Origin: a virus
Taxonomy: Duplodnaviria; Heunggongvirae; Uroviricota; Caudoviricetes
Length of the DNA: 7,698 nucleotides
Strand: one strand, 5' to 3'
IMG/VR virus record: IMGVR_UViG_2734482594_000023
Shown: one piece after another, positions 1 through 7,698 of the stretch
How positions within the stretch are numbered: the first letter of the stretch is position 1
Layout of the letters: every line of letters begins with the position of its first letter
Translations under genes and position numbers: made by a program
The notes under the pieces: generated by a model
The model's database searches: none
The model's input: only the letters and a program-made list of their open reading frames with translations
What the model was told of the DNA's origin: nothing

Positions 1-459
1 TTATTCAGTCGGCAGTGCTACGCGCCAGGGGAGCAGTTCGCCGACCCGGTTTATCGGCCAGTCGGCTATGACGTCAAGGACATAGCGGAGGTAGCTTTCT
101 GGCTCCACTCCGTTCAGTTTGCACGTCCCGATCAGGCTGTACAGCAGCGCTCCCCGCTCTCCTCCATGATCCGAACCGAAGAACAGGTAGTTTTTGCGGC
201 CCAGACTGACCATCCGCAACGCATTTTCAGCGATGTTATTGTCCGCCTCAGCCCAGCCATCATCTGCATAGTACGTCAGCGCCGGCCACTGGTTCAGGGC
301 ATATGCGAACGCTTTCGCCAGTTCTGAGTGTCGCGACAGGGTTTTCATCTTTTCACGCAGCCAGCTTTCCAGGGATTTCAGCAGCGGTTTCGTTTTCAAC
401 TGACGTTCGGCAAGGCGCTGTTTCAGCAGGAAGATGTCGTCAGAAGAGATGTCGTTCAT
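1..459 (-). CDS. IS66-family transposase, C-terminal fragment (truncated remnant)
   Basis: The 152-aa ORF carries the conserved C-terminal block of IS66-family transposases (...DNNIAENALRMVSLGRKNYLFFGSDHGGERGALLYSLIGTCKLNGVEPESYLRYVLDVIADWP...ELLPW). The upstream in-frame sequence hits a stop at 520-522, so the N-terminal two-thirds of the transposase and the other IS66 genes are absent on this side. Confidence 0.8.
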   Translation of the reverse strand: MNDISSDDIFLLKQRLAERQLKTKPLLKSLESWLREKMKTLSRHSELAKAFAYALNQWPALTYYADDGWAEADNNIAENALRMVSLGRKNYLFFGSDHGGERGALLYSLIGTCKLNGVEPESYLRYVLDVIADWPINRVGELLPWRVALPTE

Positions 460-522
460 AAGCCCGTATTTTACCGGGCTTATTCTGTGACAACCAGGAT
501 AAAGAGATTTACAGCATGGTCA
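1..522 (-). mobile_element. IS66-family insertion sequence remnant (3' portion only); right boundary approximate
   Basis: Transposase homology runs to the window edge at position 1 and cannot extend past the in-frame stop at 520-522. No IS terminal inverted repeat could be identified by eye. Confidence 0.4.
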
Positions 523-552
523 GGGAGGTCAGCAGCCGCTTAGGCTGTCTAT

Positions 553-642
553 AGCGCGGCGATTTTTTTGATACCGATTTGCATTTCATTTGATACCGCT
601 GAAAAACGCCGATACGCAACTTATTTGATACTAAATCGGCGC
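553..642. repeat. Cluster of short direct and inverted repeats (GATAC x4; CGGCGAT / ATCGGCG) downstream of mom; candidate transposase-binding sites at a Mu-like prophage end
   Basis: GATAC occurs at 570-574, 592-596, 611-615 and 627-631. TTGATACCG is repeated at 568-576 and 590-598. GCGCGGCGATTT (553-564) is near-inverted to AATCGGCGC (634-642), and GAAAAACGCCGA (601-612) resembles Mu end-type GAAAAACGCGAAA motifs as I recall them. Confidence 0.35.
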
Positions 643-677
643 TTTTCTTTTGAGTTTTAGAATGAGTTTTTAAGCGT

Positions 678-1415
678 TCATTCACTCTCTTTCAAACCAG
701 TTTTAACTGTTTGTGGTTTTGGGTAAGGCTGGACTTTGAATAGCTTTGTGTTAAGGCGTTTTCTGGCTCTCTTGTCCAGAAACCGGATGTAACGAAACTG
801 ACGGAATTTATGAACACTGGCTCTGTCGATATTAGCCCGCAGATGTTCACCTCGCTGTCCTCCTCGTTTGATTGCATTCTTGCAAATCTCGTGATACCAC
901 TCGCCATCAAGTTCATAGAATGTTGTTTCATGACTGCCTACATAATCAAAATTGCTTGCCTGGTACACGACACCAAGACAGCCACAACGCTCATCTGCAA
1001 ACGACTGAACCCACTGCACCTGCGGATAAAGTTGTCTGATTAGTTTGAGCGCGTAACTGATTGCCCTTGATTCGGAGTTTCTCGGCATACAGTCATGCAG
1101 CCATAACCGGTTAAGCTCCATATATTCGCGGTTCTGCGTGCCAGTTACGACGCGTGCACCATTGTTTGGATTAAGGGCATAACCCCATTGCATTACGCCA
1201 ACCAGCTCCCGTTCTGAAAATATGCCCAGATGAAGGTAGGAATTATTTACGAAACGATGGCTGTAATGTTTATTGACGACGACCAGCCGGGCCAGCCAGC
1301 AACTTATTGTCTCAACCCGTAACTCACGGGAGCCATAACCGACGATATTGTCGTTATAGTGAATAAGTTCAGGCGTGCTGATGATACGGGATGTAACTTG
1401 CTTTCTGTTCCCCAC
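678..1415 (-). CDS. mom: Mom-family DNA modification protein (adenine carbamoylmethylation, acyltransferase-like); start codon uncertain
   Basis: The ORF lies immediately downstream of, and overlapping, a Com-type zinc-finger gene, as in phage Mu. The proposed GTG start at 1415 gives 245 aa, close to Mu Mom (about 231 aa as I recall), has AAGGAAA 7-9 nt upstream, and sits in the 3' arm of a hairpin. The ORF track extends to a GTG at 1610, which I regard as over-extended; an ATG at 1577 is an alternative. Confidence 0.75.
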
Positions 1416-1569
1416 GACAGGATTTCCTTGTGTATGTGGGGTGCTCTGTGGCGCTCTGAGATGTGATTTGATTGAGGGTTTTACAGCGCGGACATTTAAC
1501 TTCCAGATAACTGAAGCTGGCTCGTGCCAGTAGCTTGTTACAATGTCGGCACCGTATGTTTCGATACAT
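1369..1569 (-). CDS. com: Com-family zinc-finger translational activator of mom
   Basis: The 66-aa product [33 protein letters not shown]... has a CxxC...CxxC zinc-finger layout like Mu Com. AGGAGG lies 10 nt upstream of the ATG at 1569, and the 3' end overlaps the mom start region by about 46 nt. The track's TTG start at 1614 is rejected. Confidence 0.8.
1410..1441 (-). promoter_or_regulatory. mRNA hairpin sequestering the mom GTG start, with the Shine-Dalgarno in the loop (putative Com-responsive translational operator)
   Basis: On the minus strand, CCCCAC (1441-1436) pairs with GTGGGG (1415-1410). The 20-nt loop contains AAGGAAA, and the GTG at 1415-1413 lies in the 3' arm. Confidence 0.45.
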
Positions 1570-1610
1570 GGCCGCATAACCTCCTGCTTTGTTGTTGATA
1601 TCTTTATCAC

Positions 1611-1702
1611 TCAATCGATCGACAAAAACGATCGATTTGATTTATTTAATTGATACAACAAATAACACGAAATGTCATTAGCGAAAATTTATGAGTTTGA
1701 TC
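1611..1702. promoter_or_regulatory. AT-rich divergent control region upstream of com/mom with clustered Dam (GATC) sites and an inverted repeat
   Basis: GATC occurs at 1617-1620, 1630-1633 and 1699-1702. The imperfect inverted repeat TCAATCGATCG-ACAAAAA-CGATCGATTTGA spans 1611-1640. In Mu, mom transcription is controlled by Dam methylation of upstream GATC sites (OxyR binding) and by C-protein activation. Confidence 0.4.
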
Positions 1703-1825
1703 ACTAATTTTAAACGGTGCTGTAACGCATAAGTGCTGAATGATTGTACATTTGAATACCGCAAAGCAAACAAATCAACTAATTTATAGAAGTCAATTGG
1801 TTAATTGCCAGCGTAAGAGGCTGCT

Positions 1826-2119
1826 ATGGACAATCATGTAACGACGAGAAATCGAAAAATGATTGAAAATGCGGAAATCTATAATGATTATTTTTCCGAT
1901 TATTCAGATGCCTGCAAATACAGTTCGAGTGCGGGAGAGTTCATATGCTTCAACTTTTTTATTAAATCTTATGTTTTTCCTCCACAGCAAGAAGATGGAG
2001 GTGTGCCACCTCCTGAAATCACTTTGCACCGTATAGCCTCCGTCTCAATGATGGAGCAACAGGCTAATGAGCTGTATAGCATTCTGGGAACGATTCTACA
2101 AAAGCGTGAATCGGACTAA
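1826..2119 (+). CDS. Hypothetical protein, 97 aa (low-GC orphan gene)
   Basis: ATG at 1826 is preceded by AAGAGG at 5-nt spacing and the frame is open for 97 codons. The gene is AT-rich compared with its neighbours and divergent from com/mom. I recognise no motif. Confidence 0.5.
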   Translation: MDNHVTTRNRKMIENAEIYNDYFSDYSDACKYSSSAGEFICFNFFIKSYVFPPQQEDGGVPPPEITLHRIASVSMMEQQANELYSILGTILQKRESD

Positions 2120-2286
2120 TGATACCGGTTCATTTGCCTGCCCGGATGGGGAAGCAGGATTGACTGCTCCATAAGCAGCTATATTTCTGAATACGAAATA
2201 CTATCCAGCGATTACATATGGCTGGATAGCGGCAAAGATGTTTTCATTAGTGTCAAACCGGCAGAGGACACCACCGGTTTGTATTG

Positions 2287-2541
2287 TTACATCATGGTAC
2301 TGTCAGTTCCGGGCTGAGCCGGGTCTGGTTGCTCTGGCTGCGCGTCGGTTTTCGGCTCATTATCAGCATCACTGGCCGCAACTGCTGGCCCAATAAGTTT
2401 TGCCAGCACTTCATCAACGTAAGTGTCGATTTGTGCCTCAAAATCCTTGCGGACCTGCGCTTTCAGCAACTTATTTACTTCACCGGAATACAGTGCCTGT
2501 TTTACCAGGTCTTCAGTGACGGTGCCTTTAATTTCTGGCAT
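2287..2541 (-). CDS. Hypothetical acidic protein, 84 aa
   Basis: ATG at 2541 has a strong AAGGAGG 7 nt upstream. The product is net acidic (about 16 D/E against 8 K/R) with a Pro/Asp/Glu-rich tail. It lies 35 nt downstream of the small membrane-protein gene, consistent with an operon. Confidence 0.65.
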   Translation of the reverse strand: MPEIKGTVTEDLVKQALYSGEVNKLLKAQVRKDFEAQIDTYVDEVLAKLIGPAVAASDADNEPKTDAQPEQPDPAQPGTDSTMM

Positions 2542-2576
2542 GTATATCCTCCTTATGCGGGAATAAAGCCCTGCAA

Positions 2577-2759
2577 TCAGGGCTGGGTCGGGTCTTTTGG
2601 GAGCGGAGTTACCTGCGCTGTTTTACTGAGTTTTTCAGCTGCTGCGTCCTCAATTTTGCGGCGAACATAATTTCTGATGGCCTTATAACCACCACTCACC
2701 AGATATAACGCACATACTGCCGTGCAGAAATACAATAAAATAAGCTGTAAAAATGTCAT
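2577..2759 (-). CDS. Small single-pass membrane protein, 60 aa
   Basis: ATG at 2759 is preceded by GGGAGGG. The product MTFLQLILLYFCTAVCALYLVSGG has one hydrophobic helix followed by a basic, charged tail (KAIRNYVRRKIED...). The track's TTG start at 2771 is rejected. Confidence 0.55.
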   Translation of the reverse strand: MTFLQLILLYFCTAVCALYLVSGGYKAIRNYVRRKIEDAAAEKLSKTAQVTPLPKDPTQP

Positions 2760-2774
2760 TATCCCTCCCAATTA

Positions 2775-2801
2775 TTGACATGGTGTTGACACCGGTAATA
2801 T
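2775..2801 (+). promoter_or_regulatory. Putative sigma70-type promoter on the plus strand, overlapping a 12-bp palindrome
   Basis: A perfect TTGACA at 2775-2780 is followed by a 15-nt spacer and TAATAT at 2796-2801. A second TTGACA lies at 2786-2791, and GGTGTtgACACC (2782-2793) is palindromic. The short spacer is a weakness. Confidence 0.3.
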
Positions 2802-2855
2802 CTGTTAGGTAAAAAGGTGCACTGCATTTTTTGCTTTGGATATAACGATCTTTTT

Positions 2856-2896
2856 GCCGCCGGTTTCTTGTTTTCCCTTACCGGCGGCATTTTTTT
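2856..2896 (+). terminator. Rho-independent terminator, oriented for the plus strand
   Basis: GCCGCCGGT (2856-2864) pairs with ACCGGCGGC (2880-2888) around a 15-nt loop and is followed by T7 at 2890-2896. On the minus strand the stem is followed by AAAAAG, so it is not a good terminator for the esterase gene. Confidence 0.5.
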
Positions 2897-2903
2897 ATCC
2901 TGC

Positions 2904-4440
2904 TTACGCGTTATTCACTTCCACCACGATACTGTCAATCAGTACCGGGTAAGTCGCATTTTTAGTGATATCGGTCACGCGCAACTTGTCTGCCGTAAAC
3001 GTGCCGACCGGAGACTGCGACAGCATGAATGGTGTCCCGTCCTTACCATCAANNNNNNNNNNNNNNNNNNNNNNNNNNNNNNNNNNNNNNNNNNNNNNNN
3101 NNNNNNNNNNNNNNNNNNNNNNNNNNNNNNNNNNNNNNNNNNNNNNNNNNNNNNNNNNNNNNNNNNNNNNNNNNNNNNNNNNNNNNNNNNNNNNNNNNNN
3201 NNNNNNNNNNNNNNNNNNNNNNNNNNNNNNNNNNNNNNNNNNNNNNNNNNNNNNNNNNNNNNNNNNNNNNNNNNNNNNNNNNNNNNNNNNNNNNNNNNNN
3301 NNNNNNNNNNNNNNNNNNNNNNNNNNNNNNNNNNNNNNNNNNNNNNNNNNNTGAGCCTTGCCACCTCCGGCAGCCCAACCCTGTGGTGTCAACCGTCCTT
3401 CAGACTCAGATGCCCGGTAAGCAAATAGCGTACTCATCGTCGTGGTGTCTGCGGGTGGCGTGGACGGTTTTGATGGTGTATCAGGTGACGGCTTCTCATC
3501 CGGTGGTGTCACGGTCTGCCCACGCATCAGTTCAGCCGTGCGCCCTGCATGGAGCATAATAGCTGAGGCCAGACGGTCTGAAATGACGCCCCTGCGTGCC
3601 CATGAGCTGAAATGGCTGTCACGCTGTGTCGAAACAAAACTGCCCTGGGTTCGGGATGCTGCACCGTAATACCCGACAGCCACAATATCCGGGTCTTCCG
3701 CCGGAGCATTCGTTGGCGTGCNNNNNNNNNNNNNNNNNNNNNNNNNNNNNNNNNNNNNNNNNNNNNNNNNNNNNNNNNNNNNNNNNNNNNNNNNNNNNNN
3801 NNNNNNNNNNNNNNNNNNNNNNNNNNNNNNNNNNNNNNNNNNNNNNNNNNNNNNNNNNNNNNNNNNNNNNNNNNNNNNNNNNNNNNNNNNNNNNNNNNNN
3901 NNNNNNNNNNNNNNNNNNNNNNNNNNNNNNNNNNNNNNNNNNNNNNNNNNNNNNNNNNNNNNNNNNNNNNNNNNNNNNNNNNNNNNNNNNNNNNNNNNNN
4001 NNNNNNNNNNNNNNNNNGCGGTCAAACGAATCCGGTAACGGCAGCCCCTCGCCGTAGGCCATGCCATTTGACTGACCCGCGAGAATGACAACAAAGTAAT
4101 ATTCCGGCTCTGAACTGCTGCCATTCGTGCTACCGGAAGGCCCGGCGTTATCCGGTGCATTCCAGTCGGAGGGCGTGAGCGTTCCGGCCACGTCAGATGT
4201 GATTGGAATGATGCCAGTCACGCCTGAACTGGTGATTTCTGCACTGGGATTACCGGATACCGGCATTACCCATAATGGCTCTTTCGTGCTGAAGCGGATC
4301 ACGCAGTCTGCGAAGGTGATCCCCCCTTTATTACCCGAAGGGCGGAAAGGGCTTTCAATAAATGCCACCGTGCCACCGGCAACCTTGACTGAAAACTCTC
4401 CGGGCATGGCGGAGAGCATTTTCCACTTGGAGTCTGACAT
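2904..4440 (-). CDS. NanS-like sialate O-acetylesterase (SGNH/SASA-type) with an N-terminal extension and a C-terminal Pro/Thr-rich linker plus extra domain; frame ambiguous across masked blocks
   Basis: The N-terminal part (4440->4018) contains YYFVVILAGQSNGMAYGEGLPLPD, the GQSN nucleophile block of SASA/NanS esterases. After the mask, TNAPAEDPD...GYYG...SHFSSWARRGVISDR continues the esterase in a different frame, followed by TPPDEKPSPDTPSKPSTPP and a C-terminal region ending at the TAA at 2904. The span (1537 nt) is not a multiple of 3, so either a frameshift lies in 3722-4017 or the masking is not length-exact. Confidence 0.65.
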
Positions 4441-4516
4441 CGTCTTTTCTGCCTGTTTCTGAATTAAACAGAGTCAGAATAGCGACCGCTGAAAAATATG
4501 TGTTTTGCGGAAATTC

Positions 4517-4544
4517 AAAAAAGCGTCACGGTACTTTTGGTGAC
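4517..4544 (-). terminator. Weak hairpin plus U-run at the invertase stop codon
   Basis: On the minus strand, GTCAC (4544-4540) pairs with GTGAC (4529-4525) across a 10-nt loop, followed by GCTTTTTTG. The stem is short. Confidence 0.25.
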
Positions 4545-5136
4545 GGAGCTGGTGAGGCAGGAAAATAACGATAAAGGNNNNNNNNNNNNNNNNNNNNNNN
4601 NNNNNNNNNNNNNNNNNNNNNNNNNNNNNNNNNNNNNNNNNNNNNNNNNNNNNNNNNNNNNNNNNNNNNNNNNNNNNNNNNNNNNNNNNNNNNNNNNNNN
4701 NNNNNNNNNNNNNNNNNNNNNNNNNNNNNNNNNNNNNNNNNNNNNNNNNNNNNNNNNNNNNNNNNNNNNNNNNNNNNNNNNNNNNNNNNNNNNNNNNNNN
4801 NNNNNNNNNNNNNNNNNNNNNNNNNNNNNNNNNNNNNNNNNNNNNNNNNNNNNNNNNNTTGTCCGTAATGCTGCGGAAGTTAACGCCGCGTTGCCGGAGT
4901 TCTTCTGTTAAAAGGACAAGGTGCTGCATACTGCGTCCAAGGCGATCCAGTTTCCAGACCAGCAGGGTATCCCCTGGCCGGAGTCGCTTTAATGCGCGTT
5001 TAAGTCCGGGACGCTCCCTTGTCTTACCGCTTATTCTGTCTTCGAAAAACAGCTCACATCCTGCACATTCCAGCGCATTTCTTTGTAGCGCCGTATTCTG
5101 GTCATTTGTTGACACCCTGATATACCCAATCAGCAT
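4526..5136 (-). CDS. Site-specific DNA invertase, serine recombinase (Gin/Pin/Cin/Hin family); C-terminal frame differs from the ORF track
   Basis: The N-terminus MLIGYIRVSTNDQNTALQRNALECAGCELFFEDRISGK...LLVWKLDRLGRS is a canonical resolvase/invertase catalytic domain. Left of the mask, the frame reading LYRYFPASPAPSPKVP* (stop at 4528-4526) matches the Hin-type C-terminal helix-turn-helix tail (STLYRYFPAS). The track frame ending at 4474 is rejected. The span is not a multiple of 3 if the masked block is length-exact. Confidence 0.8.
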
Positions 5137-5430
5137 NNNNNNNNNNNNNNNNNNNNNNNNNNNNNNNNNNNNNNNNNNNNNNNNNNNNNNNNNNNNNNNN
5201 NNNNNNNNNNNNNNNNNNNNNNNNNNNNNNNNNNNNNNNNNNNNNNNNNNNNNNNNNNNNNNNNNNNNNNNNNNNNNNNNNNNNNNNNNNNNNNNNNNNN
5301 NNNNNNNNNNNNNNNNNNNNNNNNNNNNNNNNNNNNNNNNNNNNNNNNNNNNNNNNNNNNNNNNNNNNNNNNNNNNNNNNNNNNNNNNNNNNNNNNNNNN
5401 NNNNNNNNNNNNNNNNNNNNNNNNNNNNNN

Positions 5431-5613
5431 TATATCCAGGATATCAGGCTGGGAGCAGAGAACAGGCAGGTAATGTACGGTGGGGCATATTACTCTGCGT
5501 ACGGTAATGTTATGGCAGGCCTGCAGATTGACAGTAAAGTTGATGCTTCAAACGATTTTATAGCATTCAGACCCCTGCAAAAATTAGTCGGAGGTACATG
5601 GATTACGGTATCT
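5431..5613 (+). CDS. Alternative tail-fibre C-terminal tip (S'v-type variable exon), 5' end masked
   Basis: The frame is open from the mask edge to the TAA at 5611-5613: ...GAENRQVMYGGAYYSAYGNVMAGLQIDSKVDASNDFIAFRPLQKLVGGTWITVSQL*. Its tail shares the RPLQ..L..G.W.T motif with the minus-strand fibre tip (...[22 protein letters not shown]). Confidence 0.6.
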
Positions 5614-5673
5614 CAGTTATAAATAGTCAGTAAATAATATATTTTAAAACAGATTTATTTCCAGGAGGATTTT

Positions 5674-6195
5674 ATGGAACTAAAAAATATAACCCGTTAT
5701 TATCCTGAAAATATGCCATATGGTAATAATGTTCAGTATTTCCAGAGTGAAGATGGTAAGGATTTCTACGAATCCCTGCCATTATTCACCAAAAAATATA
5801 AACTTTGCATAACACCTGACAGCGGCGTTATCTGCTCAATATCACAGGACGCCTCGGCGCTGTATCCTGCGGGGTTTTCTGTGGTTGAGGTCGATGAACT
5901 CCCTGAAGGCACGGATATTTCAGGAAACTGGAAGTTTGATAATGGCATAATCTCCCGTATTCCGGTTAACTACGCAAGAAAACTGGAAGCAATGCGCCAG
6001 TCATATCTTAATCAGGCATATGAAAAAATTAATGACTGGAGAACGGAGCTACAACTGGGCACCATCAGCGATGAAGACAGAGCAGCACTTACCCAATGGA
6101 TGGCATACATCAGTCAGGTGAAGAAAATGGAACTACCCGCCATTAAAACAGAAGCTGAATTTAACGCCATTAAATGGCCTGAGCAGCCACAGTAA
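5674..6195 (+). CDS. Tail fibre assembly protein (Tfa / Mu U / P2 G-like chaperone)
   Basis: ATG at 5674 has AGGAGG 5 nt upstream. The 173-aa product sits 60 nt after the alternative fibre tip, and its size, position and C-terminal region (...WMAYISQVKKMELPAIKTEAEFNAIKWPEQP) fit the Tfa family. Confidence 0.75.
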   Translation: MELKNITRYYPENMPYGNNVQYFQSEDGKDFYESLPLFTKKYKLCITPDSGVICSISQDASALYPAGFSVVEVDELPEGTDISGNWKFDNGIISRIPVNYARKLEAMRQSYLNQAYEKINDWRTELQLGTISDEDRAALTQWMAYISQVKKMELPAIKTEAEFNAIKWPEQPQ

Positions 6196-6198
6196 TAA

Positions 6199-6218
6199 AG
6201 AAGGCCGGAAGGCCTTCT
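6199..6218. terminator. Perfect hairpin between convergent tfa and tail-fibre genes (probable terminator for the fibre transcript)
   Basis: AGAAGGCC (6199-6206) pairs with GGCCTTCT (6211-6218) around a GGAA loop. On the minus strand the stem is followed by UUAUUACU. It lies 8 nt beyond the fibre stop and 3 nt beyond the tfa stop. Confidence 0.5.
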
Positions 6219-6226
6219 GAATATCA

Positions 6227-7108
6227 TTATATACTTGCAGCCGTCACCCATGCTCCATTTAACAGATACTGCAACGGCCGGTAATACACGCCGCCGACGT
6301 TATCTGCCGTATTCTTACCGACATCCTGTACTTTAATTCCGGTAAGAACATTGCCGCCCCCCAGATTCAGATCCCAGCTTTCCCATGTTCCGGGCATATG
6401 TGCGGTCACCGACCCCAGTCTTATGGCGGTTACTGTTCCTGATGAGATAGTGATATCCTGCGTCCCGTCAAAGGGAACACCATTAATTGTGTGGGCATTT
6501 GCCAGCCTGTTCGCGGCAACGGCGGTGCCGTCCGATGGCAGGGCATTCGCCGCCCTGTTTACCGTTTCCCGTAAACCGACGTTATCGATAAAAGCCCCTT
6601 TATCCGGAATGTCTGCGCCGTTCTGCTCCCTGCGCAGGTAACGGTTATCACCTTCGCTTTTGCTGTAAACATCCAGATTATTACGGGCGGTTCCCTTATT
6701 CTCCAGGTCGGCGAGATTCTGATCCTTCGCCAGGGCATTAACGTCAGCGGGACCAAGACTGTTTTTTGTGGCAAGCGTCCCCAGACCAAGATAACCACGG
6801 GCCAGACGCTGGGCCTCCGCACCGGCATCAGCAATTTCTTTCAGGTTATTTTTCCGGGAAAAGGCATTCGCAGCGATAATGGCTTTAATGGACAGCGTAA
6901 GCTGGTTTAACTGCGCCTTATCCGGCTGAATACTGGCTTCAGCCAGAATATTCAGCAGTTCGGCCTGGAGAATATTCAGCCAGTCCTGACCAATCCAGCT
7001 GATACCTTTTTGTCCGTCACCTTCGGTAAACCAGGTGGTGGTATTACTCTGCGCCGGTGCCAGCGCAGGCATATTCGCCACGCCGGAATTATTATCAACA
7101 TGAAACAT
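6227..7108 (-). CDS. Tail fibre protein (constant N-terminal part plus variable C-terminal tip in its current orientation)
   Basis: ATG at 7108 has GAGGAGA 8 nt upstream, 15 nt after the stop of the upstream baseplate gene. The 293-aa product has an N-terminus [18 protein letters not shown]...WFTEG...[15 protein letters not shown] that I read as the fibre type found in Mu/P2-like phages (from memory), and the crossover site falls in the codons for FIDNVGLRE. Confidence 0.8.
6566..6591. other. gix/hix-like 26-bp recombination (crossover) site for the serine invertase
   Basis: TTCCCGTAAACC-GA-CGTTATCGATAA compared with Mu gixL TTCCTGTAAACC-GA-GGTTTTGGATAA (as recalled) matches at 22 of 26 positions with the same half-site/2-bp core layout. 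It lies inside the tail-fibre ORF at the constant/variable junction. Confidence 0.6.
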
Positions 7109-7123
7109 TAAATAGTCTCCTCT

Positions 7124-7681
7124 TCATGGCTNNNNNNNNNNNNNNNNNNNNNNNNNNNNNNNNNNNNNNNNNNNNNNNNNNNNNNNNNNNNNNNNNNNNN
7201 NNNNNNNNNNNNNNNNNNNNNNNNNNNNNNNNNNNNNNNNNNNNNNNNNNNNNNNNNNNNNNNNNNNNNNNNNNNNNNNNNNNNNNNNNNNNNNNNNNNN
7301 NNNNNNNNNNNNNNNNNNNNNNNNNNNNNNNNNNNNNNNNNNNNNNNNNNNNNNNNNNNNNNNNNNNNNNNNNNNNNNNNNNNNCGAGGGCTTCATCCGG
7401 TATTTATTTCCGGCATAACGCTGTCGCTCCGTGAGGGTGGCTCCGGCCATATCACACTCGGGAAGCCCGAGATAACGCTCCCAGTCTTCCAGCAGCAGGC
7501 GCGACGTGTCAGGGAAACGCTCGGCAAGCAGCTGTTTACCCGTCCAGGATACACGCGCTGTCGAATGACTGAGGCCCAGACATAATGATGCCAGTACGGA
7601 TGACGGACGCTTGTCCCATGCCAGCCCGTCAGGCAGTAACTGCAACAGGGCGCGCTGATGCGGGGTCAGGGTTACAGCCAT
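7124..7681 (-). CDS. Phage baseplate/tail protein (P2 gpI / Mu gp48-like, DUF2313-type); C-terminal half masked
   Basis: ATG at 7681 has AGGAGA 7 nt upstream. The N-terminus MAVTLTPHQRALLQLLPDGLAWDKRP...LLEDWERYLGLPE resembles the gpI/gp48 family. The gene sits directly upstream of the tail-fibre gene, as in P2 (I-H-G) and Mu (48-S-U). The TGA at 7126-7124 is in frame only if the masked block is length-exact. Confidence 0.65.
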   Translation of the reverse strand: MAVTLTPHQRALLQLLPDGLAWDKRPSSVLASLCLGLSHSTARVSWTGKQLLAERFPDTSRLLLEDWERYLGLPECDMAGATLTERQRYAGNKYRMKPSXXXXXXXXXXXXXXXXXXXXXXXXXXXXXXXXXXXXXXXXXXXXXXXXXXXXXXXXXXXXXXXXXXXXXXXXXXXXXXXXXXXXXP

Positions 7682-7698
7682 GTGATTTCTCCTACCGT

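Follow-up and report, generated by a model that had tools for sequence, protein, structure and literature searches.

The right end of an Sp18-type Mu-like prophage joined to an IS66-family remnant of Shigella sonnei type

Introduction

Transposable phages are distinguished in part by the bases at their ends and by the length of target DNA that they duplicate on insertion. Mu gives a duplication of 5 bp and B3 one of 6 bp, the canonical ends of Mu being TG...CA (PMC8705779). Transposable prophages that end in TA on both sides have been described in Leptospira, where they appear to be active, and the question was raised in that work of whether others exist elsewhere (PMC8705779). The described phages closest to the locus considered here are Sp18 of Escherichia coli O157:H7 Sakai and its relatives (Phi804-3; Mu_JNE082796 in CC119 STEC), a well-known group of transposable, Mu-like prophages that are found at variable sites, including the inside of other mobile elements (PMC7430833, PMC2669165, PMC10132054). 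In a search of the literature, neither the duplication length nor the terminal bases of Sp18-type phages were found to be stated.

The second partner in the locus is an insertion sequence of the IS66 family, the members of which have terminal inverted repeats, make an 8-bp target duplication and carry tnpA, tnpB and tnpC in that order, with a complete DDE_Tnp_IS66 domain in tnpC.

The two meet near the start of the window (by which is meant the whole stretch of viral DNA that was analysed, 7,698 nucleotides in length, IMG/VR record IMGVR_UViG_2734482594_000023). An earlier note, made from the letters of the window, had placed a Mu-like right end against IS66 DNA at this point and had suggested that the phage arrived there by transposition. 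Both suggestions have held up. Indeed, we consider it highly probable that an Sp18-type Mu-like transposable prophage has its right end (attR) at positions 550–677 and that positions 1–549 are the target DNA to which it became joined. The event is an ordinary junction of one mobile element with another, already known in kind, and nothing about it is new in kind.

Position of the phage end

Alignment to intact IS66 DNA, a comparison that the earlier note had proposed, places the breakpoint exactly between 549 and 550. Phage DNA begins at base 550, with 5'-TATAGCG, and four features can be assigned at and beyond this point:

546 to 549, no strand: TGTC (GACA on the sense strand of the IS), the probable target tetranucleotide at the phage end, assigned from the 4-bp duplications of sister prophages and the repeat_region of LC727881.1
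550 to 647, plus strand: attR module of the Sp18-type Mu-like prophage, terminus at 550, reading inward 5'-TATAGCGCGGCG, located by the start of homology at many independent insertions
678 to 1415, minus strand: mom (DNA modification), the last gene of the prophage, Pfam PF25680, E = 1.6e-77
1369 to 1569, minus strand: com, translational activator of mom, overlapping the start of mom, Pfam PF10122 and the annotation in locus L002

The position of the terminus follows from a comparison of independent insertions. When complete E. coli genomes are searched with positions 440–1700, there are 228 records in which the right end (the com-mom-end block) is at least 94% identical, the identity being 100% in eight genomes, and the genes that neighbour this right end differ (sgrR, bcsA, citF, flgL, bglJ, cho). 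The alignments of these records start between positions 543 and 550 of the window, most commonly at 550. Eleven right-end junctions, that of the window included, share sequence only from TATAGCGCGG inward, the base that precedes it being variable, and in every copy examined the right terminus reads ...GCGCTATA-3', that is 5'-TA when read inward. In GenBank record LC727881.1, moreover, the feature annotated as 'region of the inserted Bacteriophage Mu-like phage' starts at the base that aligns with 550. As to the inner limit of the end, a variant phage with different adjacent DNA is conserved from the terminus to about 647, after which the similarity collapses, such that the functional end module can be put at some 98 bp.

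The left ends of the family are likewise found at scattered sites. In other words, the prophage occurs at many unrelated chromosomal sites, as is expected of transposition and not of site-specific integration, and the phage family is mobile. Some genomes hold several copies of the prophage, as has also been reported (PMC10132054).

Positions 550–3052 of the window match, at 100% identity, the rightmost 2.5 kb of a sister prophage that lies in bglJ, itself a deleted copy of 19.4 kb. This prophage encodes, from its left end, a repressor, a Ner-like protein, a 680-aa transposase (Mu-transpos_C) and a MuB-type ATPase, and it also encodes Gam, Mor, lysis genes, a DNA invertase, Com and Mom. MuA-type and MuB-type proteins are therefore found in the sister prophage at the end opposite to attR, the corresponding left part of the window's own copy lying beyond the window.

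The likeness to Sp18, Phi804-3 and Mu_JNE082796 extends to the same right end, TATAGCGCGGCGATTTTTTTGATACC..., a left end of the same type, TGTAACCAGGTGAATCATTTGATACC, com and mom at the right end, scattered sites of insertion and a 4-bp duplication. The O157 copies are ca 95–96% identical to the window over com and mom, and several copies from non-O157 E. coli are 100% identical. Where the window copy differs from the Sp18 group is in its location, which is the tnpB gene of a Shigella-type IS66 remnant.

The insertion sequence remnant

IS66-family DNA runs unbroken across positions 1–549, in the form of a remnant of S. sonnei type. Its first base in the window is the end of the tnpC' stop codon, and the ends of the IS lie beyond the window. 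The following features can be assigned within it:

1 to 459, minus strand: tnpC', an IS66-family transposase gene with an in-frame internal deletion, 152 aa, from Pfam and from alignment of its protein and DNA to intact ISEc8 and ISEc22
405 to 420, minus strand: deletion joint, a 16-nt microhomology that encodes QRLAE in both tnpC segments, from the overlap of the blastn pieces 1–420 and 405–549
458 to 483, no strand: hairpin with 9-nt arms and an 8-nt loop, in the native tnpB-tnpC spacer (460–508) and not of phage origin, from an inverted-repeat search
509 to 549, minus strand: the last 13 codons and the stop of an IS66-family tnpB (41 nt), cut by the phage and in a different frame from tnpC, from DNA comparison

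The earlier note had read the 152-aa open reading frame as only the last 152 codons of a transposase. This has proved incorrect, and the IS66 piece is no mere stump left by the phage. Within Pfam, the frame matches PF03050 at profile positions 195–283 of 284 only (its C-terminal third), together with PF13817, and most of the catalytic domain is lacking; the native start codon, however, is kept. The protein consists of ISEc8-type residues 1–18 fused in frame to ISEc22-type residues 379–512 (the last 134 codons), codons 19–378 having been lost. When the region is compared by blastn with a plasmid that carries intact copies of both ISEc22 and ISEc8, it splits into two pieces. Positions 1–420 are the final 420 nt of the ISEc22 tnpC (99.8%), and positions 405–549 are the end of tnpB, the spacer with its hairpin and the start of tnpC from ISEc8 (97.9% on the plasmid copy, up to 99.3% for other ISEc8 copies). 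The element differs from both ISEc8 and ISEc22, therefore, in that its tnpC is a hybrid of the two types without codons 19–378 and its tnpB is interrupted by the phage. The codons were lost by an in-frame deletion at the 16-nt microhomology.

The IS66 DNA had also been thought to give way within about 60 bp of the end of this frame. Instead, it continues to 549 as the spacer and the end of tnpB, and positions 500–549 agree at 100% with the ISEc8 orf2/tnpB of several Stx phage records (blastn). Homology to IS66 past 522 in another frame, which the earlier note had itself set against its idea, does occur as far as 549, but it moves the junction only and the idea stands. The same continuity is evident in an uninterrupted copy, HE616528.1 (locus L012), which we take to be S. 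sonnei 53G: the reverse complement of 1–549 aligns with its positions 9911–10459 over 549 nt with 1 mismatch (blastn), and the hairpin at 458–483 reads identically at 9973–9998.

The internal deletion in tnpC is older than the phage insertion, since the same deleted gene stands beside an intact, phage-free tnpB in 10 Shigella-type loci, taken from complete or large assemblies, in which the 152-aa frame follows an intact 115-aa TnpB. The neighbourhood of these loci contains ipaH-type genes and many other IS copies. Upstream of tnpB in the uninterrupted Shigella loci is the transposase gene of another IS, accompanied in some loci by a 76-aa open reading frame, and no tnpA-sized frame was called upstream of tnpB in these loci. 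An identical 152-aa protein is found on 674 contigs, complete S. sonnei chromosomes among them, where it bears the names 'protein encoded within IS [Shigella sonnei]' and Q3YYZ0_SHISS; an assembly chimera at the deletion joint is ruled out by this distribution. A search of 5,426 complete E. coli genomes did not turn up the joint, and a look-up of a 112-aa partial tnpC' from S. sonnei drafts (P0003) gave only contig-end fragments of unrelated IS66 copies. In short, the deletion is old and inherited, and the window most likely comes from an S. sonnei-type genome.

With residues 19–378 missing from tnpC, the DDE_Tnp_IS66 domain is incomplete, and tnpB is present as its last 41 nt only, such that the order of genes with an intact tnpB that typifies the family is not preserved. 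The IS66-family element in the window cannot be autonomous.

As to which of the two elements moved, it was the phage end that became attached to the IS, and not the IS that entered the phage, because the junction lies in the interior of tnpB, and not at an end of the IS, and falls exactly at the canonical terminus of the phage. On the sense strand of the IS, the target around the junction reads ...ATCGACTGGC followed directly by GACAGCC..., with the junction 41 nt before the tnpB stop. An exact look-up of two open reading frames that cross the junction, of 58 aa and 36 aa, returned no protein on record.

S. sonnei 53G also contains a related prophage, the left end of which lies in a phage tail gene ca 665 bp beyond the same tnpC'. 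The prophage of 53G and that of the window are treated here as independent insertions.

Repeats at the phage ends

The earlier note had drawn attention to four spaced GATAC motifs beyond the stop of mom. All four are present, at 570, 592, 611 and 627, although only three of them belong to a repeat family, the fourth (611–615) being part of the inverted repeat described below. The three lie in a direct repeat of 16–23 nt with the core TTTGATAC, which stands at 567, 589 and 624, or 18, 40 and 75 bp from the terminus. About 0.30 copies of the core are expected by chance, and none of 200 shuffles reached three. The copies, all assigned as a direct-repeat family, are:

559 to 574, plus strand: R1, the terminal copy, GCGATTTTTTTGATAC, its core 18 bp from the terminus, equal to L1 at the left end
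581 to 596, plus strand: R2, the second copy, GCATTTCATTTGATAC, 22 bp after R1
616 to 631, plus strand: R3, the third copy, GCAACTTATTTGATAC, 35 bp after R2 and inside the loop of the inverted repeat

At the left ends of the sister prophages, the same core is found at 18, 113 and 165 bp (L1–L3). In the 19.4-kb prophage in bglJ, TTTGATAC occurs exactly six times, three at each end, all pointing inward, and nowhere else. In other words, repeats are present at both ends of the prophage in inverted orientation, and the outermost copies are equidistant from the termini. This is the position and arrangement of transposase-binding sites that the earlier note had proposed, and the pattern points to R1–R3 and L1–L3 as the probable binding sites of the 680-aa DDE transposase, of which WP_373416440.1 is an example. 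On such a scheme, the transposase would bind R1–R3 (18, 40 and 75 bp) together with L1–L3 (18, 113 and 165 bp), pair the two ends and nick after the terminal ...TA-3', whereupon the ends would be joined to the target with a 4-bp stagger.

A comparison with Mu is instructive in this regard. Both Mu and the phage family of the window have three repeats at each end in inverted orientation, and the R1-R2 spacing of 22 bp is equal in the two. The core positions are also close, at 21/43 here against 22/44 in Mu on the right, and 21/116/168 here against 22/127/167 in Mu on the left. From the mom stop to the terminus there are 115 bp in Mu and 128 bp here, and the first bases are alike (TGAAGCGGCG in Mu, TATAGCGCGGCG here). 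The repeat itself, however, is unrelated, being TTTGATAC here and CGAAA/GTTTCA in Mu, and the third copy at the right end is, in contrast to Mu, a direct one at a distance of 35 bp. Between the transposase and MuA the identity is 24%, the alignment being confined to the catalytic core and C-terminus and leaving out the N-terminal DNA-binding part. At the DNA level, a similarity search with the right end, also proposed in the earlier note, found the ends of Sp18-type prophages, whereas the ends of Mu, D108 and SfMu of the genus Muvirus gave no match, similarity to these phages beginning inside mom at ca 717 (blastn, 11-base word, query 500–1300). The phage, then, works like Mu and is not its close relative.

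Terminal bases and target duplication

The right terminus of the family is ...TA-3' and not the ...CA-3' of Mu. On the left, most copies have TG as the terminus (TGTAACCAGG), and strains M3 and M18 have TA (TATAACCAGG); in the latter two, TA is therefore found at both ends. The TG...CA termini that characterise Mu-like phages are, in other words, not present at the right end.

The length of the target duplication also departs from that of Mu, and the 5-bp duplication that had been expected at this locus was not borne out in its relatives. In all eight of the sister prophages with matched flanks, the flanking target duplication is 4 bp and never 5. The duplications are GTAC, CGGG, CACC, CGCA, TACC, ATCA and AGAG, and TAAA for Sp18 of Sakai. 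A ninth prophage (L019/L020) has unrelated flanks and no duplication, and is rearranged. At 240 of 240 positions, empty sites rebuilt with a single 4-bp copy agree with cho and bglJ in their unoccupied state, and the depositors of LC727881.1 annotated a 4-bp repeat_region as a 'duplication due to insertion', this being the one GenBank record in which such an annotation was found. A 5-bp duplication with boundaries displaced by one base was considered and rejected, since no shift gives equal 5-mers in the eight prophages and the empty sites rebuilt with 4 bp leave no mismatch. The 4-bp duplication is accordingly a property of the phage family, as is the repeat architecture at both of its ends.

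By analogy with these sister prophages, a second copy of GACA is predicted at the left end of the window's prophage, which lies beyond the window, such that simple insertion is a prediction for this particular copy. In a simple insertion, the left end of the prophage would adjoin ...GGTATCGACTGGCGACA; the 5' part of tnpB would end in ...GAAGGTATCGACTGGCGACA and be followed directly by TGTAACCAGGTGAATC (or TATAACC...), at a distance of some 37–39 kb from position 550. The prediction has a practical use in that it can be tested at the opposite end of the insertion, where ...CTGGCGACA should run directly into TGTAACC.

It is possible to go further and to regard the Sp18-type Mu-like phages of enterobacteria as a naturally active lineage with an end chemistry of its own, comprising a ...TA-3' right terminus, a 4-bp stagger, its own repeat TTTGATAC and a divergent transposase. 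We would put the chances of this evenly. Among the papers searched, none describing Sp18-type end chemistry was found. The Leptospira prophages (PMC8705779) share TA with the right end here, and with both ends in M3 and M18, but they make 6-bp duplications and are B3-like, as against 4-bp duplications and a Mu-like gene order with com and mom in the phage here. Should the lineage prove to be undescribed, it would answer the question from the Leptospira work of whether TA-ended transposable phages occur in other bacteria and, if the proposal is true, would provide an E. coli system in which to ask why transposition can do without the conserved terminal CA and the 5-bp stagger. The TA terminus and the 4-bp stagger are the only points of the locus that merit the attention of a transposition specialist.

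Origin of the junction

The reading given above must be set against other explanations, of which the most durable is that transposition made the junction and that the locus was later rearranged, by phage-mediated deletion or inversion or by recombination between copies, such that the left end now lies elsewhere without GACA. There are some grounds for such a view, in that the ninth prophage (L019/L020), with its unrelated flanks, is a case in point, the multiple prophage copies of some genomes (PMC10132054) could recombine, and the proximity of the 53G left end to the same tnpC' makes a local rearrangement conceivable. Eight of the nine prophages examined are simple insertions, however, and, by our own derivation, a start from a 53G-like arrangement predicts the 5' part of tnpB joined to a left end, or else the 5' part joined to a right end together with the 3' part joined to a left end, and not the 3' part joined to a right end that is observed. 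Later rearrangement is consequently judged unlikely. The more specific proposal that the window was derived from the 53G prophage by intramolecular replicative transposition was set aside on our own reasoning, because the junctions that it predicts do not fit.

Less probable by some distance is that the join between 549 and 550 is an assembly chimera, or a read-through of packaged phage DNA, in which random host DNA follows the right end. Both sides of the join are repeated sequence and hard to assemble, a 36-nt sequence spanning it has no match in the public collections genome_contigs, viral_contigs and metagenome_contigs, and the junction occurs in none of the 5,426 complete E. coli genomes, an absence that is weak evidence given the few Shigella assemblies that the searched collections hold. 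A chance mis-join, however, would not come to lie exactly on the terminus of the phage, and packaged DNA would give heterogeneous minority junctions that build no consensus. Taken together, an artefact of either type seems very unlikely.

The boundary as originally drawn, with a bare C-terminal stump ending near 460–522, a 5'-TG terminus at 487, 517 or 546 and a 5-bp duplication, is refuted. In its favour are the canonical TG...CA and 5 bp of Mu (PMC8705779) and the presence of TG dinucleotides at or near the three positions (517 and 546 as cited, and 486–487 for the one given as 487). All of them nevertheless lie in IS66 DNA: 460–549 is native to the family, as the single mismatch over 549 nt in the uninterrupted locus makes clear, independent insertions share only what lies from 550 inward, where the terminus is 5'-TA, and the duplications are of 4 bp. 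Finally, an origin of the repeats in a conserved host intergenic region or in the IS itself, for which no supporting evidence was found, is refuted as well, given that the 550–647 block moves with the prophage into many unrelated genes and other prophages and is missing from the uninterrupted IS locus.

Transposition of an Sp18-type prophage into the IS66 remnant thus remains the preferred reading, and its wider importance is small, the event being one further insertion of a common Mu-like prophage into another mobile element. Its practical value lies in the boundary of the prophage, now fixed precisely at 550, and in a corrected annotation of the IS66 reading frame. This frame derives from an ancient in-frame deletion, is a marker of S. 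sonnei-type genomes and was not truncated by the phage.

The region downstream of mom

Between the phage terminus and mom lies one further feature, part of which the earlier note had recognised as inverted CGCCGAT elements:

601 to 647, no strand: 13-nt inverted repeat with arms at 601–613 and 635–647, 31–77 nt downstream of the mom stop, from a repeat search

The elements are real, and the repeat that contains them is longer than was stated, with arms of 13 nt that are 92% complementary (one mismatch). On the sense strand of mom, the repeat forms a 13-bp stem with a 21-nt loop that holds R3, and its 3' arm ends in UUUUUC. The RNA fold of a 141-nt region has z = -3.76, and no shuffle folds as well. 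The repeat escaped a simple scan for terminators on account of its 21-nt loop. Its most likely role would be that of a mom terminator, although with low confidence, since the repeat also sits within the conserved end module. Mom and its stop codon, at 678–680, are as the earlier note had them, Mom and Com both being confirmed by Pfam. In the prophages that are 100% identical to the window, the gene is annotated as Mom, and it has ca 73% nucleotide identity to the mom gene of Mu.

Termini and target duplication

The Sp18-type Mu-like prophages differ from Mu itself at their boundaries. Mu makes 5-bp target duplications and has TG...CA ends (PMC8705779). The Sp18-type prophages have, by contrast, a 4-bp duplication and a right end that reads ...TA-3', the terminus lying at position 550 in the window. 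The comparison covered the sister prophages at L002 (25842/45214), L003-L008, L021-L025 and L036-L037, and the duplication was 4 bp in all eight of those with matched flanks, Sakai Sp18 among them. In the variants of E. coli M3 and M18, TA is present at the left and right ends alike. The annotation of record LC727881.1 includes a 4-bp duplication, and a literature search found no paper discussing this feature of Sp18-type phages.

The copy in NZ_CP034806.1 (ends at 3310883 and 3350321) is flanked by unrelated genes, for an Ig-like domain protein and DUF5682, and comparison of its two flanks found no target duplication. Together, these features point to a chromosome rearrangement in this strain, either phage-mediated or recombinational.

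The IS66-family remnant and its surroundings

The deletion joint of tnpC', the transposase remnant beside the right terminus, lies within a 16-nt identity at window 405-420, where an ISEc8-type 5' part meets an ISEc22-type 3' part. Since its two parts come from different IS66-family members, the remnant in Shigella is a hybrid and not the product of a deletion inside a single IS copy.

In HE616528.1, which we take to be S. sonnei 53G, the left end of a related Mu-like prophage lies ~665 bp past the same remnant and interrupts a phage tail gene (L012 11101-11160 vs L013 11101-11150). Across related genomes, two Mu-like insertions thus lie at most ~1.2 kb apart, one on each side of tnpC'; their proximity may be due to chance or may mark a local hot spot.

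Prophage genes in the window

2287-2541 (-), DUF826 protein gene, between the invertase region and com
2577-2771 (-), DUF1378 protein gene, likewise
4474-5136, DNA invertase gene, adjoining the tail-fibre segment
5431-6596, tail-fibre segment
3053-3351, 3722-4017, 4578-4858, 5137-5430 and 7132-7384, five N runs of 253-299 bases each

The N runs partly mask the DUF6645, invertase and tail genes, and ORFs called across them are not interpretable.

DUF826 and DUF1378 genes are typical of lambdoid (Stx-type) phages, and Mu is not known to have any of this type at the corresponding place. Their presence here suggests that lambdoid prophages have taken part in mosaic exchange with this phage.

The tail-fibre segment is inverted (99.6% identity) relative to the otherwise near-identical L002 prophage. 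It is a G-segment-like invertible host-range switch, in the opposite state to that of L002.

Follow-up and report, generated by a model that had tools for sequence, protein, structure and literature searches.

By protein, the closest relatives of the locus described here are found in bacteriophages Mu and D108. In Mu, Dam methylation of GATC sites prevents the repression of mom by OxyR, and the C-protein box reads TTAT-N6-ATAA, followed by a T-run and a TAAGAT −10 element. The Mu mom promoter is weak, depends on the phage C protein, and is subject to repression by Fis (PMC3378877). The target of Mu Com is a short hairpin with CC(N2–3)GAG in its loop; immediately 3′ of it follows a “translation inhibition structure” in which the GUG start codon of mom is paired (PMC6483171). 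The Mom protein of Mu moves glycine from Gly-tRNA(Gly) onto N6 of adenine in double-stranded DNA, and the adduct then rearranges to the carbamoylmethyl form (PMC13219725, published in 2026). Nine residues are needed for this activity (W48, which is a dimer residue, H58, Y59, R111, S124, D149, R151, Y159, and W181), and deletion of a Mom-specific HTH-like insertion (175–209) abolishes it (PMC13219725).

Here, we analyzed a stretch of viral DNA of 7,698 nt (IMGVR_UViG_2734482594_000023; hereafter, the window), in which a complete Com/Mom DNA-modification module with overlapping genes had been predicted from the sequence alone. In our view, the locus is very probably a functional-looking Mu-type com-mom operon that would act as it does in Mu, and it is the last operon before the right terminus of a Mu-like transposable prophage of E. 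coli.

Gene structure of the com-mom module

Both reading frames lie on the minus strand and are undamaged, and the module is complete at the place given for it in the original prediction, the span of which (678–1640) comprises the two genes, the com ribosome-binding site, and a GATC palindrome. The mom gene (678–1415, minus strand) begins with GTG at 1415–1413 and encodes a putative GNAT-fold, tRNA(Gly)-dependent adenine aminoacyltransferase of 245 aa. The com gene (1369–1569, minus strand) begins with ATG at 1569 and encodes a predicted zinc-ribbon translational activator of mom of 66 aa. As read from the sequence, com directly precedes mom and shares the first 47 nt of the latter (1369–1415, minus strand), read in a different frame, and mom has the Shine-Dalgarno sequence AAGGA at 1429–1425. 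The corresponding overlap in Mu is 50 nt, and the predicted Mu-like arrangement, a Com-type gene running into the 5′ end of a Mom-type gene, is thus what we find. The com ribosome-binding site, AGGAGG (1585–1580, minus strand), is located 10 nt 5′ of the ATG, and the block AAAGCAGGAGGTTATGCGGCCATG that forms it is kept in every allele of the window clade. The RefSeq gene models on 100% identical DNA, WP_000528246.1 (mom) and WP_014334043.1 (com), have the same 245-aa and 66-aa products that the prediction had proposed as genes. We collected relatives of the module from genomes (12 loci) and viral contigs (80 loci), most of them with com overlapping mom; this overlap occurs at most of the 70 distinct related loci.

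A list of ORFs made by a program held longer versions of both genes, of 310 aa (from GTG 1610) and 81 aa (from TTG 1614). The 81-aa ORF was rejected as Com: the Pfam match and the alignment with Mu both begin at ATG 1569, which has a Shine-Dalgarno sequence. The 310-aa ORF (678–1610) was rejected as Mom on the ground that its upstream open frame varies between alleles. If Mom were made as the longer protein, from GTG 1610 or from ATG 1577, by reading through com in another frame, a Com-dependent internal start would be unneeded, and the window allele does have 65 open codons in the mom frame ahead of GTG 1415. However, the open stretch is 27 codons long in alleles that are 96–97% identical and 8 in Mu, and because this extension is not conserved, the 310-aa ORF is best regarded as an accident of the window allele. 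Furthermore, only 2 nt separate ATG 1577 from the Shine-Dalgarno sequence, residue 96 of the long ORF is the first that the Pfam match covers, and Mu Mom without its first 10 residues is still active (PMC13219725). We give almost no credence to a longer Mom and take the start to be the GTG at 1415, which aligns with the GUG start codon of Mu mom inside a conserved stem.

Identity of the Mom and Com proteins

In profile searches, the 245-aa product matched Pfam PF25680 over the whole model (positions 1–202 of 202; E-value 1.6e-77, 260.2 bits against a cut-off of 27.1) and PHROG 1384, “Mom-like DNA modification protein” (E-value 2.8e-83). It shared 78% amino acid identity with Mu Mom and matched the crystal structure of that protein, PDB 8bv8, with an E-value of 2.4e-123; the larger ORF is therefore Mom-like, as originally claimed. 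No NCBIfam model matched it, although RefSeq names the protein. To compare functional residues, we converted the numbering of the mutagenesis report, which starts at an ATG ten codons upstream of the GUG, and found that all nine residues defined by mutagenesis are identical in the window Mom (W40, H50, Y51, R103, S116, D141, R143, Y151, and W173). The HTH-like insertion is also present, with 28 of its 35 residues identical to those of Mu. The adenine modification named in the original prediction can be refined in one respect, in that the donor in Mom chemistry is now known to be glycyl-tRNA(Gly) (PMC13219725). A homolog using another donor, whether a different aminoacyl-tRNA or an acyl-CoA, or forming another product would leave a different adenine adduct, and the Mom-like GNATs of other phages are highly diverged, at 25–50% identity. 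Against this, the window protein combines 78% identity to Mu Mom with retention of every tested active-site residue and of the essential insertion, which makes a change of chemistry very unlikely.

The 66-aa product matched Pfam PF10122, Zn_ribbon_Com, with an E-value of 1.3e-12 (47.4 bits; cut-off 22.9), and the PHROG families 6417 and 13819, “translational regulator” and “gpCom”, with E-values of about 1e-13 (1.5e-13). It shared 44% identity with Mu Com, and the cysteines C7, C10, C26, and C29 are invariant; the zinc finger read into the sequence by the original prediction is thus retained, with all four cysteines kept on accurate alignment. The NCBIfam search returned only a sub-threshold zinc-finger match, and a sequence search of the PDB found no relative, only weak matches to eS27 zinc ribbons (E-value ≥ 0.01).

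Both genes are under strong purifying selection, with a dN/dS of about 0.07. For mom, comparison with alleles of approximately 95% DNA identity gave a ratio of 0.06–0.08 in the part that does not overlap com. Outside the overlap, com showed 6–9 synonymous differences between alleles and 0–1 non-synonymous ones.

RNA elements of translational control

A predicted Com-target hairpin is located at 1441–1454 on the minus strand, with the loop CACAGA and the motif CC-ACA-GAG at 1451–1444. Its stem consists of G1454-C1441, a C1453·A1442 mismatch, G1452-C1443, and C1451-G1444, so that three of the four pairs are formed in this copy. It adjoins a predicted translation-inhibition stem-loop (1410–1441, minus strand), in which CCCCAC (1441–1436) pairs with GUGGGG (1415–1410), including the mom GUG. 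As in Mu, the Com motif thus sits in a hairpin loop, and the stem in which the mom start codon is paired follows immediately on its 3′ side, which supports the translational control that the original prediction had attributed to the module. In the minimum free energy fold, the inhibitory stem comprises 6 bp, the GG within the Shine-Dalgarno sequence AAGGA is paired in an inner helix, and the Com hairpin is reduced to a 2-bp remnant. The fold energies, computed on the single sequence, were not better than those of shuffled sequences (z-scores of −1.2 to −0.4), as is expected of elements so short. Because these single-sequence statistics are not significant, structural support comes from comparison.

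An alignment of 21 distinct com-mom junctions (alignment A4) provided that comparison. All four pairs of the Com hairpin change on both sides among the 21 junctions; 95% of the cells are paired, a proportion reached by none of 500 shuffles and set against 23–58% in controls in which the positions were slid. The sole unpaired cells are the C·A at position three of the stem, seen in five sequences that belong to the window clade; a synonymous change gives one allele (L019) a U-A pair there. The five core pairs of the inhibitory stem (columns 21–25 with 46–50) are almost invariant, being kept in 19–21 of the 21 sequences, and its sixth pair (columns 20–51) covaries (UA 10, CG 9, UG 1). Column 20 corresponds to nucleotide 1441 of the window; in the Com hairpin, this nucleotide forms the outermost base of the stem on the 3′ side and covaries with column 7. 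This one nucleotide pairs in either helix, and the hairpin and the inhibitory stem therefore compete for it. Such competition fits the opening of the start-codon stem by Com binding, and the covariation at 1441 may point to a simple strand-exchange switch as the means of opening. The predicted RNA switch is conserved in the window module.

These elements also bear on the function of Com. RefSeq calls the protein a “Com family DNA-binding transcriptional regulator”, and this name is the sole support for the reading that Com regulates the transcription of mom by binding DNA. The name is generic; moreover, Mu Com is an RNA-binding translational activator (PMC6483171; annotation of the Mu record), and in the window and its relatives both the Com RNA motif and the start-codon stem are kept and covarying. 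A transcriptional role is hence highly improbable, and we regard Com as the predicted translational activator of mom.

An Rfam search of the leader assigned it to no family and gave one chance-level match, to IS102 (E-value 0.81). A scan for the CxxC...CxxC pattern found no com ORF in six distinct Mom-encoding junctions (L003, L079, L081, L084, L085, and L094). Four of these (L079, L081, L084, and L085) have a differing junction sequence, with GATC-containing repeats right at the mom start.

Upstream region and transcriptional control

Upstream of com, a GATC palindrome, AATCGATCG-N7-CGATCGATT, occupies 1613–1637 and contains two Dam sites (1617–1620 and 1630–1633). This 25-bp palindrome aligns with GATC sites 2 and 3 of Mu, and the counterpart of the third Mu site reads TATC. 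The pattern is expected to occur by chance 0.01 times in the window, which is otherwise poor in GATC (11 sites, against an expectation of 23). The GATC-N9-GATC cluster upstream of com is kept in enterobacterial relatives despite their diverged flanking sequences, and it is absent from this position in distant marine relatives. The distance from the last GATC to the com ATG is 47 nt in the window as opposed to 83 nt in Mu.

The C box, T-run, and TAAGAT of Mu have no counterpart in the alignment with Mu or in the window clade. A search of the minus strand for sigma-70-like promoters found none, and inspection by eye revealed no convincing motif shared by the com upstream region and the intergenic regions of the complete prophage; the com-mom promoter was accordingly not located by alignment, sigma-70 search, or motif inspection. 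The window encodes no late activator of the C/Mor family. In complete copies of this phage, the gene for a 140-aa protein with 40% identity to Mu C stands before the lysozyme gene, the same position as that of Mu C; it is therefore plausible that the phage has an activator of this family whose specificity differs. The transcriptional layer appears to be only partly Mu-like, with the GATC cluster kept and the C box absent. Because the palindrome is near the com start and the C box is absent, Dam and OxyR may act on the core promoter or the leader. Taken further, this would mean that the window clade has rebuilt its transcriptional gate, with Dam/OxyR acting on the core promoter or leader and a diverged C recognizing a different site, in addition to the strand-exchange switch via 1441; we put this forward tentatively, as a possible but somewhat doubtful account.

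Downstream of mom, a 13-nt inverted repeat ending in a T-run (601–647, minus strand; 92% complementary) is a candidate operon terminator. It lies 30 nt past the mom stop codon, has a long loop (21 nt), and overlaps the phage-end repeats. On the plus strand, divergent from com, an 86-aa ORF (1859–2119; RefSeq hypothetical protein WP_000571916.1) matched nothing in Pfam, NCBIfam, PHROGs, or PADLOC. Just upstream of this ORF or inside its 5′ end are two sigma-70-like sites.

Prophage context

The right end of a Mu-like prophage lies at 550–631 of the window. In more than 15 independent insertions, the sequence is common up to ...GCGCTATA and then diverges, which places the phage terminus at window position 550 and shows random transposition. 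Outside five masked runs of N, the window matches the rightmost 7 kb of a prophage of strain AF39 at 99.6–100% identity; this prophage is complete, measures 39 kb, splits dcyD, and has com-mom as its last genes. The AF39 prophage encodes MuA/MuB-type proteins, Kil, Gam, an activator of the Mor/C family, Mu-type head and tail proteins, and a Gin-like invertase.

The termini of this phage, 5′-TGTAACC ... GCGCTATA-3′, have a right end in TA-3′ as opposed to the canonical CA-3′, and the target duplication is 4 bp as opposed to the 5 bp of Mu. The duplicated sequences are TGTA in AF39 (by comparison with the empty dcyD site), ACTG in strain DLI.5a, and AACA in IMG genome 2548876695, and there are two further probable 4-bp pairs. 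Termini and duplications were read at window position 550, at 39499/39500 of L095, and in L097 and L103 together with L038. A literature search for a TA-3′ terminus with a 4-bp duplication found no description. At the right end, three direct repeats with a consensus of approximately TTTGATAC occupy window positions 559–631, and in AF39 the distance between the terminus and the start of the first TTGATACC is 19 nt at the right end and at the left end alike; these repeats are presumably transposase-binding sites. Positions 1–549 hold a C-terminal fragment of an IS66-family transposase (ISEc22/ISEc8-like) that is rearranged relative to intact copies, and the phage end is inserted into this remnant. 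The junction between the two is absent from complete E. coli RefSeq genomes.

Other genes of the window were also inspected. A 684-aa protein encoded between the invertase gene and com (2904–4440, partly masked in the window; 11305–13359 in L001) has a SASA carbohydrate/sialate O-acetylesterase domain and a DUF6645 domain. It resembles the NanS-p-type esterases of Stx prophages. Genes for DUF1378 (2577–2759) and DUF826 (2287–2541) proteins come after the esterase gene. PADLOC found nothing among the genes neighboring com-mom. Region 4526–7108 contains a Gin-like serine invertase and an apparent invertible tail-fiber segment: the plus strand carries a tail-fiber assembly gene (5674–6195) and a C-terminal tail-fiber fragment, a 293-aa tail-fiber gene (7108–6227) faces the opposite way, and an inverted repeat of approximately 140 bp (88% identical) is formed by 6456–6596 and a stretch that is masked in the window. 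The runs of N are at 3053–3351, 3722–4017, 4578–4858, 5137–5430, and 7132–7384. Their lengths differ from those of the AF39 sequence (for example, 296 N against 694 bases), and reading frames across them are therefore meaningless.

Distribution and state of the module

Out of 5426 complete E. coli genomes, 233 carry the 1.3-kb module at ≥90% identity, and 15 records have it at ≥99% identity. In the phage collection, only two Stx-phage records, both with an inserted Mu-like element, matched at the DNA level. Identical DNA in RefSeq E. coli genomes is already annotated as Mom and “Com family”, and the module is therefore already known, real but ordinary.

Of this phage, some E. coli genomes contain just a right-end remnant, with intact com-mom and the esterase, DUF1378, and DUF826 genes. 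Strain DLI.5a (L097) has a 10-kb right-end remnant in ypdB, and in strain 600029 (L098) a remnant interrupted by IS1 sits within a Qin-like prophage. Since such copies exist, the expressibility of the window copy depends on phage parts outside the window. The genes could accordingly be intact but silent, the window being a decayed right-end remnant that lacks a C-type activator and the module a relic. In keeping with this, remnants that retain com-mom are known from the two strains above, the window stops inside baseplate genes with the rest of the phage unseen, and the phage end abuts a rearranged IS66 remnant. However, the 7.1 kb of phage DNA, with its tail-fiber, invertase, and baseplate genes, is 99.6–100% identical to the complete AF39 prophage, and both com and mom are undamaged and under strong purifying selection. 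A silent relic is thus unlikely.

Proposed mechanism and meaning

Gene identity, intactness, catalytic and zinc residues, RNA elements with their covariation, purifying selection, and phage context are all observed at this locus. Every sequence-level feature that defines the Mom and Com families is present, with the exception of one C·A mismatch in the hairpin stem, and nothing contradicts the identification.

The following scheme takes each biochemical step, and all of the transcriptional control, from Mu. The com-mom mRNA would be made late in lytic growth from a weak, activator-dependent promoter in the AT-rich region of approximately 250 nt upstream of com; transcription would probably have Dam methylation at the GATC palindrome as its gate and a phage protein of the C/Mor family as its activator. 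Com would be translated from its own strong ribosome-binding site. Meanwhile, mom would at first remain untranslated, its GUG and part of its Shine-Dalgarno sequence being paired in the stem-loop. Com would then bind the CC-ACA-GAG loop of the adjoining hairpin and, as nucleotide 1441 is common to the hairpin and the inhibitory stem, its binding would open the stem and let ribosomes start at GUG 1415. The resulting Mom, a putative GNAT-fold dimer, would move glycine from Gly-tRNA(Gly) to adenine N6 in double-stranded DNA, and the adduct would rearrange to N6-carbamoylmethyl-adenine, which may block many restriction endonucleases. DNA of the induced phage is accordingly predicted to resist many restriction enzymes.

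The com-mom module is textbook phage counter-defense and carries little weight as a discovery. It is of use in annotation, as a marker for the right end of a Mu-like transposable prophage. Support by covariation for the Com hairpin, and for the nucleotide that it has in common with the inhibitory stem, is of modest added value, and the comparison shows that the promoter architecture of Mu is not conserved across com-mom modules.

Comparison with known systems

The gene order of the window is the same as in Mu (AF083977, Mu_52/Mu_53), with the 47-nt overlap in place of 50 nt. In both, the mom GUG lies in a CCCAC/GUGGG stem, a Com hairpin with a CC-N3-GAG loop stands directly 5′ of this stem, a GATC cluster is found upstream of com, and com-mom is the last operon before the right phage end. 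At 78% (Mom) and 44% (Com) identity to the Mu proteins, all key residues are kept. The differences from Mu in promoter layout, hairpin mismatch, and length of the inhibitory loop are minor variants. Com is 4 aa longer than its Mu counterpart, and Mom is 14 aa longer, of which 2 aa are inserted close to the N-terminus and 12 aa form a tail at the C-terminus. In the window, six G-C-rich pairs make up the inhibitory stem and its 20-nt loop contains an inner helix over the Shine-Dalgarno sequence, whereas the Mu loop is 11 nt, and the Com hairpin, unlike that of Mu, has a C·A mismatch. Two clustered GATC sites, 36 nt closer to com, take the place of three in Mu; the C box, T-run, and TAAGAT of Mu are absent from the window; and four extra genes lie between the invertase and com, whereas Mu has none between gin and com.

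Phage D108 (NC_013594) has the same module, and its Mom is 76% identical over 95% of the length; D108 belongs to the Mu-type clade, and the window clade forms a separate branch. The stand-alone “Mom-like” GNATs of Aeromonas PX29, Arthrobacter, Vibrio ICP1, and others fall in the same Pfam/PHROG family but are only 25–38% identical, no com partner was noticed in their records, and the window gene is instead clearly of the Mu type.

Follow-up and report, generated by a model that had tools for sequence, protein, structure and literature searches.

The locus raised two linked questions: at which codon the DNA-modifying enzyme Mom begins, and whether its start is held closed in the messenger as it is in phage Mu. 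In Mu, the GUG start codon of mom is held in the stem of a translation-inhibition hairpin (TIS), and the Com protein binds an adjacent hairpin and activates translation (PMC6483171). The DNA analysed was a stretch of 7,698 nucleotides of the Caudoviricetes record IMGVR_UViG_2734482594_000023 (hereafter, the window). A sequence-only reading of the window had proposed that a GTG is the only plausible mom start near the expected length, that this GTG pairs into a 6-bp stem with a Shine-Dalgarno sequence in its loop, and that the Mu mechanism would be reproduced here. All the positions given below are those of the window, unless another locus is named.

The com-mom locus

The minus strand of the window was identified as the right end of a Mu-like E. 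coli prophage, with 72% identity to phage Mu over mom. Prophages 90-100% identical to it were found in 233 of 5426 complete E. coli genomes. The com product was assigned to the Pfam family PF10122 (Zn_ribbon_Com, E = 7.5e-13) and shares 45% identity with Mu Com, both CxxC pairs being kept. The mom product matched PF25680 (Mom, E = 7.8e-78) over its full length and is 77% identical to Mu Mom (alignment A1); the protein collection contained 1544 Mom homologues, mostly of 230-245 aa. The two genes are read in different frames, and the com stop at 1369 lies 44 nt beyond the mom GTG. For com, the CDS agrees with the PGAP annotation of a locus (L003) whose sequence matches the queried 451-nt com-mom junction (window 1250-1700) at 100% identity. 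The label given to Com by PGAP is "DNA-binding transcriptional regulator", though Com is an RNA-binding translational activator. The features of the junction are listed in Table 1.

Table 1. Coordinates of the com and mom genes and of the RNA elements at their junction
Feature	Position	Strand	Description
com	1369..1569	(-)	66 aa, ATG at 1569, stop 1371-1369; zinc-ribbon translational activator
mom	678..1415	(-)	245 aa; other frame than com; 47-nt overlap with com
mom start GTG	1413..1415	(-)	In frame with mom; fully paired with C1436, A1437 and C1438
Translation-inhibition hairpin (TIS)	1410..1441	(-)	5' arm CCCCAC 1441-1436, loop 1435-1416 (20 nt), 3' arm GUGGGG 1415-1410
Shine-Dalgarno-like AAGGAAA	1423..1429	(-)	In the TIS loop; gap from AGGA to GTG of 9 nt
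Putative Com-binding hairpin	1441..1454	(-)	Stem GCGC 1454-1451 / GCAC 1444-1441, hexaloop CACAGA 1450-1445
Match to the Com recognition motif, CCACAGAG	1444..1451	(-)	Fits 5'-CC(N)2-3GAG-3' (CC-N3-GAG; CC-ACA-GAG)

Three GATC sites (1617, 1630 and 1699) are clustered within 1613-1702, just upstream of com, in a window where GATC is rarer than expected (11 sites found, 23 expected). A GATC-bearing palindrome of 9 bp (AATCGATCG...CGATCGATT) occupies 1613-1637; it had been returned as a predicted terminator, a call that was rejected, and the promoter and terminator scan of the minus strand near com-mom yielded nothing relevant. A similar GATC arrangement is present upstream of com in Mu (RefSeq record NC_000929, here L001, 520-552). 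The mom promoter region of Mu is controlled by Dam and OxyR, and the GATC cluster upstream of the window com presumably resembles that region.

The right end of the prophage apparently lies at about 550 (...GCCGCGCTATA), as judged from the annotated end of a Mu-like insertion in LC727881 (L002 2980). Beyond this end, positions 1-459 (minus strand) encode an ORF of 152 aa, so the insertion site differs from those of the L002, L003 and L004 copies. An ORF of 97 aa (1826-2119, plus strand) is divergent from com-mom and lies between the mom operon and the DUF826/DUF1378 genes; its RefSeq counterpart is a shorter CDS of 86 aa, annotated as a hypothetical protein (L003 782-1042). Several stretches are masked with N (~3050-3360, 3720-4040, 4590-4860, 5135-5460 and 7130-7400), within the tail-fibre and invertase genes (the latter gin-like, 4474-5136), and ORF calls in these stretches are unreliable.

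The mom start codon

The GTG at 1415 was confirmed as the only plausible start, being the sole in-frame ATG, GTG or TTG between the ATG at 1577 and position 1235. The same GTG was chosen by PGAP in L003 (WP_000528246.1, 245 aa) and likewise in a locus that is 94% identical, and the N-terminus read from it aligns with the homologue N-termini MGKxxKSR. With the upstream stops described below in agreement, the start that had seemed ambiguous from the letters of the window is resolved: Mom begins at GTG 1415 and has 245 aa, an assignment that is already right in RefSeq.

A longer protein of 299 or 310 aa, beginning at ATG 1577 or GTG 1610, would turn GTG 1415 into an internal valine codon and the hairpin into an internal mRNA structure. 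For such a protein speak the mom frame, which in the window is open up to 1610, and an AGGAGG (1585-1580) that precedes ATG 1577; this AGGAGG, however, leaves a gap of only 2 nt to ATG 1577 and is the one used for the com ATG (1569). Initiation at the equivalents of 1577 or 1610, positions that the sequence-only reading had kept in view, is excluded in 17 of the 28 close relatives with an identical hairpin, where an in-frame stop lies 84 nt upstream of the GTG and there is no other start. Moreover, the homologues are of ~230-245 aa with N-termini that align at the GTG where PGAP also begins Mom, and Mu Mom has 231 aa from the equivalent GUG. The longer forms are therefore considered highly improbable.

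The residues of Mu Mom are numbered 1-231 (PMC7261163), and this numbering fits the GUG in the Mu TIS (L001 758-1453). The GUG is also the start given in the literature, unlike that of the RefSeq record NC_000929, in which Mom is annotated at 728-1453 (241 aa) from an ATG 30 nt upstream.

The hairpin over the mom start

The stem CCCCAC/GTGGGG was read directly on the minus strand, where 1441-1436 are complementary to 1415-1410, and AAGGAAA was found in its loop, both as the sequence-only reading had described them. Folding of the region 1380-1480 had been put forward there as a check; ViennaRNA returned the stem in every stretch folded (101, 56, 51 and 36 nt). The isolated hairpin has a predicted energy of -12.6 kcal/mol (z = -2.26; 8 of 200 shuffles fold equally well) and is more stable than the Mu TIS hairpin (-9.5 kcal/mol). 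In its 101-nt context z is only -0.42, and the fold by itself is just moderately unusual. Perfect 6-bp stems enclosing 3-25 nt number 86 on the minus strand of the window, and 15 of these have 5 or more G-C pairs. Upstream pairing of the start codon has a probability of 1.00, versus 0.33 in dinucleotide shuffles, and none of 100 shuffles reached the observed value. A 6-bp stem alone is within chance; its position on the start codon exceeds chance, and its conservation (see below) adds to this.

In the minimum-energy fold, a further helix (ACA/UGU and GG/CC) forms inside the loop and pairs the GG of the Shine-Dalgarno sequence (G1427 and G1426 with C1421 and C1420). This inner helix was rejected as a conserved feature, as it is absent in the relatives L110 and L111. 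As the whole TIS hairpin is part of the com coding sequence, translation of com must also melt it. Scanning 1200-1800 against Rfam with E values up to 10 returned only sub-threshold chance matches (IS102, 21 bits versus 46; snR107).

A putative Com-binding hairpin on the 5' side

The recognition motif of Com, obtained by SELEX and SHAPE, is 5'-CC(N)2-3GAG-3' in a hexaloop closed by a C-G pair (PMC6483171). A match to this motif was found in a small hairpin that adjoins the TIS stem on its 5' side; this hairpin, the second component of the Mu mechanism, had gone unmentioned in the sequence-only reading. Its hexaloop is closed by C1451-G1444, and its stem contains one C-A mismatch (1453/1442), which is repaired to U-A in the relative L089. 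In alignment A2 (see below), the hairpin falls on the Mu hairpin AUGC[CUGCGA]GCAU; among the 17 relatives, both-side changes were seen in 4 of 4 pairs and 95.6% of cells are paired. Thermodynamically it is weak (-1.7 kcal/mol, in a different register), and its Mu counterpart reaches only -2.4 kcal/mol. In all 53 distinct junctions compared below, the 70 nt preceding the mom start contain a Com motif (0.16 expected from shuffles). The second CC-N3-GAG copy, which in Mu lies over the 5' arm of the TIS, is absent in the window, so Com may act somewhat differently here.

One nucleotide, C1441, is common to the Com hairpin (partner G1454) and to the TIS stem (partner G1410). Against its 5' partner, this column reads A-U in 8, G-C in 7 and G-U in 2 of the 17 sequences, and it also covaries with its 3' partner. 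Covariation with both alternative partners suggests a toggle between Com-bound and inhibitory conformations; C1441 could be such a one-base toggle, or the pattern could merely reflect two lineages that differ at three sites.

Alignment with the phage Mu element

Alignment A2 was made with MAFFT from 17 distinct gamma-proteobacterial junctions, with no structural input. The stem of the window falls column for column on the Mu TIS (CCCAC/GUGGG), in the comparison with the Mu com-mom initiation region that had been put forward as a check; the Mu sequence at the corresponding place is CAUCCCAC-GGAGAAACAUU-GUGGGAAAAG. The Shine-Dalgarno sequence of the window aligns with the GGAG in the Mu loop. 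Four of the TIS pairs in this alignment are invariant and one changes from C-G to a U-G wobble. The sixth pair varies on both sides: 9 sequences have U-A (the Mu type), 7 have C-G (the window included) and 1 has U-G. All TIS cells are paired (100%), versus 34-62% after the 3' partners had been slid by 1-3 columns, and the 5-bp core of the stem, being invariant among the gamma-proteobacterial relatives, is without covariation signal.

Conservation of this core could be partly explained by coding in two frames. Read in the com frame, the Pro codon ends in a paired base, which is C in 17 of 17 sequences; the Thr codon that follows ends in the first base of the loop, where G, A, C and T all occur. 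A synonymous site that is fixed where it is paired, next to one that is free in the loop, points to a constraint at the RNA level.

com-mom junctions beyond the Mu group

For a wider comparison, 160 loci were fetched, and a zinc-ribbon Com ORF was found upstream of mom in 102 of all loci. The comparison used 53 distinct junctions, from Enterobacterales, Desulfovibrionaceae, Rhodospirillales and others, in several bacterial phyla; the frameshifted loci L046 and L159, in which mom is broken just after its start, were dropped. Mom starts were assigned by the N-terminal motif [YH]HP[PA] and not by structure, and in L056 and L062 the start was moved by hand to an ATG two codons upstream. An alternative rule, by which the start was the closest in-frame one lying 42 or more codons ahead of the HYS motif, was discarded, as it gave wrong starts for about 10 distant loci. 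Of the two dropped loci, L159 carries 9 A (GTGGGAAAACAAAAAAAAATC) in a run that counts 6 in Mu, and in L046 a single A is added. These loci could be pseudogenes, sequencing errors or slippage-prone tracts.

Across the 53 junctions, the mom start is paired upstream with a mean probability of 0.85, versus 0.38 in shuffles, and in 35 of them at most 5 of 100 shuffles reach the observed value. The anti-start triplet follows the start codon: GUG is matched by CAC in 26 junctions, AUG by CAU in 7 and UUG by CAA in 2, with wobble variants in addition (examples are GGCCAUGG/CCAUGGCC in L036 and GCCCAAGAG/CUCUUGGGC in L035). In 31 of the 53 junctions, a copy of the Com motif includes two or all three of the bases paired with the start codon; the window belongs to the type with an upstream copy only. 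Overlap of com and mom is the rule among the relatives.

Pairs were also counted in a crude alignment made with MAFFT from 27 distant loci (A4). In the upstream hairpin (for example GGGC[CACGA]GCCC), 92-100% of cells are paired and all four pairs have both-side changes; for the TIS, where 61-65% of cells are paired, this crude alignment is less clean. The overall share of paired cells is 73.9%, versus 68.5% in shuffles (none of 500 reaches the observed value) and 38-48% when the partners were slid. A further MAFFT alignment, of the Mu group with the distant loci (A3), aligned the Mu upstream motif and not the TIS arm, and was excluded from the counts. In the distant loci, the second residue of Mom is a conserved Ala (MA...), and its place matches that of a GGC paired with GCC in the stem.

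Alternative explanations of the hairpin

Translational coupling would give the hairpin a different role: ribosomes translating com would unwind it, and initiation on mom would need com translation in cis, with little or no part for the Com protein. That the whole hairpin lies inside the com ORF speaks for coupling, and the 47-nt overlap of the two genes, the prevalence of such overlap in relatives and the lack of a Com motif inside the TIS arm of the window, unlike in Mu, point the same way. However, com ends 60-65 nt before the mom start in several distant loci (L039, L040, L056, L059 and L062) in which hairpin and motif persist, and both the Com motif and its own hairpin, for which coupling alone has no need, are conserved and covary. 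Com reportedly acts in trans in Mu, according to work of Wulczyn and colleagues from 1989, which also counts against coupling. Binding of Com to this region of the Mu com-mom RNA has in addition been shown in vitro (PMC6483171), and coupling without Com is regarded as unlikely.

We give rather less credence still to the idea that the stem is a by-product of the overlapping frames (Com ...EHPT...CRG..., Mom VG...) with no regulatory role. Its 5-bp core, invariant in the 17 gamma-proteobacterial sequences, does code for conserved residues in both frames, and 6-bp stems are common in the window; but among synonymous sites the paired ones are fixed or covary and the neighbouring one in the loop varies, the start is still paired in distant loci whose sequences are unrelated and whose start codons differ, and the Mu counterpart is experimentally functional (PMC6483171).

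Proposed mechanism

The reading preferred here, to which we assign a probability of roughly 0.85, is that the window hairpin is the orthologue of the Mu TIS in a Mu-type Com/mom switch; by analogy with Mu, Com would bind, the stem would open and Mom would be produced as a result. The proposal that the Mu mechanism is reproduced held up in those parts that can be read from sequence, namely com overlapping mom, a stem on the columns of the Mu TIS and the same GTG start. In the free transcript, the mom GUG would be paired with the CAC of the 5' arm, and the weak Shine-Dalgarno sequence in the loop, perhaps partly paired itself, would lead to poor initiation by ribosomes on mom. Com, translated from the same transcript, would recognise the small hairpin 1454-1441 by its CC-ACA-GAG, and its binding would shift the RNA toward the form with an open TIS, as in Mu. 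Mom, a toxic DNA-modifying enzyme, would then be made late, only once Com has accumulated.

A broader reading is offered tentatively, as one that we find possible and yet somewhat doubtful: the Com switch would be an ancient two-hairpin module present across phyla, and the lineage of the window would have lost the embedded motif and rely on the upstream hairpin, with C1441 as a one-base toggle. In the commoner form of such a module, the Com motif contains the anti-start triplet, and Com may compete directly with the start codon for the same strand.

Significance

The element is orthologous to a regulatory structure that has been known since 1991; the switch is real but of a kind already understood, and the current understanding of the mechanism is unchanged. 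Judged by its sequence, the prophage has all parts of the Mu-style post-transcriptional safety catch on Mom, a toxic enzyme that modifies DNA, and the catch is apparently functional. The sequestration of the start and the Com motif are conserved, with covariation, far beyond the relatives of Mu, which gives comparative support to the 1991 model. The junctions also provide natural variants for the question of how Com opens the stem, since they differ in loop length, in the presence or absence of the embedded motif and in whether com overlaps mom or is separate from it. The TIS/Com-hairpin element is covered by no Rfam family, and the data assembled here would allow a covariance model to be made. 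No description of the phylum-wide conservation or of the start-codon covariation was found in the searchable literature, and a 2026 paper on Mom enzymology contains nothing on Com or the TIS; the conservation and the covariation are a modest by-product of the analysis.

Comparison with known systems

Translational control of com-mom in Mu, with a Com-binding hairpin and a TIS, was reportedly described in 1991 by Wulczyn and Kahmann and by Hattman and colleagues. The window shares with the Mu system the gene order, the overlap of com and mom, a 6-bp stem (CCCAC/GUGGG and a further pair) whose 3' arm contains the GUG, a purine-rich Shine-Dalgarno sequence in the loop, one nucleotide common to both helices and, directly 5', a 4-bp hairpin whose hexaloop is closed by C-G and carries CC-N3-GAG. 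The loop of the TIS has 20 nt in the window and 11 nt in Mu; the Shine-Dalgarno sequence is AAGGA at a spacing of 9 nt, versus GGAG at 7 nt; and the sixth pair is C-G, versus U-A. The Com hairpin of the window has a C-A mismatch, unlike that of Mu, and the second CC-N3-GAG, which in Mu extends over both the 5' arm of the TIS and the Shine-Dalgarno sequence, is missing from the window. Com has 66 aa in the window and 62 aa in Mu, and Mom has 245 and 231 aa, respectively.

The distant com-mom loci (L012-L080, from Desulfovibrio and other Desulfovibrionaceae, Azospirillum, Rhodospirillaceae and other Rhodospirillales, other Proteobacteria and others) likewise have a zinc-ribbon Com upstream of Mom, an upstream hairpin with the Com motif in its loop and a second hairpin with the mom start in its 3' arm. 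They differ in that the anti-start triplet lies inside a CC-N2-3-GAG motif, mom begins with ATG, GTG or TTG, some 10 nt separate the two hairpins and the overlap of com and mom is missing in some. With generic hairpins that sequester a start codon or a Shine-Dalgarno sequence, such as those of MS2 coat/replicase coupling and of RNA thermometers, the element shares an initiation region masked by local structure that must open; unlike in those systems, the opener would be a dedicated phage zinc-finger activator made from the same mRNA, which is the hallmark of the Mu system.

Follow-up and report, generated by a model that had tools for sequence, protein, structure and literature searches.

A conserved GATC pair upstream of com-mom in a Mu-like Escherichia coli prophage: a probable Dam/OxyR operator in a layout shorter than that of Mu

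The control region upstream of com and mom in a Mu-like E. coli prophage appears to be a shortened architectural variant of the well-known Mu system, and the palindrome at 1613-1637 is probably a Dam-methylatable OxyR operator half-site (gATCG-N7-CGATc) of com-mom. Judged from its sequence, the prophage thus probably gates its DNA-modification genes as Mu does, in a shorter layout that does without the Mu activator site. Control of Mom in Mu is a classic example of layered regulation, with Dam and OxyR, the C activator and Com each providing a layer. Mom itself is a toxic anti-restriction enzyme (for toxicity, see PMC3378877) that hypermodifies adenine in DNA (PMC13219725). All positions given below refer to the window, namely the whole stretch of 7,698 nucleotides that was analyzed, unless another locus is named, and the features considered are collected in Table 1.

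Genomic setting, the GATC pair and its conservation

The window comes from a transposable, Mu-like prophage of E. coli, of which it represents the right end. Between 600 and 2300, it is 100% identical to many complete E. coli chromosomes, with a match being found in 233 of 5,426 complete genomes. In one matching genome, the entire element could be seen in a 49-kb locus (L003, comprising the whole prophage and its flanks) as a 39-kb Mu-like prophage inserted in dcyD. This prophage contains MuA- and MuB-like genes, gam, a Mor/C-family gene, Mu-type head and tail genes and an invertase gene, with com and mom at its right end. Prophage copies differ in their chromosomal insertion site (dcyD, garL-garP, xdhA or flgL), as is expected of a transposable phage. 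Both com and mom were identified through Pfam and PHROGs, and the regulatory region considered here immediately precedes these two overlapping genes of a Mu-like, transposable phage. The com product appears, from its domain match, to be the zinc-ribbon translational activator of mom, while the product of mom, which shares about 72% DNA identity with Mu mom, is named 'tRNA(Gly)-dependent adenine aminoacyltransferase Mom' in RefSeq.

Table 1. Positions of the features considered upstream of com and elsewhere in the prophage. Positions are those of the window, except where L003 or L110 is stated.
Feature	Position	Strand	Remarks
mom	678-1415	-	245 aa; Pfam PF25680 Mom, E=7.8e-78; GTG start overlaps the 3' end of com
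com	1369-1569	-	66 aa; Pfam PF10122 Zn_ribbon_Com, E=7.5e-13; PHROG 'gpCom control of modification'; RefSeq annotation
com Shine-Dalgarno AGGAGG	1580-1585	-	read from the sequence
Weak -10-like hexamers	1595-1609	-	TGaTAAAGA 1609-1601, AAAGAT 1605-1600, TATCAA 1600-1595; variable among E. coli relatives
Inverted repeat AATCGATCG-N7-CGATCGATT	1613-1637		9-nt arms, 100% complementary; GATCs at 1617-1620 and 1630-1633, 13 bp apart
Candidate partner OxyR half-site ATTTGTTGTATCAAT	1649-1663	-	aligned to Mu ATAGAAAACGACGAT and agn43 ATAGAATAAAACGAT; GATC1 equivalent lost
Degenerate late-promoter box TTTCGCTAA	1678-1686	-	TATCAA (1655-1650) 22 nt later; alternative upstream promoter, less favoured
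Third GATC, context AGTGATCAAA	1699-1702		69 bp upstream of the pair; non-CGATCG context
Exact late-promoter box TTCCGCAAA	4504-4512	-	TATTCT 22 nt later; upstream of the DUF6645-like gene
Late-promoter architecture sites	L003 4896-4904, 20861-20869, 29048-29056; L110 14129, 22047

Several features of this end of the prophage should be mentioned in their own right. The right end of the prophage lies at about 551 (TATAGCGCGGCG...) and is followed by three TTGATACC/TTGATACT repeats that resemble transposase-binding sites. In the flank, the minus strand of 1-459 holds the C-terminal part of an IS66-family-like transposase, such that this prophage copy lies in or beside an IS element. Five N runs, with 1,423 bases in total (3053-3351, 3722-4017, 4578-4858, 5137-5430 and 7132-7384), hide parts of the DUF6645-like, invertase and tail genes, and ORF calls that span these runs are unreliable. 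The com leader contains a (CAA)n run (1586-1596, minus strand) that is polymorphic in length, with three copies in the window and five in the CI5 type. At the GTG start of mom (1415-1413, minus strand), GUGGGG is predicted to pair with CCCCAC (1441-1436) in a hairpin that encloses an AAGGAAA purine tract; this hairpin (1413-1441) resembles the translation-inhibition structure that is relieved by Com in Mu, and its fold is not above that of shuffles (z=-1.3). The mom reading frame (678-1610, minus strand) is open for 310 codons, through all of com, and includes, at 1577, an in-frame ATG that follows the com Shine-Dalgarno sequence by only 2 nt and is probably due to chance, as the spacing is too short for initiation.

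The original prediction placed GATC sites and an inverted repeat in an AT-rich region upstream of com, and this description was confirmed. GATC is found at 1617-1620, 1630-1633 and 1699-1702, i.e. at -51, -64 and -133 relative to the com ATG, with no further GATC between 172 and 2846 of the window. The GC content is 28% over 1611-1702 and 34% over the com-upstream intergenic region (1570-1825), and an OxyR-type core, ATCG-N7-CGAT, is found at 1618-1632, inside the repeat. The number of GATC sites is only marginally unusual, with at least three being present in 4.9% of composition-matched shuffles of the 256-nt intergenic region. A GATC pair at exactly 13 bp was, however, seen in only 0.27% of shuffles of this region, and GATCG-N7-CGATC in 12 of 200,000 shuffles (about 6e-5). 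The pair is also the only 13-bp-spaced GATC pair within the 49-kb L003, where no second copy of the exact repeat with two CGATCG cores was found, and GATC is under-represented in the window overall (11 sites vs. about 23 expected). The GATC pair and the palindrome are, therefore, clearly non-random, whereas the third GATC at 1699 is not distinguishable from chance.

The three Dam sites had been considered as one unit, a proposal that was not supported. The third GATC lies 69 bp from the pair and is not located at the position of Mu GATC1, at which the window presents AATT in a four-way alignment. It occurs in the window, CI5 and M3 types and is absent from the O157 type, in which the GATC pair is perfectly kept while unrelated DNA and a different divergent gene take the place of the segment with the third GATC. 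The third GATC thus appears to be outside the conserved operator. Between DUF826 and com, a divergent 97-aa ORF (1826-2119, plus strand, annotated as 86 aa) yielded no Pfam or PHROG match, and O157-type prophages present a different, frameshifted gene at its position. The region of this ORF looks like a variable cargo slot, of which the third GATC would be part.

To describe conservation, com-mom loci were collected from species-representative genomes and from IMG/VR, and 32 distinct com-upstream sequences were extracted. The 13-bp GATC pair was found in every enterobacterial com lineage examined, about nine in number, including the Mu/D108/SfMu type, the Symbiopectobacterium/Pantoea type, Edwardsiella, several IMG/VR lineages and the E. 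coli type of the window, and was absent among these 32 sequences in marine and other non-enteric lineages. As the nine bases between the GATCs vary by lineage (gtttttgtc, ggtaataca, ataaacacc, gttaaaaca, aatattacc and others) while the pair is kept, the two GATCs and the distance between them appear to be under selection. The 11 distinct sequences of the E. coli type do not differ in either GATC or in the intervening bases, while the 12 nt just downstream are variable; one of the 11 (L050) carries a substitution directly 3' of the proximal GATC. The same 11 sequences share the block tatttgttgtatcaatt...aatcgatcgtttttgtcgatc with little or no variation. From these comparisons, the GATC pair, taken as methylation-sensitive, appears to be the most conserved part of mom control across enterobacterial com-mom modules.

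In the Mom lineage that lacks com, no GATC cluster was found upstream of mom. This large lineage (L076-L109, L012-L015 and L018), which is about 68-70% identical and apparently derives from Yersinia/Serratia-type phages, must be regulated differently, having neither a recognisable com nor a GATC cluster. In IMG/VR, a ATCGATCG-N7-CGATCGAT palindrome was also observed near phage genes other than com-mom, often with the full 18/13-spaced GATC triad, namely in L117 (~5080-5130), L122 (~13110-13160), L135 (~11420-11470) and L152 (~10158-10200). Neighbours at such loci include, for example, a GT2 glycosyltransferase and a 460-aa tail-fibre-like ORF. This suggests that a Dam/OxyR cassette of the agn43/mom type may be reused before other phage accessory genes.

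Likeness to the Mu, agn43 and gtr/opvAB operators

Window positions 1668-1606, agn43 and Mu Pmom are in register over about 50 bp in the four-way alignment, with at most one gap. The window sequence ATCGATCGTTTTTGTCGATCGAT is identical to ATCGATCGTTTATATCGATCGAT of K-12 agn43 (flu), i.e. the GATC-II/III segment, at 21 of 23 positions, and ATCGTTTTTGTCGAT (1632-1618) aligns to Mu ATCGGTAATACAGAT and agn43 ATCGTTTATATCGAT. On these grounds, the palindrome appears to correspond to the GATC2/GATC3 part of the Mu mom operator and to be near-identical to the GATC-II/III part of agn43. The segment at 1618-1632 presents a putative OxyR half-site that carries GATC, as judged from its ATCG-N7-CGAT form and its identity to agn43. 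It matches ATAGnTnnnAnCTAT at 7 of 10 positions, as compared to 8 of 10 for gtr A and C and for agn43.

The candidate partner half-site, which lies in a block shared without change by the E. coli variants, likewise matches ATAGnTnnnAnCTAT at 7 of 10 positions. The candidate half-sites are spaced by 31 bp in the window, 31 bp in Mu and 32 bp in agn43. Such spacing is regarded as canonical for reduced OxyR, and functional OxyR half-sites with a 7/10 match to the consensus are documented (PMC4856963). With a score of 14/20, the half-site pair ranks in the top three within the 49-kb L003, yet this score is reached by 18% of composition-matched AT-rich shuffles, such that assignment of the partner should be considered as tentative. 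For the same reason, statistical support from the full OxyR tetramer consensus was not relied upon.

In the P22 gtr system, binding of OxyR to its sites and loss of this binding upon Dam methylation were demonstrated experimentally (PMC2909390), while in the case of flu (agn43), OxyR binds and represses once methylation is lost (summarised in PMC12369378). Comparing the window to each of these systems reveals both shared and distinct traits. As in Mu, com overlaps mom, the operator is homologous and colinear, the GATC pair (GATC2 and GATC3 in Mu) is spaced by 13 bp in a CGATCG/GATCGATT context and a C-family activator is present, with that of the window-type prophage being encoded just before lys. 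Unlike the window, with its pair alone, the Mu operator contains three GATCs, which are found at -109, -91 and -78 relative to the com ATG; an arrangement of three GATCs spaced by 18 and 13 bp in one OxyR footprint is thus not seen here. Moreover, the Mu module directly follows gin, whereas in the window type, a C-box promoter, DUF6645, DUF1378, DUF826 and the divergent ORF are found between the invertase gene and com. The parallel to Mu proposed in the original prediction can, accordingly, be kept in one part and not in another: The region is a counterpart of the Mu mom Dam/OxyR region, given the colinearity over about 50 bp and the 13-bp pair, but neither the three-site unit nor the geometry is shared.

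With agn43, the window shares the 13-bp distance (between GATC-II and GATC-III) and, as a candidate, an upstream partner half-site (32 bp off in agn43). The agn43 operator overlaps the core promoter/start region, rather than being upstream of an activator site, and the operator of the window would probably do likewise. According to the K-12 annotation, the leader RNA isrC starts at agn43 GATC-I. In contrast to the window, agn43 has three GATCs (spacing of 19 and 13 bp) and half-sites that each score 8/10, controls an adhesin of the host or of a cryptic prophage and has been proven to be phase-variable. The gtr genes of P22 and Salmonella, as well as opvAB, likewise present 13-bp GATC pairs flanking single ATCG-N7-CGAT OxyR half-sites, and, like com-mom, represent phage-borne accessory modification functions. 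P22 gtr half-sites with such pairs are ATCGGTAACAACGAT and ATCGCTTGTATCGAT, with A and C sharing the ATCG-N7-CGAT form of the window, and the GATCs of gtr OxyR(C) are found at -46 and -33, overlapping the -35 region. However, gtr relies on three half-sites and two alternative OxyR positions, one activating and one repressing, whereas in the window, a single half-site carries GATCs and no more than one weak partner is present, such that a gtr-like ON/OFF toggle is not evident.

Promoter geometry and the C-like activator

In Mu, the GATCs are found upstream of a C site and of the -35 and -10 elements. This geometry is not supported for the window, as the pair is too close to com and leaves no room for a Mu C site. 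The com ATG lies 51 nt from the proximal GATC in the window and 78 nt from it in Mu, placing the window pair 27 nt closer, and the -10-like hexamers are 14-20 nt from this GATC, as compared to 46 nt for TAAGAT in Mu. About 29 nt are, therefore, missing in the window relative to Mu, which is the size of the C site; indeed, 14-20 nt cannot accommodate the ~30-bp site of Mu. The Mu interval between the operator and TAAGAT, as read from the Mu sequence, contains ACCACA, a 19-bp spacer and a T6 run. The hexamers ACCACA and TAAGAT are those that we take to be the -35 and -10 elements of Pmom. Pmom is described as having a poor -35 element, a suboptimal spacer and a T-stretch, with the C-binding site overlapping the -35 element (PMC3378877, PMC4461284). 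Between the operator and the -10-like hexamers of the window, no ACCACA, no T6 run and no copy of TyCCGCAAA were found, and the Mu arrangement of a C site between operator and -10, together with a poor -35, a 19-bp spacer and T6, is not seen. Relative to Mu, this appears to be a shortened architecture, from which GATC1 and the C-binding site have been lost.

The com-mom core promoter most likely lies within 1595-1609, to judge from the hexamers listed in Table 1. The candidate -10 and TAAGAT of Mu are at similar distances from the com ATG, and at the position of TATCAA in the window, L043 presents TATCAT. A sigma-70 consensus scan identified no promoter within 1500-2300 of the com strand, and conservation of the candidate -10 segment is poor among the E. 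coli variants. The short form is also found in Edwardsiella and in three IMG/VR lineages. These other short-form lineages contain near-consensus -10 elements (TATACT, TATAGT or TGaTAGATT) 11-13 nt after the proximal GATC, which would place the GATC half-site over the spacer/-35 region, as in gtr OxyR(C). The geometry thus argues for an operator that abuts or overlaps the core promoter.

As to whether a Mu C-like activator is encoded elsewhere in the prophage, a point raised along with the original prediction, such a gene was indeed found just before the lysozyme gene (L003 29059-29481, 140 aa). It is not part of the window, but of prophage copies that are identical to the window over 600-2300, the region compared. 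Its product (WP_000852372.1) is the one Mor/C-family protein encoded by the prophage and is 40% identical to Mu C and 28% identical to Mor. A late-promoter architecture, TyCCGCAAA-N22/23-TAnnCT, is found at Plys, at PI (protease I gene) and upstream of the DUF6645 gene, and L003 contains five exact copies of TyCCGCAAA, all on the late-gene strand. This box is probably the target of the C-like activator. In the O157-type prophage, this box is likewise found at Plys and PI, and its DUF6645 gene is preceded by a near-match (TAACGCAAA, followed after 22 nt by TATGAT). A promoter composed of the degenerate box TTTCGCTAA and TATCAA (1655-1650) was also considered and is kept as no more than a minor alternative; the O157 type lacks the box upstream of com, and the 12-mer match behind this assignment is at chance level, given the number of comparisons.

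Proposed mechanism, competing explanations and meaning

In the mechanism that we infer for the window, covering OxyR binding, its sensitivity to methylation, the position of the promoter and the direction of regulation, an OxyR tetramer would bind the half-site with both GATCs unmethylated, together with the weaker partner about 31 bp upstream (1649-1663), and com-mom transcription would be blocked. Dam methylation of the two adenine pairs would prevent OxyR from binding and leave the promoter free, and Com would then allow translation of mom. With a -10 element within 1609-1595, the GATCs would be found at about -45 to -22, and OxyR would act by direct occlusion, as at agn43 and gtr OxyR(BC), and not from an upstream position. 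That the operator would sit on or against the core promoter follows from the absence of the ~30-bp C-activator site between the operator and the -10 element.

Other explanations need to be considered. It is very unlikely that the window follows Mu exactly, with all three GATCs forming one OxyR site upstream of a C-activated promoter and with derepression being exerted from a distance. While the Mu operator does contain three GATCs, as does the window, and while the prophage encodes a C-like activator, the GATCs are spaced by 69 and 13 bp in the window as compared to 18 and 13 bp in Mu, AATT replaces GATC1 and O157-type relatives that keep the pair lack the third site. Furthermore, the C site cannot fit into the 14-20 nt between the pair and the -10-like hexamers (46 nt in Mu), and no copy of the late-promoter box exists between the pair and com. 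The loss of GATC1, the degenerate partner half-site and the variable promoter region would also be compatible with the pair being an evolutionary relic, inherited from a Mu-like ancestor and no longer involved in regulation, with com-mom being controlled by an activator only or by read-through plus Com. We consider this to be unlikely, as the pair and the bases between are invariant in the 11 distinct E. coli-type sequences despite the variable immediate flank, and as several divergent short-form lineages keep the pair while differing in the bases it encloses, whereas a neutral palindrome would be expected to decay.

The perfect dyad symmetry of the repeat could also point to a different protein, such as SeqA acting on hemimethylated pairs after replication, the C-like activator or another dimeric regulator. 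SeqA prefers two GATCs that are about one helical turn apart. At opvAB, which is controlled by OxyR and Dam, SeqA acts as an ancillary factor (PMC4856963). Nonetheless, binding by a protein other than OxyR seems rather improbable: OxyR is specifically indicated by the close match to agn43 and by the colinear alignment with the Mu operator, and SeqA binding would add to OxyR control and not exclude OxyR. As for the C-like activator, the repeat was ruled out as its site, since the repeat is unique in the 49-kb L003 and the late promoters share a different box, TyCCGCAAA. Finally, the repeat may act as RNA, forming a hairpin in the leader of com or, on the plus strand, an intrinsic terminator. 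A consensus scan did call a plus-strand terminator-like element, with a 9-bp stem followed by TGATTTATTT, and the isolated hairpin is predicted at -11 to -12 kcal/mol on either strand. However, the fold of the 101-nt leader is no better than that of shuffles (z=-1.3), no Rfam match was obtained, and the stem consists always of GATC tetramers across lineages, with no compensatory non-GATC pairs and with a T-run in only some lineages. As a plus-strand terminator would, in addition, stop only those transcripts that are antisense to mom, both the terminator and the structured leader RNA were rejected, and a role as RNA is extremely improbable.

Returning to an OxyR operator at the core promoter, the state of the lysogen needs to be considered. 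A promoter that requires no late activator would be expected to drive constitutive com-mom transcription in a dam+ lysogen, which is hard to reconcile with Mom toxicity (PMC3378877). Either an activator input has gone unrecognised, or OxyR would keep the sites unmethylated in the lysogen, as in the OFF state of agn43. A fuller version of the latter, in which com-mom would behave like agn43 or gtr, with a heritable OxyR-protected OFF state in lysogens and a switch to ON that occurs stochastically in a subpopulation or when replicative transposition outpaces OxyR, is doubtful and, on balance, unlikely. If true, stochastic switching would render Mom modification of host and prophage DNA phase-variable. 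In the replicative route, Dam would methylate the two sites, and replication, rather than an activator, would serve as the late-timing signal.

What the shortened layout means is best seen from its distribution and its likeness to host systems. A widespread E. coli prophage lineage (233 of the 5,426 complete genomes) does without the activator site and one GATC, and its layout resembles that of host phase-variation switches. If confirmed, com-mom of this lineage would offer a simpler natural system for addressing how Dam and OxyR time or diversify phage anti-restriction, and would raise the question, for Mu as well, of whether mom expression may be phase-varying.

Follow-up and report, generated by a model that had tools for sequence, protein, structure and literature searches.

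A probable Mu-like-prophage version of the lambdoid NanS-p esterase cassette between gin and com in Escherichia coli

Introduction

What fills the space between the invertase gene gin and the com/mom operon of a Mu-like prophage, and does it behave as a landing pad for defence genes or as a fixed accessory module? The question is raised by the right end of a Mu-like prophage contained in the window analysed here, a stretch of 7,698 nt (IMG/VR record IMGVR_UViG_2734482594_000023). In phage Mu, gin is followed directly by com-mom, with a gap of 94 bp (AF083977: gin end 35673, com start 35768) whose sole content is the mom promoter. A preliminary description drew attention to this arrangement and to the extra DNA present here, and both observations hold: the gin-com interval measures about 2.85 kb as masked, and about 3.37 kb after filling the runs of N from an identical E. 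coli copy.

The candidate content bears on pathogenic E. coli. NanS-p esterases belong to the Shiga-toxin (Stx) phage cargo that is associated with fitness and virulence, and have so far been described in lambdoid prophages, Stx and non-Stx alike.

Results

Masking changes lengths in the window, positions 1500-4500 (3001 nt) corresponding to 3519 nt in identical E. coli genomes; flank naming and border mapping used the RefSeq annotation of an unmasked identical E. coli copy (L001). The island that the preliminary description had placed at 1620-4440 was recovered with different ends, at about 1673, where similarity to the Mu-type mom regulatory region sets in, and at about 4525, the base preceding the gin stop codon as mapped from L001. 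The four elements ascribed to it (an esterase, a small membrane protein, an acidic partner and a low-GC ORF on the opposite strand) were all found, together with an sRNA-like gene (about 2816-2897, plus strand) that the inventory had missed.

The flanks are of the Mu type. The gin-type serine invertase (4526..5136, minus strand; partly masked at 4578-4858; 'recombinase family protein' in the RefSeq annotation of L001 and L026) is 75% identical to Mu Gin over residues 1-92. Outside the island on the other side, com (1369..1569, minus strand; Pfam Zn_ribbon_Com E=7.5e-13; RefSeq annotation of L001) encodes a zinc-ribbon regulator and overlaps a Mom-family gene (678-1415, minus strand; Pfam Mom E=1.6e-77) whose product is 78% identical to that of Mu. 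As in Mu, the prophage ends just past mom, the host gene ypdB resuming about 130 bp further on in L001. Upstream of com, a conserved mom-operon regulatory stretch (1613..1672, minus strand) aligns with the Mu gin-Pmom-com region and with four E. coli Mu-like prophages; it retains a two-GATC palindrome (AATCGATCG...CGATCGATT) and, in ATCAATTAAA, a remnant similar to the last bases of Mu gin; megablast similarity to Mu-like phage DNA stops at position 1664. In contrast to Mu, where gin is followed immediately by the mom promoter and com, some 3.4 kb separate the two genes here, and the GATC cluster sits closer to the com start. A gin-mom PCR region of 1.5 kb in SfMu is consistent with the Mu right-end layout, and the invertase adjoins com/mom in other Mu-type right ends from Edwardsiella (L006), Ca. 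Pantoea (L018) and a MAG (L005), the only three loci at which a cross-species contig scan seeded on Mom was informative, the contexts being mostly unrelated. One match of that scan lay beside a dnd-like cluster and another in a Yersinia lambdoid late region. Promoters called by a consensus promoter/terminator scan were no commoner than in shuffled controls, and none was assigned to the cassette.

The esterase gene (2904-4440, minus strand; Pfam SASA E=1.5e-13; DUF6645 E=7e-68) forms one 684-aa ORF in L001. Its body (2904..4113, minus strand), parts of which are hidden in the window by runs of N at 3053-3351 and 3722-4017, comprises a SASA catalytic domain (residues 110-430), a Pro-rich linker and a C-terminal lectin-like jelly-roll domain, DUF6645 (residues 469-684). 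That the gene might be a frameshifted pseudogene was considered and rejected, the frame change being a masking artefact because it coincides with a run of N of non-native length; the L001 ORF is intact. The catalytic part matches the NanS structure 3PT5 (E=1.8e-117, residues 110-428), with which AGQSNGMAYGEG and RDSHFSS align, and this SASA/SGNH domain keeps the NanS-type motif variants, namely the GQSN nucleophile block and the R-D-S-H block IV (blocks defined as GQSN and R-x-S-H in PMC10462455). The C-terminal part matches the NanS-p C-terminal domain structure 6YP6 (E=7e-98, residues 469-683). The body occurs in 349 phage records, nearly all Stx or lambdoid, at 55-67% identity; to one lambdoid NanS-p it is 91% identical, gapless, over residues 99-684. 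It evolves under purifying selection (dN/dS 0.10-0.14), and no signal peptide was found in the protein. Lambdoid NanS-p homologues act as esterases on Neu5,9Ac2, remove O-acetyl groups from mucin glycans and support growth (PMC8065619), and the homology suggests Neu5,9Ac2 and O-acetylated mucin O-glycans as substrates of the present enzyme.

The N-terminal module (4114..4440, minus strand) consists of an all-β domain of about 80 residues (4198-4440) and a disordered linker (4114-4197), and it is here that the protein departs from lambdoid NanS-p, whose DUF1737 is replaced by this unrelated domain. A Pfam search with the N-domain gave no match, DUF1737 being missing even at E up to 1, and hhalign against DUF1737 returned a probability of 0.5%. 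The 91%-identical lambdoid copy carries DUF1737 (E=2.7e-15), and the swap point between the two forms falls exactly at the linker. AF2 pLDDT is 74-90 over residues 1-70 of the N-domain and 68 for residues 71-80; fold searches with it gave no informative match. An exhaustive search returned E. coli fragments and one Salmonella homologue at 29% identity, nothing further, and word-indexed protein searches with the N-domain and its alignment found only fragments of the same proteins and one Salmonella partial. In a Salmonella Mu-like prophage, a homologous N-domain-plus-SASA gene lies downstream of gin. The N-domain was found in Mu-like prophages alone, and its clean swap against DUF1737 on a 91%-identical body is the new point.

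Two small genes follow the esterase on the minus strand. The first (2577..2759; Pfam PF07125 E=1.2e-31, 109.1 bits against a cut-off of 25; phrog_494) encodes a DUF1378 protein of 60 aa with a single N-terminal transmembrane helix (hydrophobic segment residues 3-21; best 19-residue Kyte-Doolittle mean 2.27, starting at residue 3), a basic tail and a pI of 9.3. The second (2287..2541; Pfam PF05696 E=6.4e-16, 58.7 bits against a cut-off of 25; phrog_311) encodes a soluble, acidic DUF826 protein of 84 aa and pI 4.2. With dN/dS of 0.14-0.32 for DUF1378 and 0.085-0.22 for DUF826, purifying selection extends over the three proteins of the triad (about 0.09-0.32). Just past the DUF826 stop codon, a stem-loop (2255..2280, minus strand; stem AAACCGG...CCGGTTT) aligned in five of five prophages with changes on both arms, and forms the left edge of the variable slot. 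Literature searches returned nothing on the function of DUF826 or DUF1378. The triad lies ahead of the holin in both phage TL-2011c and E. coli 8178; a reading of DUF1378 and DUF826 as lysis-cassette parts, as their place before the holin in lambdoid phages would have it, is not supported here, because both move with the esterase into a phage without a nearby holin.

Antisense to the esterase-DUF1378 intercistronic region lies a candidate for a PasA/PasC-like sRNA gene (2786..2897, plus strand). Its predicted signals are a -35 box, TTGACA (2786-2791), an A-rich -10 at about 2809-2815 with a start at about 2816-2819, and an intrinsic terminator made of a 10-bp GC hairpin (2855-2864/2880-2889) and a U7 tract (2891-2897); the last base of the U-tract, 2897, lies up against the esterase stop codon (2904-2906). 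PasA and PasC are validated Hfq-dependent sRNAs of EPEC E2348/69 (EcOnc51/52 in EHEC), and the Pas preprint describes an esterase-PasA-holin arrangement; PasC runs from 1290909 to 1290832 and its esterase ends at 1290830. The candidate shares with them the antisense position immediately 3' of a SASA esterase gene, the TTGACA box, a predicted length of about 80 nt and the GC hairpin plus U-tract. The locus aligns with the PasC and PasA loci at promoter and terminator, and the -35 and A-rich -10 elements align across seven loci. Compensatory changes affect 6 of 10 stem pairs of the hairpin, and the predicted MFE is -25.6 kcal/mol (z=-4.0). Only the promoter and terminator columns align clearly; the 5' two-thirds of the candidate RNA appears unrelated to PasA and PasC, in which case any seed and targets would differ, and its setting is a Mu-like prophage. 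Rfam gave no Pas-family match; weak Esr41 matches in the window and at the syntenic locus of the lambdoid TL-2011c are sub-threshold, scoring 22 and 28 bits where 102 are required, and Esr41, which is encoded on SpLE1, was rejected as an identity. The companions of the esterase are separable from it, since DUF1378 and DUF826 are missing beside some lambdoid esterases, for example at E2348/69 PP2, and the sRNA candidate is missing from one Mu-like variant (L025).

The triad of esterase, DUF1378 and DUF826 occupies the gin-com position in 43 of 43 related loci carrying the Mu-type N-domain; the gene order is without exception fibre-tfa-(gin)-esterase-DUF1378-DUF826-slot-com, and Mu Gp48, baseplate and tail-fibre genes neighbour the cassette. 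Throughout the lineage, the gene content of about 85% of the interval does not vary. Among 5,426 complete E. coli genomes, com was found at 285 places in 233 genomes and N-domain alleles at 39+246=285 places in 28+205=233 genomes, a 1:1 correspondence of genome-wide totals and not of pairwise adjacency; about 4% of the genomes (233/5,426), many of them O157, O26, O103 or O111, have a further NanS-p copy on a Mu-like prophage. Mu-like/lambdoid hybrids were also seen.

Sp18 of E. coli O157:H7 Sakai (ECs_4992 to ECs_4998), predicted to be an intact Mu-like phage (PMC2669165), likewise has gin, esterase, DUF1378, DUF826, an opposite-strand slot ORF, com and mom. It carries a different allele, with an esterase at 67% identity (dS 1.75) and DUF826 and DUF1378 at 72-76%, Mom however being 97% identical, and its slot holds a 154-aa Zn-ribbon-like ORF (phrog_26524) instead of the orphan found here. 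Literature searches returned nothing on ECs_4993-4996 nor on an esterase in Mu-like phages. The NanS-p genes of Stx and lambdoid prophages (933W z1466/L0105; phi24B gp84, that is vb_24B_21; 8178 WP_086522863.1) have, besides the sequence identities given above, DUF1378 and then DUF826 in the same order and orientation, and no signal peptide. They differ in their N-terminus, in their location in the lambdoid late region, between Q/stx and the holin of the lysis genes rather than between gin and com, and in the host element, which here is a transposable Mu-like prophage of myovirus type.

The variable slot (1673..2254; about 0.58 kb, GC 0.39) is unrelated in sequence between otherwise syntenic prophages: its flanks align and its interior does not. 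At least three or four alternative contents occur among the 43 loci and reassort independently of the esterase allele. Here the slot holds an orphan ORF (1826..2119, plus strand; GC 0.40 against 0.50 for the prophage) encoding an acidic protein of 97 aa and pI 4.7, which matched nothing in Pfam, PHROGs, NCBIfam or PADLOC; for the other island proteins, too, NCBIfam was of no help. The homologues of the orphan are confined to E. coli and Shigella, and even the most divergent of them (79% identity) sits in the same slot.

Discussion

The interval is, in all likelihood, a Mu-like-prophage version of the lambdoid/Stx NanS-p cassette, and as such a fixed accessory module rather than a hotspot. The chief product is a three-part enzyme, combining a lineage-specific N-terminal β-domain, an SGNH/SASA catalytic domain predicted by homology to take O-acetyl groups off sialic acids (Neu5,9Ac2, mucin O-glycans), and a C-terminal lectin-like domain. 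Given the lack of a signal peptide and the co-direction of the gene with the tail-fibre operon, gin, com and mom, the esterase would be made late and meet its substrate at lysis or on the particle; we infer this timing, as we do any role for the N-domain, the sRNA candidate or the small proteins. The enzyme body, that is the catalytic and lectin domains, is probably exchanged between lambdoid and Mu-like prophages by recombination, the N-terminal domain staying with the phage type. In both phage types the esterase is accompanied by DUF1378, DUF826 and a candidate sRNA gene, convergent and antisense, that is built like PasA/PasC.

To the preliminary description the island had looked like a moron or a defence or anti-defence hotspot. 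Its proposed comparison of the gin-to-com interval finds varying content between conserved flanks in the slot, and not in the triad, which is constant in all 43 loci, with the genome totals of 285 and 285. It had named as evidence against itself the same gene content in all related Mu-like phages with essential-gene annotations; the loci come near to this, the same genes occurring in every one of the 43 in E. coli, but Mu is without them and no essential-gene annotation was found. As a landing pad swapping immunity and counter-immunity genes, of which the orphan would be one, the interval seems improbable. The slot beside com does hold unrelated, reassorting ORFs in different prophages, its neighbour is an anti-restriction operon in which the enzyme is variable too, being either Mom or a C5 cytosine methyltransferase, and in a Salmonella relative a small Xre-like pair separates gin from the esterase; however, the defence-system models of PADLOC-DB 2.0 gave nothing significant for the esterase, DUF1378, DUF826, the orphan or the alternative slot ORFs, the sole match being DUF826 to PbeC at E=0.0076, most of the interval is invariant, and slot ORFs are often frameshifted or truncated among the prophages compared. 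The orphan itself is weakly constrained (dN/dS 0.40, the weakest constraint in the region), and it is conceivable, if rather unlikely, that it is no gene at all and only an open frame persisting by chance in an AT-rich spacer, perhaps with com/mom regulatory signals alone. Its lack of a family and of homologues outside E. coli and Shigella, truncated database copies (P0016-P0019) and a start codon on which RefSeq (86 aa from an internal ATG) and the ORF listing (97 aa) disagree point that way; against it, the frame stays open at 13% DNA divergence where the other five frames carry 3-11 stops, an AAGAGG ribosome-binding site lies 6 nt before the ATG, and substitutions are biased to synonymous sites (dS 0.29, dN 0.12). 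The only truly variable part is the slot, bounded by the DUF826 stem-loop on one side and the mom regulatory region on the other, with this ORFan as its present content. The undescribed parts of the interval come down to the N-domain, the orphan slot and the sRNA candidate; most of the cassette belongs to the NanS-p module already known from lambdoid and Stx prophages.

A refinement that does not exclude this explanation makes the N-domain an adaptor by which the esterase would be anchored on the capsid or tail of the Mu-type particle, the part played by DUF1737 on the phi24B capsid; the cassette would then have a structural or decorating role in adhering to mucus or reaching receptors, and not be a moron of benefit to the lysogen. 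By analogy with phi24B, whose homologue gp84 is an abundant virion protein with a DUF1737 hexamer on the capsid hexons according to a 2026 preprint reporting capsid binding (bioRxiv 10.64898/2026.04.10.717836), the exchange of N-termini exactly at the linker on a 91%-identical body is suggestive of such a role, as are the position of the co-directional esterase gene immediately downstream of the tail-fibre region, the missing signal peptide, and the finding of the N-domain only with Mu-like morphogenesis genes (43/43 loci, 2/2 phage records and the Salmonella homologue). The phi24B result is, however, that of a preprint on a phage of different morphology, and plain vertical inheritance would also give a lineage-specific association, so that we regard virion docking as a tentative reading. 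With the same reserve, NanS-type esterases might be a common cargo displayed by different morphotypes through interchangeable N-terminal adaptors, with DUF1737 serving phi24B-type capsids and the present domain Mu-like phages, and with recombination at the linker moving the enzyme body from one phage family to another.

Beyond the wider distribution of the cassette, the N-terminus test and the rearrangement bridge set out below, the region is ordinary accessory phage DNA. Counts of nanS-p alleles keyed on DUF1737 or on lambdoid context would miss the Mu-like copies. A cassette common to Mu-like and lambdoid prophages in one chromosome provides a recombination bridge and bears on prophage-driven rearrangement in EHEC. 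The N-terminal swap is a natural experiment which, if the phi24B result holds, tests whether the N-terminus is a morphotype-specific anchor. Were that the case, the N-domain would be a small portable tag for decorating Mu-type virions, and the de-O-acetylation of mucus or sialoglycans would be carried out from the particle itself, as a function for which unrelated temperate phages of the gut have been selected.

Layout and boundaries of the gin-com interval

On the left of the window, an IS66-family transposase C-terminal part (1-459, minus strand; Pfam DDE_Tnp_IS66 E=5e-29, IS66_C E=2e-17) precedes the prophage end near 555, mom (678-1415, minus) and com (1369-1569, minus). On the right lie a gin-type invertase (about 4526-5136, minus), an invertible tail-fibre segment holding a tail-fibre assembly gene (5674-6195, plus) and a 293-aa fibre gene (6227-7108, minus), and a Mu Gp48-type baseplate gene (7124-7681, minus). 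The interval between com and gin is extra relative to Mu, as had been proposed: it measures ~2.85 kb in the window (~3.37 kb unmasked), whereas in Mu gin ends at 35673 and com starts at 35768, with just the mom late promoter between them. Its content is also as named in the preliminary description, namely an esterase (2904-4440, minus; SASA + DUF6645), a membrane protein (DUF1378, 2577-2759, minus; one N-terminal transmembrane segment, pI 9.3), an acidic partner (DUF826, 2287-2541, minus; pI 4.2) and an opposite-strand low-GC orphan ORF (1826-2119, plus; GC 0.40 vs 0.50 for the prophage; no family). The proposed boundaries, 1620-4440, enclose a real interval but its true edges are slightly wider: at the com end the sequence resembles Mu and other Mu-like prophages from ~1672 on, and at the gin end the gin stop codon maps to ~4526.

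Five N runs interrupt the window (3053-3351, 3722-4017, 4578-4858, 5138-5430 and 7132-7384) and do not keep the native length (in strain DLI.5a, for example, their counterparts measure 419 nt against 299 N, 694 nt against 296 N and 242 nt against 281 N), and ORF frames and lengths read across them are unreliable. The unmasked parts of window 1500-4500 (3001 nt) are 100% identical to 3519 nt in ~12 complete E. coli genomes, one of which, that of strain DLI.5a, was taken as the unmasked reference. Since the esterase of this strain is one uninterrupted 684-aa ORF, the apparent frame change in the window esterase was rejected as a masking artefact. The gin gene is frameshifted in DLI.5a, intact in FORC_069 and partly masked in the window.

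The conserved com-side stretch contains two GATC sites within a palindrome, as well as a remnant resembling the last bases of Mu gin; the GATC cluster lies about 50 nt from com in the window vs about 75 nt in Mu. We also note that the mom frame is open for ~65 codons upstream of its annotated start (678-1610, minus), spanning all of com in another frame, and that a strong AGGAGG upstream of com is 13 nt away from the com ATG as annotated and 4-5 nt from an ATG that is in frame with mom. Beyond the prophage end, the window carries the IS66-family transposase part, while the otherwise identical DLI.5a copy interrupts ypdB; the window prophage therefore occupies a different insertion site, as expected of a transposing Mu-like phage.

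A lambdoid NanS-p cassette in a Mu-like prophage

[quoted passage not shown] By tblastn its body was found at 55-67% identity in 349 of 50,697 phage records, nearly all of them Stx-converting or other lambdoid E. coli phages. The gene order is stxA, stxB, esterase, DUF1378, DUF826, holin, lysozyme in phage TL-2011c and esterase, DUF1378, DUF826, holin, lysozyme, Rz1 in the lambdoid prophage of E. coli 8178. Because the same three genes stand in identical order and orientation in the window, the bulk of the island is the known lambdoid NanS-p cassette; most of the interval is thus familiar, both as a cassette and in its prophage family, and bears domain names in RefSeq already. Our search found essentially no literature on DUF826 and DUF1378. 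The dN/dS values are 0.10-0.14 for the esterase, 0.085-0.22 for DUF826 and 0.14-0.32 for DUF1378, and all three genes are kept by selection. Between the window and the O157 allele, esterase dS is 1.75 (saturated) and that of mom only 0.23, so the cassette alleles are old and the com-mom end was recently exchanged. Among loci, the esterases are 40-100% identical in their C-terminal lectin domain.

Conservation of the cassette among related prophages

The comparison set comprised 43 loci carrying an esterase with the Mu-type N-terminal domain (34 of them IMG/VR contigs), drawn from E. coli genomes, a Mu-like phage inside an Stx2c phage, contigs with a diverged orphan and a Salmonella contig, and annotated by tblastn. 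Wherever flanks are present, the order is [fibre - tfa - (second fibre end - gin)] - esterase - DUF1378 - DUF826 - variable slot - com, followed by mom or a C5 cytosine methyltransferase gene, the sole exceptions being two hybrid loci (L033 and L038). The same layout recurs in Sp18 of O157 Sakai (ECs_4992 gin to ECs_4998 mom), which is regarded as an intact Mu-like phage (PMC2669165). Among 5,426 complete E. coli genomes, the com-mom segment was found at 285 places in 233 genomes; allele A of the N-terminal domain (window type) occupies 39 places in 28 genomes and allele B (O157 type) 246 places in 205 genomes, together 285 places in 233 genomes. These counts, which are totals and not pairwise adjacency checks, fit a one-to-one association of com with the domain.

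Elsewhere the invertase adjoins com/mom, as in Mu, an Edwardsiella prophage, a Ca. Pantoea prophage and an enterobacterial MAG, so the three genes are dispensable for a Mu-type life cycle; the gin-mom region of SfMu, a 1.5 kb PCR product, is consistent with the Mu layout. To judge from the compared loci, the triad of esterase, DUF1378 and DUF826 is nonetheless fixed in the natural E. coli Mu-like lineage. The Salmonella contig, in which gin and two small ORFs precede an esterase whose N-terminal domain is 29% identical to that of the window, points the same way. In this contig (L027, ABQUQB010000040.1), which ends inside the esterase, the two ORFs at 7426-7910 encode 58 aa (phrog_6330) and 87 aa (phrog_20491, weak Xre-like HTH matches), and may form a toxin-antitoxin or regulator pair. 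As a separate observation, the enterobacterial MAG (L005, 4066-10705; Enterobacteriaceae) encodes its Mom homologue, 79% identical, right behind the serine invertase; the adjacent genes look, by inspection only, like DNA phosphorothioation (dnd-type) genes and not Mu tail genes.

The hybrid loci, L033 (754-6036) and L038 (3545-12691), both from IMG/VR, are Mu-like on the left (fibre, tfa, gin, Mu-type esterase) and lambdoid on the right (DUF1378, DUF826, holin, lysozyme, Rz), with the junction at the 3' end of the esterase gene. The DUF826-orphan-com-mom piece displaced in L038 is found in inverted orientation 5 kb away on the same contig, a layout that fits an inversion by recombination between two prophages. 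Together, the two loci suggest that Mu-like and lambdoid prophages recombine with each other through the cassette they share.

A small variable slot

The interval as a whole had been likened to a moron or defence/anti-defence hotspot, whose content should vary between kept flanks when related prophages are aligned. Such variation is indeed seen, but only in a small slot of 0.58 kb (window 1673-2254); the triad is constant, standing in the same order across the 43 loci, which argues against the island as a whole being a variable hotspot. Nor does the island read as a defence locus, the defence models of PADLOC having no match for any island or alternative slot protein. A defence/anti-defence role is thus a possibility for the slot only. 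The definition of this slot is new.

In a five-prophage alignment, sequence is kept through the DUF826 stop and an adjoining stem-loop (2255-2280), is then unrelated, and resumes as similar at ~1672. Across the 43 loci the slot is filled by the orphan, either the 97-aa form or one 79% identical to it; by a 154-aa ORF (phrog_26524) that has a Zn-ribbon-like motif and is often frameshifted or truncated; by a 66-aa ORF with a truncated 154-aa ORF; or by the 66-aa ORF on its own. Slot content and esterase allele reassort independently of each other. Homologues of the orphan were found only in E. coli and Shigella. Its frame is open at 13% DNA divergence, the other frames having 3-11 stops, its dN/dS is 0.40 and a good Shine-Dalgarno site is present; the orphan is probably a genuine, weakly constrained gene.

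Other parts of the region vary as well. In most loci mom is the terminal modification gene, but in four it is dcm, a C5 cytosine methyltransferase gene that follows com in place of mom (L003, 9420-10472; L050, L057 and L061; Pfam DNA_methylase E=2e-42); Com therefore controls an enzyme that can itself be exchanged. The gin gene is absent in ~10 loci, together with the second fibre end. The tail-fibre segment by gin (window 5431-7108) was seen in both orientations among near-identical prophages (L041, L046, L048, L062, L065 and L066 compared with the DLI.5a copy and others), suggestive of a G-like segment that is probably active and invertible; it has a single tail-fibre assembly gene, between two alternative fibre ends.

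Exchange of the esterase N-terminal domain

Lambdoid NanS-p proteins start with DUF1737. The first ~82 residues of the window esterase have no Pfam match even at E=1, and no similarity to the DUF1737 profile (hhalign probability 0.5%). Apart from fragments of the same protein, an exhaustive phmmer search against 1.84 billion representative proteins returned a single Salmonella partial, and of all phage records no more than two have the domain, both containing an inserted Mu-like phage. The lambdoid NanS-p of E. coli 8178 is 91% identical to the window esterase over residues 99-684 with zero gaps; the likeness ends at the linker, and its N-terminus is DUF1737. From the gapless body and the differing N-termini it follows that the body recently moved between a lambdoid and a Mu-like phage, each phage type having retained its own N-terminal domain. 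The Mu-lineage domain and its clean swap with DUF1737 are new. In phi24B, the homologue is reported in a 2026 preprint to be an abundant virion component whose DUF1737 domain binds capsid hexons in hexameric form (bioRxiv 10.64898/2026.04.10.717836). By analogy, the Mu-type domain may dock the esterase on Mu-type particles, although we regard this as less likely than not.

A candidate small RNA gene at the esterase 3' end

An unannotated sRNA-like gene (2786-2897, plus) lies on the opposite strand between the esterase stop and DUF1378. It comprises a -35 box TTGACA (2786-2791, plus), an A-rich -10, an RNA of about 80 nt, a 10-bp GC hairpin (2855-2864 / 2880-2889, plus) and a seven-U run that closes it three bases short of the esterase stop codon. 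Rfam yielded a sub-threshold Esr41 match only (22 bits), and lambdoid TL-2011c has a comparably weak one (28 bits) that is syntenic with it and shares its relative orientation. By their coordinates (Table S6, PMC8550237), PasC and PasA, validated Hfq-dependent sRNAs of EPEC E2348/69, each lie directly at the 3' end of a SASA esterase gene in antisense orientation, and PasC ends two bases from the esterase stop. In an alignment, promoter and terminator are common to PasA, PasC, the window and four other loci, the body between them having diverged, and the PasC start site maps to window 2816-2819. Compensatory changes occur in 6 of the 10 stem pairs of the consensus fold, and the window RNA has an MFE of -25.6 kcal/mol (z=-4.0). 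Because of this shared layout, promoter, terminator, compensatory changes and fold, window 2786-2897 is a probable candidate for a PasA/PasC-type sRNA gene with a different seed, and one newly described in a Mu-like cassette context. It is missing in one Mu-like variant (L025). PasA chimeras in EPEC include esterase mRNA 3' ends (PMC8550237), which makes a cis link between the candidate and the esterase transcript plausible by analogy.

Proposed role of the cassette

NanS-p enzymes are active Neu5,9Ac2 esterases that remove O-acetyl groups from mucin glycans and enable lysogens to grow on Neu5,9Ac2 (PMC8065619). The nature and arrangement of the parts are demonstrated, as are fixation in the lineage, purifying selection, the domain swap and the variable slot; beyond that, homology and layout suggest how the cassette may work. 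The esterase, co-directional with the tail operon, gin and com-mom, would be made with the late genes and is predicted to carry no signal peptide; reaching its substrate after lysis or from the particle, it would act on O-acetylated sialic acids of host mucus.

What the first reader, a model, noticed from the sequence alone, without database searches (positions are those of the whole stretch)
1826..2119. Low-GC orphan gene transcribed divergently from com/mom
The ORF has a good ribosome-binding site and its composition is markedly more AT-rich than the flanking phage genes, suggesting separate acquisition. It shares the AT-rich control region with com/mom, so it may be co-regulated. I see no recognisable motif.
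Basis: seen in the sequence. Interest (0 to 1): 0.4.

Follow-up and report, generated by a model that had tools for sequence, protein, structure and literature searches.

The report
Solo accessory gene beside prophage mom
The ORF is a real small gene carried in a swappable, AT-rich cargo cassette next to com/mom in a Mu-like E. coli prophage. It is a lone copy of a protein that otherwise always heads an uncharacterised three-gene prophage cassette, and its function is still unknown.

Summary
ORF 1826-2119 (+) encodes 97 aa and has an AAGAGG Shine-Dalgarno 5 nt upstream. It lies head-to-head with com (1369-1569, -) and mom (678-1415, -) near the right end of a Mu-like transposable prophage. GC is 39.8%, against 45-50% in neighbouring genes.

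It is a real gene. dN/dS is 0.33 against a variant that is 88.5% identical at the DNA level. A profile built only from distant relatives hits this frame (40 bits, E 2e-12 within the window).

It is not a true orphan. It belongs to a small Enterobacteriaceae prophage family of 97-107 aa proteins (24-33% identity). In every other context examined, this protein is the first gene of a low-GC A-B-C triad. Those triads sit downstream of cI or at a prophage end. Here B and C are absent.

The ORF sits in a 574-bp replaceable cassette (1679-2252). Sister prophages carry unrelated genes in that slot. The junction at 1678/1679 separates it from the conserved com/mom control region, so co-regulation with mom is unsupported.

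No Pfam, PHROG, NCBIfam, PADLOC, PDB or fold match was found. Two AlphaFold2 models had pLDDT of about 50. My best reading is an independently acquired moron-type cargo gene, and its mechanism is inferred, not shown.

The parts
1826..2119 (+). Protein-coding gene, 97 aa plus stop. The product is acidic (pI 4.7, net charge -6). It is a solo member of the prophage 'A' protein family.
   Evidence: dN/dS 0.33, lowest of six frames; pI; HMM built from triad-linked homologues only: 40.2 bits, E 1.9e-12 among 112 six-frame peptides.
1815..1820 (+). Shine-Dalgarno AAGAGG, with a 5-nt spacer to the ATG at 1826.
   Evidence: AAGAGG in the window and M3, GAGAGG in CI5.
1679..2252 (.). Replaceable cargo cassette (574 bp, 39.5% GC) that holds the ORF. 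Sister Mu-like prophages carry unrelated DNA between the same flanks.
   Evidence: homology to L012, L005 and L013 stops at 1678 and resumes at 2253 (L012) or 2258 (L005, L013). for GC. for the alternative cargo.
1679..1825 (+). Cassette-specific 5' region, 34.7% GC. This is the presumed location of the gene's own promoter, which was not located.
   Evidence: Promoter scans found only weak candidates.
2201..2229 (+). 12-bp-arm hairpin inside the cassette, downstream of the stop codon.
   Evidence: I2, 92% complementary.
2256..2281 (.). G+C-rich hairpin followed by a U-rich stretch, lying between the convergent ORF and DUF826 genes. It is a possible terminator and sits in the conserved flank.
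   Evidence: (fold of the region, z = -3.0) and sequence.
1570..1678 (-). com/mom control region conserved among com-bearing Mu-like prophages. It includes the palindrome 1613-1637 (AATCGATCG N7 CGATCGATT) with GATC sites, matching the Dam-site block of Mu's mom promoter region.
1369..1569 (-). com (Com zinc-ribbon translational activator).
678..1415 (-). mom (DNA modification enzyme).
2287..2541 (-). DUF826 gene. It forms the conserved right flank of the cassette and is convergent with the ORF.
548..550 (.). Right end of the Mu-like prophage. To its left is an interrupted IS66-family transposase gene.
   Evidence: five other copies, inserted at different loci, all align from 547-550 onward. 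for the flank.

Best explanation
The ORF is a genuine, horizontally acquired accessory ('moron'-type) gene of a Mu-like transposable prophage of E. coli.

Shown:
- It is protein-coding and under moderate purifying selection.
- It sits in a 574-bp low-GC cassette that occupies a variable cargo slot between the late-region gene DUF826 and the com/mom control region.
- Its product belongs to a small family of 97-107 aa proteins ('A') found in Enterobacteriaceae prophages. In every other locus examined, A is the first, translationally coupled gene of an A-B-C triad. Those triads lie in prophage accessory positions: downstream of cI, where lambda carries rexAB, or at the prophage end beside retron-type reverse transcriptase, UmuDC and invertase genes.
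- Here A stands alone, with no trace of B or C.

Inferred:
- The gene points against all lytic transcription of a Mu-type genome and brings 147 bp of its own AT-rich upstream DNA. It is therefore most likely transcribed from its own promoter, mainly in the lysogen, independently of the C-activated com/mom operon.
- The small acidic, non-membrane protein most likely acts by binding another protein in phage-host or phage-phage conflict, as a modulator or neutraliser rather than an enzyme.

The molecular function of the family is unknown.
For: Coding:
- The reading frame is kept open, with the Shine-Dalgarno retained, across variants that are 88.5% identical at the DNA level. dN/dS is 0.33, the lowest of the six frames.
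- Distant homologues align collinearly with 13 invariant columns. They include P0015 (31% over 80 aa), the phage vB_EcoS-733R5 gene (29%) and P0016-P0026.
- An HMM built without the window clade scores the window frame at 40.2 bits. E is 1.9e-12 within the window and 3e-5 scaled to 1.8e9 proteins.

Cassette and slot:
- Junctions are sharp at 1678/1679 and at 2252/2253 to 2257/2258.
- Other cargo fills the same slot. Strain M18 has a 175-aa zinc-ribbon protein. The Sp18-like/Stx-inserted prophages have other small ORFs.
- Cassette GC is 39.5%, against 45-47% in the flanks.

Triad context:
- The triad was seen in Yersinia lambdoid prophages downstream of cI, in phage 733R5, and in Klebsiella, Raoultella and Enterobacter prophage ends.
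- All triads are low in GC (37-42%) with AT-rich upstream DNA.

Solo state:
- There is no B or C similarity in the window or in three full copies of the locus.
- None of the 18 E. coli genomes carrying the solo gene is among the 11 that carry a triad.

Protein: pI 4.7; no long hydrophobic stretch is evident in the sequence (read by eye; no TM predictor run).
Against: - No promoter could be identified with confidence upstream of the ORF, and no expression data are available. 'Own promoter' and 'lysogen-expressed' are inferences.
- Only three protein haplotype groups exist in the Mu-like clade. Survival of the open frame alone is weak evidence: 22% of random-substitution simulations keep it open.
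- dN/dS of 0.33 is only moderate constraint.
- Some copies are frameshifted or IS-disrupted (P0011-P0014), so the gene is dispensable.
- Both AlphaFold2 models are unreliable (pLDDT 50.7 and 50.6). No fold or family gives a functional handle.
- Every other family member has B-C partners, so a solo A might be inactive.
Confidence: 0.6

Rival explanations
1. Co-regulated partner of com/mom. The ORF would be transcribed from the shared AT-rich control region, for example from a momP2-like divergent promoter. It would then be controlled together with, or reciprocally to, mom by the late activator C, Dam methylation and OxyR, as part of the DNA-modification module.
For: - The ORF and com lie head-to-head only 256 bp apart.
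- Mu has a divergent overlapping promoter, momP2, which RNA polymerase occupies when C is absent (PMC3378877).
- The GATC palindrome conserved with Mu's Dam-site block lies in this intergenic region.
- The only candidate hexamer pair conserved in all three haplotypes (ATAACA-15-GAAAAT, 1662-1688) straddles the junction.
Against: - The conserved com/mom control block ends at 1678. The 147 bp nearest the ORF belong to the swappable cassette.
- Sister prophages keep the same com control region with entirely different divergent genes.
- Relatives of the protein occur in lambdoid and other prophages that show no com/mom in the fetched flanks.
- A momP2-like start would imply a leader of about 170-230 nt.
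Confidence: 0.15
2. Non-functional relic: the leftover first gene of an A-B-C triad whose B and C genes were lost. It would still be intact because the loss is recent, with no activity of its own.
For: - In every other context examined, A is followed by B and C.
- Frameshifted and IS-interrupted alleles exist.
- The gene is rare, present in 18 of 5426 complete E. coli genomes.
- Constraint is only moderate, and the open frame could survive by chance in 22% of simulations.
Against: - Two lineages separated by dS of about 0.27 both keep the full frame, the start codon and the Shine-Dalgarno, with dN/dS 0.33.
- The 133 bp between the stop and the cassette junction show no B-like remnant.
- The solo arrangement is the same in all 13 loci examined.
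- In Yersinia phage vB_YenM_30.14, B-C pair with an unrelated first gene. The A position is therefore a separable module.
Confidence: 0.15
3. Not a gene: a chance open frame in AT-rich regulatory or spacer DNA between com and DUF826.
For: No database family was found. The structure predictions have low confidence. No promoter was identified.
Against: - Protein-level homologues at 24-33% identity exist in unrelated prophages, with no DNA similarity.
- The substitution pattern is frame-specific.
- The Shine-Dalgarno is conserved.
- No Rfam family matches.
Confidence: 0.03

Closest known systems
Morons of temperate phages (extra genes inserted between conserved phage genes, with atypical composition and their own expression signals; concept of Hendrix/Juhala, from my own knowledge)
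   Same: The cassette lies between blocks that are conserved in related prophages, and sister phages carry other cargo in the slot. GC is lower than in the flanks. The gene points against the surrounding phage transcription units. Hairpins follow the gene.
   Different: Its own promoter and its expression in the lysogen are not demonstrated. The slot is never seen empty in this lineage. In phage Mu itself, gin abuts the mom promoter.
Unnamed prophage A-B-C triad: A of 97-107 aa, B of 81-95 aa (103 aa in the vB_YenM_30.14 variant that lacks A), C of 123-128 aa (= phrog_5954, unknown function)
   Same: The window protein is a sequence member of the A family. It is collinear, of the same length, and shares 13 invariant columns. 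It shares the low GC and the prophage-cargo location.
   Different: B and C are absent here. The host element is a Mu-like transposable phage rather than a lambdoid or att-integrated prophage. The triad itself is uncharacterised, with no PADLOC, Pfam or PDB match.
Lambda rexAB / sieB-type immunity-region genes (lysogen-expressed exclusion genes next to cI; from my own knowledge)
   Same: The Yersinia homologue's triad occupies exactly this position: downstream of cI, on the same strand, before the N region.
   Different: There is no sequence similarity to Rex proteins. The window copy is not in an immunity region. No exclusion phenotype has been tested.
Mu momP2 divergent promoter at Pmom
   Same: Divergent transcription away from the mom control region is an established feature of Mu (PMC3378877).
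   Different: In Mu, momP2 drives no known gene. Here the divergent gene sits behind 147 bp of cassette-specific DNA.
Pfam DUF3467 (PF11950)
   Same: UniRef labels the phage 733R5 homologue 'DUF3467 domain-containing'. Length is similar. A C-terminal strand-helix motif is shared, SVTLTxxKAxxLxxALxxNL against SRIVLTPQHAKRLMKALKDNI.
   Different: No family member reaches any hmmscan hit to DUF3467. hhalign probability is only 5-7%. DUF3467 itself has no known function.

Membership tests
Prophage 'A' protein family (first gene of the A-B-C triad; unnamed) | Significant, collinear sequence similarity to the family profile | tested here: met
   An HMM from 11 triad-linked members (window clade excluded) scores 40.2 bits, E 1.9e-12 in the window and 3e-5 scaled to 1.8e9 proteins. 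Profile searches recover each other. There are 13 invariant columns.
Prophage 'A' protein family (first gene of the A-B-C triad; unnamed) | Length of about 97-107 aa with 12-17 residues before the IEN motif | tested here: met
   97 aa, with I13-E14-N15 aligned to the family motif.
A-B-C triad as a system | A is immediately followed by translationally coupled B (81-95 aa) and C (123-128 aa, phrog_5954) genes | tested here: not met
   Sensitive tblastn of B and C proteins from four triads finds nothing in window 1600-2400, and tblastn with the Yersinia B and C proteins finds nothing in L001-L003. Only 133 bp lie between the stop and the cassette end. Genomes with the solo gene lack triad DNA.
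Moron (independently acquired phage accessory gene) | Lies between blocks that are conserved and contiguous in related phages, and is replaceable | tested here: met
   (junctions at 1678/1679 and 2252/2253 to 2257/2258). for the alternative cargo.
Moron (independently acquired phage accessory gene) | Nucleotide composition differs from the flanking phage genes | tested here: met
   Cassette 39.5% GC and ORF 39.8% GC, against flanks of 45.2% and 47.4%.
Moron (independently acquired phage accessory gene) | Own promoter and terminator | tested here: inconclusive
   No convincing sigma-70 promoter. Hairpins at 2201-2229 and 2256-2281 are plausible but untested terminators.
Moron (independently acquired phage accessory gene) | Expressed from the repressed prophage | not testable with these tools
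   No transcriptome data are available. This is inferred only from orientation and from the homologues' positions.
Pfam DUF3467 (PF11950) | hmmscan score above the gathering threshold (25 bits) | tested here: not met
   No DUF3467 hit at E up to 10 for any of 13 family members or for the window protein. Proxy sequences written from memory do hit the model at 116-120 bits, so the test works.
Pfam DUF3467 (PF11950) | Profile-profile similarity to genuine DUF3467 proteins | tested here: inconclusive
   hhalign of A8 against 77 Bacteroidota DUF3467 sequences gives probability 6.8% and P 0.005. Only 24 C-terminal columns align; the alignment is collinear when relaxed.
Known anti-phage defence systems (PADLOC-DB v2) | Match to a component model | tested here: not met
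   No hit at E up to 1 for the window protein or for the Yersinia A, B and C proteins.
Type II / tripartite toxin-antitoxin module (antitoxin or regulator role for A) | Adjacent toxin gene and recognisable antitoxin/toxin folds | tested here: not met
   No adjacent partner gene in the window. No Pfam or PDB similarity of A, B or C to toxin-antitoxin families. Toxicity was not testable.
com/mom regulon (C-, Dam-, OxyR-controlled) | Transcription starts in the conserved mom control region and depends on its regulators | not testable with these tools
   Only architecture could be examined. The conserved control block ends at 1678, 147 bp before the ORF.

The most novel reading that the evidence does not exclude
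The A-B-C triad is a new prophage-borne conflict module: either a tripartite toxin-antitoxin-like system or an anti-phage defence/exclusion system expressed from lysogens. The Mu-like phage would have captured a stand-alone A as a counter-measure. In this reading A is an orphan neutraliser or decoy that disarms B-C modules of resident prophages. It would sit next to mom, the phage's other anti-defence function, in a cargo slot dedicated to such genes.
Probability: 0.12. Interest if true: 0.65.

Novelty: new member of a known kind. Interest (0 to 1): 0.33.

Why it matters
On its own this is an ordinary prophage cargo gene. The follow-up adds three modest points.

1. It corrects the RefSeq start codon: 97 aa, not 86.
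2. It defines a variable cargo slot next to com/mom in E. coli Mu-like prophages. This slot lies beside a second swap, Mom replaced by a C5-cytosine methyltransferase behind the same com.
3. It links the ORF to an uncharacterised three-gene cassette. The cassette is widespread in Klebsiella, Enterobacter, Yersinia and E. coli prophages and sits where lysogen-expressed exclusion or defence genes usually sit.

A naturally occurring solo 'A' gives a simple handle for dissecting that cassette. One can test whether A alone does anything, and whether it neutralises B-C.

Tried and rejected
- **Family libraries.** Pfam, PHROGs, PADLOC and NCBIfam scans of the ORF gave nothing.
- **Structure.** AlphaFold2 was run on the window protein with 7 close sequences and on P0015 with 6 sequences. 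Both gave pLDDT of about 50 and disagreed on topology (all-helical against helix, hairpin, helix). They are unusable. Foldseek on these models found no match with E below 1.
- **PDB.** Sequence and profile searches for A, B and C found nothing.
- **Wider collections.** The GTDB species-representative scan for relatives found none. IMG/VR returned only near-identical copies. Plasmids gave no match.
- **Promoters.** Scans found no convincing promoter.
- **Rfam.** Only a sub-threshold IS102 hit.
- **Literature.** Searches for protein accessions and phrog_5954 gave no papers. DUF3467 appears in one unrelated paper.
- **Co-occurrence.** Solo A and the triad share no E. coli genome, but the expected overlap is about 0.04, so the result is uninformative.
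- **SecB-like chaperone (TAC-type) idea.** I considered this role for A. It rested only on hazy memory and had no sequence support, so I dropped it.
- **RelE/ParE-like toxin idea.** I considered this reading of C from its motifs. It has no Pfam or PDB support and stays speculation.

Full report
**What the window is**

The window holds the right end of a Mu-like transposable prophage of E. coli.
- mom lies at 678-1415 (-) and com at 1369-1569 (-), with Pfam Mom 1.6e-77 and Zn_ribbon_Com 1.3e-12. RefSeq annotation of identical DNA agrees.
- To the right lie DUF826 (2287-2541, -), DUF1378 (2577-2759, -), then tail-fibre, invertase and baseplate genes.
- The prophage ends at about 548-550. Left of that is an interrupted IS66-family transposase gene.
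- Other copies of the same element sit in citF, xdhA, flgL, an EcoR124-type hsdR, dacD and an Stx phage. This spread is the signature of transposition.
- Five runs of N (253-299 nt) mask parts of the window.

**Checking the observation**

- The ORF 1826-2119 (+) exists and encodes 97 aa.
- AAGAGG at 1815-1820 lies 5 nt before the ATG. It is retained as GAGAGG in the most diverged allele.
- The ORF faces com across 256 bp of 34% GC DNA.
- ORF GC is 39.8% (GC3 38.8%). Comparison values are com 48.3%, mom 46.3%, DUF826 50.2%, DUF1378 44.8% and 48.5% overall.
- The description is therefore correct, although the compositional contrast is moderate rather than marked.
- RefSeq starts the gene at 1859, giving 86 aa. 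Met12 is Thr in the CI5 allele. All distant homologues carry 12-17 residues before the conserved IEN motif. The Shine-Dalgarno serves the first ATG.

**Is it a gene?**

- The DNA is found in 18 of 5426 complete E. coli genomes, always between com and DUF826.
- Three protein haplotype groups exist. The CI5 type is 88.5% identical in DNA and 79% in protein.
- Window against CI5 gives dS 0.27, dN 0.09 and dN/dS 0.33. This is the lowest of the six frames.
- An open frame would survive 32 random substitutions in 22% of simulations, so that point alone is weak.
- The decisive evidence is protein-level homology without DNA similarity.
  - A profile search of 1.8e9 representatives found P0015 from Yersinia enterocolitica. 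It is 97 aa, 31% identical over 80 aa and collinear.
  - tblastn with P0015's downstream partner gene led to phage vB_EcoS-733R5. Its first cassette gene is also a homologue at 29-33% identity. Direct tblastn of the window ORF against 50,697 phage genomes independently recovers that gene.
  - A profile including it retrieved P0016-P0026 from Klebsiella, Raoultella, Lelliottia, Enterobacter, Citrobacter and E. coli.
  - An HMM built only from these distant members hits the window frame at 40.2 bits. E is 1.9e-12 among 112 six-frame peptides and 3e-5 even when scaled to 1.8e9 sequences. Nothing else in the window is hit.
- The ORF is therefore coding, and it is not a strict orphan.

**Where the relatives live**

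- In all six Yersinia loci the homologue (A) lies downstream of cI or at an equivalent accessory site. It is followed by a 95-aa gene (B) and a 123-aa gene (C), behind about 480 bp of AT-rich DNA and ahead of a terminator.
- In Klebsiella, Raoultella and Enterobacter genomes and in phage 733R5, the same A-B-C order recurs. It sits at the prophage end beside host genes such as yfdC. Neighbours include retron-type reverse transcriptase, UmuDC, invertase and tail-fibre genes.
- A, B and C abut or overlap each other, which suggests translational coupling.
- The triads have 37-42% GC in loci of 46-50%.
- C is phrog_5954, of unknown function.
- A, B and C have no Pfam, PADLOC or PDB match.
- Yersinia phage vB_YenM_30.14 has B-C behind an unrelated zinc-finger-like first gene. 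The first position is therefore a separable module.

**What is different here**

- The window gene is a solo A. Sensitive tblastn with B and C from four triads finds nothing in 1600-2400, and tblastn with the Yersinia B and C proteins finds nothing in three full copies of the locus.
- Triad DNA is present in 11 E. coli genomes, none of which is among the 18 that carry the solo gene. The expected overlap is about 0.04, so this only shows that A is not accompanied by a recognisable B-C in trans.

**The cassette**

- Sister Mu-like prophages align with the window at 92-95% up to 1678 and again from 2253 or 2258. In between they carry unrelated DNA.
  - Strain M18 has a 175-aa zinc-ribbon protein with a hydrophobic segment.
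  - The Sp18-like and Stx-inserted prophages have small ORFs or a pseudogene.
- The ORF therefore lies in a 574-bp replaceable cassette of 39.5% GC, against 45.2% and 47.4% in the flanks.
- The cassette has 147 bp of its own upstream DNA and 133 bp downstream, which include a 12-bp-arm hairpin at 2201-2229. A second hairpin with a U-rich tail (2256-2281) lies in the conserved flank between the convergent genes.

**Relation to com/mom control**

- The stretch conserved with other com-bearing prophages (1570-1678) contains a perfect palindrome, AATCGATCG-N7-CGATCGATT (1613-1637). Its GATC sites align with the Dam-site block upstream of Mu's mom promoter.
- In Mu, Pmom is controlled by C, Dam and OxyR. 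RNA polymerase occupies a divergent overlapping promoter, momP2, when C is absent (PMC3378877). Divergent transcription from this region therefore has precedent.
- However, the conserved control block stops 147 bp short of the ORF, and the same block serves prophages with other cargo.
- Promoter scans found no convincing sigma-70 promoter anywhere in 1640-1830. The only candidate conserved in all three haplotypes is weak and straddles the junction.
- Co-regulation is therefore unsupported but not excluded. 'Own promoter' is an inference.

**Function**

- The protein is acidic (pI 4.7, charge -6), and no long hydrophobic stretch is evident by eye.
- Two AlphaFold2 runs gave pLDDT 50.7 and 50.6 with different topologies. 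Foldseek on these models found nothing with E below 1.
- UniRef calls the 733R5 homologue 'DUF3467 domain-containing'. I tested this.
  - None of 13 members hits PF11950 by hmmscan.
  - hhalign against 77 genuine Bacteroidota DUF3467 proteins gives probability 6.8% (P 0.005). Only a 24-column C-terminal strand-helix motif aligns, although the alignment is collinear when relaxed.
  - The result is inconclusive, and DUF3467 has no known function anyway.
- My best reading is an autonomously expressed, probably lysogen-expressed, cargo gene. Its small acidic product most likely acts by binding a partner in phage-host or phage-phage conflict.
  - Shown: it is coding, it is a family member, it is solo, and it sits in a swappable low-GC cassette.
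  - Inferred: timing of expression, mode of action, and any role in conflict.

**Rivals**

- Co-regulation with mom: 0.15.
- Inert relic of a triad: 0.15. Frameshifted and IS-disrupted alleles exist, but two lineages separated by dS 0.27 keep the frame, the start and the Shine-Dalgarno.
- Non-coding: 0.03. This is effectively refuted.
- The most novel reading not excluded is that the triad is a new toxin-antitoxin-like or defence module and the solo A is a captured neutraliser placed next to mom. I give this about 0.12.

**Verdict**

This is an ordinary kind of feature, a prophage moron, and it belongs to an uncharacterised family. Interest is modest. It rises somewhat because the solo/triad contrast and the variable slot beside com/mom are directly testable.

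Noticed in passing
L005 3814-4866 (-) and L013 2314-3366 (-), compared with window 678-1415: In the Sp18-like and Stx-phage-inserted Mu-like prophages, the gene behind the same com and control region is a 350-aa DNA cytosine-C5 methyltransferase instead of Mom. Homology to the window stops inside com (window 1402) and resumes only for the terminal 50 bp (600-650). The DNA-modification gene is therefore itself a swappable module under Com control.
   Followed up: partly
window 1613-1637: A perfect 9-bp-arm palindrome, AATCGATCG-N7-CGATCGATT, carries GATC sites and aligns with the Dam-site block of Mu's mom promoter. It lies only 44 nt from the com ATG, against about 75 nt in Mu. Promoter geometry must therefore differ from Mu's, and the palindrome would overlap the -35 region if TAAAGA (about 1601-1606) is the -10 element.
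   Followed up: partly
window 1859 vs 1826: RefSeq/PGAP annotates the gene from the second ATG (86 aa). The CI5 allele lacks that Met, and all distant homologues have a longer N-terminus. The 97-aa form is more likely.
   Followed up: yes
window 1-550: The prophage right end at about 548-550 abuts an interrupted IS66-family transposase gene (C-terminal 152 aa, - strand). Other copies of the prophage sit in citF, xdhA, flgL, hsdR, dacD and an Stx phage, and up to 3 copies occur per genome.
   Followed up: partly
window 4474-5136 (-): A Gin-like serine invertase gene lies between the DUF6645 tail-fibre gene and the tail-fibre assembly gene. The copies otherwise identical around the ORF (L001-L003) have no annotated invertase there and a longer DUF6645 gene. 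The tail-fibre region appears to differ between copies. It is partly hidden by N runs.
   Followed up: no
window 3053-3351, 3722-4017, 4578-4858, 5137-5430, 7132-7384: Five masked runs of N (253-299 nt each) interrupt the tail-fibre, invertase and baseplate genes.
   Followed up: no
P0011, P0014, P0012, P0013 (alleles of window 1826-2119): Some genomes carry disrupted alleles. Two have the same foreign tail (NDSNLLIVFYVQIMPDD...) fused after residue 37 or after residue 67, which suggests the same IS inserted at two sites. Two others are frameshifted or truncated. The gene is therefore dispensable.
   Followed up: no
L012 3919-4446 (+): In strain M18 the same slot holds a 175-aa protein with an N-terminal zinc ribbon, one hydrophobic segment and a C-terminal domain. 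No family match beyond the zinc ribbon was found.
   Followed up: partly
L025 1876-2875: Yersinia phage vB_YenM_30.14 carries B- and C-like genes downstream of cI behind an unrelated 106-aa CxxC-type first gene (phrog_4293). The first position of the triad is therefore exchangeable.
   Followed up: partly
L037-L116: DUF3467 proteins are very conserved across Bacteroidota: 70-81% identical to a consensus-like sequence, with more than 570 hits among species-representative genomes. This suggests a housekeeping role for that uncharacterised family.
   Followed up: no

What the first reader, a model, noticed from the sequence alone, without database searches (positions are those of the whole stretch)
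2287..2759. Two-gene cassette: small membrane protein plus acidic protein
A 60-aa single-helix membrane protein and an 84-aa strongly acidic protein form a tight operon with strong ribosome-binding sites, and neither matches anything I recognise. Small membrane proteins in prophages often act in superinfection exclusion, abortive infection or as toxins, and small acidic proteins are often DNA mimics or anti-defence factors.
Basis: inference. Interest (0 to 1): 0.55.

Follow-up and report, generated by a model that had tools for sequence, protein, structure and literature searches.

The report
Small gene pair trailing phage esterase
The two small genes are real and conserved, but they belong to two already-catalogued families of unknown function that always sit just after a phage sialic-acid esterase gene in E. 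coli prophages (including Shiga-toxin phages), and here that block has moved into a Mu-like prophage.

Summary
On the minus strand there is a 60-aa protein with one N-terminal membrane helix (2759..2577) and an 84-aa acidic protein (2541..2287), each with a strong ribosome-binding site. The claim that they match nothing is wrong: they are Pfam DUF1378 and DUF826, both almost confined to Escherichia/Shigella prophages. In about 230 loci examined, DUF1378 was never found without a NanS-p-type sialate O-acetylesterase gene directly upstream, and DUF826 nearly always followed it. This holds in two unrelated phage backbones: lambdoid (holin and SAR endolysin follow) and Mu-like (this window, between gin and com/mom, 26 kb from the lysis genes). 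Both genes are under purifying selection inside the Mu-like clade (dN/dS about 0.13-0.26). The pair is optional, because the same holin and a divergent esterase lineage occur without it. No defence-system, holin, releasin or solved-structure relative was detected. DUF826 is predicted as one long helix plus a disordered acidic tail. A co-folding probe was inconclusive. Function remains unknown. I favour a late-expressed, membrane-anchored accessory of the esterase module, with a lysis-timing role as the main rival. In passing: a conserved PasA/PasC-like small-RNA gene lies on the opposite strand just upstream of the cassette.

The parts
2577..2759 (-). DUF1378 gene: 60-aa bitopic inner-membrane protein with a TM helix at about residues 3-24, a basic amphipathic cytoplasmic helix at about 25-45, and a Pro-rich tail
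   Evidence: Pfam PF07125 E 9.4e-32 and phrog_494 E 1.3e-32; hydropathy and charge; 20 invariant columns among 12 homologs; helix 2-37 in the AF2 probe of the lambdoid homolog P0150; dN/dS 0.13 for residues 1-45
2287..2541 (-). DUF826 gene: 84-aa cytoplasmic acidic protein with helices 10-17 and 20-50, then a disordered acidic/Pro tail ending in hydrophobic residues (MM)
   Evidence: Pfam PF05696 E 6.4e-16 and phrog_311 E 4.9e-28; AF2 model with pLDDT above 90 for residues about 21-50 and below 50 for 56-84; pI 4.24; dN/dS 0.14 in the Mu clade
2763..2769 (-). Shine-Dalgarno GGGAGGG for DUF1378
   Evidence: Read directly from the sequence
2548..2554 (-). Shine-Dalgarno AAGGAGG for DUF826
   Evidence: Read directly from the sequence
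2255..2280 (-). Hairpin (AAACCGG...CCGGTTT) just after the DUF826 stop. It marks the terminator-like end of the module. The equivalent hairpin plus T-rich run lies between DUF826 and the holin in lambdoid loci
   Evidence: Sequence comparison of 29 distinct downstream regions; the stems differ between lineages but keep their pairing
2904..4440 (-). NanS-p-type sialate O-acetylesterase gene (684 aa in the unmasked genome; SASA + DUF6645 domains; partly masked by N-runs in the window). It is the invariable upstream neighbour of the pair
   Evidence: Pfam on the unmasked copy L001; 66% identity to VT2-Sakai NanS-p over aa 94-683; window-to-genome mapping; synteny tallies
2786..2896 (+). Candidate PasA/PasC-like small RNA gene on the strand opposite the cassette: TTGACA (2786-2791), N18, TAAAAA (2810-2815), putative start CTGCA at 2822, terminator stem 2856-2864/2880-2888, and T7 at 2890-2896 abutting the esterase stop
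   Evidence: The motif plus terminator is present in 32 of 33 distinct intergenic variants; the layout matches experimentally mapped PasA of EPEC E2348/69; weak full-length Rfam Esr41 match, 22 bits, E 0.12; fold z-score -4.6
4526..5136 (-). gin-type serine invertase. It marks the Mu-like context and is the likely source of read-through transcription into the esterase and the pair
   Evidence: RefSeq annotation of the identical locus; mapping; an 85-nt gap to the esterase start in which I saw no terminator by eye
678..1614 (-). com (1614..1369) and mom (1385..678; ORF open from 1610), the Mu right-end genes downstream of the cassette
   Evidence: Pfam Zn_ribbon_Com E 1.3e-12 and Mom E 1.6e-77; PHROGs; annotation

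Best explanation
The two ORFs are genuine genes of the DUF1378 and DUF826 families. They form the distal part of a mobile cargo module found in E. coli prophages, in this order: NanS-p-type sialate O-acetylesterase, an opposite-strand PasA-like small-RNA gene, DUF1378, DUF826, and a terminator-like hairpin. In lambdoid and Stx phages this module sits in the late operon just before the pinholin and SAR-endolysin genes. In this window the block lies between gin and com/mom of a Mu-like prophage, and the esterase has a different N-terminal domain. Proposed working (inferred, not shown): the pair is transcribed by read-through from the esterase gene, so it is made together with the esterase. DUF1378 inserts in the inner membrane N-out/C-in and presents a basic amphipathic helix to the cytoplasm. 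DUF826 docks on that helix through its long amphipathic helix and extends an acidic, proline-rich tail with a hydrophobic tip as a tether for a partner at the cytoplasmic face of the membrane. I take the pair to be an optional accessory of the esterase module, for example retaining or handing over the esterase or esterase-decorated particles late in infection. I do not take it to be a defence or toxin cassette.
For: Shown:
- Family membership.
- Identical order esterase, DUF1378, DUF826 in VT2-Sakai and in every sampled neighbourhood.
- In the DUF1378-seeded set, every locus with enough upstream flank has the esterase upstream and DUF826 downstream, in about 65 lambdoid and 29 Mu-like loci.
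- In samples not conditioned on DUF1378, 0 loci have the pair without the esterase, while about 35 Mu-type loci have the pair without a holin nearby.
- K-12 Qin has a P21-type holin but neither the esterase nor the pair.
- Purifying selection inside the Mu clade, with dS up to about 1.
- No sense-strand promoter or U-tract terminator was detected between the esterase and DUF1378.
- NanS-p (phi24B gp84) is reported as a virion capsid-decoration protein made late.

Inferred:
- Topology, from the positive-inside rule.
- Complementary charge: the DUF1378 cytoplasmic helix is about +3 (my count) and DUF826 is -8.5 overall.
- Amphipathic helices in both proteins.
Against: - A divergent esterase lineage (about 53% identity; E. 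albertii type, and EPEC E2348/69 PP2/PP5) has no pair, so esterases do not generally need it.
- The Mu-like context may descend from a single transfer, so there are effectively only two independent contexts.
- Strict adjacency could reflect one origin that then spread by flanking homologous recombination.
- Sequence divergence of the pair correlates with the holin (rho 0.33-0.43) at least as well as with the esterase 3' end (rho 0.24-0.28).
- L088 combines a Mu-type esterase with a lambdoid-type pair.
- The AF2 co-fold probe gave no confident DUF1378-DUF826 contact (pTM 0.24).
- There is no obvious reason why a cytoplasmically assembled capsid-decoration enzyme would need a membrane anchor.
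Confidence: 0.4

Rival explanations
1. The pair is a lysis-timing modulator. It forms a membrane-tethered cytoplasmic complex that tunes when the pinholin or SAR endolysin fires, for instance by engaging the basic cytoplasmic N-terminus of the SAR endolysin. That would make it analogous in topology to the Mu releasin gp25 or to the T4 RI/RIII antiholin pair. It travelled with the esterase only because it lies next to it.
For: In all lambdoid loci the pair lies about 75 nt upstream of a P21-type holin with a dual-start motif and a SAR endolysin. Both backbones use SAR endolysins with basic N-termini: MSRKLRYG... in Sakai and MPKLPAPLRKKL... in the Mu-like prophage. DUF1378 has the same outline as a releasin, an N-terminal TM helix plus a cytoplasmic domain (precedent from my knowledge of Chamblee et al. 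2022, not read here). The DUF826 tail is strongly acidic. Pair divergence co-varies with holin divergence (rho 0.33-0.43).
Against: The same holin (96-97% identical) occurs without the pair in 32 of 73 loci. P21-type cassettes without the esterase lack the pair (K-12 Qin). A terminator-like hairpin separates DUF826 from the holin. In the Mu-like prophage the pair is 26 kb from the lysis genes, and that prophage already has its own DUF2730 releasin. There is no profile similarity to the releasin (probability 0.5%) or to the P21 holin (0.3%).
Confidence: 0.25
2. The pair is an autonomous moron acting for the lysogen: superinfection exclusion or abortive infection by the membrane protein, and/or an anti-defence or DNA-mimic role for the acidic protein.
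For: The generic prior for small prophage membrane and acidic proteins applies. The cassette is bounded downstream by a terminator-like hairpin. In the Mu-like prophage it lies behind gin, which in phage Mu is expressed in lysogens (my knowledge of Mu, not tested). Both genes are kept under selection in two different phage types.
Against: There were no significant PADLOC hits. No sense-strand promoter was detected in the conserved upstream region. In lambdoid phages the genes are in the Q-dependent late operon downstream of stx and nanS-p. DUF1378 has essentially no periplasmic part, only 2 residues before the membrane segment. The DUF826 acidity sits in a predicted disordered, proline-rich tail rather than a folded DNA-like surface. 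The family is very small and confined to Escherichia, and the pair was never found away from the esterase.
Confidence: 0.15
3. DUF1378 is a small membrane toxin or holin-like peptide. Its synthesis is restrained by the divergently encoded PasA-like RNA, with geometry like the type I toxin-antitoxin pairs tisB/istR-1 or zorO/orzO, and DUF826 modulates it.
For: DUF1378 is a 60-aa hydrophobic single-helix peptide. A conserved opposite-strand promoter-like motif and terminator predict a 73-104 nt RNA complementary to the region roughly 60-140 nt upstream of the DUF1378 start, in 32 of 33 intergenic variants. The related PasA is an abundant Hfq-dependent sRNA.
Against: PasA/PasC genes occur in esterase-holin intervals that have no DUF1378, so the RNA does not depend on the peptide. 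DUF1378 has a strong, apparently unsequestered ribosome-binding site and is followed by a second gene, which is unlike classical type I toxins as I know them. No hit to any toxin family was found.
Confidence: 0.1
4. The ORFs are non-functional passengers or annotation artefacts carried along with the esterase.
For: Function is unknown. Many database entries for this region are mis-called, including N-extended DUF826 ORFs and frameshift 'fusions'.
Against: dN/dS is 0.13-0.26 with dS up to about 1 or more. The ORFs are intact in about 94 loci. Start codons and ribosome-binding sites are conserved, and the membrane segment is highly conserved.
Confidence: 0.02

Closest known systems
Pfam DUF1378 (PF07125) / PHROG 494
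   Same: Full-length match (residues 1-58 of 59 profile positions, 109 bits against a cut-off of 25). Same length, and the same N-terminal membrane segment with the LYFCT..C.LYL.SGGY motif.
   Different: Nothing structural differs. This copy belongs to the Mu-prophage sub-lineage and is 52% identical to the VT2-Sakai copy. The family has no assigned function.
Pfam DUF826 (PF05696) / PHROG 311
   Same: The N-terminal helical module of about 57 residues matches (58.7 bits against a cut-off of 25). It shares the family layout of a helical head plus an acidic, proline-rich tail with a hydrophobic C-terminus.
   Different: It is only 38-46% identical to the lambdoid members. Tail length and sequence vary widely across the family, from 79 to 164 aa in total. 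The family has no assigned function.
The nanS-p to S interval of Stx/lambdoid prophages (933W, VT2-Sakai, phi24B gp84 region)
   Same: Same gene order (esterase, DUF1378, DUF826). Same conserved hairpin after the esterase stop and same opposite-strand promoter-like motif. The esterase catalytic and jelly-roll domains are 66% identical. PMC10462455 notes DUF826 and DUF1378 ORFs between nanS-p and S without assigning a function.
   Different: Here the block is in a Mu-like prophage between gin and com/mom. It is not followed by a holin or endolysin and not preceded by stx, Q or STnc100/PasD. The esterase lacks the DUF1737 capsid-binding N-domain.
Mu gp25 releasin (DUF2730)
   Same: Outline only: a small protein with an N-terminal membrane helix and a cytoplasmic C-terminal part, in a phage with a SAR endolysin.
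   Different: No detectable homology (hhalign probability 0.5%). DUF1378 is shorter (60 aa against 103 aa). This prophage already has a DUF2730 gene beside its lysis genes. No functional test was possible.
PasA/PasC (EcOnc51/52) prophage sRNAs and Esr41
   Same: This applies to the opposite-strand element, not the proteins. It has the same position and orientation (after the esterase gene, transcribed towards it), the same promoter layout (TTGACA-N18-xAxAAA, then CTGC at the start), and the same terminator abutting the esterase stop.
   Different: No blastn similarity to PasA or PasC. The Esr41 Rfam score is far below gathering (22 against 102 bits). Expression has not been shown for this variant.

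Membership tests
Pfam DUF1378 (PF07125) | Profile match above the curated gathering score over the full length | tested here: met
   109.4 bits against 25; residues 1-58 on profile positions 1-58 of 59
Pfam DUF1378 (PF07125) | Protein of about 59 residues with one N-terminal hydrophobic helix | tested here: met
   60 aa; Kyte-Doolittle 19-residue mean 2.27 at residues 3-21; conserved across 12 homologs
Pfam DUF826 (PF05696) | Profile match above the curated gathering score | tested here: met
   58.7 bits against 25; residues 1-57 on profile positions 1-58 of 75. The tail is too divergent to align
NanS-p esterase module of lambdoid/Stx prophages | SASA + DUF6645 esterase gene immediately upstream, same strand | tested here: met
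   Pfam on the unmasked copy; synteny in all loci with sufficient flank
NanS-p esterase module of lambdoid/Stx prophages | Esterase carries the N-terminal DUF1737 capsid-binding domain | tested here: not met
   No DUF1737 hit for the Mu-type esterase. Its first ~93 residues do not align with Sakai NanS-p, and a scan of residues 1-110 found no PHROG family
NanS-p esterase module of lambdoid/Stx prophages | Module followed by a P21-type holin and SAR endolysin in a Q-dependent late operon | tested here: not met
   Here it is followed by a hypothetical gene, com and mom. The lysis genes are 26 kb away
Holins (P21 S / Phage_holin_2_1) | Sequence or profile similarity to the holin family | tested here: not met
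   No holin family in the Pfam or PHROG scans; hhalign probability 0.3% against the neighbouring-type holin
Holins (P21 S / Phage_holin_2_1) | Two transmembrane domains, as in the S21 pinholin (from my knowledge of the family) | tested here: not met
   Only one hydrophobic segment in the 60 aa
Releasin (Mu gp25, DUF2730) | Homology to DUF2730 | tested here: not met
   hhalign probability 0.5% against this prophage's own DUF2730 protein; no Pfam hit
Releasin (Mu gp25, DUF2730) | Required for release of a SAR endolysin from the membrane | not testable with these tools
   Needs lysis assays
Known anti-phage defence systems (PADLOC) | Match to any defence-system protein model | tested here: not met
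   DUF1378 gave none. DUF826 gave only PbeC at 12.9 bits, E 0.0076, over a helical stretch
Type I toxin-antitoxin | Small hydrophobic peptide plus a cis-encoded antisense or divergent RNA | tested here: inconclusive
   The peptide fits and a candidate RNA is present. However, the same RNA type occurs without DUF1378
Type I toxin-antitoxin | Toxicity of the peptide on expression | not testable with these tools
   Needs inducible expression
T4 RI/RIII antiholin pair | Homology or an interaction with a holin | not tested
   The analogy comes from memory only. No T4 sequences were fetched
PasA/PasC sRNA family (opposite-strand element) | Position between the esterase and the next gene, opposite strand, terminator at the esterase stop | tested here: met
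PasA/PasC sRNA family (opposite-strand element) | Sequence similarity to PasA/PasC, or an Rfam hit at gathering score | tested here: not met
   No blastn hit at 1e-3; Esr41 at 22 bits against 102

The most novel reading that the evidence does not exclude
DUF1378 and DUF826 form a new kind of membrane-tethered acidic adaptor that controls a late envelope step shared by pinholin/SAR-endolysin lambdoid phages and holin-less Mu-like phages. For example, it might hold or release the basic cytoplasmic N-terminus of SAR endolysins (an 'anti-releasin'), and so set the timing of lysis and of Shiga toxin and esterase release. The divergent PasA-like RNA might couple its expression to host physiology.
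Probability: 0.12. Interest if true: 0.6.

Novelty: new member of a known kind. Interest (0 to 1): 0.3.

Why it matters
These two genes sit in one of the most medically relevant stretches of phage DNA, between the Shiga toxin/NanS-p genes and the lysis cassette of Stx phages, yet they have no known function and are often mis-annotated. The pair travels with the esterase into a completely different phage type and stays under selection there. That gives a concrete starting point for experiments: the function should not depend on an adjacent holin. If the pair influences esterase handling or lysis timing, it would bear on how much toxin and mucin-modifying enzyme EHEC releases. As it stands, the result is an improved annotation and a delimited module, not a new mechanism.

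Tried and rejected
- **YdfR lead.** I recalled that K-12 YdfR (Qin) is DUF826. It is DUF1327, so the lead was dropped.
- **Apparent natural fusions.** P0150 and P0197 carry both domains, but they are frameshift or mis-called ORFs that read through the alternate frame. They are not evidence of an interaction.
- **Solved structures.** Profile searches of PDB sequences gave only chance-level hits for both families.
- **Fold search.** I did not run one. The DUF826 model is a single long helix plus disorder, and matches to that would be meaningless.
- **Co-folding.** A first composite alignment was mis-aligned by MAFFT. The allowed probe with P0150 gave pTM 0.24, which is inconclusive.
- **Divergence correlations.** Comparing the pair with the esterase 3' end and with the holin did not discriminate between the two ideas.
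- **Locus-tag literature search.** ECs1208, Z1467 and L0106 returned only irrelevant papers.
- **Near-identity search of sequenced phages.** It found nothing. The distant search found only two Stx phage records that carry an inserted Mu-like phage.
- **Rfam at gathering threshold on ten related loci.** No family was found in the esterase-DUF1378 gap. Only STnc100, AsxR, isrK, C4-type RNAs and tRNAs were found upstream of the esterase.
- **Sense-strand promoter for the pair.** The scan found none in the upstream gap. Manual inspection gave only weak candidates placed too close to the ribosome-binding site.

Full report
**Observation.** One runs 2759..2577 (60 aa) and the other 2541..2287 (84 aa). 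Each is preceded by a strong Shine-Dalgarno sequence: GGGAGGG at 2769-2763 and AAGGAGG at 2554-2548. They are 35 nt apart. The first protein has pI 9.3 and a single strongly hydrophobic stretch at residues 3-21. No charged residue precedes that stretch and five K/R follow it, so I infer N-out/C-in topology with almost no periplasmic part. The second protein has pI 4.24 and net charge -8.5. By my count from the sequence, about -6 of that sits in residues 53-84. The description is confirmed.

**Identity.** The statement that neither protein matches anything is wrong. The 60-aa protein is a full-length member of Pfam DUF1378 (E 9e-32) and PHROG 494. The 84-aa protein is a member of Pfam DUF826 (E 6e-16) and PHROG 311. 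The same DNA occurs at 100% identity in 14 complete E. coli genomes, where RefSeq already gives these names. Partial matches at 80-90% identity occur in more than 300 further genomes. Both families are very narrow. The large-database searches returned 76 clusters for DUF1378 and 233 for DUF826, almost all from Escherichia or Shigella, with some from Citrobacter farmeri. An exhaustive profile search of 1.84 billion representatives found only 62 DUF826 relatives. No function is recorded for either family. Only one relevant paper mentions them, in a single sentence, as ORFs between nanS-p and the holin gene S of Stx2a phages.

**Context in the window.** The window is the right end of a complete Mu-like prophage. 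Reading the minus strand, the order is:
- baseplate and tail-fibre genes
- an invertible-segment region with a gin-type invertase (4526-5136)
- a 684-aa esterase (2904-4440, partly masked)
- the two small genes
- a small AT-rich gene on the other strand
- com and mom
- the prophage end near 550, followed by an IS66-family fragment

The esterase has SASA and DUF6645 domains. It is 66% identical to NanS-p of phage VT2-Sakai over residues 94-683. Its first ~93 residues do not align with Sakai NanS-p, lack the DUF1737 domain, and gave no PHROG match in a scan of residues 1-110. A 2026 preprint reports that NanS-p (phi24B gp84) is a capsid-decoration protein anchored through DUF1737. The Mu-type enzyme therefore looks like a domain-swapped version.

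**The pair belongs to a module.** In VT2-Sakai the order is stx2AB, nanS-p, DUF1378, DUF826, holin S, endolysin R. There DUF1378 is unannotated and overlaps a mis-called 139-aa 'orf43' that contains the real DUF826. Thirteen neighbourhoods of divergent homologs had the same order. I then classified 103 loci with a reference-protein panel. Every DUF1378 locus with enough flank had the esterase upstream and DUF826 downstream. About 65 were lambdoid (a P21-type holin, sometimes DUF1327, and a SAR lysozyme follow). About 29 were Mu-like (gin upstream, com/mom downstream).

Two samples not conditioned on DUF1378 gave the following:
- Holin-seeded: 73 usable loci with a 94-97% identical P21-type holin. 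All 73 had the esterase. 41 had the pair and 32 did not.
- Esterase-seeded: 68 usable loci. 64 had the pair, 3 had none, and 1 had DUF826 only.

Where the pair is missing, the esterase belongs to a divergent lineage (about 53% identity) that abuts the holin with a gap of about 150 nt. Other examples without the pair are the two SASA esterases of EPEC E2348/69 and the short chromosomal SASA enzymes of Proteus. K-12 Qin has a P21-type holin but neither the esterase nor the pair.

In summary, the pair is never seen without the esterase, is seen without a holin in the Mu context, and is dispensable both for that holin and for esterases in general.

**Are the genes functional without a holin next door?** Yes. 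Both ORFs are intact in all Mu-type loci, with 8 and 12 distinct protein variants. Median dN/dS within the Mu clade is 0.26 for DUF1378 (0.13 for residues 1-45) and 0.14 for DUF826, with dS reaching about 1. This rules out inert passengers.

**Limits of the linkage argument.** The Mu-like loci may descend from one transfer, so independent contexts are few. Among 100 lambdoid haplotypes, pair divergence correlates with holin divergence (rho 0.33-0.43) at least as well as with the esterase 3' end (rho 0.24-0.28), so recombination occurs on both sides. One locus, L088, joins gin and a Mu-type esterase to a lambdoid-type pair, holin and lysozyme.

**Structure and remote homology.** AlphaFold2 with a 21-sequence alignment predicts DUF826 as a short helix (10-17) and a long, confident helix (20-50), followed by a disordered tail. 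Across the family the tail varies in length and sequence, stays acidic and proline-rich, and in most members ends in hydrophobic residues (MM, MMM, TLL, TML). PDB sequence searches gave nothing significant. PADLOC and NCBIfam gave nothing significant. Profile comparison of DUF1378 with this prophage's DUF2730 releasin and with the P21 holin gave probabilities of 0.5% and 0.3%. A co-folding probe was inconclusive (pTM 0.24).

**Expression signals.** No sigma-70-like promoter was found on the sense strand ahead of DUF1378. The hairpin after the esterase stop has an A-run before it and no U-run after it in the sense direction. I therefore infer read-through from the esterase gene, which itself starts 85 nt after gin. 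A hairpin with a T-rich run follows DUF826 in both backbones. In lambdoid phages that hairpin lies between DUF826 and the holin.

**Most likely working.** I rank four readings:
1. An optional accessory of the esterase module (0.4). DUF1378 anchors in the inner membrane, and DUF826 docks on its basic cytoplasmic helix and offers an acidic tail as a tether.
2. A lysis-timing modulator acting on pinholin/SAR-endolysin systems (0.25). Both backbones use SAR endolysins with basic N-termini.
4. A type-I-like membrane toxin controlled by the divergent RNA (0.1).

Shown: identity, synteny, selection and the predicted secondary structure. Inferred: topology, complex formation, timing of expression and any partner.

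**Seen in passing.** The opposite strand of the esterase-DUF1378 gap carries a conserved small-RNA-like gene. It has TTGACA-N18-TAAAAA (2786-2815), a putative start CTGCA at 2822, a 9-10-bp GC stem, and U7 ending at 2896 beside the esterase stop. The same layout is present in 32 of 33 distinct gap variants from both backbones, and the stems differ between lineages while keeping their pairing. The fold z-score is -4.6. Rfam gives only a weak full-length Esr41 match (22 bits). The experimentally mapped PasA sRNA of EPEC E2348/69 occupies the same position and orientation, with the same promoter layout and a CTGC start, but there is no sequence similarity. This is probably a divergent member of the PasA/PasC (EcOnc51/52) group, now also present in Mu-like prophages.

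**Verdict.** The finding is a real, conserved two-gene unit, but both genes belong to already catalogued families, and the defence or toxin reading has no support. What is new here is:
- the module is delimited
- it has moved into Mu-like prophages, with an esterase domain swap
- selection acts on the pair independently of an adjacent holin

Interest is modest.

Noticed in passing
window 2786-2896, + strand: Conserved small-RNA-like gene opposite the cassette. It has TTGACA-N18-TAAAAA, a putative start CTGCA at 2822, and a GC terminator stem plus U7 abutting the esterase stop. The layout matches mapped PasA/PasC of EPEC, but the sequence is not similar. Rfam gives only a weak Esr41 match (22 bits). 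The layout is present in 32 of 33 intergenic variants from lambdoid and Mu-like loci.
   Followed up: partly
window about 4160-4440 (minus strand); L001 22530-22809: The Mu-type esterase replaces the DUF1737 capsid-binding N-domain of NanS-p with about 93 unrelated residues that have no family match. [quoted passage not shown] This suggests an in-frame domain swap that adapts the enzyme to a different virion or role.
   Followed up: partly
L088 (IMGVR_UViG_2617270951_000022), 96-5136: Chimeric locus: gin and a Mu-type esterase (99% identical) are followed by a lambdoid-type DUF1378/DUF826, a P21 holin and a lysozyme. This is either recombination between a Mu-like and a lambdoid prophage inside the shared module, or an assembly artefact.
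   Followed up: no
L060, L063, L071, L083 (for example L063 5221-5774): DUF826 is truncated after residue 51 and joined to a fragment of an esterase 3' end. A PasA or PasC copy (98% identical to the EPEC sRNAs) follows, before the holin. These look like recombination scars and suggest the esterase-holin interval is a hotspot.
   Followed up: partly
window 3053-3351, 3722-4017, 4578-4858, 5137-5430, 7132-7384: The masked N-runs do not preserve the length of the underlying sequence. The offset to the identical genome changes from 17852 to 18369 and back to 18271. ORFs listed across these runs are therefore artefactual in frame and length; for example 'gin' is listed as 4474-5136 but is really 4526-5136.
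   Followed up: yes
window 1859-2119, + strand: An 86-97 aa ORF in a 33-41% GC island, convergent with the cassette. It has no match in Pfam, PADLOC or NCBIfam and only a chance-level PHROG hit. It is present in only about a third of the Mu-type loci, so it is probably a separately acquired gene.
   Followed up: partly
window 1-549 and about 550-677: The left 549 bases are not prophage. They encode the C-terminal part of an IS66-family-like transposase (my reading of the translation, not tested) and differ from the rhs/ybfB flank of the identical prophage in strain JE86-ST05. That fits random, Mu-type insertion. The prophage end lies near 550.
   Followed up: partly
window 1369-1614 (com) and 678-1610 (mom ORF): com is an intact 81-aa zinc-ribbon ORF here, but RefSeq marks it as frameshifted in the near-identical genome. 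The mom reading frame is open for 310 codons from a GTG that overlaps com, while RefSeq annotates 235 aa.
   Followed up: no
L002 (VT2-Sakai) 5001-5466 and database proteins P0145, P0150, P0153, P0197: Systematic mis-annotation. DUF826 is often called with a long N-terminal extension in a frame that overlaps DUF1378 (Sakai orf43, 139 aa). This leaves DUF1378 unannotated. Single-base errors create false DUF1378-DUF826 'fusion' proteins.
   Followed up: yes
DUF826 C-terminus, window 2290-2295 (codons for MM) and homologs: After a variable acidic, proline-rich tail, most full-length family members examined end in two or three hydrophobic residues (MM, MMM, TLL, TML, TIL). This resembles the acidic tail with a hydrophobic tip used as a docking motif by SSB-type proteins. 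That comparison comes from memory and was not tested.
   Followed up: no

Follow-up and report, generated by a model that had tools for sequence, protein, structure and literature searches.

The 144-nt intergenic region that separates the esterase gene from the DUF1378 gene in the window (the whole stretch of 7,698 nucleotides of viral DNA analysed here) very likely holds a real gene for a regulatory RNA of ~75 nt of an Escherichia coli prophage. The possible small RNA proposed in an earlier note on this DNA is well supported, as the locus is an 85%-identical allele of the sRNA EcOnc33 and lies in the same slot and orientation as the sRNAs PasA and PasC. Positions 2786–2896 of the plus strand probably constitute a free-standing cargo gene of the prophage, encoding an Hfq-type sRNA that acts in trans. 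The expression, Hfq binding, exact 5′ end and targets of the window allele are inferred by analogy with its homologues. The features of the locus are collected in Table 1.

Table 1. Features of the sRNA locus and its neighbours, in window coordinates
Feature	Position	Strand	Basis
DUF826 gene, second gene of the cassette	2287–2541	−	Pfam PF05696, E 6e-16; RefSeq annotation
DUF1378 small membrane-protein gene, divergent neighbour	2577–2759	−	Pfam PF07125, E 9e-32; RefSeq annotation of identical sequence
Upstream TTGACA, −35 of the earlier note	2775–2780	+	Present; TTGATA, TTAATA or TCGACA in most EcOnc33-type variants
TTGACA, −35 of the sRNA promoter (conserved copy)	2786–2791	+	Aligns upstream of PasA, PasC, the second PP2 unit and EcOnc33
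TAATAT, −10 of the earlier note, 15 nt past 2775–2780	2796–2801	+	Present; poorly conserved
TAAAAA, A-rich −10-like box, 18 nt past the −35	2810–2815	+	Equivalent box in 22/22 variants; −10 role putative
Predicted ~75-nt sRNA, EcOnc33 allele	2822–2896	+	85% identity, aligned 5′ ends of homologues, fold z −4.6
U-rich, largely unpaired 5′ part, candidate seed	2822–2854	+	Equivalent segment used by EcOnc33 CLASH hybrids
Intrinsic terminator hairpin, 10-bp GC-rich stem, 15-nt loop (2865–2879)	2855–2889	+	Predicted by folding
T7 tract, terminator tail and likely Hfq-binding 3′ end	2890–2896	+	Seen in sequence; at least 7 T after the hairpin in every variant
SASA/DUF6645 carbohydrate (sialate-type) esterase gene, 684 aa	2904–4440	−	Pfam PF03629 and PF20350 on identical full-length copy; collinear with NZ_AP022815

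Sequence collinearity identifies the window as the right-hand end of an E. coli prophage of the Mu-like type. Bases 550–7698 are collinear with the end of the Mu-like prophage of JE86-ST05 (NZ_AP022815) at 99.5–100% identity outside masked stretches, and bases 1–549 differ from E. coli chromosomes of the JE86-ST05 type. The two share the gene order esterase, intergenic region, DUF1378, DUF826, Com, and Mom. On the minus strand of the window, baseplate and tail-fibre genes with an invertible segment are followed by a Gin-type invertase, the esterase, the intergenic region, DUF1378, and DUF826; beyond DUF826 lie a plus-strand ORF of unknown function and then Com and Mom. The Mu-like prophage Sp18 of strain Sakai has the same layout. 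The sRNA gene is on the strand opposite both of its neighbours and is convergent with the esterase gene, in which internal runs of N compress a longer real sequence. DUF1378 is a regular member of lambdoid late/lysis regions and encodes a protein of 60 aa with a hydrophobic N terminus, starting from an ATG at 2759 with a Shine-Dalgarno sequence (GGGAGGG) at 2764–2770. The nearest annotated plus-strand gene ends at 2119, with two minus-strand genes between that point and the terminator, which bears out the earlier statement that no plus-strand gene is available to use this terminator.

Of 5426 complete E. coli genomes searched, 357 contain the intergenic region, with at least 99% identity in 21, 80–90% in 326 (mostly O157:H7) and 60–80% in 10. 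The copy in the lambdoid prophage of O157:H7, which is 81% identical to the window region, is located between esterase and DUF1378 genes in the late region of that prophage. Pieces of the O157 sequence were looked up in the hybrid tables published as a supplement to Waters et al. 2017 (PMC5286369), where the matching CLASH reads, such as CTGCATGTTTTGCTTTGGATATAAC and ATTTGCCGCCGGTTCTGGCTCCTTG, are labelled EcOnc33. Reads with this label map to the antisense strand of the esterase–DUF1378 intergenic region of Sakai prophage Sp6 (the coordinates of two versions of the Sakai genome being shifted by 141 nt at this locus). EcOnc33 has an Hfq-CRAC peak in five of five data sets, a predicted rho-independent terminator and a northern band of ~71 nt (Tree et al. 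2014, PMC4104026, Table S2), and it was recovered joined to mRNAs in RNase E-CLASH hybrids (Waters et al. 2017, PMC5286369).

With EcOnc33, the window RNA shares 85% identity (z 12 against shuffles), and with EcOnc37, PasA, and PasC only 50–57% (z 1–3); on these sequence comparisons it is therefore an allele of EcOnc33, despite its location in a prophage of the Sp18 type. Shared between the two alleles are the esterase–DUF1378 slot, the antisense strand, the promoter elements, the 5′ CTGCAT, the terminator stem, and the loop block CUUGUUUUCCCU. They differ in their prophages, which are Mu-like for the window allele and lambdoid for EcOnc33, and at RNA position 7, which is U in the window allele and G in EcOnc33. 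The window allele also reads GAUCUUUUU instead of GACAUUU in the linker before the terminator, and has a shorter loop with one extra stem pair. The U7 tail and a U-rich stretch before the hairpin are kept in the window unit.

The predicted fold consists of the open, U-rich 5′ part, containing two weak hairpins, followed by the terminator, the stem of which is formed from the arms UGCCGCCGGU (2855–2864) and ACCGGCGGCA (2880–2889). Folding of 2822–2896 gave −23.0 kcal/mol with a z score of −4.6, which none of 200 shuffles equalled, and the longer segment 2808–2898 gave a z score of −3.6. The hairpin can form on both strands, but the U tail is present on the plus strand only, the minus strand continuing with AAAAAGAUCG; the orientation toward the plus strand that had been claimed for the terminator is thus confirmed. 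A role for the hairpin as terminator of the esterase gene was considered and rejected, as there is no U tract on that strand. The stem is invariant among the EcOnc33-type variants (10 of 10), and a covariation test on this group was consequently uninformative, with double changes at 0 of 12 pairs. The case for the structure therefore comes from thermodynamics and from the way in which unlike stems recur at one site, since the stems of the various types (GCCGCCGG, CCCGCC, ACCGCCAGCG, and AGCCAGCG) differ in sequence yet occupy the same position. The loop block CTTGTTTTCCCT is likewise identical in all ten EcOnc33-type variants, a degree of conservation beyond the requirements of a terminator, in a stretch free of overlapping coding sequence. 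Both stem and loop are covered by many EcOnc33 CLASH fragments.

The promoter was assigned by comparison of the region among related phages. Together with the E. coli loci, 77 IMG/VR loci collected by means of the esterase C terminus yielded 22 distinct forms of the region, all of which contain TTGAC[ATG], a spacer of 17 or 18 nt, [TGC]A[AG]AAA, a body of 64–104 nt, a stable hairpin, and at least 7 T. This architecture holds even among variants whose bodies cannot be aligned. The TAAAAA box of the window matches TATAAT at four of six positions; its fixed distance in all variants is the reason for regarding it as the −10 element, and the absence of the usually conserved final T leaves the strength of the promoter uncertain. 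All of the motifs named in the earlier note are present in the sequence (TTGACA at 2775–2780, TAATAT at 2796–2801, the GC-rich hairpin, and the T7 tract). The promoter that it built from them is another matter: both hexamers exist, but their 15-nt spacer is sub-optimal, neither is conserved, and the second perfect TTGACA, at 2786–2791, is the conserved copy. TAATAT is replaced by TAATAC in all other EcOnc33-type variants that have this segment and is absent from one sub-type (L024/L073), which lacks the 11 nt between the two TTGACA copies and so has a single TTGACA, 17 nt from TAAAAA. In the O157 allele, EcOnc33 itself, the two upstream hexamers are degraded to TTGATA and TAATAC. The promoter formed by TTGACA 2775–2780 and TAATAT 2796–2801 is therefore probably not the one used. 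It had also been said to overlap the 5′ end of the membrane-protein gene, which is correct for the Shine-Dalgarno sequence and 5′ leader of DUF1378 but not for the annotated coding sequence.

A consensus promoter and terminator scan of the window flagged neither this upstream promoter nor the terminator, because the 15-nt spacer of the former falls outside the 16–18 range of the scan and the 15-nt loop of the latter exceeds its 8-nt limit. The window contains 8 promoter-like sites, compared with 8.3 expected from shuffles; such sites are no commoner than in shuffled sequence and the motifs alone therefore prove nothing.

The ends of the RNA were placed with the help of its homologues. In the conserved spacing, the A-rich box is followed by about 6 nt and then by the RNA body, and the CTGC at 2822 of the window is where the mapped starts of PasA and PasC (CTGCC) fall in the alignment. 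Three independent EcOnc33 CLASH fragments begin at 1557128–1557130, at C(C)TGCATG, which matches 2821/2822 in the window; since CLASH ends otherwise arise by RNase trimming, a shared fragment end suggests the native 5′ end. Among the EcOnc33 CLASH reads of Waters et al. 2017 (PMC5286369) that matched, none contains GTCCTGCATG. The PasA and PasC starts and the EcOnc33 CLASH ends therefore indicate an RNA of about 2822–2896 (75 nt), with the 5′ end placed to within about 2 nt and the 3′ end inside the T run. The earlier promoter assignment and the length of roughly 90 nt derived from it are probably off by 11–14 nt, the 5′ ends of the homologues making ~75 nt the more likely length. The equivalent unit in Sakai measures 80 nt, against the northern estimate of ~71 nt. 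For PasA, it has been proposed that the mature 5′ end may derive from processing of a longer transcript (Zhu et al., bioRxiv 2026).

Several published sRNAs occupy the slot downstream of a phage esterase gene: PasA and PasC in EPEC, and EcOnc51/52, EcOnc37, and EcOnc33 in O157 Sakai. PasA and PasC of EPEC E2348/69 have been validated by northern blot and depend on Hfq for stability; they are listed just downstream of an esterase gene and on the opposite strand, in a "> < >" layout (Pearl Mizrahi et al. 2021, PMC8550237, Table S6). This placement was confirmed on the EPEC genome, and the arrangement sialic acid esterase, PasA/PasC, holin, lysozyme has been called typical (Zhu, Shabalina & Storz, bioRxiv 2026). 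Like the window RNA, PasA, PasC, and their EHEC homologues EcOnc51/52 are located directly 3′ of a phage SASA esterase gene and convergent with it. PasA and PasC also share a homologous promoter region with the window (TTGACA...CTGT...AAA...CTGC), in which TTGACA, a spacer of 17 or 18 nt, and an A-rich box lead to CTGC(C/A), and they are Hfq-dependent RNAs of 77–85 nt with an intrinsic terminator and U tail at the 3′ end. Their body and terminator sequences differ from those of the window RNA (57% global identity, z 1.5–2.9), only the promoter and the 5′ CTGC being alignable, and blastn with a word size of 7 found no match of PasA or PasC to the window intergenic region. On the downstream side, PasA adjoins a holin gene and PasC an IS4 transposase gene, in contrast to DUF1378 in the window. 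Zhu et al. (bioRxiv 2026) delimit their family by blastn with at least 75% query coverage; the window RNA lacks alignable sequence of this kind and has in common with PasA and PasC its synteny, its promoter, and its 5′ end.

EcOnc37, which was located through reads of the hybrid tables, is the RNA of the corresponding intergenic region in Sp18, and is found with EcOnc33 (Sp6) among the Hfq-crosslinked candidates of O157 Sakai (Tree et al. 2014, PMC4104026). It is Hfq-bound in five of five data sets and forms CLASH hybrids. Its setting is that of the window RNA, namely a Mu-like prophage with the order invertase, esterase, sRNA, DUF1378, DUF826, Com, and Mom, the same orientation, a TTGAC-N18-TAAAAA promoter, and a terminator that abuts the esterase stop codon. 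EcOnc37 was first suspected to be the direct homologue of the window RNA, a candidate that was rejected because the RNA bodies do not align (51% identity, z 1.8); it is ~94 nt long and has an extra 5′ hairpin. The flanks of the window and Sp18 regions are ~79% identical, and 2733–2879 of the window has no counterpart in Sp18. As read from this alignment, the RNA module is one that has been exchanged between the two prophage lineages.

Other prophage and island sRNAs were compared in the same way. The anti-sRNAs AgvB and AsxR (Rfam RF02702 and RF02703) are also encoded by prophages, bound by Hfq, and located in the "moron" area of the late region on the strand opposite late transcription, but they are 51–60 nt long and occupy a different slot, between PR′/stx and the esterase gene. 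They are recognised by covariance models and a conserved 3′ region of ~42 nt, and the models gave no matches in the window even at E values up to 10. Esr41 (RF02676) is an EHEC sRNA that resembles the window RNA in size, U-rich body, and GC terminator, and is encoded on SpLE1, an unrelated island. Identity with Esr41 was rejected, as the match reached 22.2 bits against a gathering score of 102 (E 0.97), which is chance level. At permissive E values, Rfam returned for the window only this Esr41 match and an irrelevant IS102; at the gathering threshold, it returned for the related loci only STnc100 and tRNAs, none of them in the intergenic region. Wider contig scans yielded no loci with the DUF1378 protein as query and one poor locus with the esterase C terminus.

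The segment most likely to contact targets is the U-rich 5′ part, which is used by EcOnc33 in its CLASH hybrids with arcA, ECs2310, and ECs0890. One of these hybrids joins the extreme 5′ end of EcOnc33 to ATTTAGGTAGCAAACATGCAGACCC, the ribosome-binding site and start codon of ECs_5359 (arcA), the stretch complementary between the two RNAs being CUGCAUGUUU; the table row carries 5 and 2 in its count columns, which presumably stand for 5 hybrids in 2 data sets. Seed position 7 (2828 in the window) is U in the window allele and G in EcOnc33. The predicted duplex with the arcA start region is −17.5 kcal/mol for the window allele compared with −23.4 kcal/mol for EcOnc33, and is equalled by 35 and 4 of 300 shuffles, respectively. 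The U at position 7 thus weakens the best-supported EcOnc33 pairing, and the duplex model suggests that the targets of the window allele may differ from those of EcOnc33. The arcA sequence into which changes compensating for the U7 and G7 alleles would be placed is GCAAACAUGCAG.

In the mechanism that we propose, a σ70-type promoter (TTGACA 2786–2791 and TAAAAA 2810–2815) would start transcription at about 2821/2822, and the hairpin with its U7 tail (2890–2896) would end it to give the ~75-nt RNA. A 3′ U tract together with a U-rich stretch just before the hairpin is the usual Hfq-binding module of such sRNAs. By analogy with EcOnc33, PasA, and PasC, Hfq would bind the window RNA through these two elements, and the unstructured 5′ part would then pair in trans with host mRNAs, possibly along with the conserved CU-rich loop of the terminator. 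The gene is convergent with the esterase gene and faces phage late transcription; the RNA is therefore probably made mainly in the lysogen.

Two alternatives concern whether and from where the RNA is made. In the window allele, both upstream hexamers are near consensus, unlike those of most relatives, and could, alone or beside the conserved promoter, give an RNA of ~88 nt from about 2808, the extra 14 nt of which would form a 5′ hairpin of an A run and a U run with 2826–2835. This is unlikely given the 15-nt spacer and the lack of conservation of the hexamers, and the downstream start is the one that agrees with the homologue in size (~71 nt) and in CLASH 5′ ends. It is very unlikely that the locus is a relic, copied as a cassette from a lambdoid phage, in which the sRNA gene is silent and the hairpin serves only to stabilise the 3′ end of the esterase mRNA. 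The foreign context, without holin and lysozyme genes, speaks for such a history, but the promoter hexamer and A-rich box have stayed intact, as have the 5′ CTGC, the terminator, and the U7, the window copy persists in the 21 genomes of at least 99% identity, and EcOnc37, the counterpart in the Mu-like Sp18, is Hfq-bound in all five data sets and found in CLASH hybrids.

The remaining alternatives place the function of the RNA at its own locus. Small hydrophobic protein genes beside divergently transcribed small RNAs are known from TisB/IstR-1 and ZorO/OrzO, and the short DUF1378 protein with its hydrophobic N terminus and adjoining divergent sRNA gene could be seen as a type I toxin with its antitoxin, or as the object of dedicated antisense control, as had been suggested. 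The likeness to those systems is one of superficial layout, as the window lacks overlap or complementarity at the initiation region of the putative toxin. The 5′ end of the sRNA is 63 nt from the DUF1378 ATG and the RNA lies outside 2577–2770, so that neither the coding sequence nor the Shine-Dalgarno sequence is touched. Pairing with the minus-strand leader of DUF1378, which the earlier note had recommended predicting, proved no better than chance: a duplex as good with the translation-initiation region was formed by 156 of 300 shuffled versions of the full RNA and, for nt 1–35, by 292 of 300. The consensus scan revealed no minus-strand promoter within the intergenic region, and neither a separate DUF1378 promoter nor a long 5′ UTR is evident. 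Moreover, the linkage is not obligatory, since the sister sRNAs PasA and PasC hold the slot without DUF1378, and DUF1378 belongs regularly to lambdoid late/lysis regions rather than to a stand-alone module. On these grounds a type I toxin–antitoxin system is rejected as extremely improbable. A related possibility, that the RNA acts mainly in cis as an antisense to the late transcript reading through from the esterase gene into DUF1378, and so controls DUF1378 and DUF826, is less easily set aside and is compatible with action in trans. As the scan found no minus-strand promoter in the intergenic region, transcription of DUF1378 and DUF826 probably comes from upstream and runs through the sRNA gene, and the sRNA would then be fully antisense, with perfect complementarity, to the resulting transcript, which would pass the minus-strand hairpin since this lacks a U tail. 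The convergent, fully overlapping geometry is kept in every context examined, the promoter fires head-on into read-through transcription, and the 3′ ends of the two esterase genes are among the target sites listed for PasA; antisense pairing, RNase III cleavage, or transcriptional interference could each be the route. A mainly cis-acting RNA is nevertheless rather unlikely, because the overlap stops 63 nt short of the DUF1378 start codon and so leaves the ribosome-binding site uncovered, the homologues act as classical Hfq sRNAs with many trans partners, the slot persists where its downstream neighbour is a holin gene or an IS element, and the Mu-like context lacks downstream lysis genes to control (DUF1378 and DUF826 forming the lysis cassette in lambdoid phages). 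A cis effect is possible as a secondary, non-exclusive role of what is probably a trans-acting sRNA.

RNAs of the EcOnc33 type bear no other name and have no Rfam family and no genome annotation. A full-text literature search found no paper on EcOnc33, EcOnc37, or the RNA sequence, the evidence being confined to supplementary tables; the type was already detected in 2014 and again in 2017, and no functional study was found by this search. What is new here is the particular allele and the phage background in which it occurs. As far as we have found, the promoter and slot architecture that unites EcOnc33, EcOnc37, PasA, and PasC also appears to be unstated in the literature, Zhu et al. (bioRxiv 2026) linking PasA only with PasC. 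On a wider reading, which we offer tentatively and consider plausible if somewhat doubtful, the region downstream of the esterase gene may be a modular "sRNA slot," in which the promoter (TTGACA-N17/18-TAAAAA-CTGC) and the 3′ terminator/Hfq handle are fixed and the body is swapped or mutated between prophages. EcOnc33, EcOnc37, PasA, PasC, EcOnc51/52, and further unnamed types would then form one superfamily moving between lambdoid and Mu-like phages, with the G7-to-U seed variant of the window retargeting the RNA away from arcA and the CU-rich loop providing a second interaction site.

The locus opens no new class of mechanism and is a fairly ordinary prophage sRNA gene. In pathogenic E. coli, host regulation is rewired by Hfq sRNAs that prophages encode, such as AgvB, AsxR, Esr41, and the Pas RNAs. 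The EcOnc33 type is not limited to the lambdoid phages of O157 and also occurs in Mu-like prophages of non-O157 strains, and several sRNAs that had been published as separate finds have one promoter and slot architecture in common. The natural seed polymorphism beside a CLASH-supported arcA site offers a simple case of allele-specific targeting.

Comparison of the window with the Mu-like prophage Sp18 of strain Sakai, which carries the EcOnc37 locus, gave ∼79% identity across the flanking genes and no alignment at all over window positions 2733-2879, a stretch that includes the promoter and body of the predicted sRNA. Homology between the two prophages picks up again within the 3' arm of the terminator. 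The exchanged sRNA stretch is sharply bounded.

Within the terminator, the loop block CUUGUUUUCCCU (window 2865-2879) is identical in all 10 EcOnc33-type variants of the esterase-DUF1378 intergenic region; the linker and the loop length surrounding it differ among them. The block may be a second interaction site or a site of Hfq contact. A further promoter-plus-terminator unit, to which no name has been given, was found in prophage PP2 of E2348/69 (L003), where it sits between the esterase stop codon and PasA, in the same place as the "minor" 236-nt 3' end of PasA. The slot downstream of the esterase gene can provide room for two tandem sRNA units. The coordinates of this unit and of other features of the window are collected in the table.

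Features of the window and of prophage PP2 of E2348/69
Feature	Position	Strand	Remarks
IS66-family transposase ORF, C-terminal part	window 1-459	-	
Mom-like ORF	window 678-1610	-	
Com-like zinc-finger ORF	window 1369-1614	-	
Perfect 9-bp palindrome AATCGATCG-N7-CGATCGATT with GATC sites	window 1613-1637 (and 1600-1660, - strand)		directly upstream of com-mom operon
Tail-fibre assembly gene	window 5674-6195	+	opposite orientation to tail-fibre C-terminal ORF
Tail-fibre C-terminal ORF	window 6227-7108	-	faces tail-fibre assembly gene
Partial tail-protein copy	window 6453-6596		87% inverted repeat
N runs	window 3053-3351, 3722-4017, 4578-4858, 5137-5430, 7132-7384		
Second promoter-plus-terminator unit, unnamed	L003 2358-2490	-	TTGACA...GAAAAA...AGCCAGCG hairpin + T7

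The N runs differ in length from the sequence that they mask (one of 299 N replaces 419 real bases, another of 296 N replaces 694), and ORFs and frames spanning them in the ORF list of the window are artefacts. Window positions 1-549 have no match in strain JE86-ST05, in which the prophage end abuts ybfB/rhsC; therefore, the window comes from a different strain or contains an IS-disrupted junction.

The start of the Mom-like ORF is overlapped by the Com-like ORF; in a near-identical RefSeq copy, mom is annotated as 235 aa and com as frameshifted. The palindrome region, the source of a chance-level IS102 match in Rfam, is reminiscent of the segment of phage Mu at which Dam methylation and OxyR control the mom promoter. 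Window positions 4526-7108 show a G-segment-like arrangement, with the invertase gene and the partial tail-protein copy adjoining the tail-fibre genes.

The block of esterase, sRNA, DUF1378, and DUF826 genes occupies 2287-4440, inside 678-5136. Its usual home is the lambdoid late region, directly before the holin and lysozyme genes, and the lambdoid copies carry STnc100/PasD-type sRNA genes 5' of the esterase gene (L005 6226-6392 and L006 6291-6488); Rfam found none of this type in the Mu-like window. In both the window and Sp18, the block lies between a Gin-type invertase gene and com-mom in a Mu-like prophage, and the holin and lysozyme genes are absent beside it. The block is a cassette common to unrelated phage types.

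Follow-up and report, generated by a model that had tools for sequence, protein, structure and literature searches.

Tail-fibre switching driven by DNA invertases has been textbook material since Mu, P1 and e14. In the G segment of Mu, the constant N-terminus of the fibre is encoded outside the segment and joined to alternative C-termini encoded inside it, and each tip comes with a chaperone gene of its own (S-U and S'-U'). Two chaperone genes are present not only in Mu but also in e14, a P2-like phage and a Yersinia Mu-like phage. For Sp18, a Mu-like prophage of E. coli O157:H7 Sakai, an 'invertible host-specificity region' has been reported (Asadulghani et al., PMC2669165).

In this study we analysed a stretch of 7,698 nucleotides of viral DNA (IMG/VR record IMGVR_UViG_2734482594_000023), hereafter called the window, which comes from the right-hand end of a transposable, Mu-like E. 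coli prophage. A preliminary description, made from the letters of the window, had read the locus as an invertase-driven tail-fibre switch with a crossover site inside the fibre coding sequence. Our results support this reading, as we found the invertase, two sites, enhancer-like cores and both orientations. The locus is very probably a working flip-flop segment of the Mu type, that is, a Gin/Cin/Pin-type tail-fibre switch that swaps the tip of the fibre by means of the adjacent invertase. It resembles its relatives closely and departs from them in having a single chaperone gene.

Results

The features of the window were obtained from the listing of open reading frames and from family scans, which detected Mom, Com and gp48 (Table 1). 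Five blocks of N interrupt the window and do not keep the true length; in the block next to the invertase gene, 294 N stand for 247 real bases (by comparison with L001 6279-6525). For the masked parts we used the genome of E. coli JE86-ST05 (L001 in the coordinates given here), which has 100% identity to the readable bases of the query (window positions 4859-7131). This genome contains a complete Mu-like prophage of ~38 kb, inserted in rhsC, with genes for MuA, MuB, Gam, Mor, lysis, head, sheath, tube, tape measure and baseplate functions. Several of its tail genes are annotated as frameshifted, and the RefSeq labels at the locus are 'partial' tail-protein pseudogenes and 'hypothetical' fibres. 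When a phage collection was searched, the segment occurred in no record except the Mu-like inserts of two Stx-phage records.

Table 1. Features of the window (positions 1 to 7,698), listed from left to right.
Feature	Position	Strand	Remarks
IS66 transposase fragment	1-459		ORF listing and family scans
mom	678-1610		ORF listing and family scans
com	1369-1614		ORF listing and family scans
Large gene, broken up by masks	2904-4440		ORF listing and family scans
Gin/Cin/Pin-family DNA invertase gene	4474-5136	-	Masked at 4578-4858; Pfam Resolvase on the visible N-terminus
Candidate enhancer	5047-5118		Invertase gene positions 19-90; two Fis-like 15-bp cores
Masked block	5137-5430		In L001: 65-bp spacer, partner site and first ~52 codons of the silent S'v
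Silent alternative tip S'v, visible 3' part	5431-5621	+	Without start codon or promoter of its own
Tail-fibre assembly (chaperone) gene	5674-6195	+	Pfam Caudo_TAP, E 4.8e-19; phrog_136
G+C-rich hairpin, terminator-like, for the fibre transcript	6199-6218		Between two convergent stops; L001 7294-7313 minus; palindrome I4
Currently expressed variable tip Sv	6227-6565	-	Residues after the crossover to the stop; ORF list
Fibre-proximal 26-bp crossover site	6566-6591	-	Central dinucleotide 6578-6579; 22/26 match to Mu gix
Constant N-terminal fibre part Sc	6592-7108	-	Outside the invertible segment; homologous to Mu S
Mu gp48/YmfQ gene	7124-7681		ORF listing and family scans

The crossover site in the window falls within the fibre ORF (6227-7108, minus strand). 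It reads TTCCCGTAAACCGACGTTATCGATAA on the plus strand and, inwards from the constant part, TTATCGATAACG-TC-GGTTTACGGGAA. Mu gix is TTATCCAAAACC-TC-GGTTTACAGGAA, from which the window site differs at 4 of 26 positions while having the same central TC. The number of gix-like matches expected by chance in the readable window is ~3.6e-6, and a search with a degenerate pattern and a script identified this site as the only gix-like one in the readable sequence. A search that allowed no more than 3 mismatches to Mu gix gave no match in the window, because the site carries 4. The preliminary description was therefore correct about a 26-bp gix-like site in the fibre gene. Its further statement, that the site lies exactly where constant and variable parts meet, holds for the DNA, as the inverted sequence begins there, but not for the protein, in which the divergence of the tips starts ~50 residues later.

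The description had also pointed to the masked block as the place to look for a partner site, and an inverted partner is indeed present under this mask, at L001 6344-6369 (TTCCTGAAAACC-TC-GGTTTACGGGAA). Genomes with 100% identity to the readable window have 65 bp between this partner and the start of the invertase gene. We thus observed two inverted, imperfectly palindromic 26-bp sites with an identical central dinucleotide, as in the Fis/enhancer-dependent family, and these gix-like sites bound an invertible segment of ~1.3 kb. The inverted-repeat arms consist of 86 nt at 93% identity (L001 6349-6434 and 7596-7681) and a further 50 nt at 84% identity (L001 6448-6497 and 7533-7582).

A Gin/Hin-type invertase had been proposed to sit beside the inverted tip and chaperone genes, and this assignment stands. 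The gene has a true size of 573 bp in L001 and encodes 190 aa with Resolvase and HTH_7 domains. The protein is 74% identical to Gin and 72% identical to both PinE and Cin, and it matches the Gin structure 4m6f with an E value of 2.5e-88. With its Resolvase and HTH domains, its length of ~190 aa and its active-site serine (Ser9, in MLIGYIRVSTNDQ), it has the composition of a small serine recombinase, as read from L001 for the middle part that is masked in the window. Six residues of Hin (K47, R48, K51, Q151, R154 and L155) are uniquely conserved in Fis/enhancer-dependent invertases (McLean et al., PMC3798978). An alignment placed them at K46, R47, K50, Q150, R153 and L154 of the window-family invertase, which keeps all six. 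The invertase is intact in L001, the genome identical to the readable part of the window, and its sequence suggests that this adjacent Gin-type enzyme catalyses the inversion.

Fis-binding sites had been suggested as something to look for in the 5' end of the invertase gene, and we found two Fis-like cores there, at window positions 5100-5114 and 5052-5066 (gene positions 23-37 and 71-85). Their centres, at gene positions 30 and 78, are 48 bp apart. Both cores match the degenerate Fis consensus in full. Mu gin and e14 pinE have them at identical positions, and in P1 cin, where they are almost unchanged, both fall inside the interval (cin positions 19-90) that the P1 record labels as the Cin enhancer. 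A Fis-like pair with the 48-bp spacing arose in 43 of 5000 codon shuffles (0.9%), and because the cores overlap strongly conserved codons we grade an enhancer in the 5' end of the gene as only probable. A literature search on the Fis-core sequence returned nothing relevant. By analogy with the family, the inversion would be expected to depend on Fis.

The constant part Sc is identical in both orientations, and fibre residues 1-191 are homologous to Mu S (5yvq_A / 8ju3_A, E ~1e-46). Joined to Sv it forms the fibre of 293 aa encoded in the window, and in flipped genomes it forms an in-frame fusion of 296 aa with S'v. The match to phrog_1833 covers both fibres over their whole length, and the layout, in which a constant N-terminus outside the segment is joined to alternative C-termini inside it, is that of the Mu G segment. 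Sv and S'v are 46% identical overall, with the divergence confined to the last ~70 aa; they share their first ~50 residues because the inverted-repeat arms stay 93% and then 84% identical. Both are similar to the final ~65 residues of Mu S', a type of tip that also ends the H fibres of P2-like phages, P1-like fibres and the short fibre of phiTE. Since the last ~70 residues differ and belong to this receptor-binding tip type, two adsorption specificities are to be expected, and by analogy an inversion would change the host range. Comparison of this family with Sp18 gave ~99% identity for Sc, ~40% with in-frame indels for both tips and 61% for the chaperone. Both tips have been kept as open reading frames while diverging fast between the lineages, and the contrast between Sc and the tips appears to be the usual pattern of fast-evolving receptor-binding tips under selection.

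Of the Mu assembly proteins, U' comes closest to the chaperone (32%, E 1e-28), and U is a further homologue (5yvq_B, E 4e-16). The chaperone gene lies downstream of S'v and, in the window orientation, antisense to the fibre operon. There is no second chaperone gene behind Sv, in the window family or in the Sp18-type relatives, and the two tips are not each paired with a chaperone gene as S-U and S'-U' are in Mu. A promoter scan found no sigma-70-like promoter on the chaperone strand, a result with little bearing on independent expression of the chaperone, because the late promoters of Mu are activator-dependent. With only one chaperone gene, the Sv orientation may therefore give no functional fibre, barring three alternatives: Sv may fold unaided, the chaperone may be expressed independently of the orientation, or it may be supplied in trans by another prophage.

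This raises the question of whether the inversion works as an on/off or cap/no-cap switch, in which only the S'v orientation co-expresses the chaperone. We regard such a function as unlikely. It agrees with the position of the single chaperone gene, which stands behind S'v only in both divergent lineages whereas canonical relatives have two genes, with the lack of a detected promoter on the chaperone strand, and with the type of the tips, both of which are like Mu S', the tip that U' serves in Mu. In Mu itself the chaperone remains attached to the fibre and binds to the cell surface. Mu fibres have been described as gp49 plus gp50, the assembly protein being part of the fibre (PMC11915804). 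However, the Sv reading frame is kept open and the tip is diversifying in the manner of receptor-binding tips, which speaks against such a function, and among E. coli lysogens the orientation without the chaperone prevails, from which we infer that it would also have been the orientation of the particles infecting those hosts. In addition, chaperones of co-resident prophages could act in trans. A switch between two tips thus remains our preferred reading.

To look for both orientations in natural genomes, we compared window positions 4859-7131 with 5,426 complete E. coli genomes by megablast. Window-like segments covering all readable bases were present in 18 genomes (17 of them at 99-100% identity), and the search for the flipped form identified six, four of which had at least 99.7% identity. 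The Sp18-type relatives, found in O157:H7, O111 and other strains with ~84% DNA identity, were window-like in 183 cases and flipped in 23. With respect to its flanks, the interior points the other way in NCCP 13983 and FORC_043, where the 296-aa fibre is followed by the chaperone gene. The left flanks of FORC_029 (chromosome of 5,189,944 bp, window-like) and NCCP 13983 (5,189,943 bp, flipped) show 100% identity over 2,830 nt. DNA alignment of the four junctions of this pair revealed a reciprocal swap, in which the outer half-sites keep their flanks and the inner arms trade partners. The breakpoint lies within 19 nt (TCGGTTTACGGGAAACGGT) that start at the central TC, and in the Sp18 lineage it lies within 28 nt at the same place. 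Hence, both orientations exist and the crossover maps to the core of the site, as in the Fis/enhancer-dependent family. Three genomes contain two prophage copies each, one per orientation. The identical flanks, the reciprocal junctions, the breakpoints bounded by the site core and the two-copy genomes together argue for an inversion that is site-specific and recent, and they speak against exchange at random along ~150 nt of homology.

We also considered whether all flipped members of the Sp18 family descend from one locked lineage that lost 1 nt in a half-site. This was rejected as a general explanation because flipped genomes with a full-length site exist.

The orientations could also be old inherited states of a fossil switch, the segment of which no longer flips. 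The skewed ratio of the orientations would fit this idea, as would the annotation of tail genes as frameshifted in L001 and the existence of locked or damaged derivatives, namely strain M3, which is without the invertase and S'v, and some flipped Sp18-type genomes in which the A run of one half-site is shorter by 1 nt. The skew of ~7:1 could reflect slow switching combined with shared descent, and not frequent switching. A fossil is nevertheless very unlikely, as opposite orientations occur in strains that have identical flanks and chromosome lengths one base apart and even within single genomes with two copies, and as window-like and flipped members of the window allele family alike have an intact invertase ORF and two intact sites. 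Also very unlikely is a flip made not by the invertase but by general homologous recombination (RecA) between the inverted repeats. With ~150 bp these arms are longer than is usual in the family, which would permit an occasional homologous exchange, and a patch that differs between the arms in some strains and is alike in both L001 arms suggests gene conversion between them. In two independent lineages, however, the exchange point falls in the first 19 and 28 nt beside the central dinucleotide, within a homology that spans ~150 nt, and the locus has a Gin-like invertase that is intact, sites with matching cores and an enhancer-like element.

The preliminary description had named two outcomes that would speak against a switch, the lack of an inverted partner site in the masked block and the occurrence of only one orientation together with an inactive invertase. 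The complete genomes instead contain the partner site, an intact invertase and both orientations, at 18 versus 6 in the allele family of the window and 183 versus 23 in the Sp18-type relatives.

Discussion

Our data lead to the following model for the Mu-type switch. A Gin-type serine invertase would flip the ~1.3-kb segment between the site in the fibre gene and the site 65 bp upstream of the invertase gene. Judging from the family, the synapse would be dependent on Fis and an enhancer, with the help of the pair of Fis-like sites that lies within the initial 90 bp of the invertase gene. Crossover at the central TC would then join the fixed ~172 N-terminal residues of the fibre to one of two C-termini. 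In the window orientation the product would be Sc+Sv (293 aa), with the transcript ending at the hairpin and no chaperone gene behind it, and in the other orientation Sc+S'v (296 aa), followed by the chaperone gene. Switching would thereby generate particles with two adsorption specificities.

For general biology little is gained, as invertible regions of this kind are known and the related one of Sp18 is already in the literature. The switch does account for the RefSeq labels at the locus, the 'partial' tail-protein pseudogenes and the 'hypothetical' fibres, and judging by the genome sequences it appears to be still active in ~230 complete genomes of E. coli, O157:H7 and O111 among them.

The single-chaperone layout is the sole feature worth following up. 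Tentatively, and with the chances somewhat against it, the Sp18-type segment might be a stable one-chaperone variant of the Mu switch, in which two paralogous S'-type tips share a single U'-type protein or differ in their need for it. The flip would then toggle between a capped and an uncapped fibre, or else the chaperone would have an unrecognised promoter that works independently of the orientation. In either case, if true, this would be a new way to couple the choice of fibre to the supply of chaperone, and the layout could be used to ask whether a tip type needs an assembly protein.

Among the known systems, the G segment of Mu with Gin provides the most detailed comparison. The prophage type is the same, as is the order of gp47, gp48, fibre, invertible segment, invertase and com/mom. 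The N-terminus of the fibre is homologous to S, the site and gix agree at 22 of 26 positions, the central TC included, the invertase is 74% identical to Gin, and the chaperone is homologous to U and U'. On the other hand, the segment measures ~1.3 kb here and ~3 kb in Mu, the tips have ~120 aa and are both of the S' type whereas those of Mu have ~330 aa, the inverted-repeat arms extend over ~150 nt instead of 34 bp, there is one chaperone gene instead of two, and a gene for a 684-aa acetylesterase-like protein lies between the invertase gene and mom.

Sp18 shares the whole architecture including the single chaperone, with ~99% identity in Sc and ~84% at the DNA level, and differs in the alleles of the tips (~40% identity in the last ~70 aa) and in the chaperone (61% identity). 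The C segment of P1 with Cin and the P segment of e14 with Pin have invertases with 72% identity, 26-bp sites and an enhancer at the place in the gene where the candidate enhancer lies here; unlike the locus described here they have two chaperone genes, and the pix site of e14 has TT instead of TC as its central dinucleotide. Hin and hix of Salmonella belong to the same invertase family and follow the Fis and enhancer logic that is expected here, and the residues by which Hin contacts Fis and the enhancer are conserved here, but Hin flips a promoter and not the tip of a coding sequence. Overall, the locus is an ordinary further member of the Gin/Cin/Pin family of tail-fibre inversion systems, unusual only in having one chaperone gene and not two.

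Altered forms of the invertible segment

Three genomes, NZ_CP103972.1 (DLI.5a), NZ_CP069093.1 (TOE17) and NZ_AP043639.1 (AST46), each carry two copies of the prophage family in opposite orientations. In E. coli M3, the invertase is reduced to all that is left of it, a ∼40-nt 3' remnant, the alternative fibre tip S'v is missing, and the chaperone and fibre genes are left convergent. This derivative is a naturally locked form of the switch. In some flipped genomes of the Sp18 type, that is, with the segment opposite to the window orientation, the invertase-proximal site has lost 1 nt from the A run in its outer half (CTGAAACC in place of CTGAAAACC). The short run was found by exact match in O157:H7 strain 2-6-2 and 8 other records, and other flipped Sp18-type genomes have the full-length run. 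The missing nucleotide could lock the segment or, alternatively, be a homopolymer sequencing error. A short patch within the inverted-repeat arms (GTGAATAAGG versus GTAAACAGGG) differs between the two arms in the FORC strains but is alike in both arms of the JE86-ST05 locus (L001), suggesting gene conversion between the arms.

Coordinates of features in the window and in related loci (L001, JE86-ST05; L008, E. coli M3; L010, O157:H7 strain 2-6-2)
Feature	Position	Strand	Remarks
IS66 transposase C-terminal fragment	window 1-459	minus	abuts prophage end
Mom DNA-modification gene and Com zinc-ribbon gene	window 678-1614	minus	
SASA/DUF6645 gene	window 2904-4440; L001 3566-5620	minus	broken by masks in window; entire in L001
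Short variable patch in inverted-repeat arms	window 6540-6552; L001 6372-6384		alignment columns 46-52
Derivative of prophage switch	L008 3190-3540		NZ_CP010183.1
Invertase-proximal site, shorter A run in outer half	L010 about 2482-2507		

The lengths of the N blocks in the window (3053-3351, 3722-4017, 4578-4858, 5137-5430 and 7132-7384) are not the real lengths, and the invertase gene spans 663 positions in the window versus 573 bp in identical genomes. Distances read from window coordinates that span a mask therefore do not reflect true lengths.

Prophage end and accessory genes

The IS66 fragment at the start of the window, compared with rhsC as the insertion site of the same prophage in JE86-ST05, is consistent with transposition of the Mu type to different sites. 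Repeated TTTGATAC motifs in the end region (window 460-680) might be transposase-binding sites. Elsewhere, within the head-gene region of the prophage, RefSeq annotates a 'tRNA-OTHER' (locus L011, 10101-10180).

The com gene precedes and overlaps mom, an arrangement shared with the right end of Mu; the annotation of L001 records a frameshift in com. Between the invertase gene and mom lies a gene whose 684-aa product combines a sialate O-acetylesterase (SASA) domain with DUF6645 (phrog_143) at its C-terminus. This protein looks like prophage cargo of a type known from Stx phages, and Mu has nothing at this position.

Follow-up and report, generated by a model that had tools for sequence, protein, structure and literature searches.

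The window analysed here, 7,698 nucleotides of DNA from a Caudoviricetes virus record (IMGVR_UViG_2734482594_000023), contains the invertible segment by which a Mu-like transposable prophage of the Sp18 type switches its host range. Pfam domains for gp48, Mom and Com were identified in it; a complete relative carries a Mu transposase, a Mor/C activator and Gam, and the insertions of relatives disrupt host genes (xdhA, bcsA). The lineage was found in more than 200 of 5,426 complete Escherichia coli genomes, O157:H7 included. The blocks of N in the window do not preserve true length, and coordinates were mapped by way of an identical genome, L001. Six complete genomes are 100% identical to the window over positions 5431–7130, and L001 is identical to it also across the neighbouring unmasked positions 4859–5136. 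The features are collected in Table 1.

Table 1. Features of the fibre and invertase region of the window, in the order in which the fibre operon is read.
Feature	Position	Strand	Basis or remark
Baseplate wedge gene (Mu gp48 / YmfQ family)	7124..7681	-	Pfam Phage_Mu_Gp48, E 9.4e-14; partly masked
Constant N-terminal fibre part, 177 codons	6578..7108	-	Outside the invertible segment; homologous to Mu S
Fibre-side gix-like crossover site, 26 bp	6566-6591		Sequence; central dinucleotide 6578-6579
Inverted-repeat arm	6438..6586		Repeat search on identical L001 and tip translations
Tip A cassette, 116 codons + stop	6227..6577	-	Now fused to constant part; 'VQDxGxxxADNxGGVYYRP' type
G+C-rich hairpin	6199..6218		Between convergent tip A and tfa; 8-bp stem; fold z = -2.46
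tfa, only tail-fibre assembly (chaperone) gene, 173 aa	5674..6195	+	Pfam Caudo_TAP (PF02413), E 4.8e-19, above cut-off
AT-rich spacer, 51 nt	5623..5673	+	Tip B stop to tfa start; candidate orientation-independent promoter region
Silent tip B cassette, visible C-terminal part, 63 codons + stop	5431..5622	+	Translation; L002 fusion
Masked block	5137..5430		Content read from L001 5754-6000 (247 nt)
Gin-family serine DNA invertase	4526..5136	-	Pfam Resolvase, E 8e-31; coordinates via L001

The tail-fibre reading frame (7108..6227, minus strand, 293 aa) follows directly on the baseplate wedge gene, which is annotated as YmfQ family in the identical genomes. It ends at 6227, as stated in the original prediction, but the tip that follows the crossover has 116 codons (6230–6577) rather than the 113 residues given there. 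Residues 1–198 of the fibre match the constant part of the Mu fibre S (PDB 5yvq_A, E 9e-46), and the homology, at 47.5% identity by tblastn, runs to the same crossover position as in Mu, GL(R/Q)ETVN, beyond which the tips are homologous to the C-termini of S and S'. Tips A and B have their first ~48 residues in common, and over the last 68 residues their identity is 45%. The common residues are encoded by the inverted-repeat arm, made up of 86 nt (6501–6586, 93%) and 50 nt (6438–6487, 84%), with its partner arm in the masked block. In a flipped genome, L002, the constant part runs on into tip B, making a fibre of 296 aa with tfa behind it, which strongly supports a flip that sets one of two homologous ~117-codon tips behind the constant 177 codons.

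The fibre-side crossover site, TTCCCGTAAACC GA CGTTATCGATAA, cuts the tail-fibre gene, and the invertase-side site, masked in the window and read from L001, is TTCCTGAAAACC TC GGTTTACGGGAA. The two 26-bp sites are inverted and have the same central TC, the partner having been read from identical genomes; comparison of L001 with the flipped L002 showed that the outer half-sites remain with their flanks and that the inner half-site is common to both sites. The right boundary of the segment had been placed at 6579, and this is exact, because the central dinucleotide of the site lies at 6578–6579; the proposed left edge at 5431 is, by contrast, the edge of the masked block and not a segment boundary. 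The invertase has 190 aa in the identical genomes (in the window its middle part is masked and its length altered) and shares, as read from an identical genome, 74% identity over 184 aa with Mu Gin. There is thus strong support for a Gin-like invertase recombining the two gix-like sites and flipping about 1.3 kb.

The switch is real and active. L001, with tip A, and L002, with tip B, are near-identical prophages in opposite orientations, and a flipped junction that we constructed matches genomes at 100% identity. Near-identical complete genomes divide 18 to 2 by orientation, and genomes with O157-type junctions 184 to 7, the orientation with the chaperone gene antisense being the commoner in both sets.

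In the window, tfa is antisense to the fibre operon and sits behind the silent tip B, near the invertase. Its product is homologous to Mu U (5yvq_B, E 4e-16; the alignment covers Mu U residues 24–164). The original prediction, that no co-directional tfa follows the expressed tip and that the only copy lies on the opposite strand behind the alternative one, is correct, and the segment is asymmetric in the way proposed: a tip comes to lie directly in front of tfa only after inversion, and then with a gap of 51 nt. A second chaperone reading frame in the masked block would have overturned this picture; the identical genomes rule it out, since the equivalent 247 nt of L001 comprise 79 nt of sequence preceding the invertase, the invertase-side crossover site and tip B codons 1–56, with no reading frame above 66 aa. 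Relatives had also been suggested as a place to look for a lost second tfa, and every relative examined has exactly one. In about 40 loci exactly one tfa lies between fibre and invertase, and tblastn searches of the ~40 related loci with two Tfa types found no second copy in any of them. The gene is intact in all relatives but one (L089, an assembly with many frameshift calls), with dN/dS values of 0.10–0.23.

The G segment of Mu is the textbook host-range switch by DNA inversion, and is presented as two tips, each matched with its own chaperone. The order of genes in the window is the same as in Mu (gp46-gp47-gp48, fibre, invertible segment, invertase, com/mom). However, the 3-kb segment of Mu consists of Sv-U and U'-S'v, in which 2 nt separate each tip from its tfa, whereas that of the window is ~1.3 kb long, with ~117-codon tips and one tfa preceded by the 51-nt spacer; in addition, the window has an extra late gene (SASA esterase/DUF6645) between invertase and com. 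The C segment of P1, with its invertase Cin, and the P1-like MH422554 resemble the window in the invertase-driven exchange of fibre C-termini, and one P1-like tip is 52% identical to tip A over the last ~74 residues (tblastn), but MH422554 has two tfa genes back to back, each abutting its own tip. It had been rightly claimed that Mu and P1 carry a chaperone for each tip, as S-U / U'-S' in Mu and fibre-tfa / tfa-fibre in the P1-like arrangement. The window shares with the Mu G-segment type the invertase, the paired sites, the crossover within the fibre reading frame and the inversion itself, but not the tfa for each tip, and it is at this point that the one-chaperone switch departs from the classical design.

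Closer comparisons show where the layout occurs. Sp18 of E. coli O157:H7 Sakai belongs to the same lineage, and O157:H7 genomes have the same layout, with a tfa region 91% identical; the window copy differs in carrying another tip B (type 1) and another tfa spacer (T1). The accessible literature on the Sp18 lineage does not discuss the one-chaperone asymmetry or what follows from it. A Mu-type inversion confirmed by long reads in CP066032 (PMC9881135) belongs to a classical Mu prophage with two tfa genes and not to this lineage. A survey of the genome contigs of other species gave at least one locus, and a Mu-like prophage of Citrobacter braakii (L007/L103, L102) has the one-chaperone invertible layout, in both orientations and with a spacer of 69–101 nt, although its Tfa is an unrelated 229-aa protein of the DUF4376 type and it is the A-type tip that is linked to tfa.

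A derivative of the lineage without the invertase is informative about the window's orientation. Its copies share a single deletion junction, the deletion having removed the invertase together with most of tip B, and they are fixed in the chaperone-antisense, tip A state. They are inserted at four or more chromosomal sites (in xdhA, in bcsA, in a gene for lateral flagella and beside citF), and among them is a complete prophage of 38 kb. Locked lysogens include E. coli M3, CI5 and S1-CAM-01-A. Because this locked derivative has spread to new sites with tfa kept, the chaperone-antisense state is functional. All but one of the locked copies (again an assembly with many frameshift calls) have an intact tfa, next to a decayed remnant of tip B. 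The tfa alleles of the locked copies are mosaic, with dS up to 0.43 beside a junction that is 97–100% identical, and import from invertible relatives, instead of selection in situ, could account for their being intact; we did not take the low dN/dS values in this lineage (0.10–0.23) as proof of selection, because in mosaic alleles such values lend weak support.

These observations bear on the suggestion, one of three offered originally with no choice among them, that the segment is degenerate. Spelt out, it would be a remnant of a two-chaperone segment in which the tip A orientation is fibre-defective and non-infectious and only tip B is productive. The classical relatives do carry two tfa genes, so that one was presumably lost in the lineage of the window, and some copies reside in prophages with frameshift calls. 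Nevertheless, the layout is common to divergent sublineages (with identities down to 62% for the constant part of the fibre and 61% for Tfa) and to the Citrobacter prophage, the orientation that would be dead is the commoner one, the locked derivative occupies its several sites with one copy complete, and Sp18 of O157 Sakai has been judged intact, with its DNA efficiently packaged (PMC2669165). We consider degeneracy very improbable and reject it on the grounds of lineage-wide conservation, the occurrence of both orientations and the spread of the locked derivative; there is strong support for the single-tfa layout as a working arrangement that the lineage has conserved, and not a broken copy.

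If both states work, either tip A folds without a chaperone or a Tfa reaches it. Fibre-tfa pairs that do not invert, those of the P2 H-G type as well as those of POP15, TH18 and pPE4, combine a homologous tip domain with a Caudo_TAP chaperone encoded on the same strand, 1–17 nt past the tip. Tip A is identical at 39 of 74 positions to the P1-like fibre tip and at 32 of 68 to the P2-like one, and its homologues in P1-like and P2-like phages, POP15, TH18 and pPE4 always have a tfa 0–17 nt downstream. By analogy with these homologous tips, tip A probably needs a Tfa as well, which disfavours the original suggestion that it folds on its own.

The same evidence weighs against a reading in which the chaperone serves tip B alone. 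Tip A would then fold by itself, tfa would be silent in the orientation of the window, and inversion would switch the tip together with the presence of a Tfa cap. Three observations fit such a scheme: there is no detectable promoter or late-promoter motif before tfa (see below), a terminator-like hairpin stops the fibre transcript just past tip A, and the E. coli loci always have one tip family in the tfa-less position of tip A but three types in the tfa-linked position of tip B. The Citrobacter prophage, however, has its A-type tip linked to tfa and a different tip in the tfa-less position; prophages locked on tip A keep tfa intact, with the one exception noted, beside a decayed tip B; and the long conserved spacer before tfa would be left without a role. 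Together with the tfa that immediately follows the homologous tips of five unrelated phages, these points make this reading unlikely. We are more doubtful still of its fullest form, in which inversion toggles both the receptor-binding tip and the very use of a Tfa in making the fibre. The Tfa of Mu stays attached to the finished fibre and has a part in host recognition, and the tip A state would thus give chaperone-free, 'uncapped' fibres; if this were true, tip A would be a natural exception, independent of Tfa, within a fold that otherwise depends on it, and the inversion would add a second layer of host-range control.

How tfa might be expressed when it is antisense to the fibre operon was examined in the spacer, which has a strong AGGAGG ribosome-binding site and the -10-like hexamers TATATT and AATAAT. 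The gap before tfa measures 51–121 nt in all single-tfa loci; elsewhere it is shorter, 4–17 nt in a set of 46 tfa loci and 2 nt in Mu. In five spacer types unrelated to one another, a -10-like hexamer lies 20–40 nt upstream of the tfa start codon, although the joint test of this was post hoc and each hexamer is singly unremarkable in AT-rich sequence (P 0.18–0.58). In the commonest spacer, diversity over the proximal 45 nt is 4–10 times lower than at adjacent synonymous sites. The hairpin into which, as originally described, the fibre gene runs begins 8 nt past the fibre stop codon (6227–6229), and it is terminator-like on the minus (fibre and tip A) strand only, the T-run being present on that sense strand alone. 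Spacer length, hexamers, low diversity and the one-sided T-run are hints of independent tfa expression.

Promoter searches gave less. A consensus scan at the threshold of the tool found no sigma-70 promoter upstream of tfa on the tfa strand, and a looser scan found just the -10-like hexamers, with poor -35 matches. From the regions upstream of the lysis, head-protease and DUF6645 genes of a complete relative we derived the motif TGAnnnYCCGCAAA-N22-TAnnnT, probably, to judge from these sequences, the late-promoter motif of the lineage. It is absent upstream of tfa; we therefore rejected a C-dependent late promoter there, which leaves the timing of tfa with the late genes unexplained. A 9-mer common to the T2 spacer and the region upstream of com is within chance expectation.

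The reading that we favour, and regard as on balance probable, is that of one shared chaperone, expressed independently of orientation and serving both tips. In the original suggestion of one chaperone with its own promoter, the shared chaperone is thus the better supported half, while for the promoter half the scans found neither a sigma-70 site nor the late-promoter motif. That one Tfa serves both tips is plausible from sequence comparison, because the tips share sequence, the N-domain of Tfa is conserved, and near-identical Tfas pair with different tips. The N-domain is nearly invariant across loci with three B-tip types, and it is this half of the Mu protein that binds the tip, according to PMC9608196, citing North 2019 (see also PMC11915804); Mu U and the P2-like Tfa are 85% identical yet paired with different tip types. 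A generalist Tfa would fold, and probably cap, both tips, its N-domain recognising features that they share. With tip B selected, tfa would be co-transcribed with the fibre; with tip A selected, as in the window, it would be expressed from a weak or activator-dependent putative promoter in the spacer, and the hairpin would halt the fibre transcript before it runs antisense through tfa.

Broad specificity would also allow the chaperone for tip A to be supplied in trans, from the tfa genes of other resident prophages. E. coli genomes usually have several of these, homologous Tfas (55–62% identity) are common in other prophage types, and near-identical Tfas do serve different tip types. Infectivity would then hinge, however, on the prophage content of the host, and both the retention of tfa in the locked lineage and the lineage-specific spacer would be left unexplained, so that we regard supply in trans as highly improbable.

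On the favoured reading of a shared chaperone, one Tfa for two interchangeable tips means a Tfa specificity broader than the paired layout suggests, and the one-chaperone layout implies that expression of the chaperone is uncoupled from the fibre operon. Several tip types have been swapped in across this widespread lineage, and the locked derivatives show that such switches can be lost without loss of phage function. A single Tfa for many tips would simplify the engineering of host range in phages and tailocins.

The window holds the right-hand end of a Mu-like prophage of the Sp18 lineage (O157:H7 Sakai), which lies on the minus strand. The constant part of the Mu fibre protein S matches residues 1–198 of the window fibre (5yvq_A, E 9e-46; 47.5% by tblastn), and the alignment ends at GL(R/Q)ETVN, the same position at which the Mu G segment starts and at which a 26-bp gix-like site lies here. 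The original prediction of an asymmetric invertible segment at 5431–6579 was correct as to layout, although the tip now fused to the constant part (tip A) has 116 residues rather than 113, and 5431 is only the edge of a masked stretch.

Features of the window
Feature	Position	Strand	Remarks
gp48/YmfQ baseplate gene	7681..7124	minus	
Tail-fibre gene	7108..6227	minus	293 aa
gix-like site	6566-6591		26 bp; central dinucleotide 6578-6579
Tip A	6577..6230	minus	116 codons after crossover site
Hairpin	6199-6218		8-bp G+C stem; 8 bases beyond fibre stop codon
tfa	5674-6195	plus	173 aa; converges on hairpin; Caudo_TAP, E 4.8e-19; Mu U homologue
Tip B, visible end	5431-5622	plus	51 bases upstream of tfa
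Serine invertase gene	5136..4526	minus	
SASA-esterase/DUF6645 gene (large, late)	4440..2904	minus	684 aa; between invertase and com/mom
Two small genes			between DUF6645 gene and com/mom, in listed order
com and mom	about 1614..678		
IS66-family transposase fragment	1-459	minus	outside prophage end
N blocks (five)	3053-3351, 3722-4017, 4578-4858, 5137-5430, 7132-7384		

Comparison with identical genomes showed that the N blocks exceed the sequence they replace by 13–47 nt and do not preserve true lengths; ORFs running through them are therefore frame-shifted artefacts, such as the invertase ORF, listed as 220 aa but truly of 190 aa. Positions 5431–7130 are 100% identical in six complete E. coli genomes, and one identical genome (L001) also agrees over the unmasked stretch on the other side of the mask. 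The L001 counterpart of the mask at 5137–5430 is 247 nt long and takes in the 79 nt that precede the invertase, the partner crossover site (TTCCTGAAAACC-TC-GGTTTACGGGAA) and codons 1–56 of tip B, the silent alternative; the segment ends form an inverted repeat of 86 nt (93%), then 50 nt (84%). A second chaperone within this block, which would have overturned the original prediction, is absent from the L001 counterpart, whose largest ORF is an antisense one of 66 aa. The latter (L001 5766–5966, minus) lies opposite the conserved first part of the tip cassette and spans the invertase-side crossover site; several RefSeq genomes list it as a hypothetical protein, and its position inside the inverted repeat means that it would persist in both orientations.

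Towards the prophage end, the 684-aa product combines a SASA carbohydrate acetylesterase domain with DUF6645; it may be an enzyme that is virion-associated or modifies surfaces. Mu is without a counterpart of this late gene. A GATC cluster (tcaatcgatcgacaaaaacgatcgatt) at 1615–1650, directly upstream of com, recalls the Dam-dependent control region of Mu mom, yet differs in placement. The prophage terminus is probably near 553; the repeated GTATCAAA motifs at 560–650, next to this putative end, may be transposase-binding sites. The L001 copy, although otherwise identical, is inserted elsewhere (ybfB/rhsC).

The invertase is 74% identical to Gin, and the central dinucleotide is the same in both crossover sites. 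In NZ_CM167682 (L002), a genome with the same prophage, the segment is flipped: the constant part and tip B form a 296-aa fibre, tfa follows on the same strand, and the outer half-sites remain with their flanks. Near-identical copies in complete genomes are in the window state in 18 cases and flipped in two. Both possible junctions were constructed as queries for the O157:H7-type sublineage, and 184 genomes matched the tip A junction and seven the tip B junction (some at 100% identity), a ratio that is indicative only, as clonal genomes are numerous among them and the query for tip B was limited to one tip type. The segment has flipped repeatedly, and the orientation that leaves the chaperone antisense is clearly the commoner state. 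So strong a bias could stem from slow switching combined with clonal descent, or from an equilibrium that is itself biased.

The tfa gene is, as claimed, alone and antisense to the fibre, and searching relatives for a lost second copy, as had been suggested, gave one tfa in every related locus (tblastn, two kinds of Tfa as query). The order constant part, tip, hairpin, reversed tfa, reversed tip, invertase is common to every E. coli relative retrieved, whether from a complete genome or from IMG/VR, and is kept down to 62% identity of the fibre constant part and in two Tfa subtypes (61% identical). A Citrobacter braakii prophage has the same arrangement, in which the tfa is an unrelated one (229 aa, DUF4376-type), and a related prophage is flipped. 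In contrast, two back-to-back tfa genes occur in true Mu, in a Mu prophage of FDAARGOS_1059 and in a P1-like phage, bearing out the expected pairing in classical segments. The one-chaperone layout is thus the design of the lineage and not an accident. Upstream of tfa in four loci (L004, L006, L039 and L092), the last 12 or so codons of a different tip type follow the tip B stop and precede the tfa spacer; these remnants are leftovers of tip-cassette replacement through recombination.

The suggestion that the segment is degenerate was rejected on finding a locked, invertase-less derivative, in the window orientation, at four different chromosomal sites. It occurs in seven complete genomes and eight IMG/VR contigs (locked set: loci L003, L019, L023–L028 and L088–L091), and a single deletion, with an identical junction in all copies, eliminated the greater part of the invertase and tip B, leaving the tip A fibre opposite a reversed tfa. 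The insertions are in xdhA (CI5), beside citF (JE86-ST05), in bcsA (S1-CAM-01-A) and in a lateral-flagellar gene (M3); Mu insertions likewise disrupt host genes. As the sites differ, phage fixed in the window orientation must have kept spreading, which speaks strongly against degeneracy. The prophage in S1-CAM (38 kb) is complete except for a later IS insertion, and JE86-ST05 carries two copies, one locked and one invertible. The tfa gene is intact in all locked copies but one, which comes from an assembly riddled with frameshift calls, and its pairwise dN/dS is 0.10–0.23, to be read cautiously because the alleles are mosaic (dS up to 0.43 beside a junction 97–100% identical); they may have been imported by recombination. 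The adjoining tip B remnant has indels.

Could tip A instead fold unaided? This is unlikely, because tip A homologues in five other phages (a P1-like phage, a P2-like phage, Pectobacterium phage POP15, Escherichia phage TH18 and Actinobacillus phage pPE4) are each followed, 0–17 nt downstream, by a same-strand tfa, and in the Citrobacter system the tfa-linked tip is the A-type one. The P1-like tip matches tip A at 39 of 74 residues (52% by tblastn), and the TH18 downstream gene was confirmed as Caudo_TAP.

A chaperone serving both tips is the favoured one of the explanations originally offered. Tips A and B have their first 48 or so residues in common, are 45% identical over the last 68, and both end in ...RP.Q....G.W.T... 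strands also present in Mu S and S'. The N-terminal domain of Mu Tfa binds the distal fibre, its conserved C-terminal helices drive trimerisation, and the protein remains on the virion (North et al. 2019 via PMC9608196; PMC11915804). In our loci this N-domain is near-invariant across three tfa-linked tip types and both Tfa subtypes. Independently, Mu U shares 85% identity with a P2-like phage's Tfa, yet the two have partner tips of different types. Together, the shared tip ends, the near-invariant N-domain and the Mu U case make a generalist Tfa plausible.

Whenever tfa lies antisense to the fibre genes, such a Tfa would be made from its own promoter. Every single-tfa locus has 51–121 nt separating the tip B stop from the start of tfa (69–101 nt in Citrobacter), compared with 4–17 nt in 46 other loci with a homologous tfa and 2 nt in Mu. 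Each of five unrelated spacer types has a good −10-like hexamer 20–40 nt before tfa, although such hexamers are singly unremarkable in AT-rich sequence (joint shuffle P ∼ 0.004, post hoc). In the commonest spacer type, nucleotide diversity of the proximal 45 nt is 0.028, against 0.12–0.31 at adjacent synonymous sites. A consensus scan of the tfa strand found no sigma-70 promoter, −35 matches being poor, and the promoter part of the proposal is unproven. The motif TGAnnnYCCGCAAA, followed after ∼22 nt by TAnnnT, is probably the lineage's Mor/C-dependent late promoter: it occurs exactly three times in the complete relative L094 (11086, 19273 and 34418), preceding the lysozyme, head-protease and DUF6645 genes, and upstream of the window DUF6645 gene (4455–4520, minus), and is absent before tfa. 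The hairpin scores as terminator-like on the fibre strand only (RNA fold z = −2.5), with its T-run on the tip A strand only; it would block fibre transcripts from antisense passage through tfa and let tfa-sense transcripts pass.

The element works like the Mu G segment and shares every tested defining feature except paired chaperones. Sp18 has been described as having an invertible host-specificity region with genes unlike those of Mu, and was rated an intact prophage whose DNA is efficiently packaged (PMC2669165); we found no discussion of the lone chaperone, or of its orientation problem, in the literature examined. We are nearly certain that this is a functional one-chaperone invertible segment, and lean slightly towards the full model, in which a shared Tfa would be expressed independently of orientation. 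The single-tfa segment calls into question the textbook view that tips and chaperones come in pairs, and the finding is directly testable in available strains.
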